The position numbers and the translations under genes were made by a program. 64,000 nt of DNA, from positions 372,001 through 436,000 of the IMG/VR virus record IMGVR_UViG_3300032782_000001; one strand, given 5' to 3'. This document shows, piece after piece, positions 1 to 64,000 of the stretch. Within the stretch, counting starts at the first letter, position 1. Each line of letters opens with the position of its first letter. The notes beneath the pieces are model-generated. The model was not told the DNA's origin, made no database searches, and saw only the letters and a program-made list of their open reading frames with translations.

Positions 1-1359
1 CCCGATGAGACCACGGGCCCACTCCTTGTCGGTAATCGGAACATCATCCGTACCGGACTTTACGGAGGGGAGATTTCCAGTGGCAACAGCGGGAACAGGT
101 GGAGTAGAAGATCCGAAATTAATCTTTTTATCCAAGGACGTAAGATTCTCGTCAGAACTGAATTTGACTCCGTCAATTTCAAGAACTTTGGACTTGATTT
201 GAGGAATAGGTTTAGTCGCATCTTTCTGTTTAGCAGGAGGGGTAACAGGAAGAGGAAGAGCAGGAAGAGCAGGAGCAGGAGCAGGAGGAGCAGCTGTTAA
301 AGGTTCTGCAACAATAGAACTCGGTTCACGATTCTGAGTAGGCCGAAATGTCGGTCCGGTAGTTAACAGGGCTGCTTCGATATCAAATGCAGTTGGTTTA
401 TCAAGCTGGATCAGGACACGGACCAATTCAGACCAACCATGTAGTCGGTATTGGAAAAATCGAGTGGCTACAGGATACGTAGGTTTTGCTCCAATGTCAA
501 ATCGCATAGCACTAGAAATAGCGGAAACCATCTGATCCCGAATCCAAGATGGACTCTGCACTGCCACCAAAGAATCCAAAGATTCGAAGGCCTTCCTCGG
601 ATTTTGATCGATAAGAGATAAAATCCTGTCTATAGCCGAATAGTCATCGAATCGAAAAAACTCATTGGCGGAAGCTATGGTAATTGGGCCGCGCACGGAC
701 ATAGTGCTGAGAGCCCTAATGCAAGTCCGTGGGCATGAGTCCAACATGCGAACAACAATTTTCAAAGCTTCCGGATCAGCTTCCAGAGATTCTTGAGTAC
801 AAACTTGATGCAAACGTGCGAGAATTTCTTCGGGAAGAGGTGGGTGTACTGGATATTCCTCTACTCGAGATCGAATAGGAGCTTTGATTTTATGAGGCTC
901 TGTAGTACAGAGAATGACAGTAAGAAGCCTGTCTTCCATTGCTTTCAATAAAGCGTCTTGAGCTTGCGAAGTGAGCCGCTGCGCCTCATCAATTAAATAA
1001 ATGCGCCGACTTCCTTCATATTCAGTATCTCGGATCATCTCACGGATTTTATCTACTGTTCCTTGAGAAGCCGCATCAAGTTCCTCAACATCTTGAGATG
1101 TCTCTTGTAAGACGGATATACACGCATCACACTCCCCGCATGGTTCCCCGTCTGAAAGATCAGTACAAAGAATGGCTCTCGCAACAACGCGAGCCAATGA
1201 TGTTTTTCCGCAGCCTTTTGGGCCGCCAAACATCATAGATTGATCCGTTAGGGTCCCGTCTCGACTTCGAGTAAGAAGAAGTTGTACGATTCCCTGATTT
1301 CCGAGGACCTGGCTGAATTTCCTTGGCCTATATTTGAGGTCCAGAGGTGTTCCGCTCAC
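1..1359 (-). CDS. dnaX: DNA polymerase III gamma/tau-like clamp-loader ATPase (3' end runs off the window; absent from the ORF track)
   Basis: Manual translation from GTG at 1359: MSGTPLDLKYRPRKFSQVLGNQ..., Walker A GPKGCGKT, Zn cluster CTD...PCGECDAC, ELDAAS, Walker B IYLIDEAQRL, DALLKAMED, CTTEPHKI, then a Pro/Ala-rich linker. The frame is open to base 1. Confidence 0.9.
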   Translation of the reverse strand, partial: MSGTPLDLKYRPRKFSQVLGNQGIVQLLLTRSRDGTLTDQSMMFGGPKGCGKTSLARVVARAILCTDLSDGEPCGECDACISVLQETSQDVEELDAASQGTVDKIREMIRDTEYEGSRRIYLIDEAQRLTSQAQDALLKAMEDRLLTVILCTTEPHKIKAPIRSRVEEYPVHPPLPEEILARLHQVCTQESLEADPEALKIVVRMLDSCPRTCIRALSTMSVRGPITIASANEFFRFDDYSAIDRILSLIDQNPRKAFESLDSLVAVQSPSWIRDQMVSAISSAMRFDIGAKPTYPVATRFFQYRLHGWSELVRVLIQLDKPTAFDIEAALLTTGPTFRPTQNREPSSIVAEPLTAAPPAPAPALPALPLPVTPPAKQKDATKPIPQIKSKVLEIDGVKFSSDENLTSLDKKINFGSSTPPVPAVATGNLPSVKSGTDDVPITDKEWARGLIG

Positions 1360-1379
1360 GAAGAATATTACACTAGGAA

Positions 1380-2204
1380 TCAGAGAAGTCGGAATTTGTC
1401 TTTAATATCAGATACGAGAGTTGTGAACTTAGACGTTGCTGTAATACCAGGATGCCATGCTAAGTCCATTGCTGCAAGGTCATACTGAAAACGGATCTTG
1501 GATCCCGGGATAGGGGTTCCTGACCCATCTCGATCACGACCAATCAACCATAACGTATCTGCGATCGCAGATACAGCAGTGATGTCATGAGCCACGACAA
1601 AAATCGTGTTGCGTTCGTCCATTAACGCAACTTGAGAAATGAGATCGCAAGTCTTGTCCTTCATGAGAGGATCGAGACCCGTGAATGGCTCATCCATCAC
1701 AATGAAATGTTCACTACACAATAATTGTTGGATAATAGCGACGCGCTGCCGTTGACCACCTGAGAGTTGAGAAGGATACTCCGAAGCCTTCTCTGTGAGT
1801 CCAAACCGTTCCAGCATTTCCAAAGACCGATCTCGGGCCTTCCCATCCTGATCATGTTGTGAAGCTGCAACCAAAAGATTCCCTAGAACAGTTCGATGAC
1901 GGAGAAGCGGATAATTTTGAGCTACTACCCCAACCAACCCAGCTTCGACAAGAATACTTTTTCCATCACCATTATTGATGGTTACGCTTCCCGATGTGGG
2001 AGCTTGAAGACCAGACATGATTCGTGAAAGTTGGGTCTTCCCGATGCCAGAAGGCCCAAGGATGCCTACAATCTGCCCTTGTGTGCAGCCAGGCCGAACG
2101 ATATCTCGAACTTCGGCTTTGACATTTTGTAATATCTGCTTATCTCCGAATTTCAAGCAGATATCATTGACGGAGACCAAAACATCTTTGATTTCGTAAT
2201 CCAT
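1380..2204 (-). CDS. ABC transporter ATP-binding subunit (NitT/TauT-like)
   Basis: Walker A GPSGIGKT, signature LSGGQRQR, Walker B IVMDEPF, switch VVAHD. Confidence 0.93.
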   Translation of the reverse strand: MDYEIKDVLVSVNDICLKFGDKQILQNVKAEVRDIVRPGCTQGQIVGILGPSGIGKTQLSRIMSGLQAPTSGSVTINNGDGKSILVEAGLVGVVAQNYPLLRHRTVLGNLLVAASQHDQDGKARDRSLEMLERFGLTEKASEYPSQLSGGQRQRVAIIQQLLCSEHFIVMDEPFTGLDPLMKDKTCDLISQVALMDERNTIFVVAHDITAVSAIADTLWLIGRDRDGSGTPIPGSKIRFQYDLAAMDLAWHPGITATSKFTTLVSDIKDKFRLL

Positions 2205-2216
2205 TTGTATCTCAAT

Positions 2217-2996
2217 TCATTGACGTTCCCACGTCAGTTCAGAATATGGGCAAAGTATTCGTTTGAGCCAAGCAATGCCCCAGTCTTGGAAGATTCCGAC
2301 AGCCAGCACGGTGAGTTGGAGAGCAGCAATAGATGCCAGGTGAAAATGCTTATTCTGATTGAGGAGCATGGTTCCGATGCCGCCTTCGGATCTACTAATG
2401 CCTTCCACCATCGTTAGCATCATCCATCCCATTGCCGCATTCTGTCTGAGGACTTCGAGCGAATAATCAGCACGCCCAAGTATCACGACTTCTAGAATCG
2501 CCCGCCATTCACCCATACGGAGGGTTCGAGCATGGTCGAATTCTTCTCTCGGAATACTAGCAACGACTTCCGCCATTGAAGTCATGAAGAACGTGCTCAT
2601 CCCGAAGACGAGCAGAGACACTTTAAGCCAGTGGCCAGCACCGAACATAAGGGTGAACAGCACAACAAACCCGGTCATCCCGAAGAAACGGGCTTTAGAA
2701 AATGCGGCTACGATAGGCCGCATCGCGGGAAGAACCGTCAGATACGCCATGCCGATGGAGAGAACAGAAGATATGATGAGCGCTTGAAGATTTGTCATGA
2801 AGCTCGAGTAAAGCTCGTAGACGAGACCGTCGTTGCGAAACATCTCCACCCACGCGCTCGCTACTTGAGCCGGCCTCGGGATGAGCTCAGAAGGATAGAA
2901 ACTCCATACGAGCAAAGCGAGCCCGACTTGGAATAGAACGATGAACAGAATGACCCGACTCGATACGGGTCTATTTGGGCGGAACGCGTCAATCAT
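2217..2996 (-). CDS. ABC transporter permease (NitT/TauT-like)
   Basis: Several hydrophobic segments; EAA-like loop EEFDHARTLRMG; LTMVEGISRSEGGIG resembles the SsuC/TauC-type motif; adjacent to the ATPase. Confidence 0.85.
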   Translation of the reverse strand: MIDAFRPNRPVSSRVILFIVLFQVGLALLVWSFYPSELIPRPAQVASAWVEMFRNDGLVYELYSSFMTNLQALIISSVLSIGMAYLTVLPAMRPIVAAFSKARFFGMTGFVVLFTLMFGAGHWLKVSLLVFGMSTFFMTSMAEVVASIPREEFDHARTLRMGEWRAILEVVILGRADYSLEVLRQNAAMGWMMLTMVEGISRSEGGIGTMLLNQNKHFHLASIAALQLTVLAVGIFQDWGIAWLKRILCPYSELTWERQ

Positions 2997-4795
2997 CAGT
3001 TCGACGTGCCGAGAACGATGACCACGCGACGATTCTTCGAACGACCGTCTTCGTTTGCATTGGATGCCACCGGGTCATTCTGACCATGCGGGACAACAGT
3101 GAAGCGGGAATCCGGAAAATTCGTACTGGATTGCTTCTCGAGCCACACCTTGACGGCGTTAGCACGCGCCTGGGAGAGCTTCATATTGTTACCAGGATCT
3201 CCGGTGTTGTCAGTGTGACCATGGATCTCAATAGCGAGCTCGTCGGCCACAAGAAGACCGTTCTTAAGTTGCTGGAGCTGGACCTGAGCACTGGGATCGA
3301 ATGAAGCAGAGCCCGTTTGGAAATTGATGCTCCAATTCCTCTTCGACACAACTTTGGTAACGGGACCGCCGGTGAATTTCGGCATGTCTGCCGTGGCAAC
3401 AGCTGCCGTAGTGGAGATCTTTGGCTTAATAGCCTTCACGAACGAGAGATTCAGAATATCATCCACCTTAGGATAGTTCGGAACCAGCTTCGGATATTGC
3501 TGAACGACGATATCACCAAACACAGTGTACGTCGCTGCAAAAACATTCGCAGACCCCTCTGATAGACCAAAGAGTTCCTCGAGGTCAGCGTAATTGCTGG
3601 CATAGGAACCACCAAGATTCACCTGGACACCAGTCTTGTCCGCTTCTGTAGCGCCTTTGTAATATTTCTCCCAGTATGCCGCGTCCTTCTCTTTATAGAC
3701 CTCCGCAGAAATCTTGGCTGCATGAGAAAGAGCAGCCGGGAAGGACCTGACTTGATCACCACCTTCGCAAATAGCGGCCAGCATACCGATGATTTCATCC
3801 TTGTTGGCAGCATCCCACTTGCGGATGCCAATGATGGCTGACGGCATTTGACTCCGGTATTCCCTGGTCGAGACAATAGATACGAGTCCACCTTTGTTTT
3901 GGGCAACATTCACATCGCCGGGAGTCCAAGTAACAACGGCATTGACACAAACGTGTTTCTTCTCACCTGTGAGCTTGCCGTTTTGCACGACCTTGCGATC
4001 CTCACAGGCCCCAGTAATGTACTTCTGACCTGCTTCAATGAAGTCCGTAGCGTTGACCCAATTGAGTGCGTCTGGGTCCCACGTAGTTTCATCCGGGTTA
4101 TTCTTGATACCGTTGTCACCAGCCCACTTCATGGCGATATTCCAATCACCATCACGAATAACGCCGGCCACCAAGCCGCCAACTGATACTTTCGGGTGGT
4201 CCCTCCAGTCAGCAGGTCCCATGAATTTATCTTCTCCGCGAGAGTATCCGGTAGATCCAATAATTTCGGCTTGATACTCCTTGCCGATCTTGGAAAGCTC
4301 AGCATTGACGCCAGCAAGGAATGCTGCAGTCCCATCACCCATCAAAACGAGGAAATGAACCCCCTGCGTGGGTTGAGCATTGGATTTAAGTCCATTGGCA
4401 AAAGCCATGAGGCTGGCTGTCATCTTATTCGTATCATCTTCGCGGATAATGGATAAGTTCACCTTGTGCTGATCCATCAGCGAACCTTCGGTAGTGCTGG
4501 CACCACCATTGGCGAACAACATACCCATTTGCGAGTTCCAAGCCATGACTTGCATGCGGATCTCGGGAGCTGAAGACTTTGCCACCTTGGTGCCGGGCAG
4601 TTGGACAGGTGACGATGCCACGATCGTATTCGAACTGCCGACCTGAGGAAGGTCGGCAATTTTCGGGACCTCGGATTTAGTAGACGGAGGGCCGATCAGA
4701 CCGCGGTCTGCCGCGCATTTGAACCCGGCCACGAGACCGGCAAAGATGGAAGCTGCGAGGATGACGCGTGGCAGGGTCTTGATCTTGGTGGACAT
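2996..4795 (-). CDS. ABC substrate-binding protein fused to a C-terminal OmpA-like peptidoglycan-binding domain
   Basis: N-terminal TM/signal segment; central periplasmic-binding-protein-like region; C-terminal INFQTGSASF...IEIHGHTDNTGDPGNNMKLSQARANAVK...GRSKNRRV (OmpA-C motifs). Confidence 0.85.
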   Translation of the reverse strand: MSTKIKTLPRVILAASIFAGLVAGFKCAADRGLIGPPSTKSEVPKIADLPQVGSSNTIVASSPVQLPGTKVAKSSAPEIRMQVMAWNSQMGMLFANGGASTTEGSLMDQHKVNLSIIREDDTNKMTASLMAFANGLKSNAQPTQGVHFLVLMGDGTAAFLAGVNAELSKIGKEYQAEIIGSTGYSRGEDKFMGPADWRDHPKVSVGGLVAGVIRDGDWNIAMKWAGDNGIKNNPDETTWDPDALNWVNATDFIEAGQKYITGACEDRKVVQNGKLTGEKKHVCVNAVVTWTPGDVNVAQNKGGLVSIVSTREYRSQMPSAIIGIRKWDAANKDEIIGMLAAICEGGDQVRSFPAALSHAAKISAEVYKEKDAAYWEKYYKGATEADKTGVQVNLGGSYASNYADLEELFGLSEGSANVFAATYTVFGDIVVQQYPKLVPNYPKVDDILNLSFVKAIKPKISTTAAVATADMPKFTGGPVTKVVSKRNWSINFQTGSASFDPSAQVQLQQLKNGLLVADELAIEIHGHTDNTGDPGNNMKLSQARANAVKVWLEKQSSTNFPDSRFTVVPHGQNDPVASNANEDGRSKNRRVVIVLGTSN

Positions 4796-4823
4796 ATGGT
4801 CTCCGTATTGGTCTCCGTATTAT

Positions 4824-5864
4824 TTATCGCTTGGATTTCGGGGAGTCAAAGAGATCCGAAAAAGAACTAGCTTCTGCGGACTCAGCTTCAGATTCAGCTT
4901 GGATTTCTTGAGGGTCGGAAGTGGACTGGATACGAACCTTGTTCGAAGACTGTTCGGAAGGAGAGATCAAAAGCTTGTCAGCCTTCTTCTCCCATTCTTC
5001 GAACTGATCCAGAGCATCTTGCTCATACACTCCGTTCTCGAGATCCATAGTCTTAATGAATCCTTCGGACATATCCATGAAGAGTTCGATCTCTCCAATC
5101 TTCATGGCGTAGTCATCAGCCAAGTGTTCCATGGCTTGATCAAACATTGCGCGCTGATCACCTTCACCTTGAAGAATTTTCCGTGCTGAAGTGAAGGCCC
5201 CGTAACTCGCCTTAATGGCCGCACGCTCCTGCGTTTTGACTTCAATCTCACCTTCAATATCCTGAACCGTGAATTGTGAAACCTCATAATATTTCTTCAT
5301 CGCCTTCGACATAGCTTGCATCTTATTGTAAAGAGCCTGCAAGGTAATGTTGGACTTCTGAAGCCGTCCAGCTTGCCGTGACTGCAGGATAAAAGCAGGT
5401 TTCATATCCGCTTTATCATGAGCTTGCTTGGCGATTTGAAGAGAATGAAGTCGATTGGCTTCGTTCTTGTCGATGATCCCCTTGAGTTTAACCATTTGGC
5501 CATTGAGACTGGCCATAGATTTCCTCATATCGTCAAGGCGCTTGTTAAGATCTTCTGCATATCCCTTTAGGATACCGATAGGATCAATTTCAATGATCAA
5601 CCCCGTGATGAATCGCATCAAAGACTTCCAGCCGTAGGAAGCCAAGGTTCGAATGCGCTTGTCCGATACCAAGAACACCAAAAATGCGATTGCAGCTGCA
5701 AGAGCTGCAGCATGCAGCGTGTTTGTCAACAGGATGACGATGAAAGGAAGAGCGACGTAAAGCCCCCATCCGAGTGCTCCAAGTAAGAGAGCCAAGAAGA
5801 GAATACTGGTCTTGCCTTCGGGGCGTTGGAAGAATGTCTTATTCTCAGGAGTGGTCATGATCAC
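4824..5864 (-). CDS. Two-TM membrane protein with a long PspA/IM30-like coiled coil
   Basis: Two N-terminal hydrophobic helices, then EIDPIGILKGYAEDLNKRLDDMRKS (resembles the PspA N-terminal DP..L....DM pattern) and heptad-rich helices. Confidence 0.55.
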   Translation of the reverse strand: MIMTTPENKTFFQRPEGKTSILFLALLLGALGWGLYVALPFIVILLTNTLHAAALAAAIAFLVFLVSDKRIRTLASYGWKSLMRFITGLIIEIDPIGILKGYAEDLNKRLDDMRKSMASLNGQMVKLKGIIDKNEANRLHSLQIAKQAHDKADMKPAFILQSRQAGRLQKSNITLQALYNKMQAMSKAMKKYYEVSQFTVQDIEGEIEVKTQERAAIKASYGAFTSARKILQGEGDQRAMFDQAMEHLADDYAMKIGEIELFMDMSEGFIKTMDLENGVYEQDALDQFEEWEKKADKLLISPSEQSSNKVRIQSTSDPQEIQAESEAESAEASSFSDLFDSPKSKR

Positions 5865-6532
5865 ACCTTCCCGAAGGTGGCAAGTTTGTTCCGCCTATCA
5901 GTGAGTTGAGCATGGACAACTTGATACGCTGCCACGAATCCTTCCTTCACTGAAGTAATTTTCTGCTCATCAGCAGTCAGCGCGGCCGATTCTGCATCTC
6001 GTTGTTCCGACAAGCGCGAAATATCGGATTGAAGTTGCTGAATTTGCTCGTGTTTGGTTTTAATCTGAGTATCGAGTGACTCTATGGTCGCTTGACGACC
6101 ACCGACCTTGCGCTTGAGCTGCGCTTGAGTCTCGTCTTCGAATTCGCGGCCCTTCTGTTCGAGGATGCCGATGCATTTATCAAAATCACCAAGAAGAATT
6201 TCGACAGAATGGCCGTGTTTGGCCGCAAGCTTCATAGCGGCCTTCCAACGCGCCGATTCATCAGGAATCGAGTCTGCAAGAGTAGAAAGAGTGTCTTGAA
6301 GTTCCACATATCCGGGAGGAGCCGAAGACTCGATAGCAGCTTCAAGACGCTTCCGAGCTGCTCCATCATCAACAGAATGAATAATGGCGGGATGGGATTC
6401 TACATGTTGAGGCGCAGGAGTACCTGTCGGCGCTTCCGGATGTCCTTCCGGGACTTCTTCAACGAATGCTCCTTTGACAGAAGCCCAAATACTCTTTTTC
6501 TCACCCTTTCCAACAGGTTGGTCCATGTCCAT
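5861..6532 (-). CDS. Coiled-coil protein, first gene of the ABC/PspA-like operon
   Basis: Stop overlaps the next start (ATGA); heptad-rich C-terminal half; GAGGA RBS before the ATG. Confidence 0.7.
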   Translation of the reverse strand: MDMDQPVGKGEKKSIWASVKGAFVEEVPEGHPEAPTGTPAPQHVESHPAIIHSVDDGAARKRLEAAIESSAPPGYVELQDTLSTLADSIPDESARWKAAMKLAAKHGHSVEILLGDFDKCIGILEQKGREFEDETQAQLKRKVGGRQATIESLDTQIKTKHEQIQQLQSDISRLSEQRDAESAALTADEQKITSVKEGFVAAYQVVHAQLTDRRNKLATFGKV

Positions 6533-6589
6533 ATCCTCGATCGAACGTTTGCTCGTCCGAGGGACACATTACACCAACGTTCTCGGCAT

Positions 6590-6799
6590 TTACGTGTGCA
6601 TAATATTCCGAACCAGTGATAAATTGCAGTCGTCAATCAGATTGTGAAGTTTTTTGGAATGATTCCATGCCTGGTCAAATGTCTTATGAACAAGAACATA
6701 CCAAACCCATTGGTCGCCACAGTTGGGACACGAACAGAGGGTTCTAGTTTGAATAAGAACGAAAAACTCCCACTCGTGGGGTACTATTTTTGAAGGCAC
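6590..6799 (-). CDS. Small hypothetical protein with CSCPNC
   Basis: 69-aa ORF co-oriented with neighbours; Cys cluster. Confidence 0.35.
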   Translation of the reverse strand: MPSKIVPHEWEFFVLIQTRTLCSCPNCGDQWVWYVLVHKTFDQAWNHSKKLHNLIDDCNLSLVRNIMHT

Positions 6800-7281
6800 T
6801 TGGCAATCTCAACCAAACCTTCGTTCCACTGACCATTCCTCTCCGCCACTTCTGGGAATTCTTGTACTTCCGGGGGCCGGATACTCCACTTCATTTCTCC
6901 CGTCTTTTCGTCTTCTACGCCCACACATCGGGTCAAAAGATGATCAATGAGAGCAACCCGTTGATTCGGATTGAGGGGATTCCAAACATCAAGCGCAACT
7001 TCGAGAACGAAATCCGTTTGAACAAGGTGTTCAAACTTGCCGGACATCTTATAGACATTCCCGGCAACAGGATTTCCTCCGCGCTTGGAAGCTTTGCTAC
7101 GGCAAATATATCGGAATCTGGCATGAGCAAGCTCCGGATGGAATTTCGGAATAAGTTTGGAAGCAATCTGTTCTGCTGCTTCTGAATCACCAAACAGAAC
7201 TTTTTCCGGTACTTTCCGTTCCCGCTTGGAGCGGACTGCATCATTTTCATTCCCACTGTTCACGCTATTCACATGCGACAT
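6784..7281 (-). CDS. Putative phage metallopeptidase-like protein with a degenerate HExxH
   Basis: Start moved to ATG 7281 after GAGGG. DFVLEVALDVWNPLNPNQRVALIDHLLTRC and ...PPEVQEFPEVAERNG match the family pattern, whose usual HELxH reads HLLTR here. Confidence 0.6.
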   Translation of the reverse strand: MSHVNSVNSGNENDAVRSKRERKVPEKVLFGDSEAAEQIASKLIPKFHPELAHARFRYICRSKASKRGGNPVAGNVYKMSGKFEHLVQTDFVLEVALDVWNPLNPNQRVALIDHLLTRCVGVEDEKTGEMKWSIRPPEVQEFPEVAERNGQWNEGLVEIAKCLQK

Positions 7282-7288
7282 TTTTCCC

Positions 7289-8095
7289 TCACGCAGCAAG
7301 ACGGAACCGACGAGCAAATCCACTGTCTCCGACCTTTTTCCAAAGATCTCCCGGGTCCTTGTCTTTTGGACCAAGACACGGATATTTTACGTCGACCACA
7401 CTGTCGAAAAACGAACCATGGTGTTGAATAAAGTCACGGACACCTTTCCGTCCAGCTGAATCCATGTCTAAGCATAATACGACACGCTTCACGAACCTAC
7501 GTAAAAAACGTACTTGAGCGATGCTGGGGGAGCTCGTAGTAATCCCAATCACATTTGGAACTACAAGTCGTTCAATAATGAGATGGTCCCCAGGACCTTC
7601 TACGAGCCAAGCTTCTTTAGAAGACCAAATAGAACTAATACTGGAAGTAATTCCGAAGAAATAACCTTCTGGCCTACGTGAGACCATGAAACTGTCGTAA
7701 CTCTTCTCCGCGAGAGACCGAAGTTGGAAGCCAATGGCTGCTCCCGTGTAACTCGTCAGAGGGAATACAACATGATTCAAAATCCGGCGCCCTACAAACT
7801 GTTGCTTGGGAGCCCCATCTTCGACAATCTCCCATTTAGATGACCACCGTCGATATCGACAACTATCACACCACGCATGAGAAGAATCTCTATCGGAACA
7901 AATGGTTCCATGTCCAGGATTTTTGGACGGGTCTACATCAAATTCTCCGATGGTATACCCGAGACGATGCCTAGTCCATTGATCAGCACTAATTCCACGA
8001 CCTCGAAGATACTCTTGAGCTTCTTCACTTTGAAGAAGTCCTTGGTGGGACCAGTCAAGGAAATCGTCAACGAAGCTCAAGACAAAATAGGACAA
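7289..8095 (-). CDS. dnaG: DnaG-like DNA primase catalytic/TOPRIM domain without an N-terminal Zn-binding domain
   Basis: AQEYLRGRGIS...RLGY; VVFPLTSYTGAAIGFQLRSL; WLVEGPGD; LCLDMDSAGRKG (TOPRIM DxD); KDKDPGDL. Confidence 0.85.
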   Translation of the reverse strand: MSYFVLSFVDDFLDWSHQGLLQSEEAQEYLRGRGISADQWTRHRLGYTIGEFDVDPSKNPGHGTICSDRDSSHAWCDSCRYRRWSSKWEIVEDGAPKQQFVGRRILNHVVFPLTSYTGAAIGFQLRSLAEKSYDSFMVSRRPEGYFFGITSSISSIWSSKEAWLVEGPGDHLIIERLVVPNVIGITTSSPSIAQVRFLRRFVKRVVLCLDMDSAGRKGVRDFIQHHGSFFDSVVDVKYPCLGPKDKDPGDLWKKVGDSGFARRFRLAA

Positions 8096-8700
8096 AGCCC
8101 GATACCGGACTTAACGTTATGTAATAGGATACTCGTGTTGCCGCCCATGAACTGAGTATACATACCGACCATGTCAGGCCGCGAGAGGAACACGGGAAAA
8201 CTGACTTTGGAAGAAGTGATACGGCAACATTTTTTATATTTCAGGGTTGATTCTTTCAAACGAAACCATTTCCGAACAGTTGATTCCGACCAAGAATCAG
8301 GGACAAGGCAAACATGAGGTTGGGACTTCACACCACTCTGCCTCTGAACATAATCAAATGCAGCGGAAGCAGCATCCTTCCCTTGGAAAACATTTGGCCA
8401 TTTTTCTTCCATGGACAATTCTAGAGCTGCCGTCATCATGGGTCCAATAATGTCGTCCAGTCTATCTGGATCGTGTTCAAAAACCCCCGCCACAATCCCA
8501 CCACCCTGGAGAGGAACCAAGTTACCAAATTTTTGACCAGGTTTAGAAATCCAACGAATAGGGATGAATTTACCGCGACTAGTCGAAATAATAGCAGGCA
8601 GATGAGACTCTTTAGCAGGAGTCTCAATTACCGCTGGAATGGCAGAAACCCCTTTACGAGTTCGATGTAGATCGTGCTCGAGAATCTGCAAAAGAATCAC
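8077..8700 (-). CDS. Hypothetical protein
   Basis: 207-aa ORF packed in the replication operon. Confidence 0.6.
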   Translation of the reverse strand: MILLQILEHDLHRTRKGVSAIPAVIETPAKESHLPAIISTSRGKFIPIRWISKPGQKFGNLVPLQGGGIVAGVFEHDPDRLDDIIGPMMTAALELSMEEKWPNVFQGKDAASAAFDYVQRQSGVKSQPHVCLVPDSWSESTVRKWFRLKESTLKYKKCCRITSSKVSFPVFLSRPDMVGMYTQFMGGNTSILLHNVKSGIGLCPILS

Positions 8701-9278
8701 TAGACCTCGTTATCATCCCATAGGTTTTCCGGGAGTTCCGGCACGGGAGGGTCCTTTTCCATGGGAGCCGGACGATTTCGGATCCGAGAGAACCAGAGAC
8801 TCAAACGTTCCAAAATTGTCAAAGGATGGCTAGCAACGCGATCATCAAGAACCCATTGGAGAGCAGCAATATCACGGAAGTTATCATAGACATACTCATC
8901 GTCTTCGAGTTTTTCCATGAATTGTCGGCGAGCCTCTTCTTCGCCGACTTTGGCTTGGAAGTATTTGCAAGATTTAGCTATATCATCATTATCGCAAATA
9001 TCGCCACTCCAAGTAGATGGATTTTGTGAACCATACATACACAGACGAGTAGGAACCTGATCTTGGAGAACCACGAGCGTTACACTCTTGCGAGGAGAAC
9101 GCTCATATTCAATTTCAGGAACTCCGTTCCTTGAGTATTTCAAAGGAGAGAGGTTGGGCTGCTCGTGGTTATAAGTACAGTTACGGTGGCATCTCGCTTG
9201 AGATTCCTTTACGTGCTGCTTTGCATACCTGAGTCGAAGGTTCCGCAGCCGTCGGGAAATGGCTTCTTGAGACTTCAC
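8700..9278 (-). CDS. Hypothetical Cys-containing protein with a C-terminal hydrophobic patch
   Basis: 192-aa ORF in the operon; CHRNC and C...C...C...C residues. Confidence 0.6.
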   Translation of the reverse strand: MKSQEAISRRLRNLRLRYAKQHVKESQARCHRNCTYNHEQPNLSPLKYSRNGVPEIEYERSPRKSVTLVVLQDQVPTRLCMYGSQNPSTWSGDICDNDDIAKSCKYFQAKVGEEEARRQFMEKLEDDEYVYDNFRDIAALQWVLDDRVASHPLTILERLSLWFSRIRNRPAPMEKDPPVPELPENLWDDNEV

Positions 9279-9284
9279 CGAATC

Positions 9285-9923
9285 TCACCGTACGGTCTGA
9301 CGCCTGTGAAGACGTAAACTGTCCTCTTTACGAGCTTCGTAGGAAATGTGTGCGTGGTTGAGAAATTCGTCGTTGTGCGTCACCATAAGAATATTGACGC
9401 CCATTTCCTCTGCGAGTTGTCGCATGAAACTTCCGGCATACGGAACATAATGATTCGCAAGAGCATGCATCGATTCATCAAGGATGAGTAAATTGCCCAT
9501 CCCAGTACGAGCCATGATGGCTAAACGAAGAATGAGAGAAGCCACCAATACAGGGCCCCCACCGAAATTCGTAAGGGGATTGCCTTCTACATTGTCTTTA
9601 GTGCTTTCAATCGTAAATCTCATAGACAAGCGGTTATGCTTCATCTCTTGGCGAATGCGGAAGACAAGAGATTGATCATAAATCACGTGTGAAAGACCCG
9701 TCGTCACAAGTTGTGACATGGAGTCTACATTCTTACGAAGGGAATCTTCAAGCCACGATTTGAATACTTCCGAGCACTTCTGATCTAACTCAGCTTTATA
9801 TTTGAGATTATCAATTTCAGCTTCTTCATTTGAAATTTGAGTACGCAGAAGTTCTCTGTAAACAGAAAGTTTTTGAATTCCTTCCTTTACTTTCGCCATT
9901 CGTTCGATATCTGCGGAATTCAT
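9285..9923 (-). CDS. SbcC/Rad50-like ATPase, C-terminal half only
   Basis: Coiled coil, then signature-like NFGGG and Walker B LLILDESMHAL, plus ILMVTH. No Walker A. Confidence 0.75.
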   Translation of the reverse strand: MNSADIERMAKVKEGIQKLSVYRELLRTQISNEEAEIDNLKYKAELDQKCSEVFKSWLEDSLRKNVDSMSQLVTTGLSHVIYDQSLVFRIRQEMKHNRLSMRFTIESTKDNVEGNPLTNFGGGPVLVASLILRLAIMARTGMGNLLILDESMHALANHYVPYAGSFMRQLAEEMGVNILMVTHNDEFLNHAHISYEARKEDSLRLHRRQTVR

Positions 9924-11065
9924 TTACGTTCTTTCATACCTTGGAGGTAGTGATAAGCCCGCACCGGATCCCGATCCGGATGTTGAGAAAGTTCGAGAAT
10001 AGTTGGGGCATCTGGGTGTCCATATCGAATGGCGACTTCACCGCCCCCGATATATCTAATAATTGATGCCAAGAATCGAGCCGGAAAATCTCCCTGAATA
10101 CCGTCCCCTTCAATTATGGAGATAGGGATCTTGGAAAGCTCTTGATTCCCTGCTTGGAGTTCCAAATTGCCTTCTTTGCCGTCAACAGTGGATCGAGTAG
10201 TTCTAACGCTAACCCTCTGGGTGCCTTCCAGAGCCAGTAGAGCCCATTCTAAACTTTGGGCTAGCTTCTCTTGATCTGCAACCACCAATGTGCGAAATTT
10301 AGATCTATCAGTAACGGATAAAGGAGGCCGATTTCCGTTTACTTTGCTTAAAGCGAGGACCGATCCTGTACGCGGATCTTCCAAATAGAGACGCGCAGAA
10401 TCCTGAAAAATAGACACAGAATCACTACCACATTTCGCCAGGAATCCTTTGACGATTGGAACGTCATTACTTACCAGAGAAATATCGGATCGGAAAGTCG
10501 GTAGGAATGCAATTGAACCATAATAACGAGCGTTAGATATGGCGCATCCTTGATCCTTGTAAAAGTGGACCTGGTTTATGCGCATGTCCTCTTCAGTTTT
10601 GGTCTCACGGACCATAGCTGAGCATGAAACTTGTTTGAGTAGTAGATCAAAATCGGAAACACTAACTGATAAGCTATCACCGGCTACAGGCCGTGGAGGA
10701 ATTGGTGGCCTGCGAGAACTAGTGGAACGCTTCTTCAAAGTGGCTTGACGAATTTGCTCTGAATTGTGAGTATGAATGGATAGAGACTTATCATTCACAT
10801 TAATCGTCACGGAGTCCAAATCGGAATCGAAAAGAGCAGTCCGATCAACAGTGATGTAGAAATCATCCGAAATGTATCCGTCCGGAATCTTATCCAGAGG
10901 ATCTGCAAAAGTTTCCGCCCTAACAAACCTTCGTTTGTCAGCAGAAAATAAAATGAGTCGGTTGCTTGCGAACCTCAAACACAAGTCGTTTGTTTGAGGC
11001 TTCACGATTTTGGCAATCGCGAAACAACGACGTAAATCTTCTGGCGCAAACTTGAACTTCGGCAC
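9920..11065 (-). CDS. dnaN: DNA polymerase III beta-clamp-like protein
   Basis: 381 aa (beta-clamp size) with a three-lobed alpha/beta pattern (LILFSADKRRF, DLLLKQVSCSA...RINQVHF, LAQSLEWALLAL...GDFPARFLASIIRYI); context of DnaX, HolA and HolB. Confidence 0.6.
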   Translation of the reverse strand: MPKFKFAPEDLRRCFAIAKIVKPQTNDLCLRFASNRLILFSADKRRFVRAETFADPLDKIPDGYISDDFYITVDRTALFDSDLDSVTINVNDKSLSIHTHNSEQIRQATLKKRSTSSRRPPIPPRPVAGDSLSVSVSDFDLLLKQVSCSAMVRETKTEEDMRINQVHFYKDQGCAISNARYYGSIAFLPTFRSDISLVSNDVPIVKGFLAKCGSDSVSIFQDSARLYLEDPRTGSVLALSKVNGNRPPLSVTDRSKFRTLVVADQEKLAQSLEWALLALEGTQRVSVRTTRSTVDGKEGNLELQAGNQELSKIPISIIEGDGIQGDFPARFLASIIRYIGGGEVAIRYGHPDAPTILELSQHPDRDPVRAYHYLQGMKERK

Positions 11066-11066
11066 T

Positions 11067-11375
11067 TCAAGCCTTCTGAATTTCAGCCAGCATGGGTCGA
11101 ATAATCTTCTCGGCGGCTTCCAGCTCGGATCTATAGATCGTAAGCTTGGTACCGATCACTTCACTCATATGTCGGATGTCATCTTGGAGCTTGTCAGGTT
11201 CGAACCCCTCTTCCCGAGCCTGCTCCATATATGACTTGAGTGTTTGCTTACGCTCGGCTAACCGAGCTTCAATTTTATTCTTGTCTCGCTCGAGGCTGGT
11301 GCCTTTATCGGTAAGAGTCTTGTACAAGGCTTCGAGCTCGTCGATGCTCAACTCGGAGGGTGGACGTGTGTTCAT
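11067..11375 (-). CDS. Short coiled-coil protein
   Basis: 102 aa, heptad-rich, between the clamp and the nuclease. Confidence 0.65.
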   Translation of the reverse strand: MNTRPPSELSIDELEALYKTLTDKGTSLERDKNKIEARLAERKQTLKSYMEQAREEGFEPDKLQDDIRHMSEVIGTKLTIYRSELEAAEKIIRPMLAEIQKA

Positions 11376-11401
11376 ATGGCTAGAAGGATAGCATACACCC
11401 G

Positions 11402-12262
11402 TTACACCGGATCGAGATCGAAAATGGAACTTTCGATCCTGCTCCCACTTTCAACTTTCCGAGCTGCTACATGTTTACGCCCTTCTTCGCATCGATTCTG
11501 ATAATCACATCTTGAACATTCAGGACCAGTCTTTGGATCAAAAATTTTTAATTTGATCTTATTTGCTACTTCAAATGTCGTGTCGACATTTGCACGCATA
11601 GCATCAGCATCATACAATATCCATTGAATGGGTTCATCTGGGAATTTATAATGGAGGAATCCAAGCTTATCAGGTGCGACCCCGTATTTAATATAATAAA
11701 GTACAGAGTACCAAATCAGCTGCTCAGGGTCCACATACTTCTCTCTGTGTTTACTGCCTTTCCCGTCAATGATGGAAATGGGATTTTTAGTCCCATGGAT
11801 GAAATCAGCTTTCCCACCGAGTTTCAATGTAGACCCGTGTTTCGGGCTAGTGTAGATCAGTGTGAGGTCAACTTCGGATCTACTAGAATCGGTTAACAGC
11901 TTATGCTTCCTAATAACATCTAAGATTCTCGGTACCAGATTCCGCACTTCATCGACGGTTTTCAGGAATAGGTCCTTATACTCAGAAGTGTCAGCTTTTT
12001 CTTCCACGAAAATAGCTCGAGTAGCTGATTCAACGGAAGCAAGCGTCGTAGCTAGAACGTCTGGAGACATCCAAAACTGTCGGTTGTAAAACCATTCAAA
12101 GACTTTCCCCATAGACTTCCCAAACACAGTATCGTGAAGATTCCACTGCTGAGGGAGTCTCTGAATATATGAAAACATGTATTTACGTGGGCATGTCAAG
12201 TAGCACTTGCGACCTGAATAGCTCAGGTAAATATCATAATGGGGCCCGTTAGCCATGATCAA
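11402..12262 (-). CDS. PD-(D/E)XK RecB/Cas4-like nuclease
   Basis: LSYSGRKCYLTCPRKY, LGGKADFI, IIDGKGS, QLIWYSV, C-terminal CSRCDYQNRC. Confidence 0.85.
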   Translation of the reverse strand: MIMANGPHYDIYLSYSGRKCYLTCPRKYMFSYIQRLPQQWNLHDTVFGKSMGKVFEWFYNRQFWMSPDVLATTLASVESATRAIFVEEKADTSEYKDLFLKTVDEVRNLVPRILDVIRKHKLLTDSSRSEVDLTLIYTSPKHGSTLKLGGKADFIHGTKNPISIIDGKGSKHREKYVDPEQLIWYSVLYYIKYGVAPDKLGFLHYKFPDEPIQWILYDADAMRANVDTTFEVANKIKLKIFDPKTGPECSRCDYQNRCEEGRKHVAARKVESGSRIESSIFDLDPV

Positions 12263-12264
12263 CG

Positions 12265-13263
12265 CTACTCGTCGAGAGTCCCGGCCTCGGCGGCTTCGAG
12301 GATTTCTTCTATCCTAACTTTGACATCATCAGCCATGTTCGAATTCTTCAAATCTTCCAATCGGTTCCGGATACCGCCATCTTCAGGAGCTGAAGCTCCT
12401 GCTCGAAGCTGAACCAAGAAATCATTCAAAGACCTTCGCTCCGCATCCAATTGTTTCTTTTTCTCTAGGTCGAACACATTTAAAGCGTCCGCGTGCGGAA
12501 TGATGTGCTCTTCCACGTGGACTCCTCTGGAATCGCATTTAATAAGTGAAACTTTGGGTTTCCTCTCCATATTTTCAAAAGTCAGAGCGCCACGAGATAC
12601 TGCACCCAAATTCACGAATTTAATTCCAAGGTGTTCTTGAACGCCTTGATCTTTGTGATAATGGCCAAAGATATAAACATCAGGGCAACCATCGAATACC
12701 AAATCTCGATAATCAAAGATGTGCTCATGGAAGAAAGATTGGATCCGCTCTTCTGGAGCATAAGCAGCAAGAGCGTGGACGAATGCGATGGTGTAATCAG
12801 AGCCATCTTTCTTGCGGACAGAATCATGGAGGTGAGCTTCCTCCATACCGACCGTATATTCCACACCCACTACACGAACGCGAAGAGTGCCGGATTCAAA
12901 AGTTTCGTCTCGAAGTTGAGAGACAGCTCGAGACCGGAACAGGACGCCAAGAGGCTGCCTGGGGAGAGAATCCGGGTCATTACGGCTCATGTCATGGTTG
13001 CCCGCCACAGCAAAAGTGGGACACGAGCCTCCAGCATGAATTTTTGCAACGTGGCCTAACGTTGCCATTGTAGTCTTGTTTGCTTCTTTAACGTGGAAGA
13101 GATCCCCTCCACGTAGAACAGCATTGGCTTGGAAACGCCTGGCCATATCGGCTTGCCAAGCCAGCTTATCAAGGATTGCAGACCGATAATCGTCTTTCCG
13201 GAATCCCGGAGATAAATCGGCCAGATGTTCATCTGAGGAAGTGAGGAACCGGATTTCTGACAA
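12265..13263 (-). CDS. sbcD: SbcD/Mre11-like metallophosphoesterase
   Basis: DEHL, GGDLFH, AGNHD, FVH and FGHYH motifs. Start moved to TTG 13263 after GGAGG. Confidence 0.85.
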   Translation of the reverse strand: MSEIRFLTSSDEHLADLSPGFRKDDYRSAILDKLAWQADMARRFQANAVLRGGDLFHVKEANKTTMATLGHVAKIHAGGSCPTFAVAGNHDMSRNDPDSLPRQPLGVLFRSRAVSQLRDETFESGTLRVRVVGVEYTVGMEEAHLHDSVRKKDGSDYTIAFVHALAAYAPEERIQSFFHEHIFDYRDLVFDGCPDVYIFGHYHKDQGVQEHLGIKFVNLGAVSRGALTFENMERKPKVSLIKCDSRGVHVEEHIIPHADALNVFDLEKKKQLDAERRSLNDFLVQLRAGASAPEDGGIRNRLEDLKNSNMADDVKVRIEEILEAAEAGTLDE

Positions 13264-13282
13264 GATGACCTCCAGTAGGAGG

Positions 13283-13522
13283 TTACACCTCCATGATAAG
13301 GCGGACGTCAACGAGATCAGCTATTTCAGAACTGATCGGGACGCAGTCAGCCATGACACTCTTACACTTGTTGCAGACAAGCTCCCATCCGGAATGATAC
13401 TCTTTCATCCATTCCATGGATGCACCTAGTCCGCATATGCAAGTCCCGTTTACGATGATTCTGCCGTCTAAGAATCGATGAACGGAAGAATACGAACGAG
13501 GGAGTGCATTAAGCCGCGTCAT
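13283..13522 (-). CDS. Small Zn-ribbon-like protein
   Basis: ATG 13522 overlaps the recD stop; CIC...CNKC. Confidence 0.5.
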   Translation of the reverse strand: MTRLNALPRSYSSVHRFLDGRIIVNGTCICGLGASMEWMKEYHSGWELVCNKCKSVMADCVPISSEIADLVDVRLIMEV

Positions 13523-15743
13523 CACTCTTCGATTGAAGCTTTTGAAGTTCTTCAGAGATGAATGAGGAAAGCGCAGAATTCCGAACAGTTTCTCTATCAT
13601 TCGTGGTGGCAAACCTAAAAGCTCCCGGATCTCCGAAGATGAATACTTTCTTCTTCGCACGGGTAATCGCGGTGTAGATAAGATTTCGGTACAGCATTAC
13701 ACCGTACTTCATTGTCATGGGTAGAACAATATAGTCAAATTCCTGCCCTTGACACTTGTGCGCAGTACAGGCATATGCCACACGTAGAACATGACGAGCT
13801 TCTTCCACTTTAAAAGTGAAGATTTTGTCTACATATTTCGGAACGGTTGACTCAGAGTCAAACCAATCAAAAATTTTGACTTCAATTTCGTCATTCTTAA
13901 GAGAAATTCGCTGGACCTTTCCAACATCTCCATTGAAGACCATTCTATCATAATCATTCTTGATAATCATGACACGGTCTCCTTCATAGAGATCGGTCTC
14001 GCCATGACGAATCTTCGTAGTCTTGTCATATCCAGGGTTGAGGACTTCACGAAGTTCTAGATTCAGATTATTAACTCCTAAGATCCCGTCGTAGGTTGGA
14101 GCAATTACTTGGAAATTGGCATTCTTGGCCTTCATGTTGGAAGCCATGTCACAAATTTCCTCCATTACCCTGTCTTTATGATAGTGGAGGAATACAAATT
14201 CCGAATTTTGCTTGAAAGTCGTGTCCACGGGCTCACCACGAAGAATAGAATGAGCTACGGAGATAATGTCTGACTGCTTTTCTTGCCTGTAGATACGAGT
14301 TAATGACACGTGGGGGACAGATTCACAAGACATGAGATTGTTGAGAACATATCCAGGCCCAACAGATGGAAGTTGAGCTGAATCTCCAACCATGATGACA
14401 ATCGTGGAGGGAGATAAAGCAGATACTAGATGGAAGAAGGTAGCACCATCTACCATGCTCATTTCATCTACAATGACAGCATCTACGATGAACTTATTGC
14501 TGGAATCGAATTCCCATCCACCATCGCGCTTGAATCCCAACGCACGGTGAATGGTATATGCGGGTTTCCCAGTAACTTGGGAGAGTCGCTTAGCCGCGAT
14601 TCCAGTTGGAGACAATAAAGAATAGTTCAAATGAGCCTTCTCAAAAAGGTTGACGAAAGCCGAGATCAGAAGAGTTTTTCCTGTACCAGGATAACCGGAA
14701 ACTACGCAAAGACGCGAATCAGAAAGCAGCATGAAAGCCTGCCGCTGCTCTTCTGAGAGAACCAAGCCGCGACCCTTCTCGAAGGAAGAAAGGGTGTCTG
14801 CCAAATCTTTGAAAGGAAAAGGCTTCTGACTGGCAAATTCAGCCATACACTGGGCTGCAACCGATTCATGGTGCCAATTCCAAAATGGGTAAATGCGATC
14901 ATTGTCGCAAATTACGGCCTTGGACTCACGAAGTTGAGCTAAAGCCGTGTAGAATTCCGATTCAGATATATATTCACCATGAGAAAATGGCTGAAGTCCA
15001 TTGCGTCGGAACATTCGACGCGCGTGGTCAAGAATTTGGTCTGAACTTGCATACATGTGACCTTCTGATTGAGAAAGTTCGATCAGAGAATGTTGAACGA
15101 ATGCCTTAATACGCCGGGAATCATCTACCCCGATTCCAAGCTTGCGAGCAGCGATGTCGGCAGTTAAAAATCCGATTCCGGCGCAATCCGCGAGTCGATA
15201 CGGGTCTGACCGAGTAATATTCCTCGTATCAGTCCCGAATTTGGTATATACGGACTTAATTTGGGATGCAGTCAGTCCGAGTTCCGCCAAGAAAATAGCC
15301 ACAGTCCGGGTCTCGGAAGATTCTTTCCACTCCCGGATGATGGAATCAGCTTGAGGCTTCGTAAGAAAATCAAGAGATTGAATCGAATCAGCGTTAGTTT
15401 CGAGGACATGGAGAAGGTTGTCCCCATAAACTCCATAAAGTCGATTGGCTGTAACAGGACCAATCGTACGGACGTTGTTCATCAAGTAACTGACAATTCC
15501 AGCTTTCCCTTTTTCGGGAATGACTTCACATGAGGTGGCATTGAGCTGCCGACCATAAGTCGCATGCTCTTCGTATTTCCCAATAAATTTGGCCTTCAGA
15601 CCAACACTAAATGAGAAACCTGGGAAATTTCCTCGGACGGTTACTTCTGATTTCTTACCCTCCGGAATAGTCTTGAGGACATAATACCCATTCTCGCGCT
15701 TAGCGAAGAGGATACCACTGATCTTGCAGGTCAGTTCTTCCAT
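13509..15743 (-). CDS. recD: RecD2-like SF1B helicase
   Basis: N-terminal OB/HhH region (IGPVTANRL), Walker A GYPGTGKT, IVDEMSMVD, VGDSAQLPSVGPG, AYACTAHKCQGQE, LYTAITRAK. Confidence 0.93.
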   Translation of the reverse strand: MEELTCKISGILFAKRENGYYVLKTIPEGKKSEVTVRGNFPGFSFSVGLKAKFIGKYEEHATYGRQLNATSCEVIPEKGKAGIVSYLMNNVRTIGPVTANRLYGVYGDNLLHVLETNADSIQSLDFLTKPQADSIIREWKESSETRTVAIFLAELGLTASQIKSVYTKFGTDTRNITRSDPYRLADCAGIGFLTADIAARKLGIGVDDSRRIKAFVQHSLIELSQSEGHMYASSDQILDHARRMFRRNGLQPFSHGEYISESEFYTALAQLRESKAVICDNDRIYPFWNWHHESVAAQCMAEFASQKPFPFKDLADTLSSFEKGRGLVLSEEQRQAFMLLSDSRLCVVSGYPGTGKTLLISAFVNLFEKAHLNYSLLSPTGIAAKRLSQVTGKPAYTIHRALGFKRDGGWEFDSSNKFIVDAVIVDEMSMVDGATFFHLVSALSPSTIVIMVGDSAQLPSVGPGYVLNNLMSCESVPHVSLTRIYRQEKQSDIISVAHSILRGEPVDTTFKQNSEFVFLHYHKDRVMEEICDMASNMKAKNANFQVIAPTYDGILGVNNLNLELREVLNPGYDKTTKIRHGETDLYEGDRVMIIKNDYDRMVFNGDVGKVQRISLKNDEIEVKIFDWFDSESTVPKYVDKIFTFKVEEARHVLRVAYACTAHKCQGQEFDYIVLPMTMKYGVMLYRNLIYTAITRAKKKVFIFGDPGAFRFATTNDRETVRNSALSSFISEELQKLQSKSDDAA

Positions 15744-15802
15744 CTGTTACTGCCACGATCAATAGTACATCAAAAGCCCGCGAAATACAAGAAGGAAAGC
15801 TT

Positions 15803-16600
15803 TTACGAAATCCGAATCATATCATAGAATTCAGATTCGGTAATAATAGAAACCCCATATTTTTTGGCCTTCTGCATTTTGGAAGAGGTAAAGGATTGGT
15901 CCTCATTAGTAATGAGGTAAGTCAATCCAGATCCGACGGATTCTTTAACCGTCCCTCCAGCATTTAAAATATCTTTTTGTACTGCCTTACGTGGTTTAGA
16001 CGTGGCTCCCGTAATACAGAAAGATTTTCCGCTAAGAGGCCCGGAAATAGGTCGTTTCAAGTCTAGGACGGAAGCAAGGTCCAGAATTGCTTCTCTCCGT
16101 TCCTGGATTCCGGAGTATATTTGGCGAGCTGTTACTTCTCCTACGTTAGGGACTCGGAGCAAATCTTCAATCGAAGCTGAGAGGATCTTTTCTACAGTGT
16201 CCAACCCGGCCTGAACCATGTCAGTGGAAGTGGCGATACCCAAATTCTGAATATTGAGACCGGCCAACATGAGTTCAAGAGGAATAGACTTAGCCCGATG
16301 AAGAACTTCCCAACACTTCTGGGCTACTTTAACCCCAGAACAACATTCAGCCATGTCTTCAACATCCAGTCTGTACAGATCTGCAATGGAAGCGATGCGG
16401 GGATTATCCGGATCGGTCAAAGTATCAATGAAGGAATCTCCCCAGTGAAGTAAACCGAGTCGATTCACCCAAGCCTTGACCGAACCAGACAACCTGGACG
16501 GGCATCCTTTGGATCGACAATAGAGGAATTCTCCCTCTATCGTGGTTGGCCCAGCACAAGAAGGACAGGCATCAGGAATCTTGAAGAGCTCGGGCTCCAT
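15803..16600 (-). CDS. ligA: NAD-dependent DNA ligase, C-terminal part (Zn finger, HhH, BRCT)
   Basis: CPSC...YCRSKGCP Zn finger; IADLYRL; VPNVGEVTA HhH; BRCT GKSFCITG...GGTVKESV...LITNE...SSKMQKAKKYGV. Confidence 0.9.
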   Translation of the reverse strand: MEPELFKIPDACPSCAGPTTIEGEFLYCRSKGCPSRLSGSVKAWVNRLGLLHWGDSFIDTLTDPDNPRIASIADLYRLDVEDMAECCSGVKVAQKCWEVLHRAKSIPLELMLAGLNIQNLGIATSTDMVQAGLDTVEKILSASIEDLLRVPNVGEVTARQIYSGIQERREAILDLASVLDLKRPISGPLSGKSFCITGATSKPRKAVQKDILNAGGTVKESVGSGLTYLITNEDQSFTSSKMQKAKKYGVSIITESEFYDMIRIS

Positions 16601-16623
16601 GCCCGAGGTTACACGTAACAGAT

Positions 16624-17085
16624 TTAAGCCTGTTCTTGTTGCTCTTCAGCAGCCGGGGCAGGGGTCTCTTCTTCCACTTCAACGGGAACTTCGTAGACCT
16701 CTTCGGGCGCCGGGGGCGCCGGGGGTGCCCCGTGCTGCGGAGGACCGCCTTGAGGCGAACCATAGGCCATGTCGGATTCGGCCATCTGAAGCTTGCCGTC
16801 GTAGAATGCCTTAGAGAATTTCGAGAGTTCTTCGCCCAACGCCAGAACCTCTTCAGAAATCTTCTCGAGCTCTGAAAGCTCTCCACCAATGAAATCGCCC
16901 TGGAGGCGAGCCAGCTTGGCGTAAAGGACGTGAGTGTCCTTCAAGACGTCAGCAATGTAGGAGTTGACCCGTTGCCATTCAGCATCCCTATCCGTGGCTG
17001 CGGACCTAACGAGGTGCAGATTCCTGCGATCACGAAGCTCTTGGGCCACGCGATACGCCACAGTCGCAAAATTGGAAGCAGGCAT
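16624..17085 (-). CDS. Hypothetical coiled-coil protein with a Pro/Glu-rich tail, between the ligase halves
   Basis: Start moved to ATG 17085 after AGAGGA; 153 aa. Confidence 0.65.
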   Translation of the reverse strand: MPASNFATVAYRVAQELRDRRNLHLVRSAATDRDAEWQRVNSYIADVLKDTHVLYAKLARLQGDFIGGELSELEKISEEVLALGEELSKFSKAFYDGKLQMAESDMAYGSPQGGPPQHGAPPAPPAPEEVYEVPVEVEEETPAPAAEEQQEQA

Positions 17086-17153
17086 GCAGGTCCTCTTAGG
17101 AAGAGGCGCCACCAAAGGGCTATTTAGATATCGAACTAGTGTACCATAGGGGT

Positions 17154-18281
17154 ATGGACCGCAAAGAAGAATTGAAGAAACTAATCCAAGAAGCGCAAGA
17201 AGCTTACTACAATTTGGAACCCAAAGTATCGGACCAAGTTTATGACGCATGGGTTGATGAACTGACTCAGTTAGACCCCATTGCAACAGAAGTTACGGTC
17301 GTCGGGGCTCCGGTTCCACAGTTATCGGTCTGGGAGAAAGTTGCTCACGAGATCCCAATGGGGTCTCTCAATAAAGTTAATTCATTCGAAGAGTTCAAAG
17401 AGTGGGCTCAGAAAACCGGGGCGTCCACTTTGTTCATGACTCACAAAGTTGACGGGTCATCGATGGAATTAGTTTATAAGTCCGGCAAGCTTATCAGGTG
17501 CGTGACTAGAGGTGACGGCATCATCGGCGAAGATGTGACCGCCAATGTCATTCAAATCCCATCAGTGCCCAAACAATTAGAGGAACCGGTGGACGTCACT
17601 GTGCGCGGTGAAATTGTCATGTTCAAAAGCGTTTTCGAGAAAAAATATGCGGGAGTCTACGCCAACCCGCGCAATACCGCAGCAGCCAAGGTCCGCGAGA
17701 AGAAAGGAGGAGGAGAAACATGCCGAGATCTGGAATTTATAGCTTATTGGATGCAACTTGGAGACAATGCATTTCAACCGAAGACCGTGGTCTTCATGAT
17801 CGATTGGCTCGAAAGGCGGAAATTTAACATCCCAGAGTGCTCGGTCACAATCATCACCGAAATGGACCATATGTATCGACTTTATGAGTCCACTAAGAAA
17901 AATCGAGATTCAATCCCTTACGAAATCGATGGAATGGTGGTGTCTGTTAACAACCTCGATAGATTCGAAGAACTCGGGGAACTCAACATGCGTCCAAGAG
18001 GACAAATTGCGTGGAAATTTGACTCAGCGATGGGGATATCAAGGGTCATTGACATTAAATGGCAAGTTGGACTCACGGGACGAATTACTCCCGTCGCAAG
18101 CATTGAGCCTGTGAATATCGGTGGTGTAACAATTACAAGCGTCTCTCTCCATAACCTGACGTTATTCCGAGATCTTCGTCTCTCCCCCGGATCTCAAGTT
18201 CTCGTCTCCAGAAGAAATGACGTTATCCCATACATCGAAGCTAGGTTGGACGACAACAAAGCTGATGAGCTCAAGCAATGA
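17154..18281 (+). CDS. ligA: NAD-dependent DNA ligase, N-terminal part (Ia, adenylation, OB domains)
   Basis: YYNLEPKVSDQVYD, HEIPMGSLNK, KVDGSS (catalytic Lys), TRGDGIIGEDVT, VRGEI, NPRNTAA, YEIDGMVV, WQVGLTGRITPVA, RNDVIP; ends right after the OB domain. Confidence 0.93.
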   Translation: MDRKEELKKLIQEAQEAYYNLEPKVSDQVYDAWVDELTQLDPIATEVTVVGAPVPQLSVWEKVAHEIPMGSLNKVNSFEEFKEWAQKTGASTLFMTHKVDGSSMELVYKSGKLIRCVTRGDGIIGEDVTANVIQIPSVPKQLEEPVDVTVRGEIVMFKSVFEKKYAGVYANPRNTAAAKVREKKGGGETCRDLEFIAYWMQLGDNAFQPKTVVFMIDWLERRKFNIPECSVTIITEMDHMYRLYESTKKNRDSIPYEIDGMVVSVNNLDRFEELGELNMRPRGQIAWKFDSAMGISRVIDIKWQVGLTGRITPVASIEPVNIGGVTITSVSLHNLTLFRDLRLSPGSQVLVSRRNDVIPYIEARLDDNKADELKQ

Positions 18282-18499
18282 CACGACCTCGACATGAAGC
18301 AGCTAAGACTCGACTCAATCTGCAGATTCCAGACGGCTTCCGGGAAACACTAGAAAATGTTCGAAAGAAAACCGACGCGGCCTCCATAACAGAGGTAATC
18401 ATTAAAGCAGTTCGGGTATATGAAGCAATAAGTAAGTCCAACGCCAGGTTGATACTGAGGTATCCTGACGGAATGGAAAAAGAAGTTTGGGTGATCTAA
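18278..18499 (+). CDS. Ribbon-helix-helix-like DNA-binding protein
   Basis: RLNLQIPD...LENVRKKTDAASITEVIIKAV pattern; ATGA overlap with the ligase-N stop. Confidence 0.6.
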   Translation: MTRPRHEAAKTRLNLQIPDGFRETLENVRKKTDAASITEVIIKAVRVYEAISKSNARLILRYPDGMEKEVWVI

Positions 18500-19014
18500 A
18501 GTTCGTAAATACCAATATACGGTAAATTTCGATATCTCTCATCGAAATCCAATCCATACCCAACAACAAAATGATCTTCAATAGTGAATCCGAGATAATC
18601 GATCGGAACCTCAACCTTCTTACGAGAAGGTTTGTGTAAGAGTGCGCAAACTGCAATGCTGGACGGATTCCTTGCTTGAAGCACTGATAAAAGATAATGA
18701 ATCGTAAGTCCAGTATCGATAATATCTTCTACCAACAAAATGTGCCTGCCTTCTATCGGTTTCACCAAATCGGCAGTGATCCGGACTTCTCCGGAAGATG
18801 AGAGAGAATTTCCGTATGAACTGGCTGCTAGAAAATCGATGGTCATGCTGGGAGAATCGATGGCTCGGACCAAATCAGCCAGAAAGATGAAAGAACCTTT
18901 CAAGACACCAATTACAGTCAAAAGTTGGCCGTCATAACGTTTCCGGATTTCTTCCCCAAGAGTGGAGACTCGGAGAGAAATATCGCTAGCAGAGAGAAGT
19001 TCCTGCATAGTCAA
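18496..19014 (-). CDS. hpt: Hypoxanthine-guanine phosphoribosyltransferase
   Basis: IGVLKGSFIFLADL, SSYG, LLVEDIIDTGLT (PRPP loop), FVVGYGLD...YRNLPYI. Confidence 0.95.
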   Translation of the reverse strand: MTMQELLSASDISLRVSTLGEEIRKRYDGQLLTVIGVLKGSFIFLADLVRAIDSPSMTIDFLAASSYGNSLSSSGEVRITADLVKPIEGRHILLVEDIIDTGLTIHYLLSVLQARNPSSIAVCALLHKPSRKKVEVPIDYLGFTIEDHFVVGYGLDFDERYRNLPYIGIYEL

Positions 19015-19271
19015 CTCACTTTATTTCCTTGAGCGGCGGCCGTCATCTCTTCAATAGTTTGAAGAGATTCAAACGAAATCATTGTAATTCGAACTTTCTT
19101 ACCAAGCAATGTGGCTAGCGCCGCTTGTGGATCGAATCCTATGCCATCATCGTCCACTAATACCAAATGACCAGTTTTACCATCAAGGGTAACCGTTCCA
19201 TCACGGAGTACCCCCGCATCAAAGCCGTGTTGGAACCTGTCACCATCATTATCGTAATCGATTTCGGCCAT
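19011..19271 (-). CDS. Hypothetical acidic protein
   Basis: 86 aa; YGTA motif 8 nt upstream of the ATG. Confidence 0.6.
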   Translation of the reverse strand: MAEIDYDNDGDRFQHGFDAGVLRDGTVTLDGKTGHLVLVDDDGIGFDPQAALATLLGKKVRITMISFESLQTIEEMTAAAQGNKVS

Positions 19272-19318
19272 ATGTAACGGTACGCAGAAAATTCGGGAAG
19301 ACGAATGTATTAAGGGGA

Positions 19319-19768
19319 ATGAGCAAGGCCGCCGATCGAATCCCCTATCACCTTCGTCCCCAAGTCACCAGGCCGAGTGTTCTCGTCCTGCACGAGAAGC
19401 ATGGAAAACAATATTTCTATGTGCCTGATGAAGAAGCTTTGTTCAAAGCGGCACTAGAAGTCTTGAAAGCAAGAAATTGCGCTCATTATTATTACAAGCC
19501 AGAACATCCTAAAGACCCGGGCATTACGAAAGAACAAGTCGAAGCTTTGCCAGAAGTGATGAAGGCCGAAGGCAAGAAGAAGCTTTCCACATACGATCAG
19601 GAAATTCGGCAATATGAGGACTGCTTGAGAATGTATGAAACGATCCAAAAGACAATCGAGGAGGGAGATGGGAGGGCAGCTTGGCGTATTCTCCGAGATC
19701 GAAACGACGGGGAGTATGAGCGGGTTTCCCTCGAACCTGTACTCCAACCCGGTGATTACAAACGGTAA
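19319..19768 (+). CDS. Hypothetical protein
   Basis: 149 aa; ATGTAT 8 nt upstream of the ATG. Confidence 0.65.
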   Translation: MSKAADRIPYHLRPQVTRPSVLVLHEKHGKQYFYVPDEEALFKAALEVLKARNCAHYYYKPEHPKDPGITKEQVEALPEVMKAEGKKKLSTYDQEIRQYEDCLRMYETIQKTIEEGDGRAAWRILRDRNDGEYERVSLEPVLQPGDYKR

Positions 19769-20083
19769 TCAAACGGTTGTGTAATTACCGGGAATATATA
19801 TTCCACTCACATGATCTCGCATGGCTTCAGCATGCTTGCGCCCTTCTTCAAGAACTTCCATCATGTCGGCATGGAAAGCTGCTTCGTCGAAGGCAACGTT
19901 ATGCTCTCGCCAATGACGATTGCACATAGATCTGAACATGTCTTTCTCCGCATCCCCTGATGGGTTGCAAATAGGACAATGGTCAGATGGAGGCTCGAAT
20001 GGCAATTCGAGCTGCACGGGAAGCGTGTCGTATCGCTTCATGAGCATCCAGATGAAGATCCGCATTGCATGCACAAATAACAA
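19769..20083 (-). CDS. Hypothetical protein with CPIC...C..H
   Basis: Follows nrdJ; putative Zn ligands. Start uncertain. Confidence 0.4.
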   Translation of the reverse strand: MLFVHAMRIFIWMLMKRYDTLPVQLELPFEPPSDHCPICNPSGDAEKDMFRSMCNRHWREHNVAFDEAAFHADMMEVLEEGRKHAEAMRDHVSGIYIPGNYTTV

Positions 20084-22857
20084 GTCCCGTTACGCCTTGT
20101 CATGGCTCCGCAAGAACCACACGGCGGTGCATCCAGATCCATAAGAGAAGGCCTGGAAACAGATTCCGGAGAACTATCGGGAGGAGATGACGATGGAGAA
20201 TCTGCTCCATTCATCAATTTATGATCCAATCCGGAGTTAGATCCACCGAAGTAACGCACGTCCAAAAGTTTGAACAAATAGTCATAGAGACTATCCGCGA
20301 ACCTGATGTTAGGATTGCTAGTGAATCCGGCAGGTTCGAATTTCGTGTGCACAAAGCTGCGAATGAGCTTTTCGAGAGGAACTCCGTATTGGAGTGCAAT
20401 ACTCATGAGTTGGGTGAATCCATCGATGAGTCCACCCATTGTCGAACCGTTCTTGCCGAGTTTGAGAAACACTTCACCTAGAGTCCCATCAGGGTACTCA
20501 CCCATAATGATATAACCCTTGTGACCACTGATCTCAAATCGATGCCTGTGAGCAGTAATATCCTCCGGCATATGCTTGCGACGCGCGATAGACGCATCTG
20601 ATTGAATAGCCTTGTTCTCATCCTTCTTGGTCGCGAGTGGTTGAGAAAGCTTGCATCCGTCGCGATACAAGGCAACGCATTTCAGTCCGAGCTTCCAGCT
20701 CTCAAGATAAATGTCAGCGATCTCCTGGGTTGTAACACTCCTCGGAAGATTAACTGTCTTACTTTGAGCGCAAGTGATGAGTGGCTGGATGGCAGCCATC
20801 ATCTTAATGTGCGCCATCGGTGACAAATACCTCCCCGATGGTCCCGACGGCATTGCGCAGTCAAAGACTGGAAGATCCCTATCTTTCAGATGAGGAGCTC
20901 CTTCAATATGTCCCTTCTCTTCGAGATGAGCGCAGATGGATTCCACTTGATCGTCCGTATATCCGAGCCTGACTAATGCTTCGGGGACTACTTCGTTGAC
21001 GAGCTTCATGAAACCGCCGCCCACGAGAGATTTGTAAGAGATAAGAGAGAATGCCGGTTCAATACCAGTCGTGTCCATCCCCATAAGGAAGGAAATGGTG
21101 CCGAGAGGGGCTTGCAGGGTGGCCTGTGAAACGTAGAAGCCGTATTTCGAACCGAGATCCATGACGTCGTTCCAAGCCTTGTGACTGTGCGCAACCACTT
21201 CGGCCCCCAGAGGGTCAGAACGAAGACTCGGCCGACGCAAAATATCGGCATTTGCCACATTATGCATTGCCATGACATGCATCATAGAATCTCGGTTCTT
21301 CTCGAATTCTTCAAACGGACCAACACGAGCAGCCAACTGAGCTGCCGTCTTGTAGACAACAGCAGTCATGAGACTAGCAAGACGAGCCGCTACAGCTCGG
21401 CCTTCGTCGGAATCGTACGAATATCCGAGCTTCATGAGAAGAGCTCCGAGGTTCCCATAATTCGTACCGATAGGTCGAAGCTTGAGAGAATTCTGACGGA
21501 TCTTCTCAGTCGGATAATCGGCCTTATCCACAATCGCCATCTGAGCGGTGCTGAAGACTCGAACAGCTTGTTCGAACCTATTGTAGTTGAAAGCCAATAT
21601 CCCCCGATCTTGATCGAAGAATTTCGTCAGATTGATTGCACATAGATTGCAGGCAGTATCATCCACATGCAAGAATTCTGAGCATGGGTTGGAGGAATTG
21701 ATCCGACCAGATTCCGGAGTGGTGTGCCATCGGTTGATATGATCAGTGAATTGAACGCCCGGATCCCCACAAGTCCAAGCTGCTTCAGCAATTTCATTCC
21801 AGAGATCACGAGCCCGATAGGATTTGACAATGCGACCGGTTAGACGCTCGTGAGTGTCCCACATTCCATCCATTACGACGGCCCGCATGAACTCGTCAGG
21901 AATTGATACGGAATGATTGGCATTCTGATATGACACCCATTTATAAGCCGAATTGGGATCATCGTAAGCAGCGCTATAGCCGCATTTCTCGATGAGATCG
22001 TGAGCCCTGCGCTCCTCGATGGCTTTGCAGCGGATGAAACCAGGTCGGCCATCTTGAGTTTCAAGAATATCCGGGTGGTTCATATCGAGAACCACCATCT
22101 TAGCTGCATTGCGGGTGGAACCACCAGACTTCATTGCCTTAGCACCCTTGTCGTGCTCTTCCATCCAGCCAAGCGGTCCACAAACGTAAGCCCCCGAAGA
22201 GAGCTTCTCATAAGAGGAACGGATCTTAGACAGGTTGGCTCCTGAACCGGAACCGCCAGCAAAAATGACCTTTTCTGATTGAGAAAAGGCATTGATCGAT
22301 TCGAGGGTATCTTCAACCCCCGAGATGAAACATGCGGATGCCGCTTGCCGACGCCCAGGAACCCCTAAGTTAAACCAGACAGGAGAATTGAACGCACCGT
22401 ATTGATGCAATAGGGAATAAAGCAGTTCTTCTTCAAAGACTACTGCGTCTTGATCTGAATTGAAGAATCCTTGGTCATCCGCCCAAAGACGAAGAGTAGA
22501 AGCAACACGACTGAAAAGTTGTTTGACGGAGTTTTCTTTTACCCCATCAATGTAGCGGAAATACTTGCTGGCAACCACGTCGATAGTGTTCTGGTTCCAC
22601 CAATCGGGTACTTCCACGTCTCGTTGTTGGAATTTGATATCTCCATTCGGTCCGCGAATTTCGGCGGTGGCAGTCTTCCATTGAATCTCTTCAAACGGAT
22701 GAATACCTTCGCTAGTGAATACCCTTTCCCACTTTCCGGAGGCCAAAGCATCAGCGTTTTTCGGATCTCGGGCGAGTGCAATGACGTTGCTCCTGTATGG
22801 AGTCTCAATCGCCAGGGTTCCGTTAGCGGCGACGCTTACCATTCTGTGCCTCCTCAC
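20038..22857 (-). CDS. nrdJ: Class II (adenosylcobalamin-dependent) ribonucleotide reductase
   Basis: FNSPVWFN, ASACFI, GGSTRNAAKM, NSSNPCSEF (thiyl Cys), ACNLCAIN, APLGTISF, QSKTVN, YRDGCK, C-terminal TSCPD-like domain and CGSC...CMQCG ribbon. Confidence 0.95.
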   Translation of the reverse strand: MRRHRMVSVAANGTLAIETPYRSNVIALARDPKNADALASGKWERVFTSEGIHPFEEIQWKTATAEIRGPNGDIKFQQRDVEVPDWWNQNTIDVVASKYFRYIDGVKENSVKQLFSRVASTLRLWADDQGFFNSDQDAVVFEEELLYSLLHQYGAFNSPVWFNLGVPGRRQAASACFISGVEDTLESINAFSQSEKVIFAGGSGSGANLSKIRSSYEKLSSGAYVCGPLGWMEEHDKGAKAMKSGGSTRNAAKMVVLDMNHPDILETQDGRPGFIRCKAIEERRAHDLIEKCGYSAAYDDPNSAYKWVSYQNANHSVSIPDEFMRAVVMDGMWDTHERLTGRIVKSYRARDLWNEIAEAAWTCGDPGVQFTDHINRWHTTPESGRINSSNPCSEFLHVDDTACNLCAINLTKFFDQDRGILAFNYNRFEQAVRVFSTAQMAIVDKADYPTEKIRQNSLKLRPIGTNYGNLGALLMKLGYSYDSDEGRAVAARLASLMTAVVYKTAAQLAARVGPFEEFEKNRDSMMHVMAMHNVANADILRRPSLRSDPLGAEVVAHSHKAWNDVMDLGSKYGFYVSQATLQAPLGTISFLMGMDTTGIEPAFSLISYKSLVGGGFMKLVNEVVPEALVRLGYTDDQVESICAHLEEKGHIEGAPHLKDRDLPVFDCAMPSGPSGRYLSPMAHIKMMAAIQPLITCAQSKTVNLPRSVTTQEIADIYLESWKLGLKCVALYRDGCKLSQPLATKKDENKAIQSDASIARRKHMPEDITAHRHRFEISGHKGYIIMGEYPDGTLGEVFLKLGKNGSTMGGLIDGFTQLMSIALQYGVPLEKLIRSFVHTKFEPAGFTSNPNIRFADSLYDYLFKLLDVRYFGGSNSGLDHKLMNGADSPSSSPPDSSPESVSRPSLMDLDAPPCGSCGAMTRRNGTCYLCMQCGSSSGCS

Positions 22858-23737
22858 TCAAACGAACGATTTCAGATTCCAACCCGTATCGCGCAAGCGT
22901 GTTCCCACGTTTGTGCATGATGTCCAAATCACACAAAGTGTTAAGGCTGGACATCAAAGACGCAGAAGCCCATAAACCGAGTCGCGGGAGCACCATTTTC
23001 TTATATAGGAAAGGGTGGATGCCAAGACGCTCGGCGACGTCGGGAACCTTCCCGTCGACTAAAGTCTGCAATCTGATCTGTTGCACTACGTGACGCTGCA
23101 TGTAGGCCAGAATCCATCCAGTTTCGTCCCCGTTCTCTTGGAGCTTGTCGTGGAATGCCAGAGCCCGGATGGTTTGACCTTCGCATATGGCGTCAATGAT
23201 CTGCTTGGGGGTTAACTCGGCGGAGAAGCACATCACGAGACGTGCCTTCTCAGGCAGAACCGTGCCACCCTTAGGGGTTATTACCGAAAGTTTCCTGATC
23301 TCCGATGAGATCTTTCGCAGACCGTTTCCGCAATTCACAAAAAGCGCACCCGCTACCCGGCTTAGATCTATGTTGAGAGCCTCTCCTTCCTTCAAAATCC
23401 ACTTGATGACATCATTATTATCATCGAATGTCTTAAGTTTTGGAAAATTGTGAACTCGGCGTGCACGCGAATCAGATAAAATCTTCTTTCCAGCAGAAAC
23501 AGCAATGACAACATCATTACCAGTGGGTATGTAAGGAATTTCTGAGACATCCCATAAAATGAAGGAGCGCGTTCCTCCATCTACCGTGGTCATTTGTACC
23601 TCTTCGAGGTACTCGTTAAGTCCTTTCGGGAGAGTATACTCAGCGGTGTGAGATGTCAGAGAAGCATGAGCTTCTTCTCTGGCTGCGCGTTCTTTTAAAA
23701 ACTCTTCCTCACCATTAATTAGGATCAACGACGCCAC
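22823..23737 (-). CDS. holA: DNA polymerase III delta subunit-like
   Basis: LILINGEEEFLKER, WILKEGEAL, GNGLRKISSEIRKL, QIIDAI...AL pattern; adjacent to holB. Confidence 0.8.
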   Translation of the reverse strand: MASLILINGEEEFLKERAAREEAHASLTSHTAEYTLPKGLNEYLEEVQMTTVDGGTRSFILWDVSEIPYIPTGNDVVIAVSAGKKILSDSRARRVHNFPKLKTFDDNNDVIKWILKEGEALNIDLSRVAGALFVNCGNGLRKISSEIRKLSVITPKGGTVLPEKARLVMCFSAELTPKQIIDAICEGQTIRALAFHDKLQENGDETGWILAYMQRHVVQQIRLQTLVDGKVPDVAERLGIHPFLYKKMVLPRLGLWASASLMSSLNTLCDLDIMHKRGNTLARYGLESEIVRLSEEAQNGKRRR

Positions 23738-23758
23738 GGGAAAATGACATTACACCTA

Positions 23759-24586
23759 TCAGTGGTGTCGATTCAGACAGGCTCTATACCAATGAATTTC
23801 TGCATTCAAAGAAGGATTTTTAAACAAATCAGAGGCCAAGCGGAGGAAATTTCGCATCATTGAAACAACGCCAGAATTGGAACGAAGTTCCGAGACTGCA
23901 ACGGAAATAGTATGACAAATAGCATCTCGCTCTACGGAGCGACCACTCTTAAGAGATGAAATCAACTCGGGAACAGGAATTTGTACTGGGTCCACCTGAC
24001 CTAGCATAATTTGCACACACAACTTGCAGAAACTATGATATCGTTGATCATTCAAAAATAAACCGTAGAAACCCGGGCGACCTCTCGACATCATAATTGC
24101 GTTATCATCTAGCCTATGCACAGTAGACGCATATTCATGCATCTCGGACTCGCTCAAGGGAGTCCATCTAATGATGTTTTCCAATCGATTCTGAAGCGCT
24201 GGTAATAAACATCCTTCATCTTCAAGGACCAAGAACACTCGACAATGAGCTGGAGGTTCTTCTAATAGTTTTAATAGTGCATCTTGCGCAGGTTCTGTTA
24301 GGAAATCTGCGTTATCTACCAAGACCGCTTTGAAAGGACTAAATAGAGGACCAGATTGTAGAAATTCTCTGGCTTCCCGGATTCCATCTACAGTAGTTTC
24401 TGCAACTGACAAATCGGTTTCAGAAACCGCGTCAGAGAGCAACCGTGATAAGTAGAGGTATTTACCTACGTGTGATGGTCCGGAAAGGACGACGACCCTA
24501 GCCGGAGTCCGATGATTTACCAGGAGGGAGACTTCGTGCCTCGCTAGGGAATTGCCGTAAATCTCTGTCTTTTCCTGATCCTCCAC
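23759..24586 (-). CDS. holB: DNA polymerase III delta-prime subunit-like
   Basis: LSGPSHVGK, VLVDNADFLTEPAQDALLKLLEEPP, LLPALQNR. Confidence 0.88.
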   Translation of the reverse strand: MEDQEKTEIYGNSLARHEVSLLVNHRTPARVVVLSGPSHVGKYLYLSRLLSDAVSETDLSVAETTVDGIREAREFLQSGPLFSPFKAVLVDNADFLTEPAQDALLKLLEEPPAHCRVFLVLEDEGCLLPALQNRLENIIRWTPLSESEMHEYASTVHRLDDNAIMMSRGRPGFYGLFLNDQRYHSFCKLCVQIMLGQVDPVQIPVPELISSLKSGRSVERDAICHTISVAVSELRSNSGVVSMMRNFLRLASDLFKNPSLNAEIHWYRACLNRHH

Positions 24587-24707
24587 GGAAAACCTCTCGA
24601 ATTACCACTGTTACTTCGAAGATACATTTGCAGGGAAGACAGGTCATACGATTGACCTGACCTGTGGAATCCAAGGGACCACCACAATGAGGGCAAAAGA
24701 ATATCAC
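24498..24707 (-). CDS. Small Zn-ribbon protein
   Basis: CPHC...CLPC; the C-terminus overlaps the holB start. Confidence 0.45.
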   Translation of the reverse strand: MIFFCPHCGGPLDSTGQVNRMTCLPCKCIFEVTVVIREVFRGGSGKDRDLRQFPSEARSLPPGKSSDSG

Positions 24708-24708
24708 A

Positions 24709-24909
24709 TCAGCAAGCAGTAAAAGCTCCCCCTACAGGGACATTCCAACTGAATCCGCATTTGACGCATTTGTACATGACGTTATGTGCGCCGTCTTGAC
24801 TCAATTTGTAAACATTCCGACTATCACAGGCCTGACCGCGAGTGAGTTGATCAGTTCCTCGCTTGCATGCCACAAGGACGATAGGATGTTCTTCGTTTTG
24901 GTCATTCAT
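24709..24909 (-). CDS. Small Zn-ribbon protein
   Basis: C...C...YKCVKCGFSW; start at ATG 24909. Confidence 0.55.
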   Translation of the reverse strand: MNDQNEEHPIVLVACKRGTDQLTRGQACDSRNVYKLSQDGAHNVMYKCVKCGFSWNVPVGGAFTAC

Positions 24910-25249
24910 TGGGAATACCCCTTCCAGCAAACTCTACTGCAACACGTGCTCGAATGCGCGTTTCAGCTTGCATCAGAGTTTCTGAAGGAAACATTCTGAG
25001 CGTAGAAGTCTGAGCGATTTGTTTAATAATGTCAAAGTCCGACTTGACGATCGTCAGGGGTTCCTTCTTAAGTGGGGGAACCCATAGTTTTACAATTTCA
25101 GGCCCAGAAGCAGGAGAAGTTACCAGAACTTGAAGTTTCCCTAACATCAGGGAAATTATTACCGACGGGAAAGTTGTAACTGCAAATTCTTGGGTAGCAG
25201 GACGGATTCGGCGCCCAGCCGCAAAGCGGTCGCCAATAATCCCATCCAT
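24902..25249 (-). CDS. Hypothetical protein
   Basis: 115 aa, packed in the operon. Confidence 0.55.
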   Translation of the reverse strand: MDGIIGDRFAAGRRIRPATQEFAVTTFPSVIISLMLGKLQVLVTSPASGPEIVKLWVPPLKKEPLTIVKSDFDIIKQIAQTSTLRMFPSETLMQAETRIRARVAVEFAGRGIPNE

Positions 25250-25250
25250 A

Positions 25251-26522
25251 TCAGATCCAAGCGCGGAAGACTGAATCAGCGATCTTATGAATCACTGAAG
25301 CCGTTTGGCCCTGACCATCAGCCTCCTCAGCCCCGGCTCCACCACCCTTTTCTTCCTTGGCAAGCTCAGCTTCGAGGGTCTTACCCTCTTTCTTAAGCTC
25401 ACCTTCAAGTTTCTTGATGAGATTTTGGATCCTCGGCTCCCCGTCTTTCTTGTCCTTGCGAGCCTTGAGAATCGTGCGATAATCGCGACCGCGTTGATAG
25501 TCAATACCCTTTTGGGCCTTCGCCTTCTCGATTCCTCGAACCTCCTTCGGAGTGGTTCCAGAGAAGAACTCCTCCTTGAGAGCTTCGTAGTCACCTGGCG
25601 TCATATTGGTGTCGATGAATTTCCAGATTTCATTTAGAAGCTTCTTGCGAAGATCACCGAGATAAGCCGCCCACTTGAGGTTGACTTTGCCTTGAATCTT
25701 TTTCTCGTCTAGTCCAGGATTCTTCTTCTTAATCTCCGGGCCCCATTTGGCGTAGAAGTCATTCCAAACTTCAGGATAGTTCTCCCGAAGAAAAGACGAC
25801 TGGTTCATATTCTCTTTGATATCAGAACCGAACCCGCCAACGTTGTGCTCGAAAACCATATCGAACACAGCGCCGGTATCTTTGGACAACGAGGCTTTAA
25901 GATCAGGGAGATAGTCGTCGATGAGGTCGTAAAACTCCTTGAGCGCGGCCTGATCATCAAGGGCCTTTCCGAGCATCGTCTCATCGGATGTCGGCATGCG
26001 GGCCTCACCACCTTCGGCGCCGCCTCCTCCCTCAGGACGAGTCCCGAAGGCGTCATCAACCGACTTTTCTTTCTTCTTACGACGCTGAGTATCGATGGAT
26101 TTCGAGATTGATTTCGTACGTAAATTGGAATAGATCGCATCAAGTGCGTCTTGCCAATTATCGAAATCCTTGCTGAAGTCCCAAGGCTTCGCCCCATGCT
26201 CCTTGCCGCGTGGAACCCTGACTTTTTCTCCGGTCTCTTCGTCGACCTCGTCAACGAACTTGGTGCCGGTGGTCAGATAACTCAGGAAATCCTGAATCGT
26301 GTCCATCGCCCGTTGATCGTCGTTCTGGTTTTGACGGCGAGAGATGGCCATCATCTTGTGGCCGATTGACGCCGGCTGTACGTCAATATTCTGACCCGGG
26401 AATTGGTTTTTCAGGAGGTTAATGATCGCCCTCCCGAAGCCAGTCTCGACATCAGCATAGAGCTGGAACATAGCCAGGATCAGCCTGATCGAAGGCGCGA
26501 CTCGAGATACAAAGGGTCCCAT
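25251..26522 (-). CDS. Hypothetical protein with a sigma-70 region-2-like segment
   Basis: AMDTIQDFLSYL...WDF...IYSNLRTKSISKSIDTQRRKKKEKSVDD resembles the sigma-2 D..QD...N...D..RR...S.D pattern; Lys/Glu-rich tail. Confidence 0.4.
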   Translation of the reverse strand: MGPFVSRVAPSIRLILAMFQLYADVETGFGRAIINLLKNQFPGQNIDVQPASIGHKMMAISRRQNQNDDQRAMDTIQDFLSYLTTGTKFVDEVDEETGEKVRVPRGKEHGAKPWDFSKDFDNWQDALDAIYSNLRTKSISKSIDTQRRKKKEKSVDDAFGTRPEGGGGAEGGEARMPTSDETMLGKALDDQAALKEFYDLIDDYLPDLKASLSKDTGAVFDMVFEHNVGGFGSDIKENMNQSSFLRENYPEVWNDFYAKWGPEIKKKNPGLDEKKIQGKVNLKWAAYLGDLRKKLLNEIWKFIDTNMTPGDYEALKEEFFSGTTPKEVRGIEKAKAQKGIDYQRGRDYRTILKARKDKKDGEPRIQNLIKKLEGELKKEGKTLEAELAKEEKGGGAGAEEADGQGQTASVIHKIADSVFRAWI

Positions 26523-26548
26523 CGTGCCTTCGATCAGGCACTAAAGGG

Positions 26549-28192
26549 CTAGGTCGAGGAGCCGCCGCCTTGTCGGATGTCACGGATAACGCGCCGGTTG
26601 ATGGCCGCGTTCACCCTTTCCAAAGAGACCCCCAACTTCAGGCTGATCTCGTCGGCTTCCATGCCTGCATCGTACATGAAACACACAAGGTCGGTCCTTG
26701 CAGCAACACACGGACCAAAAGTTTCGTCACCAATGATTTGCTCTGGCGTACATCCGTGCTTGTCACAAACATCACGCATGGCCTGGTCGACGTCCACAAG
26801 AGCAAGACGCCTGGTGATCTCGTCCCTGTGAGCACGGAGTTTGGCCATTGCAGAAGCCCGTAAGCGATTCACCTTCTGCAATGGCTTACCGCTGATCCCT
26901 GCATAGTCCTTGGCACTCATCTCTCCGAGGTCGAGAGACCGAATGACGGCTTCCTCGTCAGGCGTCAATCCAGCAGACGCCATGACTGCTGCCAGATCCT
27001 TACGGATCTCGACCTGACTGAATTGATTTTGCGAACCGGGATCACGAAACACCCGTTGACGACCCGTAGGGTCGTCAACATCTTCAGATTCCCAAGCAAC
27101 AGTCTCAGAGTCTCCAATTTCCGGAGAGAGACCGTTATTGAAAACCATAGTGGGCATATCGTCGCCACGCGAGATACGCTTGAAACTGTTGACGACTTCA
27201 TGATCGATGATCAGTTCTGCGTACTTGAGAAGACCTGCATCGATACCCGGTGCCACCCCATTCGGACCAGGAGGTCGCATGATGTGAAGAGGAGTGAATG
27301 CCGCATCCCCGGTTGACCGGAGCATATTGGTCTTTTTCCAGCCACGAAGCATGGGCTTCAGCTGCCGGTCATTCCATCGAAGCCTCGCGACTTTATCACG
27401 AATGGAAGGATGATTCCAGCCTCCGGGCTTGCTCCTATCCAAAGCGAGAGAAATGCCACGATCCTTGAGAAGTTTCAGTCCGTGTTCACAAGCCGGACAT
27501 GCAACGATCACGTGGTTATTGTAATGGCTAGCACAATAACCACGGCTGAAATGACGCCGAGGACAAGCGTTGCCAGCAGCATCAACATATGAACACACCG
27601 GCCCGTGGGGCTTGGGGTCCTCCACAACCTTGATACATTCATGCTCAGTGAGCTCAGCAGGCTTCAACCGACCCTGCCTATACATGGATTCAAGGATCCC
27701 GTAGGAACCGGCGGGATATCCAAGGAGCCTGAGGACATCATCACTGCTGATCGTGTGTCCTTGAATGGAATAGTAATAACGGGCGTAGTCGAATTTGGCA
27801 AAATCCAAAATATCAGACACACGCCAAAGTGAATCCGGACAAGACCGGACGCACGTCTTGGCCTTCATGCAGTGCTTGTTCTGGCACAGCGTAGGGCCAA
27901 CGTTGACAGGCAACAACGAACCAATGAAGACAATCGAAGCTCCGCCAAGCATGCGTTGAGCTTGAGACCGATCCACGATCTCATGGCGAAGATGCTTGAA
28001 AAACCACCGACCAATGAAGTCTTTGGTCAGGAGGCGAACCCGCACGTCCTGCGCGGCATCGGGGATCCTCTCCTTATCACGCTTGAACTTGCGCGAGACC
28101 TTCGAGAGGATCCACGCATGCCACTGACTCAGAAATGACTGGTTCGTCGGGATCGCGACAGTCTGATATTGCATGTAGCCTCCACGCGGCAA
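26549..28192 (-). CDS. Sigma-factor-like protein with a large Cys-rich insert and a C-terminal DnaA domain-IV-like HTH
   Basis: N-terminal RIPDAAQDVRVRLL (sigma-2-like); LTPDEEAVIRSLDLGEMSAKDYAGISGKPLQKVNRLRASAMAKLR (sigma-4-like); VCDKHGCTPEQIIG...VAARTDLV...ISLKLGVSLERV. Confidence 0.55.
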   Translation of the reverse strand: MPRGGYMQYQTVAIPTNQSFLSQWHAWILSKVSRKFKRDKERIPDAAQDVRVRLLTKDFIGRWFFKHLRHEIVDRSQAQRMLGGASIVFIGSLLPVNVGPTLCQNKHCMKAKTCVRSCPDSLWRVSDILDFAKFDYARYYYSIQGHTISSDDVLRLLGYPAGSYGILESMYRQGRLKPAELTEHECIKVVEDPKPHGPVCSYVDAAGNACPRRHFSRGYCASHYNNHVIVACPACEHGLKLLKDRGISLALDRSKPGGWNHPSIRDKVARLRWNDRQLKPMLRGWKKTNMLRSTGDAAFTPLHIMRPPGPNGVAPGIDAGLLKYAELIIDHEVVNSFKRISRGDDMPTMVFNNGLSPEIGDSETVAWESEDVDDPTGRQRVFRDPGSQNQFSQVEIRKDLAAVMASAGLTPDEEAVIRSLDLGEMSAKDYAGISGKPLQKVNRLRASAMAKLRAHRDEITRRLALVDVDQAMRDVCDKHGCTPEQIIGDETFGPCVAARTDLVCFMYDAGMEADEISLKLGVSLERVNAAINRRVIRDIRQGGGSST

Positions 28193-28301
28193 TTGCCTTG
28201 CCTATCGGAGTAACTGCGGGATGTCCACATCGCCTGCGGACGAAGGAACCACTTTAACATGCCTTATTCTCTAAGTCAACTATTTCGTGATCGGCGATGG
28301 T

Positions 28302-29132
28302 TTAGCTGGAAGAGCCGACCACCGGGAGAAAAGCCGACGGATTGGGAAGGATTGGTGGAGCCGGCGCGAGCAGCTGCATGACTACGGCATCGGAAAACGG
28401 AACGGGGTGATCGGTGAGCCATGTGACGGCTTTCTCTACGCGAACCTTGGATGAATTTCGGCCTTCAAGACAATTGCCCGCGGTATAAGCCGACAATCTC
28501 TCAAGGACCGGTAGATTCCGGCACACGGTGAAAGAGCTCGAAGCCATCCGAAGTCCGGCGCGGAAGCAGTTGCGCCTATCCGAAATCAGATCTTCTCCAC
28601 TCCACCCCCGACTCGTGTCCTTAGTGAACTCGTACCCCTCCTTCGTGAGGGCAATACGCAAGTCAGTTTTGCCAGTTGCGGGGTTTGGTTTTCCGAGCTG
28701 AACTTGAACCATGCACCAAGAACGGCCTCCGTCCCCTCGAGCTTGAGGACCGAGGTTCAAATCTACGTCCTTGCGATAACCACTTTCGAACAGAGCGATA
28801 GATGCCAAGAGAGCCGCGGTGCGGGCTCGACCAAATTTTCCAGGAAAAAGAGGTTTCTCCTGGGGATCATAAGCCACAGCAATGATGGATTCCGCAATTT
28901 CTCCGTAACGAACGATTCCTTCGTCGTGAGTTTCTTTCGCGCCTGCAATGAAACTACGACCTGGCGGTGACCAAGACGCCATGCGATCCACCATCCACTG
29001 GCGAAGATCGGAAATGTCAGGTGAAGCACTTGCGGGTCGGCTAAAAAGCATCGCCACAAGAGCCAAGAAGCCGGCAAAAAGCCGCGCGCGATTCTTCTGC
29101 ATTGCAATCTCCTGTCGCTGCGAAAAAGTCAA
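28302..29132 (-). CDS. Secreted lysozyme-fold/lytic transglycosylase-like protein
   Basis: Signal peptide (FLALVAMLFSRPASA); LASIALFESGY (catalytic Glu-Ser), GDGGRSWCMVQ, LSAYTAG. Confidence 0.6.
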   Translation of the reverse strand: MTFSQRQEIAMQKNRARLFAGFLALVAMLFSRPASASPDISDLRQWMVDRMASWSPPGRSFIAGAKETHDEGIVRYGEIAESIIAVAYDPQEKPLFPGKFGRARTAALLASIALFESGYRKDVDLNLGPQARGDGGRSWCMVQVQLGKPNPATGKTDLRIALTKEGYEFTKDTSRGWSGEDLISDRRNCFRAGLRMASSSFTVCRNLPVLERLSAYTAGNCLEGRNSSKVRVEKAVTWLTDHPVPFSDAVVMQLLAPAPPILPNPSAFLPVVGSSS

Positions 29133-29270
29133 CTACGAGTCGACTTCCAATGGACGACGCCCACTCGAGGAGATGGAGAGACGCCGCTCGAATCCTATAC
29201 TTGTAAGTATAGGATCCTGTTGAGAAGTCATGCTTAAAGCATGATCAAGCTGCTTTGTCAACCGAACTAT

Positions 29271-29693
29271 TTACACATCACGTGTTGAACGTCGGGTTTT
29301 TCCTGACGGTTCTGGTGAACTTCGATGGTCCTCTACGGGACTTAATTCAAGATATTGAGAGAATCCCATTATTGATGATTTCTGAGTGGAATAAATGCAC
29401 TTCCTCCTCAAAACTTTGTAGGGCCCATCTATGGTCCGAACACGCTTCGGATCTTTGGGATTCCGAAGAGCCATTCTGAATTCGATTTCGGTACCTTCTG
29501 GGATCAGAGGCATGTCAGCTCTGAACTCAAAATGCACCGGAACATCGAGGAACACCAGAAAAGTTCTTACGAGACCTGATCCACACGCTTCTTCTAATGC
29601 CATTGCACTTTCTGAATCCGACTCCGCCGTTTCCACTGCTTGCTCCGCTGCTGGATGCTCACTACTTGTCGAAAGAACGAAGAAAAGGATCAA
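29271..29693 (-). CDS. Hypothetical protein
   Basis: 140-aa ORF; start uncertain. Confidence 0.45.
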   Translation of the reverse strand: MILFFVLSTSSEHPAAEQAVETAESDSESAMALEEACGSGLVRTFLVFLDVPVHFEFRADMPLIPEGTEIEFRMALRNPKDPKRVRTIDGPYKVLRRKCIYSTQKSSIMGFSQYLELSPVEDHRSSPEPSGKTRRSTRDV

Positions 29694-29990
29694 AAAGATC
29701 AGGAGAAAAGATGGAGGCTACGAGCTCAAGTCCCGGCTGCCATCTAAACAGCATTGGGTCTCTTCAAGCCGAGAGTCCCAAGGCCAAATTCCAGATCTGA
29801 TCTTCAGGTAAAAACCTCCGTCCGAAGAACGAGAAGAAGCTGGGTGGATCCGAAGATCCGGCTCTGAACCCAAACCGCCTCACGTAGGGAGATTCCATGG
29901 CAGTGTATCGTCATGTAATGCTCCCTCGGTCCTTCCATCGCGAAGCCCACCCTACAGTAGCCACGCCTCTTGTGATTCCGAAAGCATGAC

Positions 29991-30785
29991 GTGACTGCAA
30001 AGAATTCGAAAGCAAAAAGAACCGTTAGCGTAGCAGAGCGCGAGGAAGCGCTCAAGAAAGCCTTGGATGAGGCTACTCAACGCATGGCCACAGGCAAGAA
30101 GGAACGGGAGTATTTTCGACCCCTCTTGGAAGAATTGGTTCGCAATAATGCAATTCCTGTGGAGCTATTGCAGTTTGTTCCGGTTCGAGCCTCGGAAGCT
30201 GGTAAAACAAGGTTTGACCAGCTTTATGACGCGGCCATGTTGTTGGCATTCCCGGGGTATAGGAAGGAAACTCTTCAAAGGCTTTTAGCTCCTGGTGAAT
30301 CTGTAAAAACTGGCACGAAGATTTGGAGAGTGACATTTCCTGAGAAATTTGGTCTATCGCATGTGCTGATTCGAGCAGAATCTTTCCAAGAAGCTTTTGC
30401 TCTCGGCTGCGATTATGCTTGTCGAGTTTCATTACGAATGAACAAACGAATACCAGTCGATTTGACAGTCCGTGTCATGATTGTGACGGAAAGGGCTCTG
30501 CGCCGGAAACTCGATATGAGATGGGCGAATCGGGTACAAAGGCGTAAGCAACTTCAGCTCGAAGCTCGTATATATACTCCAAAAGAACTTGCTGGAGCCA
30601 GAATGGCTGCCATCGGACATCCGAAAGATCCGAAGAGAAGCTTGGCTAGATATGTAGAAGCAAAAGATCTGCAGAGTATTTTGAAATCAAAAGGACTCAC
30701 CAAGGTTTCGGCTGTTGAGGCAGAAATCCCGAAGAAAGAACTCGTCATTGATACCGGTCCAGGGATTCCAAAGATTCGTGGGTAA
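29991..30785 (+). CDS. Hypothetical basic protein upstream of purZ
   Basis: 264-aa ORF co-oriented with purZ. Confidence 0.65.
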   Translation: MTAKNSKAKRTVSVAEREEALKKALDEATQRMATGKKEREYFRPLLEELVRNNAIPVELLQFVPVRASEAGKTRFDQLYDAAMLLAFPGYRKETLQRLLAPGESVKTGTKIWRVTFPEKFGLSHVLIRAESFQEAFALGCDYACRVSLRMNKRIPVDLTVRVMIVTERALRRKLDMRWANRVQRRKQLQLEARIYTPKELAGARMAAIGHPKDPKRSLARYVEAKDLQSILKSKGLTKVSAVEAEIPKKELVIDTGPGIPKIRG

Positions 30786-30829
30786 CTGGCTCTTGTAATG
30801 TTCGTCCAGTCTGGAGGCGGAAGAGAAAA

Positions 30830-32017
30830 ATGCAAGATGGGAAGCTCAATATTCTGCTGGATTGCTTCTGGGGTTCTAGCGGAAAGGGCAAAACGTCCGC
30901 CTTCTTGGCGGATAGATTCAACGTCACTCACGTCTCCAGCTCCAACTTCCCGAATGCTGGTCACACCGCTCTGTTTGAAGACGGAACGAAGTTCGTTGCA
31001 AAAGCCATCCCGACGGCTGCCATCCTCAAGAAAGTGAAAGGAATGGGGATGGAATGCTGGATTACTCCTGGTTCTGGATTCTCATGGGGCCAACTTTGTA
31101 AGGAATGGAAAGAAGCTGGATATCCCGAAATTCGAATCCATGAGCGTGCGAGCATCGTTACAGACGATCACGCTAAGCGGGAACGTGAAGGTGCGGATTC
31201 AACCATGCATATTGCATCCACAATGCAAGGTTCGGCCGCAGCCATCGTAGATAAAATCCTTCGACGAGCTGACTGCAAACTCGCTTGGAATGATCATGAA
31301 GAAATGAAGAGGCAGTTTAGTCATCTCTTCGAAAGCAAGACAGCACGATCCTCAGATTCAATTTCTGTGATCCGGGCGGACGAATTCCGCAAGTGCGTCC
31401 AGGAAACTGTGATGACAAGGGGCCACATGTGGCTCCACGAGGGATCGCAAGGTTATGCTCTCTCTATCGATCACGGATCGCACTATCCACAATGCACTTC
31501 ACGTAATTGCACTGTGCAAGCGGCGCTCGATCACCTCGCAATGCCGCCACGATCTCTGGGAGATGTTTACCTCAATTTGAGGACGTTCCCCATTCGAGTT
31601 GGAAACGTTATGGGAGATGACGGGCAACAGAAGGGGTACTCCGGTGACTTCTATCCGGACTGTGAAGAAATGACTTGGGAACAGGTCGCTTCTGAATCTG
31701 GAATGCCTGCCGAAGAAGCCAAAGCGCTTGCTGAAAGAGAACGTACGACTGTGACCAAGCGTATCCGTCGCGTTTGTACTTTTTCGTTCATCGGACTCCG
31801 AGACGCAGTCGTGACCAATGGAGCCACGAAGCTCGTTCTCAATTTCGTCCAATATCTAGATTGGAATGATCATGGATTGCGCGGCGGAAAAGAAGCCTTC
31901 GAGAAGCTCTCCAAGAAGAGCAGGAAATTCATCGATAAAATCGAAGCCACCACCAATGTTCCTGTAGTCCTCATCGGAACCGGTGCGGCACACGAAGACA
32001 TGATCAGTCTGTTATAA
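30830..32017 (+). CDS. purZ: PurZ-type adenylosuccinate synthetase homologue (N6-succino-2-amino-dAMP synthetase candidate)
   Basis: WGSSGKGK (Ser in place of the PurA catalytic Asp of GDEGKGK), FPNAGHT, IASTMQG, HEGSQGY, YPQCTSRN, RTFPIRVGN, ERTTVTKRIRRV, LNFVQY in place of TKLD. Confidence 0.8.
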   Translation: MQDGKLNILLDCFWGSSGKGKTSAFLADRFNVTHVSSSNFPNAGHTALFEDGTKFVAKAIPTAAILKKVKGMGMECWITPGSGFSWGQLCKEWKEAGYPEIRIHERASIVTDDHAKREREGADSTMHIASTMQGSAAAIVDKILRRADCKLAWNDHEEMKRQFSHLFESKTARSSDSISVIRADEFRKCVQETVMTRGHMWLHEGSQGYALSIDHGSHYPQCTSRNCTVQAALDHLAMPPRSLGDVYLNLRTFPIRVGNVMGDDGQQKGYSGDFYPDCEEMTWEQVASESGMPAEEAKALAERERTTVTKRIRRVCTFSFIGLRDAVVTNGATKLVLNFVQYLDWNDHGLRGGKEAFEKLSKKSRKFIDKIEATTNVPVVLIGTGAAHEDMISLL

Positions 32018-32023
32018 TCTTTT

Positions 32024-32269
32024 GTGGTTGAAAATACGTCAGCGCTTGCGCACGTTCTGTGCGGAACTTGCGTCGGAGAATTCGAACGCCACTGCGGTTA
32101 TTTCGAATCTTCCAAGAGAAGAAGTTCAGTCCAGTCTCTCCAAAAATTCGAGACCGGGACCAGAGCATTCTGTTGTAATTGCGGACAGGATGACTGGGTA
32201 ATGGCAGTTTGCCGTTTAAAAACCAATAACGACATTTGTGATGGAAATCACATTGAAGTGGATTTGTGA
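32024..32269 (+). CDS. Small Cys-rich protein
   Basis: CGTC...HC...FCCNCG...VC...IC. Confidence 0.5.
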   Translation: MVENTSALAHVLCGTCVGEFERHCGYFESSKRRSSVQSLQKFETGTRAFCCNCGQDDWVMAVCRLKTNNDICDGNHIEVDL

Positions 32270-32523
32270 TTATGGAAGATAAACCTCGAATTTTCGGTGC
32301 AGGAGTTTTCACCGCAGCTGTAAGTATGAGAGGGATGACTCTTTATGTTGGAACACAAGAAATCCAGTTCGTTAAATCAATGAATTTGGAAGGAGACGCT
32401 GAGTCCGGCGTCATGAAACTGGAGATTTCATTCCCTCTGAGTCATGAACCGAAAGTAATGGAAGAAATTGAGCTGAATATGCGAGCAGCTCGGAAGCTTC
32501 CTTGGGTTGTAGTTAAACAATGA
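32266..32523 (+). CDS. Hypothetical protein
   Basis: 85 aa; GTGA overlap with the previous gene. Confidence 0.55.
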   Translation: MIMEDKPRIFGAGVFTAAVSMRGMTLYVGTQEIQFVKSMNLEGDAESGVMKLEISFPLSHEPKVMEEIELNMRAARKLPWVVVKQ

Positions 32524-33099
32524 TTAATTTGCCGATCGAGGCTCTTCTTTTCGCTTACGCTTCAAGTGTATACCGATTTGATCTGGATTGGAAATCATAT
32601 ATTCATAACATGATTTGAAATATCCCTGGACAGGATGTGCTGCATCCTTGCGCATCAAGGCTTCCAAGACCAACATTCCGGATTTAGTGTCAGACCAAAT
32701 CCAGTCTTCGTCAATAGGTACGCCCGGAGATTGTTGGCTCCATACGTTCCCATAAGGAAACATGAGTAAGATGTATTCCATTTTGCTCAAATGAGGCCGG
32801 GGAAGCGGAACATAGCTTTCCTGACGTTTGATTGATAAGAATATCCCAGGAGGCAACACCAGACCGTTTGGAGTATTGGAAACCCACCTTTTGATGCTCA
32901 TCCATTTGACTTCAGGAGTCTTAATGTGCATCCGCTTCCGGCATGTCAGTGAACAATTGTAAAGCGCTGATGGAGACAGGCCACATAGCCAAGGGCGAAA
33001 ATCTGCGGGCACGCCCGTAAATGAGTGCAAGGATTTAATAGAAGGAATCTGGATAGTCGAAATCCGCCGTTGTACAATCGTTTTCACGTTCGAATCCAT
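32524..33099 (-). CDS. Hypothetical protein
   Basis: 191-aa ORF. Confidence 0.55.
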   Translation of the reverse strand: MDSNVKTIVQRRISTIQIPSIKSLHSFTGVPADFRPWLCGLSPSALYNCSLTCRKRMHIKTPEVKWMSIKRWVSNTPNGLVLPPGIFLSIKRQESYVPLPRPHLSKMEYILLMFPYGNVWSQQSPGVPIDEDWIWSDTKSGMLVLEALMRKDAAHPVQGYFKSCYEYMISNPDQIGIHLKRKRKEEPRSAN

Positions 33100-33114
33100 A
33101 GATGAGGCTCCCTA

Positions 33115-34452
33115 ATGTCCGAACAACAGACCGAGATCTTCTGCCTTACGGACCATACGGGTGCTCCATTGAGCCCCGCGAAACAAGCGACTGTACTTGC
33201 GAAATATTCACGGTCTCCGGAGTCTGCCAAAGAACTCTTGGCCAAACTTTCGGCCGAAGAAGCGGATAAATTCCAGGAAAAGTGGGTTGTGAGTTATGGC
33301 CATAAGAGTGTGGCAGAACTCGCTACCGCGCCTGTATGCCTCGAGCGAATTTCTATCGTGGCATCCAAATTCTTCGAATCTTGGCAAAGGCCTGGATACT
33401 CGGAAAAGAGTACAAGGTACCAGGCTTTCTCTCGAGATTCCTTCGTCACGCCGCCTGGTGGCCCTGAGACCATGGCAAAATTCGCCGCCAGGTTCTACGA
33501 TGCATACGATCGTCTCAATGAGAGAATGACGGCACGATGCGCCAAACTCATGAATCTGCCAGAGTCCGACAGGACTGTGAAGGCTAGAGCGTTTGATAAC
33601 CTCAGGTACCTGTTGCCTGCTGGAACTGGAACGAACGTCGCTATTGTCGCCAACATGTGCGACTTGCGAGAAATGATCGTCAGGGCTCGGGGCCACAACA
33701 ATTCTGAATTCCGTCTCATCGGGGACAAAATCCACGATGCAGTAGGAGAAGTTGCCCCCACTTTAGTAAAACATACTGAACCGGATGCTTTCGAACCAGT
33801 CGTAAAAGGACTCGGGAACATTAGCCCGAAATTCAGTTTTGAAGCTCCGGATTGGTACGTGGACCTCCACAAGCCATTCTTGCTGCCCGATCCTGCGTTG
33901 ACTCAAAAGTCATTTGAATCGACAATCGCAGATCGGCACGGAATGAGTTGGTCAGCGTTCTGCAAGCACATGGACTCTCGCCCAGAACACCGACACGTAC
34001 CCAAAGTCTTCCGATCCATTCGGATCGCTTTTGACATTATGATGGACTACGGCGCATACCGAGATCTACAAAGGCATCGGCGTTGTGAGCAATATGCAGA
34101 GCCATTGTCTATTCACTACGGGTATTTAGTGCCAGATGACATTCTCGGATCCGATCTTGAGAATGAATATCGAGAAGCTATGGAGGCTATTTGGGCATAT
34201 GACGACGATTCTGTCGTTCACGACGCAGACTTTATGCAGTATATGATTCCCCTTGGCTATCTGCATAGGTCCGTATTTGATATGGACCTGGAGCAACTCT
34301 ACTATATTTCAGAACTCCGAACCAAGCCGCAAGGCCATATTTCGTATAGGCGAGTAGCTTACGAAATGTATCGGCTCGGTAAAGAGAGGTTCCCGCAAGC
34401 CATGCAGTGGTGTCGAGCTATTTTACCGGCTTCAATCGGGAAGCATACTTGA
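33115..34452 (+). CDS. thyX: FAD-dependent thymidylate synthase-like protein (tandem ThyX domains)
   Basis: SYGHKSVAELA, YSEKSTRY, ARAFDNLRYLLP, and second-domain YRDLQRHRR and ELRTKPQGHISYR. Confidence 0.8.
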   Translation: MSEQQTEIFCLTDHTGAPLSPAKQATVLAKYSRSPESAKELLAKLSAEEADKFQEKWVVSYGHKSVAELATAPVCLERISIVASKFFESWQRPGYSEKSTRYQAFSRDSFVTPPGGPETMAKFAARFYDAYDRLNERMTARCAKLMNLPESDRTVKARAFDNLRYLLPAGTGTNVAIVANMCDLREMIVRARGHNNSEFRLIGDKIHDAVGEVAPTLVKHTEPDAFEPVVKGLGNISPKFSFEAPDWYVDLHKPFLLPDPALTQKSFESTIADRHGMSWSAFCKHMDSRPEHRHVPKVFRSIRIAFDIMMDYGAYRDLQRHRRCEQYAEPLSIHYGYLVPDDILGSDLENEYREAMEAIWAYDDDSVVHDADFMQYMIPLGYLHRSVFDMDLEQLYYISELRTKPQGHISYRRVAYEMYRLGKERFPQAMQWCRAILPASIGKHT

Positions 34453-34769
34453 GTCTTGAGGCCGTATCGTTTGGTATGAAAGAGTTCCAAGCTCAACTTG
34501 CTAATACTGGCAAGGATATGGAAGAAGTCGTACAATTGATTATCGAGCTTTACGATCGATATGATCAGGTAAGATTCCCGTTCCAATTCAAGAGTAGAGA
34601 ACCCCAAGCAGAGTTGGAACAAGTTGGCGGATACAGGACGCCACCTCGGAGGGTACCTCTACCTAGACCCACTTTTATGGAACGTGCTCGCAAAGAAATA
34701 GTCATTACTGCTAATAGAATCACAGTTTTTATTTTGAATATTATGACACTTTGGATGTTTCAGCGGTGA
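34407..34769 (+). CDS. Hypothetical protein with a C-terminal hydrophobic segment
   Basis: ORF after thyX; start uncertain. Confidence 0.45.
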   Translation: MVSSYFTGFNREAYLSLEAVSFGMKEFQAQLANTGKDMEEVVQLIIELYDRYDQVRFPFQFKSREPQAELEQVGGYRTPPRRVPLPRPTFMERARKEIVITANRITVFILNIMTLWMFQR

Positions 34770-35101
34770 GATTTGGGATAAACCATGTCTTGATGGAAAG
34801 TCGTGGTTTCCCGTTCGTGCAGAATTGGCTGATGAAAAATCTTCGTGACTTTCCGATAAAGAGACCCTGAATCGGGATCGATAACGGGGACTTCCGCGAT
34901 AGTGATGCAAGGTCCATCTTTTTCGGCCCTTTCGGCCGATTCGACGGACAGTTTGATCTTATCGACAGGAACCCGTCCGTAACCACCGATTACGGAACAC
35001 AAAACTTTTTTGCCGCTACGCAGCGTAAGCGGACTTGCCCCTCGCTCCGGGCAGTTTACGGCTACGCGACATTTAGTACATTCGAGTTGTAGGACGTTCA
35101 T
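34760..35101 (-). CDS. Hypothetical protein with CxxC...C
   Basis: 113 aa. Confidence 0.55.
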   Translation of the reverse strand: MNVLQLECTKCRVAVNCPERGASPLTLRSGKKVLCSVIGGYGRVPVDKIKLSVESAERAEKDGPCITIAEVPVIDPDSGSLYRKVTKIFHQPILHERETTTFHQDMVYPKSHR

Positions 35102-35143
35102 TTACTAGACGTTACCGCGCTGAAACGTTTTTGAACGGGTTCT

Positions 35144-36028
35144 GTGAACATGAGCATCAGGCAATTCGTACCCCCGAAGTCTCTTAGTTCAATGAGGGAA
35201 ATCGGGAGGTCCATGAGTGATAAGGGATTCTTTGAAATTGACCTCGTGGAGGCCAATATTACATGGACGAATGCGTTCACACTGCAAAAATTGGGATTGA
35301 CTTCTGAACAGGTCAGAAGCATGACAATGTTTGATATCGTCCCTGTGGATCTCCATGATCCGATTCGGGACCATCTAGAAGATCACGCTTCAGGAAAACC
35401 AAAAAAATTCGCTATTTGGCCAGTTAAAACTTCCACTGGGAAAATTTCGTGGTGGTACATCTTTGACTCCAAAGTGGAATTTCCAATAAGCTGGTCATGT
35501 GCTGAATTCGTCCAGGAAACTGACGTGGATGGACCAGCTTATACTTTCATGCGCATCACTATGATGAACGCAAATAGTTATGGAACACTCCATAATCGCG
35601 TTCAAGAGTTGGATTCTTGGATCCATGATCAAGTTTCGCGTCTAGATGAAAAAGACGCTGATCACGACAAAGCTCTCTCGGAACTAAGTGAGAGAATGAA
35701 ACATGTTGTGAATGCTGCCACTCGTGCAGCTTCGACATCTCTCGAAGCTGCGTCAGCTGTTAAGGACTTAAAAGAGTCTCTGAAAGAGCAACTAGAAAAA
35801 CATGAAGAAGAAATCCTTAAATTAATTAGCACGGACGTTCATCACGACAGAAGGATGGAAGCGTTCGAGAAACACGTTAAAACTACTACAGACGTTGCAA
35901 TCAAGTCTATTACAACTCAAGCGGATAAAGCCGGAAAAGGACTTTCTCGGAAAGTCACGATTCCCGTATCCACAATTGCAGCGATTGCCACTATTATTCA
36001 GTGGCTGATTCAGCATTTCCTGAAATAG
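35144..36028 (+). CDS. PAS-domain protein with coiled coil and C-terminal TM anchor
   Basis: FFEIDLVEANITWTNAFTLQKLGLTSEQVRSMTMFDIVP (PAS-like); heptads; terminal VSTIAAIATIIQWLI. Confidence 0.65.
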   Translation: MNMSIRQFVPPKSLSSMREIGRSMSDKGFFEIDLVEANITWTNAFTLQKLGLTSEQVRSMTMFDIVPVDLHDPIRDHLEDHASGKPKKFAIWPVKTSTGKISWWYIFDSKVEFPISWSCAEFVQETDVDGPAYTFMRITMMNANSYGTLHNRVQELDSWIHDQVSRLDEKDADHDKALSELSERMKHVVNAATRAASTSLEAASAVKDLKESLKEQLEKHEEEILKLISTDVHHDRRMEAFEKHVKTTTDVAIKSITTQADKAGKGLSRKVTIPVSTIAAIATIIQWLIQHFLK

Positions 36029-36053
36029 TTCAATATCTTGCGTATCGCAAGAT

Positions 36054-36680
36054 ATGATCTACACTATCGGTCACAGCGTCCTTCCTAAAGAAGAATTCCT
36101 CCGACTCATCCGAGGAAAAGTGGATACTGTCATCGATGTTCGGTCTCATCCGAACTCCAAATGGCCACACTTTCGGAAGGAATCGTTGGAGAAATGGCTG
36201 CCTGAAGCAGGCATTGGATATGAATGGTGGCCTGAACTCGGTGGTTGGGACGCCAGGCACCTGCCTCTGGTTGAAACGTTTCCCGATGTGGACCTTGCTG
36301 CCTATGCCAAGGGCAAATTCCCGAAGCAACGTATTGCAAAAAACGCCGAGCCGCCAGCAGAGCAGCTTGCATTACTAAAGCCGCAATGGACTAATATCGG
36401 CCTACGTGATTACGCTTCTTTCACCAGCTTGGATGAATTTCTCGAAGGCGCAGACAGATTAATGGCGCGAGGAGAATCCGGTTCCGTTGGAATCATGTGT
36501 TGTGAGGTTCTGCCCTGGAAATGTCACAGGTCAATGATTTCGGACTATCTGGCATTTCGACAAGTGGACTCTGTTCACATGCAACCGAAGCCCAAGGCAC
36601 ATTCCCAAATGCTTGGGAATAGATTGGAACGCTATTCAGTCTCCATTTTGGAGGCTTGGAAAGCTTGGAAAGGCATTTAG
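36054..36680 (+). CDS. DUF488-family protein
   Basis: IYTIGHS, VIDVRSHP, LGG, IMCCEVLPWKCHRSMISDYL. Confidence 0.85.
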   Translation: MIYTIGHSVLPKEEFLRLIRGKVDTVIDVRSHPNSKWPHFRKESLEKWLPEAGIGYEWWPELGGWDARHLPLVETFPDVDLAAYAKGKFPKQRIAKNAEPPAEQLALLKPQWTNIGLRDYASFTSLDEFLEGADRLMARGESGSVGIMCCEVLPWKCHRSMISDYLAFRQVDSVHMQPKPKAHSQMLGNRLERYSVSILEAWKAWKGI

Positions 36681-36703
36681 TGTAACGTCGGAGCGGAGGC
36701 TCC

Positions 36704-37315
36704 ATGGACGTTTATCTCGTTAGTTCTCGAAGGCTCGATTGTGCACACCAGAATGTCTACGAGACGAAAGTCGTCTGTGGGAATTTGGAATCAGCCCGTC
36801 GGGCTGCTAAGAGTCTGTGTAGCGATCTCGACGGGTTATTCAACGAAACAGTTAAGAACGTCGAGTGGGAATATGACGTTGGAGGTGATCATCCGGTCAG
36901 AGTAACCAAGACGATGCTTAACGGTCATTGTGATCTCGGTATTGAAGAACTTTGCGCAATTTCTTCTCAGATCGCTTTGGAGCATGGGTGGAAGAATGAT
37001 TTCCCCACTCAGTCACTTTTAACTGTAACTGAAATTGCAGAAGCTGTTGAGGAATTCCGTGATCATCGGGGACTGAACGAGATCTGGTACAGCCACACCG
37101 TCAAGTCCAATAACGGAAAGACGAAGACTATTTCGGAAGTCTCGGCGGATACACCAGGAGCAAAACCCGAAGGTATCCCTGTAGAACTTGGAGATGCCAT
37201 TATTCGGATTTGTGATTGGTGTGGACAAAACGCCATTGATCTCCTGACTGCAATTCGCATCAAGGTCGAGTATAATCGGACCCGACCTTTCAGGCACGGG
37301 GGTAAGGCCATTTAG
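36704..37315 (+). CDS. MazG-like NTP pyrophosphohydrolase with an N-terminal extension
   Basis: LTVTEIAEAVEEFR...GIPVELGDAIIRICD...IKVEYNRTRPFRHGGK. Confidence 0.8.
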   Translation: MDVYLVSSRRLDCAHQNVYETKVVCGNLESARRAAKSLCSDLDGLFNETVKNVEWEYDVGGDHPVRVTKTMLNGHCDLGIEELCAISSQIALEHGWKNDFPTQSLLTVTEIAEAVEEFRDHRGLNEIWYSHTVKSNNGKTKTISEVSADTPGAKPEGIPVELGDAIIRICDWCGQNAIDLLTAIRIKVEYNRTRPFRHGGKAI

Positions 37316-37500
37316 TGAGTCTAACATTTTCTTCGTTAGAGGCGGAAATTCTCCATAGCTTGATCATGGGGATCAAGCGAATGGAGCGCCACAGCCCTGC
37401 AACCATTGGTGGCAGCGGATGGTGTACTCTTGAAATCGGATTCCGTGAAACTCGGATAAGAGCCCCGCAAGGGAATGATGACTCAAGAAAAAACTACTAA
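37315..37500 (+). CDS. Small hypothetical protein
   Basis: GTG start overlapping the previous stop; 61 aa. Confidence 0.4.
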   Translation: MSLTFSSLEAEILHSLIMGIKRMERHSPATIGGSGWCTLEIGFRETRIRAPQGNDDSRKNY

Positions 37501-37508
37501 ATCAAGGT

Positions 37509-37766
37509 GTGGATTGGTGGAGGATGGAAGTCATCTGGGGAAATGACGAGAATCACACCCTTCTCGGGATTATGGATCTTAGACGGACCCGTTACGAAGC
37601 GGGAGAACTGGACTCAATAATTCAAAAAATAAGTGCTTTGATGCGTGCGGAAGAGTTGAAAGAGATGGAACGAGTAGTTTCGCGACTCGTCCGTATGAAA
37701 GTCTCTGATGATGATATCAGAAGAACACTAAACGAAGCACTCGTTCGTGATGTAATGGACACATGA
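37509..37766 (+). CDS. Hypothetical protein ending in RDVMDT
   Basis: 85 aa; carries the shared C-terminal motif. Confidence 0.6.
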   Translation: MDWWRMEVIWGNDENHTLLGIMDLRRTRYEAGELDSIIQKISALMRAEELKEMERVVSRLVRMKVSDDDIRRTLNEALVRDVMDT

Positions 37767-38554
37767 CACTCCCGTTGAAATATCCGGAGTCCATGGTGGA
37801 TGAAAAGGAAAAATTCCTGTTTGCCATCCGATTTTCTCTGGAATTTCTGATGCGGGGATATTTAGCAAAAGTAGTCGTTGGGGAACCTGGAAAGGTTATT
37901 GAAGCTGTCCAGAAGATGGAACTTAATGATATCTGCAATTTGGCTCAGTTCTGCAAAGAAGCCCAATCTAATTCCGAAATAATGAAGGTCATCCAAAAAC
38001 GCATCCTGGAATCCAAAGATGGTTTCCACATTCGTAGGCTCGCCATCGTTCCGGGTGTGAATGTGGAGTATCTTCAGTCCGTCGATTTAGATAACTGGGA
38101 TGATAAATCGGGACGTTACAATTATTCAAACGTAGATTTTATTGTCAGTGCTTGGACTTACATCAGAGGACATAATTCTAAGAAACTCACAGAGTTCGTA
38201 GTTAAGCATGGCTATCCGAACACCATGTTCAATTTGTGCAGGGATGATCCGCAGGTAAATCGAATGGATGCCGCAAGATTCGTTGTGGCTAAGAAAGATC
38301 TTTACATTCTCCTTAAAATGGTCCAGGCGAGTATGATCAGTCTTCAAGAAGCAGAAGACCTAGTTGCTGAATCAGAAGACCCTGGTATTTGGTATTCCTT
38401 TGCCAAAAATTTTGAAGGGATAAACATTCCTCGACTAGAAAAATTAATGTTCGAGAAGGGACGAGATCCCTACAAATCTTGGTTCCGAGATTATATCCCG
38501 GGAGCCAATCTCATTCGAGACTGGCAAATTGTAGCAGAAGTGATGGAATCGTGA
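37763..38554 (+). CDS. Helical-repeat-like hypothetical protein ending in AEVMES
   Basis: 263 aa; carries the shared C-terminal motif. Confidence 0.7.
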   Translation: MTLPLKYPESMVDEKEKFLFAIRFSLEFLMRGYLAKVVVGEPGKVIEAVQKMELNDICNLAQFCKEAQSNSEIMKVIQKRILESKDGFHIRRLAIVPGVNVEYLQSVDLDNWDDKSGRYNYSNVDFIVSAWTYIRGHNSKKLTEFVVKHGYPNTMFNLCRDDPQVNRMDAARFVVAKKDLYILLKMVQASMISLQEAEDLVAESEDPGIWYSFAKNFEGINIPRLEKLMFEKGRDPYKSWFRDYIPGANLIRDWQIVAEVMES

Positions 38555-38836
38555 TTATTTACAAGTCGTCTCTAACTCACCACACGACTTGATCGACACC
38601 CAACAACTCGGCTTAATGGACAAGCCGTTATTTTGAACGTATTCACAATCTTTGCGACACGAATCAGGATCGCTGGGTGTTGATCCTTTTGCCTCAGGGC
38701 AACCAAGAACTTTCAGGTGATCGCAAGCTTCACCACAAGAAGCCGTGTCAGTGGGCTGTACGGGAACAAGGGGTGCTTCCGGAGCTGGACACCCATTGCA
38801 GCCCATAACAAGCAAAAGTAGTAGGAATCGCTTCAT
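38555..38836 (-). CDS. Small Cys-rich putative lipoprotein
   Basis: Start moved to ATG 38836 (ATGA overlap); MKRFLLLLLVMGC lipobox-like; seven further Cys plus CNGC. Confidence 0.65.
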   Translation of the reverse strand: MKRFLLLLLVMGCNGCPAPEAPLVPVQPTDTASCGEACDHLKVLGCPEAKGSTPSDPDSCRKDCEYVQNNGLSIKPSCWVSIKSCGELETTCK

Positions 38837-39714
38837 GATGCCAAGTCTCCTTGGAAGACAAGTCCGTTGGTCGGAACCCATGGGTCGTTCGCAAATCCGG
38901 ACACAAACCATCCGGGGTCGAGGAGAGCATAACCACCGTCACCCCAATCTGTACCCCAAGAATTACGAATCTTAATGTTGTTCCCAATTTTGCCCATTGC
39001 CATGATACAATGTTGGCCAATGACTTTCTCTGTGATGTTCCAAGGTTCTCCTTGAGGCGGAGGAATAACCTGGTTCCCTGAAGCTTTGTAGAAAGCTTCA
39101 GTCACTGGAATACCGAAACAGACCGGATGGCGACCGCCGATTGCACTTTGAATATCGGACAGCATTCCATCCGCAATGGAATCAATACGATAATATGAAT
39201 GGAGCTTATTGTTCAAAGCATACCAGGTAGCTTTGATATCAGGACGAACGTTGACTTTGTCAGGCGTATACGGCCACAAACTTTCAGGACAAATTCCAAA
39301 TACGTTCATGGCTTGGAAAGCCGCCTTGACTGACATTCCCTTGTCAAGGTTTGTGAGATTGTGGATCCCGTCCACCGTCATTATGGAACGACCATTGTAA
39401 TAAATTTGATTCCTGGAAATTTGAACTTGTGTCAATCCATCCAGTCCATTGCAAAGCTCAATTGCGTCGGCTGACGCGTTAGCCACGCAAGAACTTTCCC
39501 ACAATTGGTTGGAAACCTCCGTGCACCACTGTTGGAGATCTACATCACCAGCCGTAACGCTCAAAACTGGTAAAAGGTCTTTGGAAAAGATCTTATCACC
39601 GTCTGTGACGACGCTTGGCATGAATCCACCAATTTCGGTCCTTAAAATCATATCGGAATTCTCGATAAAAGCTTTTGACTGTGAAGATTCGAAACGTTTA
39701 TGCTGATATGACAT
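38833..39714 (-). CDS. Papain-like (C1) cysteine peptidase
   Basis: NQLWESSCVANA (Gln and catalytic Cys), GICPESLWPY, GQHCIMAMG (His), IRNSWGTDWGDGGY (Asn). Confidence 0.9.
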   Translation of the reverse strand: MSYQHKRFESSQSKAFIENSDMILRTEIGGFMPSVVTDGDKIFSKDLLPVLSVTAGDVDLQQWCTEVSNQLWESSCVANASADAIELCNGLDGLTQVQISRNQIYYNGRSIMTVDGIHNLTNLDKGMSVKAAFQAMNVFGICPESLWPYTPDKVNVRPDIKATWYALNNKLHSYYRIDSIADGMLSDIQSAIGGRHPVCFGIPVTEAFYKASGNQVIPPPQGEPWNITEKVIGQHCIMAMGKIGNNIKIRNSWGTDWGDGGYALLDPGWFVSGFANDPWVPTNGLVFQGDLAS

Positions 39715-40053
39715 GTGAGGATCGTGAAGATCGCTGCCGGATTAGCCGGCGTGAGCTACGGTGTTCTTTCAGCTTACGCTGATAGAACCGACTCACAGAA
39801 TGAATTCTTGCACCAGAAGCTTCAAAAGGAGCTAGAAGGACTCGGCTATTCTCCAGTGGAATCCATCGGAGAATGGGAAGGAGTACCGGAAAAATGCTGG
39901 GTCGTACCAAACATTAATATTTCTGAATTTGTGGAATTGGCTCGAAGATATGAACAAGAAGCCGTTATTGTGTGCGCCCGAGGAGGAAGGCCGAGAATTT
40001 TGAAAGTCGGAGGGGTACCGAAGCCTCCTGTTTCACGTCCTATGAGCGAATGA
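39715..40053 (+). CDS. DUF3293-like protein
   Basis: SAY...QNEFLHQKLQKEL...GEWEG..E...ELARRYEQEAVI pattern. Confidence 0.55.
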   Translation: MRIVKIAAGLAGVSYGVLSAYADRTDSQNEFLHQKLQKELEGLGYSPVESIGEWEGVPEKCWVVPNINISEFVELARRYEQEAVIVCARGGRPRILKVGGVPKPPVSRPMSE

Positions 40054-40063
40054 AGATTGAGTC

Positions 40064-40732
40064 ATGGGTTATTACTACCGCATGCGAGCCAGGGATGTAG
40101 ACAGCGCCTCTATCTTGTACAGGAGTTGGGTAGTACCCAATATGCCGGATTTCCAAGCCACTCTCTACACGGGACCCAAATCTGGCGGCAGCCCATTGGC
40201 GGATGTCACCGTAGCTGCAAAATGGAAGTCAGGAATCCCGGATAACCAAATTGCAAACTTCAGTCTTGTTGATTTTCTGTTCACCAATAGCGTGCCTTCG
40301 AATGGATCTGGTAATTTCACTGTAGGAAGTAAATTTACTCCCATCAGATCTTGTAAAGCTATCGGGGTTCGGTTTTATTGGGGAGCGGCCAATAAGGCAT
40401 TGAAAATTTCAATTTGGGATGTCGGAGCTGCGTCAAGAATGACTTTTGATGGGTTCGTAACGGGAGTGGCAGGAGTCTATAGAGTCCCGTTCACCAGTAT
40501 TCAAACTTTGACTCCGTTCAAGTCATACGCTGTCACTGTGTATCAAACAGATGGTGCTAATTACACTAATCAAACTAGTGTTGCCGCGGAGCCAGGATCT
40601 GAAACGACAATTGCGAGTCCATTATTTTTCTACACCAATTTCAAGTCCTTTATCGCTGGAGACGGGAACCCAACGAGCACAGCTGGCTCAGAGAGATACC
40701 CTGTAGAACCCTTACTGGTAGGAACTGGATGA
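40064..40732 (+). CDS. Beta-rich DUF4082-like protein (possible virion/receptor-binding), paralogue 1
   Basis: FTVGSKFTP...AIGVRFYW...LKISIWD, Thr/Ser/Gly-rich; paralogous to the next gene. Confidence 0.6.
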   Translation: MGYYYRMRARDVDSASILYRSWVVPNMPDFQATLYTGPKSGGSPLADVTVAAKWKSGIPDNQIANFSLVDFLFTNSVPSNGSGNFTVGSKFTPIRSCKAIGVRFYWGAANKALKISIWDVGAASRMTFDGFVTGVAGVYRVPFTSIQTLTPFKSYAVTVYQTDGANYTNQTSVAAEPGSETTIASPLFFYTNFKSFIAGDGNPTSTAGSERYPVEPLLVGTG

Positions 40733-41409
40733 CCATTTATTACAAAATGAGAGGTCGGGATGTGGATGCGCCATCCCTTACTTTCCGGTCATGGGTAGTC
40801 GCCAATATACCTGACTTGACTGGAGCACAGTATACAGGACCCAAGTCTGGCGGAAGTGCACTTGCGGATGTGTATATATCGAGCGTCAGAGACGATGGGG
40901 GTATTCAGACAGACACTGTCCCTGACTTTAGTCCCGTGAACTTCATGATGGCAAACAGTAACCCTGTTTCCAACTCATCATTAAATCAAGGAAGCGGCAC
41001 TGCCTTCCGAGTCACTAGAGCTTGTAGCTTGCTCGGTATTCGATTCTACTGGGCAGTTTCTTCTAAAACTGTCAAGCTTTCTCTTTGGAATTTGAACACA
41101 AGTGCCCGTGTAAATTCTATCACGGTGTTCGTTCCAACCGCGGGTCTATACTCCTTCTATTTCTCTTCCCCCATAAGCCTCACCCCATTTGTCCAATACT
41201 CAACCGTAGCGTGGGAGACTGACTCTGGCGCTTTCTACACAACGCAGACCAGCCTTCCAACTGTTCCGTCAGTTCCATTTTTCTCAGGTCCATACCTTAT
41301 TTGGACCAATTTCAAAATCTATGGGACTAATGATACGGTTCCGAATACAACAGCTGGCTCTGAAAATTATCCAACAGAGCCGATCATTATAGGGAACACT
41401 CAGCCATAG
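40729..41409 (+). CDS. Beta-rich DUF4082-like protein, paralogue 2
   Basis: YYKMRGRDVD...YTGPKSGGS...GIRFYW...TAGSENYPTEP, matching paralogue 1. Confidence 0.6.
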   Translation: MTIYYKMRGRDVDAPSLTFRSWVVANIPDLTGAQYTGPKSGGSALADVYISSVRDDGGIQTDTVPDFSPVNFMMANSNPVSNSSLNQGSGTAFRVTRACSLLGIRFYWAVSSKTVKLSLWNLNTSARVNSITVFVPTAGLYSFYFSSPISLTPFVQYSTVAWETDSGAFYTTQTSLPTVPSVPFFSGPYLIWTNFKIYGTNDTVPNTTAGSENYPTEPIIIGNTQP

Positions 41410-41976
41410 TCATCGGTGGAAACCGAATAAATCCACGATTTCATCCCATCCGACTACTCGACGAAGATGGGATTCTCGGCGATTATATGGAGTGTCCCAA
41501 AGCAATGCGTGGCCGTTAGGATGATGTAAACCCCATTTCTCCACGTTGTCCGGTTTATCATCGACTAGTCCATGGCCTGCGACCGCATATTTCCGGAAAC
41601 AGTGAATGATTTCGTCCTGACGAGCATTAAAATGATGAGATAACCATTCATTGCGTTCCTGCATCCATGTTTTACTAATATGGTGTGGAGTAGTAACAAA
41701 TAATATCTCCACATCTGGAATAGAGCGGAGCTTTTCTACGGCTTTTTGAGCCTCAGGAAAAGGCTTCAAAGAAGAAGCGAATCCGGGCTCCGCAATCCCG
41801 TTATTACAAGCGGCCTTCATTTCGGCAGTGGGAAGAACATCAGTCACATCCCAGGTAGTGAATGCACTCATTTCCAATCGGATTCCAAAGAGATCATTGA
41901 TGAGATCTCGGGCTGCCTCGTGGAAGTCACCTAAAACTCCATCGACATCCAACAAGAGACGCCTATGTAAACTCAT
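41410..41976 (-). CDS. HAD-family 5'(3')-deoxyribonucleotidase
   Basis: LLLDVDGVLGDF, FVTTP, RNEWLSHHF, LVDDKPDN, LLWDTPYNR; start at ATG 41976. Confidence 0.88.
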   Translation of the reverse strand: MSLHRRLLLDVDGVLGDFHEAARDLINDLFGIRLEMSAFTTWDVTDVLPTAEMKAACNNGIAEPGFASSLKPFPEAQKAVEKLRSIPDVEILFVTTPHHISKTWMQERNEWLSHHFNARQDEIIHCFRKYAVAGHGLVDDKPDNVEKWGLHHPNGHALLWDTPYNRRESHLRRVVGWDEIVDLFGFHR

Positions 41977-42491
41977 GACGACATTACGACTTCGACGCAG
42001 CAAGAGCGCCATAGTTCAACAAGATCTTCCAATTCCATGTCTTTGGCTGGACCAATCAGTGCGGTTCTGATCATTTCTACCCCTCTAGCATGCTCTTCAG
42101 ATCGACGCCTGGTTGCCCGTTTCTCGATGAGGACCATGGCTTTCCCATAAAGCCCATTGGTGGGTGCTTCTTGGATCGCTTTGTCAGAGCGTTCTCTGAT
42201 TTCCGCCAGAAGCTTATCCATGGCGGCTCTCACGGATTTGGGTTTCAGGACAAAACGTTTGAATCGAGGATTGTACTGATGAATGATCTTCAGTTCAAGC
42301 TCCCTATCTGAATAGGAACAAGATACCCATTTCATTTTCGGGAGTCCGACGTCCAAAAGAACGGATGTGTGATAGAATTGGGAAAGATCTTGATTCGCTT
42401 GAATGTTGTTCGGAGGAACAAAGCGTACGCGTGCTAAAATAATCTTCGTTTGGGATAGCTTCTGAATCAGGAATTCGGCAGTTTTTGCCAT
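41973..42491 (-). CDS. Hypothetical protein ending in EVVMSS
   Basis: 172 aa; ATGTAT 9 nt upstream; variant of the shared C-terminal motif. Confidence 0.65.
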   Translation of the reverse strand: MAKTAEFLIQKLSQTKIILARVRFVPPNNIQANQDLSQFYHTSVLLDVGLPKMKWVSCSYSDRELELKIIHQYNPRFKRFVLKPKSVRAAMDKLLAEIRERSDKAIQEAPTNGLYGKAMVLIEKRATRRRSEEHARGVEMIRTALIGPAKDMELEDLVELWRSCCVEVVMSS

Positions 42492-42527
42492 CTCAGATCA
42501 ATACATTCCTGGTACCGTGGAGATACG

Positions 42528-43640
42528 ATGATCACGATTCTGGACATAGGCTGGGGAACGTATAAACAATATGAAGGGCCCTTTTTCAGGGGGGTCATTC
42601 CTTATTCTCTCGGGGCCACATATACGGAAGATCAACGGACGATGGCAGTTATCACCGCCACGGAAGGTGGACATTACGATGCCATTAACATGTATGATAG
42701 ATGCATTCTTTCCTCTGGTCTGATTCAATGGTGTGAAGCTGGTCAATTTTCAGTTTCGGATATGCTTGGAGCCGTGGCAGAAATGGATTCTTCTGCATTG
42801 GCTCCTTTGACTCAGTATTTGACGAGTATTGGCTTGAGCTTCAAGAAGAATGACAAAGGCAGGTGGCGATTCTTCTTCCCCGACGCACGAGGGGAAGTAG
42901 ACAGGCTGGATGAACAACAACAACTCTTCCTGTTCAAGTCCAATGGACAGCAGGGGACTTGGGACGATTCTTCTAAAGAATATGCTAAAGGTTGGGCTGC
43001 TGCCGTCGCCAGCGTATTCCAAAGTACGATCGCTCAGCAAGCTCAAATCCGGTATACGATCCCAAGGCTCATGGGATTTGTCTTGCCTCAAGCAATGACT
43101 ACGCTATGGGGAACCGAATCTGGTACTCCTACTGGCCCAGGGGACTGGAGAGCTGCCGCTAGAGCCGCATATTTGTCGTTTGCTGCAAATAACCCGACTT
43201 ATGCAAACCAATCATTGCAGTCATACGTATCGGAAGCTGGAGCGGCGCAATGGAATTCAGATTGGGTTGTAGGTATGTTACAAGCTCTGACCTTTGATCC
43301 TGGAGTCATCATTTATCCCGCCAGATATGATGCCATCAGGCCCGTGATCGAGAAGCTCTACGGCGTAGATCTTCCTGATTTTGATCAAGAATTGAAGGAT
43401 TGGCATGATGGCAATGCCAATCGTGTTCCCGGTTATCCTCCGTCAGGAATGCATACGACGAAAGAAATTCAGCAAGCTCTCATCAAGCTCGGATTTGATA
43501 TTGGTCCAACGGGGGCTGACGGTCAGTATGGTCCAAAAACTAAGGATGCCGTTATGGTGTTTCAGAAACTCCACGGACTCAAGGCCGACGGTATTGTTGG
43601 GGTAAATACCTGCGCGGCCCTGTTCGCATTGTCGTCATGA
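42528..43640 (+). CDS. Putative endolysin: lysozyme-like N-terminus plus C-terminal peptidoglycan-binding domain
   Basis: ITATEGGHYDAINMYD...SSGLIQW; C-terminal IQQALIKLGFDIGPTGADGQYGPKTKDAVMVFQKLHGLKADGIVG (PG_binding_1). Confidence 0.75.
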   Translation: MITILDIGWGTYKQYEGPFFRGVIPYSLGATYTEDQRTMAVITATEGGHYDAINMYDRCILSSGLIQWCEAGQFSVSDMLGAVAEMDSSALAPLTQYLTSIGLSFKKNDKGRWRFFFPDARGEVDRLDEQQQLFLFKSNGQQGTWDDSSKEYAKGWAAAVASVFQSTIAQQAQIRYTIPRLMGFVLPQAMTTLWGTESGTPTGPGDWRAAARAAYLSFAANNPTYANQSLQSYVSEAGAAQWNSDWVVGMLQALTFDPGVIIYPARYDAIRPVIEKLYGVDLPDFDQELKDWHDGNANRVPGYPPSGMHTTKEIQQALIKLGFDIGPTGADGQYGPKTKDAVMVFQKLHGLKADGIVGVNTCAALFALSS

Positions 43641-43837
43641 GCAATTCACTGGATTCCAAGACCGTAAAAGAAATTCTGGAAGGACCAGACGACGAGCTTC
43701 TGCATGTGGTTCTAATCCTGTCCAAAGAGTCTCGGAAGCGAATGAACGCCAAAATGGCGGACCCGGAATACAGATCCAAACTCAGTGATGGTATGCAGAA
43801 GATTTTCGCTTCTAGAAATCCAGCTCCAAAGCTTTAA
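43637..43837 (+). CDS. Small hypothetical protein
   Basis: ATGA overlap with the endolysin stop. Confidence 0.5.
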   Translation: MSNSLDSKTVKEILEGPDDELLHVVLILSKESRKRMNAKMADPEYRSKLSDGMQKIFASRNPAPKL

Positions 43838-44336
43838 CGGGAGCAGTACGCTCAAATTCCTCTACGATTCTCTGTTCCAATATAGGACGCATAAAATTAG
43901 CAGCCTGATCCCATGCTTCAATAGTCTGTTGGAGACGGTCGGGTGATACTCCGTCCCAGTTTTCAAGCAATGCTTTTGTAGCTTCTAGCACATCGCGGAG
44001 AGTATCTGCCACATCCGGTGGCGGGATTCGTTCCCACTTCGGAGCGAGAAGCTCAAATCGGACCCAGTTCTTTTTCTCTGAACCGTCGTAAGGCTCATGC
44101 CAGTATTGGAGATTGGCTTCTGCCGGTTCCCCATTTTGTTTCAACGTAGGATTGATGCGGACCAATCCAGAAATACGAACAAAATCACCGATTTTGAGTT
44201 TGGATCCGGGTTCAATCTCAAAGTTGTATGCTTGATTAAGCATAGCACATTCGACCGTAACCACCCATCGGGTCTGGCCTTCCGTCAGGAACCGTACTCG
44301 ACCTTCACGGGGGGCTACACTGAATGTTTCAAGCAT
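43812..44336 (-). CDS. Hypothetical protein
   Basis: 174 aa; ATGTAT 9 nt upstream. Confidence 0.6.
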   Translation of the reverse strand: MLETFSVAPREGRVRFLTEGQTRWVVTVECAMLNQAYNFEIEPGSKLKIGDFVRISGLVRINPTLKQNGEPAEANLQYWHEPYDGSEKKNWVRFELLAPKWERIPPPDVADTLRDVLEATKALLENWDGVSPDRLQQTIEAWDQAANFMRPILEQRIVEEFERTAPVKALELDF

Positions 44337-44448
44337 GTGTCAAGAATACATCGGAGTCATATTAGATCCAGCCCAAATCGGGTCCGCCTTAATAATACAA
44401 AGATCTCATGACCAAATCTGGTCGCATTCTATTGTCGAATATTATTAG

Positions 44449-44688
44449 ATGGAATGCCATATTTTGTGGAGTCCGGAGCCAGGAGTCTGCAGCTCATGCG
44501 GACGCAGGTCATCCCAAGTCCGTAGGTTCACTACTGGGACCACACATGAAATGTATTGCTTTCCTTGTTGGAACGGGGCACAAGAATCGTGTCTCGTGAG
44601 TAGTCTGGATTGGGAAGAAAACGAGAACGTGATCTTCCGAATCGGAGGAATAGAGCGTGGAACCGCACAAGGAGCTGTCTGCCATTGA
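44449..44688 (+). CDS. Small Cys-rich protein
   Basis: CSSC...YCFPC; overlaps the next gene. Confidence 0.4.
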   Translation: MECHILWSPEPGVCSSCGRRSSQVRRFTTGTTHEMYCFPCWNGAQESCLVSSLDWEENENVIFRIGGIERGTAQGAVCH

Positions 44689-45355
44689 GAAGTTCCGACC
44701 GGATCTGAAAAGCGGTCCACACGCTTATTTTTCCAAAGCTTTAGAATTCGCTCGAGCGAATTATTCTGAACAGATGGAGGAAATTGCCTCCGTCCAATTC
44801 CAAAAAGTTTCTCAGGAATATTTCTTCAGAGAGTATATCTGGGTAGTCCACGCAACAGGATTCTCGGCTAAGGCTGTCGGCAAATTCATGCCCAAGCTAA
44901 TTCAAGCATACGGTCCATGGAATTGTCTTCCAGATCTTCCGTTCCCCCAAGCCTTCGAACGAGTGAAGATTGTCTGCAATAATCCACAGAAATCTAAGGC
45001 TATTTATGCAATGGCCAAACTCATGTGCGACGAAATGTTCCGTAAAGATGGAACCGCAGTTCCATGGGAGGAATTCCGAAGAAACCGGCTTTCTTCACCT
45101 GAATTATTGGCGAAACTTCCCTATGTGGGGAAAGTGACATGTTTCCACCTCGGCAGGAACATCGGGTTATTGGAATGTGTGAAGCCTGATCTTCATCTCA
45201 TTCGAATGGCAGAATATTGGGGCTTCAAGAATTGTGAAGAGATGTGTCGCGCGGTCAGGCCAGAAGGAATGCCACTCGGGATCGTGGACCTTGTTTTTTG
45301 GTACGCAGCGTCTACGTTTGGAACTTTGGAAGTAAGGAAGGATGGCCAGCGCTAA
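44657..45355 (+). CDS. Helix-hairpin-helix DNA glycosylase-like protein
   Basis: LAKLPYVGKVTCFHLGRNIG...VKPDLHLIR...VDLVFW (HhH-GPD-like). Confidence 0.6.
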   Translation: MEPHKELSAIEKFRPDLKSGPHAYFSKALEFARANYSEQMEEIASVQFQKVSQEYFFREYIWVVHATGFSAKAVGKFMPKLIQAYGPWNCLPDLPFPQAFERVKIVCNNPQKSKAIYAMAKLMCDEMFRKDGTAVPWEEFRRNRLSSPELLAKLPYVGKVTCFHLGRNIGLLECVKPDLHLIRMAEYWGFKNCEEMCRAVRPEGMPLGIVDLVFWYAASTFGTLEVRKDGQR

Positions 45356-45783
45356 CTATCCATGACTTCATAGATAGGCCACAGATTAATAATTAAATCT
45401 GCCGCATCTTCAGAGCTGATATCCCTGAAATTCGGATACTCTATCCGGAAATTTGGTTGAGCTTTGTCATAAATTTGGGTTTTAATTTGCTCTGGCTTCC
45501 CGATAGGATCGGGAAGCGATAGGTGAATCCCCCAAATTTGCTTCCATTCTAAATGACAGATTTCGAATTCAAATGTGAGTTCGAGCCCGCCTAGAAGACA
45601 AATGGCTTCGTCATTATTATTTTTCTCTCCTTTAAGAAAAACTCTGGATGAAATCCAATCCCACCGTTCCTTCACAATCTTGCCAGCCAAAAGTCGGATT
45701 TCAGGGTCCAATTCGCTAATATCGATCACTGGTTCTCCATTATTCAGGACTCCATCACTTCCCAGATAATATTCATCGGACAT
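45352..45783 (-). CDS. Hypothetical protein ending in YEVMDS
   Basis: Shared C-terminal motif; start uncertain. Confidence 0.6.
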   Translation of the reverse strand: MSDEYYLGSDGVLNNGEPVIDISELDPEIRLLAGKIVKERWDWISSRVFLKGEKNNNDEAICLLGGLELTFEFEICHLEWKQIWGIHLSLPDPIGKPEQIKTQIYDKAQPNFRIEYPNFRDISSEDAADLIINLWPIYEVMDS

Positions 45784-45986
45784 TCTTCAGGCTCATCCCC
45801 CACCGGAACAGTGGAGTCACACCATTCACAATGACCCAAACCGTTAGCTTGACGTAAAACACGATGGCCTTTCCCAAAAGCAATCTCATCCAATTTCTTG
45901 AAAATAAGTTCGTCTTCAGCCGATTTAATTTGTTCTCGCGCAGATATAACTGCCGCAGAATGTATAGGCAAAGGTTGACGTGCCAT
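45744..45986 (-). CDS. Hypothetical protein ending in WEVMES
   Basis: 80 aa; CEWC...C; shared C-terminal motif. Confidence 0.55.
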   Translation of the reverse strand: MARQPLPIHSAAVISAREQIKSAEDELIFKKLDEIAFGKGHRVLRQANGLGHCEWCDSTVPVGDEPEECPMNIIWEVMES

Positions 45987-46957
45987 GCGAGACTGTACGG
46001 TCGGTCGTGCGTCACCACATCTTCTGTTTCAGTGGGTACTCGGGCGTCGGCAAAGATGAATGCGCCGGGCATCTCGTTCGAACGAGACAGGCAATTCACA
46101 CTGGGCTTGCAGACCCTGCCAAACGCCATATGGCAGATCTCTACGGATTCACCAAAGAACAGCTCTTCGGACCGAGTCATTTTCGCAATGCAGGCGATCC
46201 GAGATATCCGAAGAATGTTATTCGAAATCTCGGATTCCAATACTTTGATGGTCAAGTAGAGTTGCGAGATGTTGTAGGAGAACTTCGTGATGGCAAACGC
46301 TATATCATCGTAGAAACAAGAAATCTCCCTGGAACAGAACCAGTTCCAGGGAAGCCAGGTTGGCCGGCTGTTCCGCGGCAACCTCTCCAACTCGGGAAAG
46401 CTCGATACTTCATCGAAAACGATCATCCGAATTTCTTCTTGTCGCCTCGTGAGGCGCTGCAACTCTACTGCAATCTCATGAACGATCTCTATCTCGATTC
46501 ATGGATTCGCAAGGGTATTGAAGTTCATCAACAACTTGCCGAAATCCATCAGCAAGATGGAAAGGAAGTCTTCATGCGTCATAGTTACGATCGCATGATG
46601 GGCGTAATCGTGAATGACGTGCGGGAAGGTACCAATTGGAAAACGTCAGATGGGAACTTCTTTACATGCTTTTCTGATTTCCGCCACCGACACGAAATCT
46701 CCCTCGTCAGAGCGTTCAAAGCTGAGTATACTCCAGTCGTGATTCGCGTGAAGCACCCGAAGATTACAATGCCCCCATACGATCATCGTTCAGAGACGGA
46801 ACAAGCTAGTATTCCGGATTCTGCATTCGACTTCGTCATCGATAATGACGGGAGTCTCCAAGAGCTCTACACAAAGGTCGAGAAGATCGTAGAAACGGTC
46901 ATTGCATCTGACGGTTGGAGGCTTCGAGGGCGGAGCTTATATGAGGAGGCCTCGTGA
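45980..46957 (+). CDS. Deoxynucleoside monophosphate kinase-like
   Basis: FSGYSGVGKD, GLADPAK, PREALQ, SDFRHRHE, HRSE, FDFVIDNDGSLQELY. Confidence 0.85.
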   Translation: MPCETVRSVVRHHIFCFSGYSGVGKDECAGHLVRTRQAIHTGLADPAKRHMADLYGFTKEQLFGPSHFRNAGDPRYPKNVIRNLGFQYFDGQVELRDVVGELRDGKRYIIVETRNLPGTEPVPGKPGWPAVPRQPLQLGKARYFIENDHPNFFLSPREALQLYCNLMNDLYLDSWIRKGIEVHQQLAEIHQQDGKEVFMRHSYDRMMGVIVNDVREGTNWKTSDGNFFTCFSDFRHRHEISLVRAFKAEYTPVVIRVKHPKITMPPYDHRSETEQASIPDSAFDFVIDNDGSLQELYTKVEKIVETVIASDGWRLRGRSLYEEAS

Positions 46958-48000
46958 CGATTGATATTGAGAAACTCAAGGCAGTCACCGACATTTATTG
47001 CCATGCATCATGCCCGGACGGCCTATCATCGGCAATGCTTTGTGCAGCAGCATTTTCAATGCTCGGGAGCAAGCCGAAGATTTGGTTCATCCAGTATGGA
47101 ACCGAGAAGATGCTGAAGATGGAGGCCAGACCAAACCAGCTCTTCGTCGACATCACGCCTCCTCTCGAGCGATGGGAAGAATGGAAGGAACACTCACCCA
47201 TTGTTCTTGACCATCACAAGACTGCTCGGAAGGCCACGGAAGGACTCGGAGGCATTTACGGGACCGAGACCCAATCCGGAGCTTCACTGGCTTACGAACA
47301 TGTCTTTGAACCATTGTTCAAAGACGACTTTAGTGAGAGTGAGTACGCTGATTGGAAAAACCTCGCCGAGCTCGCACCCATTCGGGATACCTGGCAAGAT
47401 TCACATGAGCGCTGGGTTGAAGCTACTGGAATGGCTCACGCGCTCATGCAGAATAACCCTTATGAACTCGTGGATGCGGCCCGTGAAGGGAAAGTAGACT
47501 TCCAAGAGCTCTTCAAGCAGGCGAAGCGCGAAGGAGATCGGATTGATTTCAAGGCCAGAAAATTGGCCGAAAACGCTTATTTCGATCAGATCCAGTGTCT
47601 CGGAGTGAATTACCTTCTCGGGGTATTTAATTGCACTGAGAAGCTCATCTCGGATGCTGCGAACACGCTCCTAAGGCATGGGTGCGACATCGCTGTTGCC
47701 TATTTCATGCTTTGTGAAGACGGAGGTCCGAAGATTTCAATCTCCATCCGAACCAATGGAGAGATTTCAGCAGAAATCTTAGCCGCTCATAACAAGGGCG
47801 GAGGACATGACAAAGCTGCGGGCTTCAGGATTGACGATGGTCTGAATGCCTCAGTCAAGTCAATTGTTCAAGTCATCAAGCAGTCTGTCTGGAATACTAA
47901 AACCCAAAGTGTGAAGCCTGATGACGGACGAGAGCGTAAAACCAAAGACATGGTTTTGCAATCTTTGCAAGAGGCTAAGCCAGGTAAGAAACGGAGCTAA
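46954..48000 (+). CDS. DHH/DHHA1 phosphoesterase
   Basis: YCHASCPDG, FVDIT, VLDHHKT, SGASLAY, ISIR, GGGHDKAAG. Confidence 0.88.
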   Translation: MTIDIEKLKAVTDIYCHASCPDGLSSAMLCAAAFSMLGSKPKIWFIQYGTEKMLKMEARPNQLFVDITPPLERWEEWKEHSPIVLDHHKTARKATEGLGGIYGTETQSGASLAYEHVFEPLFKDDFSESEYADWKNLAELAPIRDTWQDSHERWVEATGMAHALMQNNPYELVDAAREGKVDFQELFKQAKREGDRIDFKARKLAENAYFDQIQCLGVNYLLGVFNCTEKLISDAANTLLRHGCDIAVAYFMLCEDGGPKISISIRTNGEISAEILAAHNKGGGHDKAAGFRIDDGLNASVKSIVQVIKQSVWNTKTQSVKPDDGRERKTKDMVLQSLQEAKPGKKRS

Positions 48001-48023
48001 GCCTCTTGTCGCCCGGTTAGGCG

Positions 48024-48935
48024 ATGCGCCGCCATACGAGTGCCGTAGTCACGCCTGACGACATTCGACAGTATGTCAAAGGTAAGAATAAGAGCATCCG
48101 TGTAACGGATGATAAGGATGGGGCTGTCAACGTCGAGTCAGCTCAATTCGATTTTAGTTTCAAACCCAAAAATTTCAAATGGCACGTCCGAATCGAAGCA
48201 ACGGACGATCCTTCTGACGCAGACGAAAAAGTCACGCCCGATCCGGTGAAATTCATCGCCGGGTTCCTTGGGGCTGGTGTTCCAGGCGGTGAACATTTCG
48301 AGAAAATGTCTGCGGGTCCAGATGAATTTTCCGGACTCCTCAGGCATCTAGCCTCTCGGGTGGAATCTGGTTCTCTTGGGCCCAGGAAGCTTAGCGCCAT
48401 GCTAAGGCGTGCCGCTGTCATCCCTAATATCAACCTTCTCCGTCGCATCGTGGCAGCTGTAGCCAGGACAGCGGCCGGTCAAGAGACTTCTCTTGCGGAA
48501 GTCAAAAAGTTACAAGAGGAGATGAAAAATAAGGGTTGGAAAGTCAAAGAGACTGAGACTGACGCTGGACTGCCTGAACTTACTGTCGATGTCTCCGGAA
48601 TCTACGAGGCCAAAATCCGAGCTGAAAGCATCTCTTACGCCTATGAGATGAAGACTCTTGGATTCCCCGAATTCGACGAAAAGGGCGACACGGAAGACCC
48701 TATTTCAACGATTCGAGCATATGCCAAGAGGGACGATATAAGTACGGCTTTGGACGAAAAGAAAAAGAGAGAAGAACTGGAAACCGGAAGGACCGAACCT
48801 GCCCCCGGCACCGTTCCCTCCCACGGTCTACCAGCTCTCCAACCTCAGAAAACGATCAAGGACGAAGAGCTAGGAGACACCGCCCGTCCTGAACCAATCC
48901 GGACCGACAAGACCGCCCCCGCTAAGCGTAAGTGA
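48024..48935 (+). CDS. Hypothetical protein with an internal duplication
   Basis: DEKVTPDPVKFI versus DEKGDTEDPISTI end two similar halves; central LRHLASRVES helix. Confidence 0.65.
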   Translation: MRRHTSAVVTPDDIRQYVKGKNKSIRVTDDKDGAVNVESAQFDFSFKPKNFKWHVRIEATDDPSDADEKVTPDPVKFIAGFLGAGVPGGEHFEKMSAGPDEFSGLLRHLASRVESGSLGPRKLSAMLRRAAVIPNINLLRRIVAAVARTAAGQETSLAEVKKLQEEMKNKGWKVKETETDAGLPELTVDVSGIYEAKIRAESISYAYEMKTLGFPEFDEKGDTEDPISTIRAYAKRDDISTALDEKKKREELETGRTEPAPGTVPSHGLPALQPQKTIKDEELGDTARPEPIRTDKTAPAKRK

Positions 48936-48960
48936 TTCCTACCATCACGTACATGATTAT

Positions 48961-49347
48961 ATGAACTGGGAAAACCAGGCAAGGTCCCATGTCGAGTCCG
49001 GACTACTTGAAATCCATCTCAAGCCCGAAGAATCTTACGAGCTTTGCCAGGTTATTCAGACCCGGATCCGTCAAATCTCCCATCGTGATATTCCGCAGGA
49101 AATCGATTTCCGATTGGTTTCCACACTTGCACGATTCGGTTGCAGTTTGACTAGGTCCAATTCTTTGCAGGATTTGTCCTACGAAGATGTTACTGAGTTA
49201 CTCAAACTGTTTTGGAGCCCCAAAATTCGGGAAGTAGAAAAAGAACTCCAATTCGCCCTTGCGGTATTTGTTTTGAGGCAAACCGGTCCTATTGACCCCG
49301 TATGGCAAGATCAGATTTCGAAAGAAATGATTGACATTCTCGGTTAG
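48961..49347 (+). CDS. Hypothetical protein
   Basis: 128 aa; ACGTAC 8 nt upstream of the ATG. Confidence 0.6.
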   Translation: MNWENQARSHVESGLLEIHLKPEESYELCQVIQTRIRQISHRDIPQEIDFRLVSTLARFGCSLTRSNSLQDLSYEDVTELLKLFWSPKIREVEKELQFALAVFVLRQTGPIDPVWQDQISKEMIDILG

Positions 49348-49628
49348 CTTTCCATCACATCCACAATGATCACCATCTCTGGAATGAGAGAATCCAGAGG
49401 AAACCAATATTTTTCCCAGCCGATGGCAAACGATGAGTGAATTTTGAGGAGAACGAAACTCGGATCGGTCTCCGTTATTTCCCAAGAGAAATGTTCGATT
49501 TGAAGCAATAACTTCATCTCATACAGAGTTCTCTCAATAAGTTGGCCTGTCAGTGGATTCTTCCACCCTCCTAGCCCGCCAACATTTGCACTAGCGAGTG
49601 ATTTGAAAAGGGCGGTTTCAGTGCTCAT
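49344..49628 (-). CDS. Hypothetical protein ending in VDVMES
   Basis: 94 aa; shared C-terminal motif. Confidence 0.6.
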   Translation of the reverse strand: MSTETALFKSLASANVGGLGGWKNPLTGQLIERTLYEMKLLLQIEHFSWEITETDPSFVLLKIHSSFAIGWEKYWFPLDSLIPEMVIIVDVMES

Positions 49629-49906
49629 GATTCCATGACTTCAATTACGGGAATCATGTGAGGACGAAGTTCAGCCAAACCGAACTTCCCCGTTTCGGTA
49701 GTGGACTCCGCAAAACCCCACGTCCAGTGGATTTCCACATAGCCTTCGCCTGCCAGCTCACTAACATTCTTCCAACTGGTTATGGTATTGACTGACTTCA
49801 TGACAGTCAAAATAGTTGTCACACGTTCTACGGCATCGCGCCAAGGAGAAGATCCAACATCACATCGAGCAAGATGGATCTTCATTTGGATGGATGTCAC
49901 AATCAA
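49625..49906 (-). CDS. Hypothetical protein ending in IEVMES
   Basis: 93 aa; shared C-terminal motif; ATGA overlap with the next gene. Confidence 0.6.
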   Translation of the reverse strand: MIVTSIQMKIHLARCDVGSSPWRDAVERVTTILTVMKSVNTITSWKNVSELAGEGYVEIHWTWGFAESTTETGKFGLAELRPHMIPVIEVMES

Positions 49907-49937
49907 GACAATACACCCATTAAACTGACGAATCAGG

Positions 49938-50336
49938 CTATTTCGCCAATATTCTAACTATCGTCCCAAATAGTGTTTCGAAATTAATGGGCTTTGCGAG
50001 CCGCTCATCTGGAAGTATTGGAGTTAGATTGCGAGCAGAAGACGAAATTTTGATGGTTTTCTCATTGGCTGCCGTCATTAAAATGATCGGAATATTGCAC
50101 ATTTCTGACTGACGGATTCCAGCCAAAAAGGCCATTCCATCCATTCTTGGCATCATTACGTCAAGAAGAATAAGGTCCGGCTTCGGACCGGGTGCATAAA
50201 GAAGATTAAATGCTTCAATTCCATCCGCCGCTTCAGATGTCACATAGCTATGCTCGTTCAAAGCCATGCAAATAGTTTCCCTCAGATCCGTGTCATCTTC
50301 CACTACAAGGATCCGGATTTTTTCCATTTGGTCCAT
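49938..50336 (-). CDS. Stand-alone response-regulator receiver (CheY-like)
   Basis: ILVVEDD, PDLILLDVMMPRMDG (phospho-Asp), IILMTA, LAKP. Confidence 0.93.
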   Translation of the reverse strand: MDQMEKIRILVVEDDTDLRETICMALNEHSYVTSEAADGIEAFNLLYAPGPKPDLILLDVMMPRMDGMAFLAGIRQSEMCNIPIILMTAANEKTIKISSSARNLTPILPDERLAKPINFETLFGTIVRILAK

Positions 50337-50426
50337 CCCATGTTGAATTACACAAATGCAAAATTTTTACAAATAACTTGAAACTGTGACTATGTCTAGG
50401 ACGCTGAGTGTGTGAACAAGTAATCG

Positions 50427-51239
50427 TTATACCTGTCGACAAAAAACGTCGGCGAATGCTACGAAATTAGGGGATCCGGCAGGTGGCACAGCAAAAGTAA
50501 CATGCGTGAATGCTTGCCGGAATCCCGGCTCAGAAAGAATGTCCCGGAAAATGCCTGCAACGACTTCCGGATCATTACCGAAAACACCGCACCCCCAGGC
50601 GCCGAGAACCGCTACGCCTGATTGAAGTGCCATCGCTGTCAAGACATGACGTGCTCGTTTACGGAAGACTTTCACTACTTGTGTACAGGCAGACGGCGGA
50701 AGTGCACTTGCATTAGGCGCAGGACATGTGACGACCGACAGAAAATACGGACGGTCAACCGTCTGATAGTCAGACGTACGGAAGAACGGAACAGACGGAG
50801 AAACCGCCAGCGCGTCCGAATAAAGAGGACTATTCGTCGCCCGATGTGACTCGTAAAGCTGTGGCACCGTTTCAAGACAAGAGAAAAGAACGGACTGACG
50901 ACAAAGATCTTCTTCCTGCGCCTTGGCACCTCGGAGGAAACCACCACCCGGATGCTTTCCTGAAGCAAAATTCAGAAGACACGGCTCTTCACCGAGATGA
51001 GAAAGCCTAAAACCGGCGTCTGAAGAAGTTTCCGACGTCACCTCGACGAAAAGCCTGGAACAACGAACCGGAATCTCTTGAGTAGAAAGAGTATCCGGAA
51101 AATGAACAATAGTGCCCTGGATCGCTTGTCGAACTTCCGCCTCAATGAGAACGGGGCCGCGCGGTCCGAGATATCGACCAGACGTGGCAACTTCGACGTT
51201 CTCTTGGGCAATCTTGATGTAATTCACCCAGCACCCCAA
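50427..51239 (-). CDS. Bacterial-type poly(ADP-ribose) glycohydrolase (TIGR02452/DUF2263-like macrodomain)
   Basis: LNFASGKHPGGGFLRGAKAQEEDLCRQS, VVTCPAPN, VLGAWGCGVFGNDP. Confidence 0.9.
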   Translation of the reverse strand: MGCWVNYIKIAQENVEVATSGRYLGPRGPVLIEAEVRQAIQGTIVHFPDTLSTQEIPVRCSRLFVEVTSETSSDAGFRLSHLGEEPCLLNFASGKHPGGGFLRGAKAQEEDLCRQSVLFSCLETVPQLYESHRATNSPLYSDALAVSPSVPFFRTSDYQTVDRPYFLSVVTCPAPNASALPPSACTQVVKVFRKRARHVLTAMALQSGVAVLGAWGCGVFGNDPEVVAGIFRDILSEPGFRQAFTHVTFAVPPAGSPNFVAFADVFCRQV

Positions 51240-51401
51240 TTCTTACACGGCCATTGCTCTGAATTCACGAACCAAGGAGCGAAATCATTCCACTCCAAAA
51301 CCAAATCAATGGCCGCAATAGCCTCCCGAAACTTGGTCAAACGTTGCTGTTGCTCCGGCGTCATTTCATTCCAAGAAGGAGCGTGGGGAAACTGAGAAAG
51401 G

Positions 51402-51686
51402 TCAAGATGAGCCGGAGCCGTTTGAACATCCTGGTGCGAGCCGGCGCTTTCGCCTTTCACGCTCCCGGTTCCTACGTTGTTCCATTGACTCTTCGGTGTG
51501 AGTTGTGCCGAGGGTGGGCGGGCAACGGTGACAACGACGTACCGAACTTTCCTTGTTCGGCGACTGACGCTCCACCTCATGGCCGCACTCAAGTACGTCG
51601 TAAAACCGCCCGTCCTTCTCGACATTGCCTTTGACCTCACGACTTGGAGCCCTCCATCCGCCGGTATGGACAGGACTTCTTGACAT
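51402..51686 (-). CDS. Small Cys/His protein
   Basis: YDVLECGHEV...RRCHRCPP. Confidence 0.5.
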   Translation of the reverse strand: MSRSPVHTGGWRAPSREVKGNVEKDGRFYDVLECGHEVERQSPNKESSVRRCHRCPPTLGTTHTEESMEQRRNRERERRKRRLAPGCSNGSGSS

Positions 51687-51718
51687 GGAAAAAATGATAC
51701 ATCAAGGGTGCCGCAAAA

Positions 51719-52102
51719 TTATGACATCATGACCCGCCAAACCGTCAAAAGACTTTCCCCCTCCGGATACCCACGAATTCGAGCCTCCAAAATTTCCCGA
51801 AGCCTGCCCGCTTCAACTTCAAACTCATCGACGGAAAGATGACGCGAAGCGACGCTCATGCCGGGCTCGTGGAACGGGAAAATAAAAGGCGTTCCGGCCG
51901 TCTCAATGGCCCGCGGGAGTGCCGCCATCATTTCCAAATCTTCCAAGACGTAGAAATAGTAAAGAAGATGGCCCTCTGCTTCCGCACGCTGGCGTAGCTC
52001 CCGAAACGGAACGACGAGCGCTGAAATTAATTTCTTCCTGCCCTCATCTGTCGCCATGCTGTGACGAATTAGCGCCTCCTTGGCCGACCTCTCCAACCTC
52101 AT
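51719..52102 (-). CDS. Hypothetical protein ending in WRVMMS
   Basis: 127 aa; variant of the shared C-terminal motif. Confidence 0.6.
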   Translation of the reverse strand: MRLERSAKEALIRHSMATDEGRKKLISALVVPFRELRQRAEAEGHLLYYFYVLEDLEMMAALPRAIETAGTPFIFPFHEPGMSVASRHLSVDEFEVEAGRLREILEARIRGYPEGESLLTVWRVMMS

Positions 52103-52344
52103 GGCTTCGCCTGATTTCGAGGATCAGCCTCACAAAGATGCGCCGCCTTCGTCCCACAAACCGCACAGGTGACATCTACCTGGCAACGCTTGTGGTGGCC
52201 CTCCCAAAACCACGTGAAGACGAGCCAGGCTAAAATTAGGAGGTCCGCCACCAACGCCAAAACGGCGACCAACAACGTAGGTTCCATTCCAAATTCTACG
52301 CCGAAGGACCCAAGGAACCGAGAAAAATCGCTTCCCCGTCCCAA
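52099..52344 (-). CDS. Small membrane protein
   Basis: LLVAVLALVADLLILAWLVFTWFW TM segment; C-terminal C...CAVC...C. Confidence 0.55.
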   Translation of the reverse strand: MGRGSDFSRFLGSFGVEFGMEPTLLVAVLALVADLLILAWLVFTWFWEGHHKRCQVDVTCAVCGTKAAHLCEADPRNQAKP

Positions 52345-52350
52345 AAAGAT

Positions 52351-52899
52351 TTAATCGAATGCCTTCTGGACCGCCGGATCCAATACCCGCGCTCCCCAAA
52401 CATCGGCCAACACGATCTTGGCCCTGATCGATAACCCTAATAAAACGGAACAATCTTCACACGGCAGACAATCATTGTCATCCCGGTGCGACGCCGCCCG
52501 ATGTTCTCGATAAGCCCTGTCCGCCACCTCATACCAAGCAAACACACCCGCTGACAACCGCTCCACTATCCGAATATGACCGGAACCACCCTCGCAAACA
52601 GACACCCTCTGAGGATCTCGATTCGCCAAATGCTCCCACGCCGCCGCCAATCCATCTTCTACTGCATCACATTCGACCGATACACCCCCGACAGGCGACG
52701 ACACATAGACCCCGAACCACATATCAGCCCCAACATCAGCATCCGCCTGAAAATCGAACGCCAACGAAAGAACAATAGCCGTCGTTAAATCCTCCATCAC
52801 CTTCAACCCCATCCGACGAAATATCCGAAGCCGGCGCTCCTCCGCCTCCCGAACACCATCCACCCGACAAGTGCAAACCATTGGAAGACTTTCTGACAT
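52351..52899 (-). CDS. Hypothetical protein
   Basis: 182 aa. Confidence 0.5.
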   Translation of the reverse strand: MSESLPMVCTCRVDGVREAEERRLRIFRRMGLKVMEDLTTAIVLSLAFDFQADADVGADMWFGVYVSSPVGGVSVECDAVEDGLAAAWEHLANRDPQRVSVCEGGSGHIRIVERLSAGVFAWYEVADRAYREHRAASHRDDNDCLPCEDCSVLLGLSIRAKIVLADVWGARVLDPAVQKAFD

Positions 52900-53189
52900 A
52901 AGCTAACCTGAAAACCCACGAGCACGGAAATCGCAATCCCCGATGTGGTCCTTCTCCCGACAACATTTGTAAAACCCGCGAGTCTTGGGACACTCGCGAG
53001 CTTTAGAATCCTCTTGATACGGCCAAGGATCAAAAGTTATCGAATGCCAAAACTTTCCCCAAAAACTCATGTGGAATATTACAATCTGAATTTCTTGAGA
53101 AACGATTATCGGAACGCCACGTTCTCCACAGCATATCTAAAGGACCCGGAAAACTCCAGTAAATTGATTCCTCTCCCCAAAGGAAGGCT

Positions 53190-53492
53190 TTAGAGAGGAG
53201 TTCTCTCGAGCTTCATGCAGGCAGAATCATCCACTAACTGGACCTTCATGCCTGCAGGAGCTATCGCAACCCAACCCGGATAAACGTGCTCAGAAATGAG
53301 CACATCCGCTCCCCACAAAGTCCCGCGAATACCCAAGTCCAAATGCTCCTTGTGCGTGGTCCGGTCAAATTGGTCTGGGGGAAGATTATCAATATCTGAT
53401 TGATGCATGAACAAAGTCCCCACCCTCAATCGCTGAGATTCCATCCACGCAAATTTGTCCGCCAACAAATGAAGTAGGTCGGTTCCAGTCAT
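53190..53492 (-). CDS. Hypothetical protein
   Basis: 100 aa; GTLWGADVLISEHVYPG segment. Confidence 0.55.
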   Translation of the reverse strand: MTGTDLLHLLADKFAWMESQRLRVGTLFMHQSDIDNLPPDQFDRTTHKEHLDLGIRGTLWGADVLISEHVYPGWVAIAPAGMKVQLVDDSACMKLERTPL

Positions 53493-53511
53493 GGAACTAC
53501 TTTACCTATAT

Positions 53512-54927
53512 CTAAAGCCTATCTTCTGCAAAAACGTATCCACGCTCTCCGAATTTCACTCGCATGACTTCCATGATCCATGCTTTCCGGAAATTCCGGA
53601 AAGAAGCAAACTCTCGAAGTCTCCTAAATTCAGTCATAAGTACGTTATCTGCGATCCTGTGAACTTCCACCAAATGCCCATCAATGTAAGAGACGGTCCT
53701 TTCTGAAGTGGGGAATACAAAAGAACAATTCGCACAGATGCGATCACCAGATCGCATCACCAGACCGCAACTTGGACACATCTTCGTAGACGCAGATGCA
53801 ATGAGACCGCGTCCAACGAACAAATCATAAGATCTGACATGATCGGGTAAACCATGACGCAGAGCATTTCCGGAGTGATCGAGGATCACAGGAGGAGCCG
53901 GAATGCTGGCTGAAACATACTCCGGACGCATGCATCGACATGCCTGCTGCATATAGAGAGTTCGGGACAAAGTCGGTCGAGCTAAGATTACACATTTCAA
54001 TTCCGGACAATCCCATCCTTCGGAGAGCACCAAACAATTGGAAAGAACTTTGATATCACCTCTCAAGAACGATTCGAAGAATTTCCGCCTGGTCTCATCA
54101 GGAGTATCACTGTCAATATGTTCTGCAGTGACATCCGCACCTCGAAACGCTCGGACGATAGACTTGGAGTGTTCGACCCCCACCGCGAAACAGATGGTTG
54201 GACGACCGAAAGCGTGAGTTCGATAATGAGATATAATGTCTCCAACCAAATCAATGTCGTTCATGATCGCGTTTAACTGTGTCTCATCATAGTCCCCTCG
54301 AACGACTTTCAACCTGGCAAGGGCGGAGAGATTAGCGTATGGACGCGTAAACACACGCGGCCTCACTAAGTATCCATATTGAATTAATCTGGTAACTTCC
54401 TCACCGACAATGATTTCATCGAAGTCATTCCCGAGACCTTGTCCATCATAACGCCATGGAGTCCCCGTGAGTCCGAGAATTTTGGCTTCCGGATAAGCCG
54501 AGATGACTCGACGAGTGGATGCGTTGGGAGCTCGATGAGCCTCATCGACAATGATAATGTCGAAATGAGCGAATGCTTCATCCTCCATTTGGTTCAAAAA
54601 AGTATGGAGGGAACTAACCTGGATGGGTGCTCCGGGCTTGTTGGAAAAGGCTTTGTCGTCGCCAGAAGGGTTGGCCATAACGAGCCCGATGTCGTTCGGA
54701 TCGATCCCCTCTTGGACGAATTTCTGTAATGCTTGCCTTACGAGCTCCCGCCGATGAGCCAAAAATAAAATACGGAGACCAGCCGCAGCTGCGCGCTGCG
54801 AAACCAAAATAGCTACAAACGTCTTGCCGGCTCCCATATGCAAGACATACAGGATGCGCCGCACTCGCGTCCAAGCATCAAAGATCCGACGGACAGATGA
54901 GTCCTGATAATATCGGGCCTTATTCAT
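53512..54927 (-). CDS. SF2 DEAD/DEAH-like helicase with a C-terminal Zn ribbon
   Basis: Start moved to ATG 54927. MGAGKT, LAHRRELVRQ, IIVDEAHR, LGLTGTP, VLSEGWDCP, QQACRCMRP, CPSC...CANC. Confidence 0.9.
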   Translation of the reverse strand: MNKARYYQDSSVRRIFDAWTRVRRILYVLHMGAGKTFVAILVSQRAAAAGLRILFLAHRRELVRQALQKFVQEGIDPNDIGLVMANPSGDDKAFSNKPGAPIQVSSLHTFLNQMEDEAFAHFDIIIVDEAHRAPNASTRRVISAYPEAKILGLTGTPWRYDGQGLGNDFDEIIVGEEVTRLIQYGYLVRPRVFTRPYANLSALARLKVVRGDYDETQLNAIMNDIDLVGDIISHYRTHAFGRPTICFAVGVEHSKSIVRAFRGADVTAEHIDSDTPDETRRKFFESFLRGDIKVLSNCLVLSEGWDCPELKCVILARPTLSRTLYMQQACRCMRPEYVSASIPAPPVILDHSGNALRHGLPDHVRSYDLFVGRGLIASASTKMCPSCGLVMRSGDRICANCSFVFPTSERTVSYIDGHLVEVHRIADNVLMTEFRRLREFASFRNFRKAWIMEVMRVKFGERGYVFAEDRL

Positions 54928-56455
54928 CGCCAACCCATGGGCAAACGTACGTCCGATTGCCTTCGATCTTCCAACCTGGGAGAGGATTGATTTTGAAGTG
55001 GAAGAACTGAGAAGCGCTAATCTTCTTCCATGAATTTGACTTCGCGTGTTTCCCGCATGTGGGAATATAGAGGCGAGCTTTGGACCAAAACATTGTCGCA
55101 TGATTGGAACACTTGACGCATTTCCAAATGACGACAGTGACTTCCTTGTCATTGGACTCTTGGACTACAGCCTTTCGTCCTTTGTGGTTACCGGCTAAGA
55201 CCAATACGATATCACCAGGTTCCAAAGCAAATTGCGGAAAGCTGCTGTACGCTTCTCGCATGATCGCAGATGACTTTTCGTAGTCATTGCGTTTAATCAA
55301 TGATTCCAGAGACGAACGACGCTGCTTCGCCAGCTTCGCGACAGCCCGATGGATCAGTTTAATGTCGCGAACATGCTCGGCGAGTTTCTTGCGATTGACC
55401 GCCATTTCTTCATGGCGCCGTTTCGCTTCTTGTTCCCGTCGTTCCCGTTTCTCTTGAAGAGCCCGATTTCGCTTATCCTTCCGAAGTTTTTCTGCTTCCA
55501 GCTTCTCCTGATGTTTCTTAGTTGCTTCTTCAGCCCTTTGCCGGCCGGAATTGTGCCAATCTTCCCAGGCTTCTTGGAGACCTTTTTCGAAGTCGCTAAT
55601 GAATAGCTCGGGTCGATGCCCCCAATTTGGGATCCGACCGCCCGGGATGGAGGCGTACAAATTCAACAGTCTATTTTTCTTGGAGGAATTGCGAATGAAT
55701 TGGAGGCTATACACTAAATGTTGACGTACGCGTTCTGCAGATCCTCCTTCACCTTGAGTGGCTTCAGACTTAATCGGCGGACATTTATTCAACGACCGCC
55801 CAGCCTCCGCGTATGTCATCGGCTCTCCGAAGAACCCGAAACATGCGAGCAGGCAATACCACTGCCGTGTAGTAAGAAGCTTCAAGACGCCGCGAATAGT
55901 GTTAATGGTGCGGAGAACATCTTTCGGGTGAACATCTAGAGAATGTTCATTTCCGCAATCTACTACACGGCAATGATATGACAAATTATCGTGAACGAAT
56001 GGAAGCTTCTTGTTGGCAATTTCTGGCCAAATTTCTTCCGGGATTTGACCGAGACCTTCAGCAAGCCGCTTGGCGGAGGCCTTCCAATCACCTCGCTTGT
56101 CATCCCATGGACTTTCACGACCGTGTTCATAAGAAGAGATAACGTCGTTCGGTAGTTCGGTTAGTCGAGAGACGGATGTGATACTGTCGTGCCCTAAACT
56201 ATTGCGCAATTGGAAAATGCGATTGCGTTTATGAGATGACTTGGAAGGCGGTTCTCCTCGGATTTTGAGAGGATGGATAGCAACCGATGTGTCCATCCCC
56301 GATTCCACTCGACGTACGAACCTGTCGGCTGACACTCCGAAGATGAATTCGACGTCTTCGGCCGTCATCTTCTCGCCAAACACTTCCCAATTGCGAGTGT
56401 TAAGCGTTCGATCGCAGCCGATTGGCTCTTCGGACGGCTTGTCCTCGGAGTTCAT
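54920..56455 (-). CDS. Multidomain regulator: XRE-like HTH, sigma-4-like HTH, coiled coil, KOW-like and Cys/His motifs
   Basis: SITSVSRLTELPNDVISSYEHG; LTTRQWYCLLACFG...MTYAEAGRSL...SAERVRQ; LEPGDIVLVLAGNHKGRKAVV; CVKC...CGKH. Confidence 0.6.
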   Translation of the reverse strand: MNSEDKPSEEPIGCDRTLNTRNWEVFGEKMTAEDVEFIFGVSADRFVRRVESGMDTSVAIHPLKIRGEPPSKSSHKRNRIFQLRNSLGHDSITSVSRLTELPNDVISSYEHGRESPWDDKRGDWKASAKRLAEGLGQIPEEIWPEIANKKLPFVHDNLSYHCRVVDCGNEHSLDVHPKDVLRTINTIRGVLKLLTTRQWYCLLACFGFFGEPMTYAEAGRSLNKCPPIKSEATQGEGGSAERVRQHLVYSLQFIRNSSKKNRLLNLYASIPGGRIPNWGHRPELFISDFEKGLQEAWEDWHNSGRQRAEEATKKHQEKLEAEKLRKDKRNRALQEKRERREQEAKRRHEEMAVNRKKLAEHVRDIKLIHRAVAKLAKQRRSSLESLIKRNDYEKSSAIMREAYSSFPQFALEPGDIVLVLAGNHKGRKAVVQESNDKEVTVVIWKCVKCSNHATMFWSKARLYIPTCGKHAKSNSWKKISASQFFHFKINPLPGWKIEGNRTYVCPWVGDE

Positions 56456-56555
56456 TCAACCAAGTACACCCCCGATTGGAGAATTTAGGACTCCATGACA
56501 GATCGCACGCGCATAAACTACGAACCGGAAGCCTTCATCGGCTGTACCTTGCCAC

Positions 56556-57275
56556 ATGGAAACCTTCCGAGGTCGCCCATTGACCGAGACTGAAATTCAA
56601 TGGCGAACCGAAGGCCGATGCATTGGATGCGGAGCTCCCGCCCGGAAAGTCAAAATGAAAGACGGGACCATTCGCCCTGATATGGAATGCAAAGATTGCT
56701 ACGGATCCAGGAATTCATACCCTTCCGGAGGCAATTCATTCCGTGAGTTCGGTGCTTCTCGAGCATCTGTTGGACATGAATATCGATCCCGGCTTGGTTA
56801 CTCTTCCCGAGCCGGCGGAGCCCCACGACAACCCGGAGAAGAAACTGCCACCCAGAAAACCGAAGTTTGGTTGTCTACCCCGGAGCCCAAACTCCTTCCC
56901 TCACCAGAACCGCCCTTCCAAATCACCCCCTCCAGGGTAAAAATCGTGCATATGCGGTGGTCTGGAATGTCTATCGCCGACATCGCACATGAACTTCGTC
57001 TATGGGTGCCAAACGTCCGACATGTTCTTCAGAAACTTCGAGCCTCTAAAAGTACCATCCCAGACTGGGCCCAAGACTGGTTAAGGCAGGAAGTTTATAG
57101 CCGAGATCAACCCGACCATCTGACCCGCAAACATGAAGAAACCCTTCAACACACCATCTCCCAACTTCTCAGCCGCGGCATCCCAAAAGTAGTCATCCTG
57201 GAAACCCTCGGACTCCATTCGGAACGCGACGCGTCCCTCATGGAACCCTGCGGTTGCTTCTCCGACCAAACATAA
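56556..57275 (+). CDS. Zn-finger plus HTH protein
   Basis: CIGC...CKDC; IVHMRWSGMSIADIAHELRLWVPNVRHVLQKL. Confidence 0.65.
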   Translation: METFRGRPLTETEIQWRTEGRCIGCGAPARKVKMKDGTIRPDMECKDCYGSRNSYPSGGNSFREFGASRASVGHEYRSRLGYSSRAGGAPRQPGEETATQKTEVWLSTPEPKLLPSPEPPFQITPSRVKIVHMRWSGMSIADIAHELRLWVPNVRHVLQKLRASKSTIPDWAQDWLRQEVYSRDQPDHLTRKHEETLQHTISQLLSRGIPKVVILETLGLHSERDASLMEPCGCFSDQT

Positions 57276-57431
57276 GATCGTTCAATTACCCCGAACGACG
57301 TTCCGAACCAGGCACTACCCCCTAGAAAAGGGATCGTCCACGCAAAAATCGAACGAATACTTTGAAGCGCTCAGGGACCCAATTTTCCCTGTGCATGAAC
57401 TTCCCCATCCAAAAAGATTTACCTCGTCACT

Positions 57432-57498
57432 CCCTCCCCCTCTCCCCTATCCCATACCCTCCCACCCCCATACTACTCCCCCTATCCCTATTTATCCC
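57432..57498. repeat. Pyrimidine/C-run low-complexity tract (G-runs on the minus strand)
   Basis: ccctccccctctcccctatcccataccctcccacccccatactactccccctatccctatttatccc: at least 10 runs of 3 or more C. Confidence 0.85.
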
Positions 57499-57842
57499 TA
57501 CTGGGTGGCCATGGGGGCGAGGGCCCGCATCTCCGGGATGTCGTAGTAGCAGACCGGCCCGTAGCAGTTCGGGGGCGTCGGCGCGGGGCGCCAGCTCCGG
57601 GCCGCGGCGGGCCTTTCCGCGCGCTTGGCGGTCGTCGGGCGGGTCTCGGGCCGCGGGAAGATCGGAGACGCTCCCGGGGCCACGTAGACGGCCGGAGCGA
57701 CCGGTTCGGGCTTCGGCGCTTCCTGGACGGGGGTCGGATCGGGCTGGCGCGTCCCGTAGATGCGCAGTTCGCCTTGGAAGAGCGAGGGGCCGAAGGCGTA
57801 GGCGGCGAGGCCGAGGACCAGCAGGACGAGGAACGTCTTCAT
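57498..57842 (-). CDS. Small secreted or membrane-anchored Pro/Ala-rich protein
   Basis: MKTFLVLLVLGLAAYAFG signal/TM; promoter motif 8 nt upstream. Confidence 0.75.
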   Translation of the reverse strand: MKTFLVLLVLGLAAYAFGPSLFQGELRIYGTRQPDPTPVQEAPKPEPVAPAVYVAPGASPIFPRPETRPTTAKRAERPAAARSWRPAPTPPNCYGPVCYYDIPEMRALAPMATQ

Positions 57843-57894
57843 ATCTCCGGATACGGCGGACGGGGCCGGACTTGTCGCCCGGCCCCGCGGCCCG

Positions 57895-58155
57895 TCACTC
57901 GGGCAGAACGGCCAGGGCGGCGCGGAAGAGGGCCGGGCGGCCGGTCATGAAGACCCAGGGCGCCCCGTCTTCCTCGTCGCCTTGACGGAACAGGGCGACG
58001 CAGGAGTTGCCCCGGGCGACGAGGCCAACCGCGTTCCCCTTGAGGTCAGGGCCGGCGTGCCCCTGGTTGACGTTGATCTTGGGGTCACCCGAGACCTTCA
58101 CTTGGTACTCGCGACCCGAGAACACGAACGAACCCTCGAAGGACCATTTGCTCAT
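57895..58155 (-). CDS. Small early-type hypothetical protein
   Basis: ATG 58155, 8 nt after the promoter motif; 86 aa. Confidence 0.7.
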   Translation of the reverse strand: MSKWSFEGSFVFSGREYQVKVSGDPKINVNQGHAGPDLKGNAVGLVARGNSCVALFRQGDEEDGAPWVFMTGRPALFRAALAVLPE

Positions 58156-58207
58156 GGGTTGCAATACGGCGAGGGCCGCCAGGTTTCCCCAGCGGCCCTC
58201 GGTCCGT

Positions 58208-58435
58208 CTAGCAGCGCTCCATGCGGCGCGCCCACCGCTCGTAGTCCTCGACCTGCTCCTCCGTCATCTTGGGGACGAGAGGAGTCCGGGAGCCAGACTC
58301 GTCCTCGTACTCGAGCGTGTCGCCGTGCGAGGCCATGTTCGGGCTGACGCATTGCCCGATGGGTGCGTGCTTGACGAGCCGGGTCAGGGGCTTGGCCGTG
58401 CGGTCTGCGTCGAGACGTGCCTTCTTCGTGTCCAT
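58208..58435 (-). CDS. Small hypothetical protein, paralogue of 60439-60627
   Basis: GGAGGTG RBS plus promoter motif; KARLDADRTAKP...VKHAPIGQCV...LEYEDE. Confidence 0.75.
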   Translation of the reverse strand: MDTKKARLDADRTAKPLTRLVKHAPIGQCVSPNMASHGDTLEYEDESGSRTPLVPKMTEEQVEDYERWARRMERC

Positions 58436-58506
58436 CGTCGTCACCTCCGACCTGGAATACGACAAGAGGGACCGGACTTGCGCCCGGTCCCCTGGGTCCT
58501 GGTGGG

Positions 58507-58725
58507 CTATTCGCCCTTGGCCGCTTTCCTTCCTGCTTCGGTGACCCTGATGTTGCCTTCCGCGTCCTCTTCGAGCATGCCGCGGCGCAGCAATGCTTCG
58601 TGCGTCACGATGTTCTGGTGGTGCGTCGGGCGTCGCATGCCGATCTTGGTCTTTTGACCCTTGTTGCTGTCTTCGACCCCGACGCACCATTTGAGATCTT
58701 CGAGCATCCGCTGGCTGAGCTTCAT
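58507..58725 (-). CDS. Small winged-helix-like hypothetical protein
   Basis: RBS plus promoter motif; EALLRRGMLE...IRVTEAGRKA. Confidence 0.7.
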   Translation of the reverse strand: MKLSQRMLEDLKWCVGVEDSNKGQKTKIGMRRPTHHQNIVTHEALLRRGMLEEDAEGNIRVTEAGRKAAKGE

Positions 58726-58774
58726 CCCGTCACCTCCGGGGCAGAATACGCCCCGGAGCGCGGAATTTGCGGCT

Positions 58775-59011
58775 TTAGGGCACTTCCATCCGGACGGTGA
58801 TTTGGTCGTCCTTCCCTTCCCATCCGTCCGGGTGCGCGTCGTAGAAGCCATCCCGGACTTCGAGGTTGCCCACGAGGACGCCCGACTCGTCCTGCTCGGT
58901 GTGGAATTCCCCGACCGCCGTATGCCACGCCACGATGTTCTTAGCGCGTCGGATCGCTTCGTCCGACGTCATGGTGTCCGGCTTCTCGATCCCGATGAAG
59001 ACCATTTCCAT
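58775..59011 (-). CDS. Small hypothetical protein
   Basis: RBS plus promoter motif; 78 aa. Confidence 0.7.
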   Translation of the reverse strand: MEMVFIGIEKPDTMTSDEAIRRAKNIVAWHTAVGEFHTEQDESGVLVGNLEVRDGFYDAHPDGWEGKDDQITVRMEVP

Positions 59012-59062
59012 CTCGTCACCTCCAGCCAGGAATACGGCCGGAGGTGCGAGATTTACAGGCCT

Positions 59063-59278
59063 TCAGGCTGCGAACCGGGTTGCTTCCTCGGCGAAGACCG
59101 AGAGAACGTCGGCCGCTTCCTCGAGTTCGGTCTCGAGGAAATCGACCTGTGCCTGGTTGTATTCCAAGTCCTCGTAGTCGGTGTAGCCCTCCGCGTCCGT
59201 GGACGCTGCGTGAGCCGCCTCGTACGCATCCCCGATGGCCATTCCGAGCAGCGAATCCCTGGCGATCACCTTCTCCAT
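59063..59278 (-). CDS. Small acidic hypothetical protein
   Basis: RBS plus promoter motif; ATG 59278. Confidence 0.7.
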   Translation of the reverse strand: MEKVIARDSLLGMAIGDAYEAAHAASTDAEGYTDYEDLEYNQAQVDFLETELEEAADVLSVFAEEATRFAA

Positions 59279-59364
59279 TGTCGTCACCTCCGACCAGGAA
59301 TACGACGGAGAACGCAGGATTTACAAGTCTGAAGCGGCGCGCGGCGGATTTCTGCTCTGCCCGG

Positions 59365-59436
59365 AGGATCCGGCGGGATTCGAACCCGCGACCATGGGGT
59401 TAAAAGCCCCTAGCTCTACCCCTGAGCTACGGATCC
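59365..59436 (-). tRNA. tRNA-Lys (anticodon UUU)
   Basis: Cloverleaf: acceptor GGATCCG/CGGATCC, D arm GCTC-AGGGGTA-GAGC, anticodon loop CT-TTT-AA, T arm GCGGG-TTCGAAT-CCCGC. One A-A mismatch at the top of the anticodon stem; no encoded CCA. Confidence 0.93.
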
Positions 59437-59438
59437 AA

Positions 59439-59454
59439 TGTTTCACGTGAAAAC
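59439..59454. promoter_or_regulatory. parS-like site
   Basis: TGTTTCACGTGAAAAC versus consensus TGTTTCACGTGAAACA (14/16); intergenic. Confidence 0.5.
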
Positions 59455-59457
59455 ATC

Positions 59458-59487
59458 GGGACGGCGGGTGTAGTGACCCGCCGTCCC
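59458..59487. terminator. 12-bp GC hairpin after the 59499-59684 gene
   Basis: gggacggcgggt-gtagtg-acccgccgtccc. Confidence 0.55.
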
Positions 59488-59498
59488 TTGGGGTTGTG

Positions 59499-59684
59499 TC
59501 AGCCCACGCCGTAGACCGCCATGTGCTCGATCCACGGATGGACGCGGACCCCACGCTTGGTCGGGGGCGGCGGTTCCGTGGCCCATGCCGCGTACGCCTT
59601 GCAGTCTTCGCACTCCCCGCAAGGCTCCGGCTCGCCCGTGCAGACCTTGGAATCCTCGACCGGCGCATTGAACCTCGTGTTCAT
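59499..59684 (-). CDS. Small Cys-containing protein
   Basis: RBS plus promoter motif; C...PCGECEDC. Confidence 0.7.
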   Translation of the reverse strand: MNTRFNAPVEDSKVCTGEPEPCGECEDCKAYAAWATEPPPPTKRGVRVHPWIEHMAVYGVG

Positions 59685-59726
59685 CGTCATCACCTCCGAC
59701 CATGAATACGGCCGGAGGCGACGGAT

Positions 59727-59999
59727 TTACACCTCGCGGATTTGGTCTCGCGCCTCGCGCTTGTGGAACTGGCGACGCACCTTGCCCACCAGCTGCTTGA
59801 CGCGGTGCGTCGACCGACCACCAGTAGCGGCAGTGCTGTAGCGGTCGAGGTGGCCGTCGCGGAAGGTCGCGCAGATCTCCGAGCCGAAGTGGCCGGCTTG
59901 GAAGCGTTGACCGATCGTCATCTTCGGATGGTTGCGCGACGGCTCCGAGAGCCACTTCGTGTACCGCATCGTGGGAACCTTGCGCGTCGTCCTTGCCAT
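59727..59999 (-). CDS. Small basic hypothetical protein
   Basis: RBS plus promoter motif; ATG 59999. Confidence 0.7.
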   Translation of the reverse strand: MARTTRKVPTMRYTKWLSEPSRNHPKMTIGQRFQAGHFGSEICATFRDGHLDRYSTAATGGRSTHRVKQLVGKVRRQFHKREARDQIREV

Positions 60000-60004
60000 C
60001 TCGA

Positions 60005-60193
60005 TCACCTCCGTTTCTGAGTACGCGACCGAGAGTTGGACTTGCAACTCCAAAACACCGTCAAGTACGGGCCGACGTACGAGCGGTCTGACTTCAGGAG
60101 CTTGTTGCCCATCTTCTCGAGAAAGGCGTCAATCTCCTCGTCCGAGTCGAAGCGCTTGCTGTGCTCGTAGTCCACCCCATCCAACATTGGCAT
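60005..60193 (-). CDS. Small hypothetical protein
   Basis: RBS plus promoter motif; ATG 60193. Confidence 0.6.
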   Translation of the reverse strand: MPMLDGVDYEHSKRFDSDEEIDAFLEKMGNKLLKSDRSYVGPYLTVFWSCKSNSRSRTQKRR

Positions 60194-60255
60194 GTTGTCA
60201 CCTCCAATTTGGAATACGACGGAGAAGGCCGGACTTGCGCCCGGCCCTTGCCCGA

Positions 60256-60390
60256 TCAGCCCACAGGCCCGCGCACCTCGCAGGCGAGCCAGACCAGACC
60301 GTGCCAGACCCCCTGGCGCCGGAAGTACGCGATCCAGCCCCCGAACTCCTCCGAAACGAGCCGCGGCAACCGCACGAGACGAGAAACCAT
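60256..60390 (-). CDS. 44-aa microprotein (below the ORF-track cutoff)
   Basis: GGAGGTG RBS plus promoter motif; MVSRLVRLPRLVSEEFGGWIAYFRRQGVWHGLVWLACEVRGPVG. Confidence 0.65.
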   Translation of the reverse strand: MVSRLVRLPRLVSEEFGGWIAYFRRQGVWHGLVWLACEVRGPVG

Positions 60391-60438
60391 GTCCGCCACC
60401 TCCGGCCGAGGATACGACCGGAGGTGGCGGATTTGCGG

Positions 60439-60627
60439 TCAGGTGAGCTTGGTGCGGAGCCCGTCCTCGTCCTCGTACTCGAGGTCCGTGAGGTGCGTGT
60501 GCGGTCCGACGCACTGGCCGACGGGCACGTGCTTGACGATTCGCGTCTTCGGCTTGGCGGTCTTGTCCGCGTCGAGACGGGCCTTCTGGCAGAGCGTGTC
60601 GTAGTCGTCCAAGAGCTTCGTGTTCAT
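60439..60627 (-). CDS. Small hypothetical protein, paralogue of 58208-58435
   Basis: RBS plus promoter motif; KARLDADKTAKP...VKHVPVGQCV...LEYEDE. Confidence 0.75.
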   Translation of the reverse strand: MNTKLLDDYDTLCQKARLDADKTAKPKTRIVKHVPVGQCVGPHTHLTDLEYEDEDGLRTKLT

Positions 60628-60689
60628 CGAATCACCTCCGACTGAGAGTACGGCGGAGAGGGCCGGACTTGCGCCCGGCCCCCGGCCCT

Positions 60690-60929
60690 TCAGGGCGCCT
60701 CGACCATCAGGTCCAGAAACGCCTGGCCATCCGGCGTAAGCGCTTCGGCGTCCACGAAGCCCACAGCCGTCTGCCGGGTCCGCAAGTCGGCCGTCTGTCC
60801 CTCGGCCGTCTCGCCCACGGTGAGGCGGTCCGAGAAGAGGCCGGCCTGCGTCCCATCCGCCCAACAGACCGCGATCGTCAGGCCCAGGCCCAGGCTGTCC
60901 GCGAACACCGCCTTGTTCGTCAATTTCAT
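60690..60929 (-). CDS. Small hypothetical protein
   Basis: RBS plus promoter motif; ends ALTPDGQAFL (wHTH-like). Confidence 0.7.
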   Translation of the reverse strand: MKLTNKAVFADSLGLGLTIAVCWADGTQAGLFSDRLTVGETAEGQTADLRTRQTAVGFVDAEALTPDGQAFLDLMVEAP

Positions 60930-61024
60930 CGTCGTCACCTCCGACCAGGAATACGGCAGGACGGGCGGGATTTACACGACGCGGGCCGGGTTGTAAATCC
61001 CCCGGCCCGCGTCGTATTCGGATC

Positions 61025-61375
61025 TCAGTGGCAGCGGAGCGTAACCGTCCGGCTGCCCCACGCGCCCTGGCCGCTGCCGGGCTTCGCGTTCCAGAGCGCA
61101 CCGACCTCTCGGGTCTCGCCGTCGTTGCAGGGGGCCGCTTGCACGTGGACCGCCTTGGGCGCGGGGCGCGGCTTGGACGCCACGATCGTGATCGGGATCT
61201 CGAGGGGCGCGGGCTCGTCGTGGGCCTTCTCGGGCGCCGGTGCGGGCTTGGGCGCCTCCTGCGTGGCCACGGGCGCCGCCTTGGCCGTGGGCTCCACGAA
61301 CGTGCTTCCGAGCCAGACGCTCGCGGCCGCCGCCAGGATCCACGCGCCGATCGTCGCCATCGTCTTCTTCGTCAT
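61025..61375 (-). CDS. Small secreted or membrane-anchored Pro/Ala-rich protein
   Basis: RBS plus promoter motif; TM IGAWILAAAASVWLG; PA-rich linker; C-terminal C...C domain. Confidence 0.7.
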   Translation of the reverse strand: MTKKTMATIGAWILAAAASVWLGSTFVEPTAKAAPVATQEAPKPAPAPEKAHDEPAPLEIPITIVASKPRPAPKAVHVQAAPCNDGETREVGALWNAKPGSGQGAWGSRTVTLRCH

Positions 61376-61555
61376 GATCATCACCTCCATCCCCCGATAC
61401 GACGACGAGCCGCAGACTTCCGAACCCGGCAGGCCTATGCAAATTGTTGCAAGTTGGAAGTATTGGAGGACGGAGGGGGCTTGCGTGTCTCGTTCCAATT
61501 GCAAGACATGACGATGCCCAGACTCCGTAAATTGGAGCCCGGGCATCGTATGCGT

Positions 61556-61738
61556 TCAGCGGCAGCCGCGTGCGTTGAACCGCGGGTCTCGCTCGTGGTT
61601 CTTCTGCCACGTGGTGGGCCGCTTGGCTCCTGCGTCGCGCGGCGCGCTGGCGAGGAGCCTTTCGTAGAAGCCGGGCTCCTTGTCGTGGCAGCCTTCGGGC
61701 GGCGAGCATCGCAACGTGTCGGGTTCTTGGTCGTCCAT
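61556..61738 (-). CDS. Small hypothetical protein
   Basis: RBS plus promoter motif; ATG 61738; 60 aa. Confidence 0.55.
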   Translation of the reverse strand: MDDQEPDTLRCSPPEGCHDKEPGFYERLLASAPRDAGAKRPTTWQKNHERDPRFNARGCR

Positions 61739-61846
61739 CGCGTCACCTCCGCCCACGCATACGACGACGAGCCGCAGACTTCCGAACCCGGCAGCGGGCC
61801 GCAAATTGTGCTGTGGGTGCCGTATCACTGGTTGGAGGTGACGACA

Positions 61847-62374
61847 ATGAACCAGGACATCGACACGCAGGTTTCGGATTCTCTCTTCGGCGCGGCTCTC
61901 GTTCAGGCGGTTCTCGCGGAGCCCGAGACCACGGAGCCCTGCCCCGCGACGGCCCGCTCGGCCAAGCCCGCGGAAATCCAGCCCGCCACGGCGTACTCCA
62001 AGTCGGAGGTGACGACGATGAACCAGAACAGCTACCCGTTCCGCAGCAAGGCCCAGATCGCAGCAGCTCTCGCCGAAAGCGCGCCCTTCCGCCTCGAGTG
62101 CCTCGGCATCCTGTTCGATCGCCAGACGGCGTACGAACAGAGCTCCGAGACCACGCTCAACCGCAACCGCCAGGGCTTCATGAGCTCGCACGCCGTCCAC
62201 GGCTGCCGCATCGCCAAGAAGATGCGGGCCGGCGAGGAGCTCACCGCCGAGGATCTCGATCGCGTCGCGACGATCGTGCCGCGCTACACCCGCCAGCTCG
62301 CCGAGCACTTCCGCCACGAGGCGGTTGCGGCGAACCCGGCCCTCAAGGCGGCGGCCGCAGTCTTCGGGGTCTGA
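61847..62374 (+). CDS. Hypothetical protein with a second in-frame start at 62018
   Basis: Two promoter-plus-GGAGGTG cassettes give ATG 61847 and ATG 62018 in the same frame; both begin MNQ. Confidence 0.7.
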   Translation: MNQDIDTQVSDSLFGAALVQAVLAEPETTEPCPATARSAKPAEIQPATAYSKSEVTTMNQNSYPFRSKAQIAAALAESAPFRLECLGILFDRQTAYEQSSETTLNRNRQGFMSSHAVHGCRIAKKMRAGEELTAEDLDRVATIVPRYTRQLAEHFRHEAVAANPALKAAAAVFGV

Positions 62375-62420
62375 GATCGGACCAGGGGGGCGCGTAACCG
62401 GAAGGCCGGTACGCGCCCGG

Positions 62421-62470
62421 CCAACAGCCAAAGCACGATTCCAATATTGGAATCGTGCTTTGGCTGTTGG
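62421..62470. repeat. Perfect 50-bp palindrome (no loop)
   Basis: ccaacagccaaagcacgattccaat|attggaatcgtgctttggctgttgg. Confidence 0.95.
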
Positions 62471-62542
62471 ATTTCTGTCTCTTCGGTTTTCGTCGTCTCG
62501 TAGATCCGTCGGTCCGCGGCGTATCCCAGATCGGAGGTGACG

Positions 62543-62815
62543 ATGACGACGATCGAAAGCGCCGTTTACAAGCCGTTGGAGCAGGACGAGCAGCCGGGCA
62601 TGCCGACCTTCCGCGTGAAGGGTGTGTACGATGGGGCTCCGTTCGAAGGGGAACTGTCCGTCGAGGTCGACGGACGGGACATCGAGTGGAAGGGAACGCC
62701 TGACCCGGACGGCCCGGATTGGAACTCCGGGATGTGTGCTGCCATCATCGAGGAGCTCTGGAGTCTTCCCGCTTGGGAAGACGCCCGGTCGGAGCACGGC
62801 GAGTACATGGGCTGA
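62543..62815 (+). CDS. Small acidic hypothetical protein
   Basis: RBS plus promoter motif; ATG 62543. Confidence 0.7.
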   Translation: MTTIESAVYKPLEQDEQPGMPTFRVKGVYDGAPFEGELSVEVDGRDIEWKGTPDPDGPDWNSGMCAAIIEELWSLPAWEDARSEHGEYMG

Positions 62816-62860
62816 ACAGACATGCCGGAGGGATCTGAATGATCCCTCCGGCATGTCTGT
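62816..62860. repeat. 20-bp perfect inverted repeat with a 5-nt loop
   Basis: acagacatgccggagggatc-tgaat-gatccctccggcatgtctgt. Confidence 0.95.
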
Positions 62861-62983
62861 ATTGGGGGATCTGTAAGTTTCTCCATACCTACGTGTATAT
62901 TTACACGTTGCCTCCGGCCGTGGACGCACGGGTGACGAGTGGCGGAGCTGCCTGAAGCCGGATAAAGGGGACAGCCGCTCTTT

Positions 62984-63020
62984 ATCTATGGCAGGGATCA
63001 CGGCGATCCCTGCCATAGAT
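62984..63020. repeat. 16-bp perfect inverted repeat with a 5-nt loop
   Basis: atctatggcagggatc-acggc-gatccctgccatagat. Confidence 0.95.
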
Positions 63021-63041
63021 CTTTGGTAAAATCCTTAGGTC

Positions 63042-63368
63042 ATGACGCCGAGCCAGGTTGCCCAGTCCCTCCGCCACATCGCTTCCAAGATCGACAACTC
63101 CAAGTTGCCCGACCGGACTTTGGTCGCGCGCGACCTGCGCGGTTTGCTCACGCAGATTGCGCAGGAGCAAGAGGAGTGCGGCATGGGTGGGGTTGCCCAA
63201 CAGCAGCAGGGTCAGCAGGAGCAGCAGGCTCTTCCGAAGTCCGGCGTCGGCCAGCAGATGCTCATGGAGGCCATCAGCGAGCTTCAGGACGCTGCGAAGT
63301 CCGGCGACCACAGCAAGTTCGAGAAGGCTCTCGCCAAGGTCAACGGCGCCAAGGCGAAGGCTGGCTGA
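63042..63368 (+). CDS. Hypothetical Gln-rich helical protein
   Basis: 108 aa; LRHIASKIDN helix; QQQQGQQEQQ; flanked by related hairpins. Confidence 0.7.
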   Translation: MTPSQVAQSLRHIASKIDNSKLPDRTLVARDLRGLLTQIAQEQEECGMGGVAQQQQGQQEQQALPKSGVGQQMLMEAISELQDAAKSGDHSKFEKALAKVNGAKAKAG

Positions 63369-63420
63369 AATATCTGGCAGGGATGAAAGAAAACCCTGCC
63401 GGATACTCGGGCGTCGCGGT

Positions 63421-63531
63421 TTACGATCCGTAGTACCAGAGCGGGATGCGCTTGTAGACGCCAGGTCCCTGGATGACGTACCAGGGCTTGTTGTTGATGA
63501 TCTGCACTTCCCCATTGATCTTGTTCGGCAT
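63421..63531 (-). CDS. 36-aa microprotein (below the ORF-track cutoff)
   Basis: GGAGGTG RBS plus promoter motif; MPNKINGEVQIINNKPWYVIQGPGVYKRIPLWYYGS. Confidence 0.65.
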   Translation of the reverse strand: MPNKINGEVQIINNKPWYVIQGPGVYKRIPLWYYGS

Positions 63532-63679
63532 CGCGTCACCTCCACTGTTCGGGTACGCGGCGAATCCGTCGATCTATGGCAGTATTCAGTTTGATCTATG
63601 CCAGATAGTCGTCAAGCCGGCCAGGAACCCATTCCCAGTCGGCTTGACGGTGGCGACGACGCCAACTCTTTTAACGATT

Positions 63680-63758
63680 GCTGATAGGCGGGAGTCGAAC
63701 CCGCCGCCGCGTACCACCTGACCGGTTTCTCGCCGACGAAAGCGTTACTCCCTGTCAG
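63680..63758 (-). ncRNA. tRNA-like element (T arm plus possible acceptor stem; no canonical D or anticodon arm)
   Basis: GCGGG-TTCGACT-CCCGC T arm, followed by CTATCAG that can pair with upstream CTGACAG (6/7). Confidence 0.4.
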
Positions 63759-64000
63759 GTTCGTCAGTTACGCGACCCGAAGCCCCGGATCGTGCTATTG
63801 CGCGCGGTAGTGGTCCAGACTGCGGCCTCTTGGGTTGTCTTCCCTTGGTGAGGCGCCGCGTGTCTCTTGCACTGCCGCGCTAAGTTTTTACGTCGACTAG
63901 AGGAAGATCTCGCGGAGCTCAGACAAGACCTTCTTGCGATCCTTCGACGAGAGCTCCTTCCGCGTACCTGTTGTTCTCTTCGTAGACTTCGACCACGGAC

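What the first reader, a model, noticed from the sequence alone, without database searches (positions are those of the whole stretch)
62816..63410. Family of long hairpins sharing an AGGGATC-N5-GATCCCT apex or a TGGCAGGG stem
Seen: a 20-bp (62816-60) and a 16-bp (62984-63020) perfect stem have different outer arms but the same AGGGATC-N5-GATCCCT top. A third (63371-63405, TATCTGGCAGGG...CCCTGCCGGATA) and a looser fourth near 63571-63606 reuse the ATCT(A)TGGCAG arm. Hairpins 2 and 3 bracket gene 63042-63368. Inference: binding sites for a dimeric protein, hairpin promoters or origins on ssDNA, or ends of a tiny mobile cassette.
Basis: partly seen in the sequence, partly recalled or inferred. 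Interest (0 to 1): 0.6.

Follow-up and report, generated by a model that had tools for sequence, protein, structure and literature searches.

The report
Phased TGSCA sites, some forming hairpins
The long hairpins are real and belong to a conserved family of short DNA sites, set exactly two helical turns apart, that sit at gene boundaries in one arm of a 436-kb wetland phage and its relatives. They are most likely binding sites for a phage regulator, and some also fold as hairpins.

Summary
H1 (62816-62860, 20-bp stem), H2 (62984-63020, 16 bp) and H3 (63371-63405, 12 bp with one T-G) are exact. The "fourth" (63571-63606) is not a hairpin but a direct repeat of the same unit.

The window is the right end of a 436,316-bp virus record. 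H2, H3 and site 4 belong to a family built on a 13-nt unit, CCCTGSCAYAYAT. Two TGSCA cores lie exactly 17 nt apart, which gives 22-bp phasing.
- This genome has 7 such pairs against 0.5 expected. All 7 lie in its high-GC arm.
- The same spacing peak and motif enrichment occur in two related phages of 393 and 377 kb.
- Motif units or pairs also lie downstream of a conserved 118-aa gene (62018-62374) in 12 of 18 loci from 10 contigs.

Members with non-complementary spacers or direct-repeat layout keep the phasing, which argues for recognition of double-stranded DNA by a protein. A subset has fully self-complementary spacers of differing sequence: H2, three more in this genome and some in relatives. 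H1 is a diverged palindrome without the cores, so hairpin or cruciform formation also seems to matter.

The sites lie between stop and start codons and mostly lack U-tracts. No Y1 transposase was found. No RNA data exist, so function remains inferred.

The parts
62816..62860 (.). H1: perfect 20-bp palindrome with a 5-nt loop, starting directly after the stop of gene 62543-62815. It shares the GGGATC-N5-GATCCC apex with H2. Its cores are degenerate (TGCCG / CGGCA) and 21 nt apart, not 17. It is a diverged family member that has kept perfect pairing.
   Evidence: my comparison of its arm with the unit found in the relative
62984..63020 (.). H2: two full units in inverted orientation. Cores are TGGCA 62989-62993 and TGCCA 63011-63015, 17 nt apart. 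The palindrome is 16 bp perfect and ends 21 nt before the ATG at 63042.
63371..63405 (.). H3: an inverted pair with a non-complementary 11-nt centre. Cores are TGGCA 63375-63379 and TGCCG 63397-63401, 17 nt apart. It lies between the convergent genes 63042-63368 (+) and 63421-63531 (-).
63571..63606 (.). Site 4: two units in direct repeat, not a hairpin. Cores are at 63577-63581 and 63599-63603, 17 nt apart. On the minus strand it lies just upstream of, and overlaps, the -35-like position of the promoter-like cassette of gene 63421-63531.
63042..63368 (+). Gene C, 108 aa, with no Pfam or PHROG match. Its N-terminal ~40 aa is shared by paralogs in this genome (genome 3153-3272, 15144-15284, 327908-328036) and in relatives. 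It is bracketed by H2 and H3. Its ortholog in the 393-kb relative has no flanking sites.
62543..62815 (+). Gene B, 90 aa, an ORFan with its own promoter-like and Shine-Dalgarno cassette. It fills the variable slot between gene A and the first site.
62018..62374 (+). Gene A, 118 aa, all-helical, with a conserved NRxGFMSSHA loop. It is the only gene conserved next to the site clusters in 18 loci from 10 contigs. This makes it a candidate partner of the sites, but that is inferred, not shown.
   Evidence: no Pfam, PDB or fold match
63421..63531 (-). Gene D, 36 aa, with a promoter-like and Shine-Dalgarno cassette at about 63534-63575. It converges on gene C, and site 4 lies upstream of it.
62421..62470 (.). 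Perfect 25-bp palindrome with a T-rich tail, downstream of gene A. It is the only hairpin in this stretch that the terminator scan flags. It is unrelated in sequence to the family.
   Evidence: contigs of the source run break here

Best explanation
H2, H3 and site 4 are members of a clade-specific family of cis-acting DNA sites, and H1 is a diverged relative.

The unit is about 13 nt, CCCTGSCAYAYAT: a TGSCA core with an AT-rich outer flank and a CCC or CGATCCC inner flank. Units occur singly, in short arrays, and most often as pairs whose cores are exactly 17 nt apart. That is 22 bp from core to core, or two helical turns, so both cores face the same side of the duplex.

I infer that a phage-encoded sequence-specific DNA-binding protein binds them cooperatively. 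It would act at gene boundaries in the high-GC, ORFan-rich arm, by blocking read-through or controlling the adjacent promoter, much as operator and 'stoperator' sites do in Cluster A mycobacteriophages. The conserved neighbouring gene A product is the only candidate in hand.

In this genome most inverted pairs also have fully self-complementary spacers. On RNA or on supercoiled DNA they can therefore form 12-20-bp hairpins or cruciforms, which probably add an insulating or terminating effect.

Shown: the motif, its phasing, its conservation, its placement and the hairpin subclass. Inferred: protein binding, the identity of the protein and the effect on transcription.
For: 1. Phasing. In a scan of TGGCA-Nd-TGCCA for d = 9-29, the highest count in each genome is at d = 17 (in the 377-kb relative only 3, against 0-2 elsewhere).
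- This genome: 7 pairs against 0.53 expected (P 1.5e-6).
- The 393-kb relative: 5 against 0.35 expected, plus 7 in the swapped-core form (P 1e-7).
- The 377-kb relative: 3 against 0.55 expected.

2. The phasing holds where no hairpin can form: genome 3364, 22143 and 435577 (= window 63577), sites in both relatives, and direct-repeat pairs.

3. Unit enrichment. TGCCAYAKAY-type units number 16, 16 and 13 against 3, 2 and 2 for the reversed control. With the looser TGSCA-core pattern, 14 of 20, 16 of 24 and 16 of 29 lie in arms that make up 14-16% of each genome. Arrays occur at 18-24-bp intervals.

4. Conservation across genomes that share only about 54-65% protein identity.
- Clusters lie downstream of every gene A homolog in the three genomes.
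- Across 18 loci there are 52 sites downstream against 15 upstream. Twelve loci have sites downstream, the first usually 390-630 nt after the stop.
- A site or a motif-like pair also follows the DUF2201 ortholog in all three genomes.

5. Placement at gene boundaries.
- Sites start 0-9 nt after a stop codon at H1, H3 and genome 22143, 31396 and 44086.
- A start codon follows 8-21 nt after four of the hairpins.
- Some sites abut or overlap the promoter-like cassette (site 4; relative 325524 and 330405).

6. They cannot be strong constitutive terminators. The genes after genome 31430 and 44112 have no cassette promoter of their own, and the hairpins lack U-tracts.
Against: - No protein has been shown or predicted to bind. 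Gene A has no recognisable DNA-binding fold, and its weak fold rows are mostly HEPN-like.
- A plain dimer operator does not need arms that are perfect over 16-20 bp.
- It also does not need spacers that stay complementary while differing in sequence. These are 8 of 8 pairs in three sites here and one in a relative, against 0.6% of background 17-mers reaching 6 of 8 or more.
- H1 keeps perfect pairing after losing the cores and the 17-nt spacing. This points to selection on the hairpin itself.
- Six of 18 gene A loci show no sites.
- There are no RNA or binding data.
Confidence: 0.45

Rival explanations
1. They are RNA-level hairpins: factor-independent terminators, attenuators, or 3'-end stabilisers or processing sites between cistrons. 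On this view the shared stem sequence reflects common descent by local duplication, and the non-hairpin copies are decayed remnants.
For: - The hairpins are very stable (-21 to -44 kcal/mol, z -4.7 to -10.4).
- They start 0-40 nt after stop codons.
- Spacers and outer stems differ between copies yet stay complementary.
- H1 keeps a perfect 20-bp stem without the cores.
- The one mismatch in H3 is a T-G on the + strand, which would be a G-U pair in gene C's mRNA.
- H3 lies between convergent genes, where a bidirectional terminator makes sense.
Against: - Most have no U-tract, and the terminator scan flags none of H1-H3.
- Downstream genes after genome 31430 and 44112 lack promoters of their own, so efficient termination there would silence them.
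- Cores and the exact 17-nt spacing are conserved in members that cannot fold and in direct repeats, across at least three genomes. Decay would not preserve this.
- Single units and tandem arrays exist.
Confidence: 0.22
2. The unit is a promoter element for host RNA polymerase carrying one of the two phage sigma factors. The palindromic versions would then be composite terminator-promoter modules.
For: - The phage encodes two sigma-70-family proteins.
- A start codon follows four hairpins within 8-21 nt.
- The unit resembles the -10-like part of the abundant cassette (CCTGCCGTATTCC in one cassette against CCTGCCATATATT).
- Genes after genome 31430 and 44112 need some promoter.
- T4-type PeSLs set a precedent for composite terminator-promoter motifs (PMC4122927).
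Against: - With a start codon only 8-21 nt away, a transcript starting 6-8 nt after the element would cut off the strong Shine-Dalgarno sequences seen at genome 31432 and 44117.
- Palindromic sites would also fire antisense into the upstream gene.
- H3 lies between convergent genes.
- Tandem units at 18-24-bp intervals (genome 51421-51484; relatives) are not how promoters are arranged.
- No consistent partner element sits at -35 distance. This is my inspection of the sites.
Confidence: 0.15
3. They are recombination hot-spots or miniature mobile palindromes (PeSL-like or REPIN-like) that move ORFan cassettes such as gene 63042 in and out of the arm.
For: - H2 and H3 bracket gene C. A paralog (genome 2817-3272, minus strand) is bracketed in the same way by genome 3364 and 2739-2777.
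- The ortholog of gene C in the 393-kb relative lies elsewhere.
- The genes between gene A and the first site are non-homologous between relatives.
- Singlets plus inverted doublets resemble the REP/REPIN layout. That comparison rests on my own knowledge of REPINs.
Against: - No Y1 (RAYT or IS200-type) transposase was found, with a valid control.
- Copies are few and differ outside the core, rather than forming a cloud around a master sequence.
- Other gene C paralogs have no flanking sites.
- The ortholog in the relative did not carry the sites with it.
- Exact phasing is not explained by mobility.
Confidence: 0.1

Closest known systems
Operator and 'stoperator' sites of Cluster A mycobacteriophage repressors (L5 gp71, TipsytheTRex; PMC9283540, PMC6550527)
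   Same: A 13-bp unit is present in more than a dozen copies per genome. Copies lie both in promoter regions and in short intergenic gaps between co-directional genes, where a bound protein could stop elongation.
   Different: - Here the units are mostly paired at a fixed 22-bp phasing, and often as perfect palindromes. L5 sites are single, asymmetric and oriented with transcription.
- No repressor has been identified here.
- The phages here are about 0.4 Mb, uncultivated and of unknown lifestyle.
- The sites are confined to one arm.
PeSL composite terminator-promoter motifs of T4-type phages (PMC2839356, PMC4122927)
   Same: Both are repeated stem-loop-containing motifs lying between small ORFan genes in a hyperplastic region. 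In both, gene content between the motifs differs among relatives.
   Different: - PeSLs pair a short stem-loop with a recognisable sigma-70-type -35/N17/-10 promoter.
- Here the conserved part is inside the stem and no standard promoter is attached.
- Non-hairpin members here keep an exact core spacing.
Intrinsic (Rho-independent) terminators
   Same: Both are GC-rich stem-loops placed just after stop codons. One (H3) lies between convergent genes.
   Different: - Stems here are 12-20 bp and perfect.
- Most have no U-tract.
- The stem sequence is conserved across genomes.
- Members that cannot fold exist.
REP/REPIN elements with RAYT transposases
   Same: Both are short palindromic units found as singlets and as inverted doublets that form long hairpins in intergenic DNA.
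   Different: - No Y1 transposase is present in the genome.
- Copy number is low.
- There is no master-sequence pattern.
- The core and its spacing are conserved between genomes that share only about 55% protein identity.

Membership tests
Intrinsic terminator | Stable GC-rich stem-loop downstream of a stop codon | tested here: met
   H1 starts 0 nt and H3 2 nt after a stop. Genome 31396 starts 9 nt and 44086 2 nt after a stop.
Intrinsic terminator | Run of T (U) directly 3' of the stem | tested here: not met
   The scan flags only 62422-62469 in this stretch. H1, H3 and genome 31396 and 44086 have no T-run. H2 and genome 2739 have partial ones.
Intrinsic terminator | Transcript 3' ends at the hairpin | not testable with these tools
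   Only DNA runs from wetland metagenomes hold the sequence.
Operator / stoperator network | Conserved unit of about 13 bp, in many copies, in promoters and short intergenic gaps | tested here: met
   placement.
Operator / stoperator network | Site orientation follows the direction of transcription | tested here: inconclusive
   Most sites are inverted pairs. The few single sites are mixed in orientation.
Operator / stoperator network | A cognate DNA-binding repressor encoded by the phage | tested here: inconclusive
   Gene A is the only conserved neighbour, but it has no recognisable DNA-binding domain or fold. The rest of the proteome was not screened.
PeSL (T4-type) | Stem-loop directly joined to a recognisable early promoter | tested here: inconclusive
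   Some sites abut the promoter-like cassette (site 4; relative 325524 and 330405). H1-H3 and genome 31396 and 44086 have none.
PeSL (T4-type) | Located in hyperplastic ORFan regions, with gene content between the motifs differing among relatives | tested here: met
REP/REPIN | A RAYT / Y1 transposase in the same genome | tested here: not met
   PF01797 gave no match in the genome, and the control rang in 6 of 14 genomes.
IS200/IS605 ends or integron attC | Y1 transposase or IntI, plus characteristic core sites and extrahelical bases | tested here: not met
   No Y1 transposase. The stems are perfect, with no bulges and no GTTRRRY-type cores. IntI was not searched for.
N4-type hairpin promoter | 5-7-bp stem with a 3-nt loop, recognised by a virion single-subunit RNA polymerase | tested here: inconclusive
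   Stems here are 12-20 bp. PF00940 found nothing, but its control rang nowhere.

The most novel reading that the evidence does not exclude
Gene A and the phased TGSCA-N17-TGSCA sites form a previously undescribed regulator-and-site module, conserved across a clade of 0.1-0.44-Mb uncultivated phage contigs. In this reading a new type of small helical protein binds sites that are both duplex operators and extrudable hairpins. The sites fence off slots in which ORFan genes are exchanged, acting as a combined roadblock, terminator and cassette boundary.
Probability: 0.25. Interest if true: 0.65.

Novelty: new variant of a known kind. Interest (0 to 1): 0.5.

Why it matters
Gene regulation in huge, uncultivated phages is almost unknown. 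This work gives a concrete, testable cis-element:
- a defined unit with an exact two-turn phasing;
- sites in this genome, two related genomes and seven further contigs;
- one conserved candidate partner gene.

If binding is confirmed, the element would provide an entry point into how such phages time or insulate expression of their ORFan-rich arm. It would also show how perfect palindromes can act both as protein sites and as hairpins. If the sites turn out to be plain terminators, the finding is ordinary.

Tried and rejected
- Rfam on the last 3 kb and first 20 kb of the genome. It returned only spurious miRNA-precursor rows for long hairpins, plus one tRNA. No known RNA family covers H1-H3.
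- Megablast of 62400-64000 against phage records: no match.
- Exact hairpin pattern across IMG/VR: 21 unrelated single hits, about the number I estimate by chance.
- Word-based locus search with the two larger neighbouring proteins: nothing. Relatives were found instead through the promoter-like cassette pattern.
- Sequencing runs: four wetland DNA runs and no RNA. The laid contigs gave no variation inside H1-H3.
- Gene A function. There was no Pfam or PDB sequence match. An AF2 model (pLDDT 79) had no Foldseek match and VIA Z of at most 4.2. Atlas neighbours are unnamed viral clusters. Several weak rows are HEPN domains, and the conserved loop has an R-x6-H spacing. I treat that as a lead only.
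- Sigma-54, sigma-70 extended -10, Bacteroidetes -7, sigma-28 and sigma-32 readings of the unit. I compared these by eye and dropped them because the spacing or key bases do not fit.
- Replication origin. The cumulative GC-skew minimum in this genome lies at about 22 kb, where I also see the switch in gene strand. The sites are spread over about 60 kb, so this is not supported.
- A crude test of distance from each unit to the next start codon was uninformative in the relatives.

Full report
**Setting.** The window is bases 372001-436000 of a 436,316-bp virus record with a 127-bp terminal overlap, rated complete. Most of the genome is about 47% GC. An arm running from about 428 kb across the record's ends to about 50 kb is 55-64% GC. 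The finding lies in this arm. The arm is packed with small ORFan genes. About 38 of them are preceded by a conserved cassette: G[CT]AAAT[TC]C, 12 nt, CGTAT[TC]C, 6-7 nt, GGAGGTGACGA, then the start codon.

**The observation.** H1, H2 and H3 are exactly as described. They fold far better than shuffled sequence, with z of -9.9, -8.2 and -6.9. The shared apex GGGATC-N5-GATCCC occurs only at H1 and H2 in the whole genome. The fourth site does not fold better than chance. It is a direct repeat of a 12-nt word with a TGGCA or TGCCA centre.

A list of all perfect hairpins in the genome shows three more with the TGGCAGGG stem, at genome 2739-2777, 31396-31430 and 44086-44112. All three are in the arm. 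The exact pattern TGGCAGGG-N11-CCCTGCCA gives only 21 unrelated single hits in 2.9 million viral contigs, about what I estimate by chance. Four copies in one genome are therefore not chance.

**What is shared.** The conserved element is a unit of about 13 nt, CCCTGSCAYAYAT, often preceded by CGAT.
- A 12-nt form with one mismatch allowed hits 12 times in this genome, 11 of them in the arm.
- A search with the promoter-like cassette found two related complete records of 393,220 and 376,674 bp. Both share a DUF2201 ortholog at 54-65% identity, and the 393-kb relative also has a high-GC arm with the same cassette.
- TGCCAYAKAY-type units number 16, 16 and 13 in the three genomes, against 3, 2 and 2 for the reversed control.
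- With the looser TGSCA-core pattern, 14 of 20, 16 of 24 and 16 of 29 units lie in arms that are 14-16% of each genome.

**Phasing.** I scanned every spacing from 9 to 29 nt between TGGCA and TGCCA. In the 436-kb and 393-kb genomes the only clear peak is at 17 nt; in the 377-kb genome 17 nt gives the highest count by a small margin.
- This genome has 7 pairs against 0.53 expected (P 1.5e-6).
- The 393-kb relative has 5 pairs, plus 7 with the two core variants swapped (P 3.5e-5 and 1e-7).
- The 377-kb relative has 3 pairs (P 0.02).

The seven in this genome include H2 and site 4. H3 has the same spacing with one core base changed. The central base of the core does not define orientation. The flanks do: AT-rich outside, GGG or CCC inside.

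Three of the seven have spacers that cannot pair (genome 3364, 22143 and site 4), as do most pairs in the 377-kb relative. Direct-repeat pairs exist at the same spacing. Units also form arrays at 18-24-bp intervals, for example at genome 51421-51484 and 206046-206088 in the 377-kb relative. A core-to-core distance of 22 bp is two helical turns. This is the layout expected for cooperative binding of a protein to one face of duplex DNA. It is not expected of an RNA structure.

**The hairpin subclass.** Spacer self-complementarity is bimodal. Among background 17-mers, 0.6% reach 6 or more of 8 possible pairs.
- Three sites in this genome and one in another contig have 8 of 8.
- H2 has 7 of 8.
- One site in the 393-kb relative has 6 of 8.
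- The rest are near background.

The paired spacers differ in sequence between sites, and the two arms share their deviations from the consensus. H1 shows the same tendency. Its arm resembles the unit with two extra bases and changed core bases. The changes are mirrored in both arms, so a perfect 20-bp stem remains although the cores and the 17-nt spacing are lost. Something therefore keeps these palindromes perfect. That is either selection for a hairpin or cruciform, or a copying process that homogenises the arms. I cannot tell which.

**Placement.** Sites lie at gene boundaries.
- H1 starts directly after the stop of gene B.
- H3 starts 2 nt after the stop of gene C.
- Genome 22143, 31396 and 44086 start 3, 9 and 2 nt after stops.
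- H2, genome 2739 (minus strand), 31396 and 44086 are followed by a start codon after 21, 8, 14 and 16 nt.
- Site 4 overlaps the -35-like position of gene D's cassette.
- Sites at 325524 and 330405 in the 393-kb relative sit just upstream of cassettes.

The terminator scan flags none of H1-H3, because they lack T-runs. The genes after genome 31430 and 44112 have no cassette of their own, so those two hairpins cannot be efficient unconditional terminators.

**Conserved neighbour.** Every homolog of gene A (62018-62374) in the three genomes is followed by a site cluster. A search with the gene A alignment returned 16 loci from 9 contigs. Adding the two loci of this genome gives 18 loci.
- 52 units or pairs lie within 3 kb downstream and 15 upstream. 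Seven of the 15 are the neighbouring cluster of this genome.
- 12 of the 18 loci have sites, with the first usually 390-630 nt after the stop. This leaves room for about one variable ORF, as with gene B here.
- Gene A is the only protein family shared by these neighbourhoods.
- Its function is unknown. There is no Pfam or PDB match, it is an all-helical model, and it has no convincing fold match.

**The cassette idea.** H2 and H3 bracket gene C. A paralog at genome 2817-3272 (minus strand) is bracketed the same way. However, two other paralogs have no sites. The true ortholog in the 393-kb relative lies in the low-GC body without sites. No Y1 transposase is present. The sites are therefore not carried with the gene. 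Exchange of genes between fixed sites remains possible.

**Transcription machinery.** The phage encodes two sigma-70-family proteins. No RNA polymerase beta match was found. The search for a T7-type polymerase was uninformative. No RNA data exist: only four wetland DNA runs hold the sequence.

**Conclusion.** The best-supported reading is a family of protein-binding DNA sites with two-turn phasing that act at gene boundaries in the arm. A subclass, dominant in this genome and including H1 and H2, also forms long hairpins. The closest known parallels are the operator and stoperator sites of Cluster A mycobacteriophages (PMC9283540) and the PeSL motifs of T4-type phages (PMC4122927). It is not a member of either family. 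Plain terminators, promoters for a phage sigma factor, and recombination sites remain live rivals. The tests that would separate them are listed under next steps.

Noticed in passing
window 58000-64000 and genome 1-42000 (e.g. window 62500-62545, 61990-62020, 63534-63575 minus strand): About 38 copies of a promoter-like and Shine-Dalgarno cassette precede small genes on both strands. The layout is G[CT]AAAT[TC]C, 12 nt, CGTAT[TC]C, 6-7 nt, GGAGGTGACGA, then the start codon. Copies occur only in the high-GC arm, and the 393-kb relative has them too. The layout resembles ECF-type sigma promoters, and the phage encodes a 221-aa sigma-70-family protein.
   Followed up: partly
window 60392-60431; genome 396-433, 706-743, 4471-4518, 16958-16997: In five cassettes the spacer between the -35-like and -10-like parts is the exact complement of the Shine-Dalgarno block. 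This forms 13-18-bp palindromes (TCGTCACCTCCGG ... CCGGAGGTGACGA). Such a stem would mask the ribosome site only on transcripts that read through from upstream.
   Followed up: no
window 62421-62470: A perfect 25-bp palindrome with a T-rich tail lies after gene A. Contigs of the source run break exactly here.
   Followed up: partly
window 63676-63797 (minus strand): A tRNA-like T-arm and acceptor remnant (GGCGGGTTCGACTCCCGCC) that ARAGORN and Rfam do not call. One contig from another wetland run skips exactly 63676-63797 (120 nt). A similar remnant lies next to a site in the 393-kb relative, near 340020.
   Followed up: partly
window 63042-63160; genome 3153-3272, 15144-15284, 327908-328036, 163757-163864: The first ~40 residues of gene C (MTPSxVAxSLRxIAxKIDxS...) head a family of proteins with unrelated C-termini. 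There are 4-5 copies here, 3 in the 393-kb relative and 8 or more in the 377-kb relative. This could be a shared targeting or assembly domain.
   Followed up: partly
genome 35-90 kb mainly (e.g. 46501, 53194, 59182); also 266514/266531: There are 24 copies of ATGGAATCATGA at gene junctions. The upstream gene ends ...V-M-E-S-stop and the next ATG overlaps the TGA. This looks like a conserved translational-coupling junction.
   Followed up: partly
genome 8796-8894 (L003): A 99-nt hairpin with 44 of 45 stem positions paired. It hits plant and animal miRNA-precursor models in Rfam only because of its shape.
   Followed up: no
window 61847-62374: The ORF starting at 61847, which has its own cassette, runs in frame without a stop into gene A. 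Gene A has a second cassette at 62005. This is either two nested starts or a recent fusion.
   Followed up: no
whole genome: GC content is strongly heterogeneous. It is 63% in the last 6 kb, 55-60% in the first 45 kb and near 304-311 kb, and about 47% elsewhere. Collagen-like repeat words (GGTCCTCAAGG and similar) are among the commonest 10-mers.
   Followed up: no
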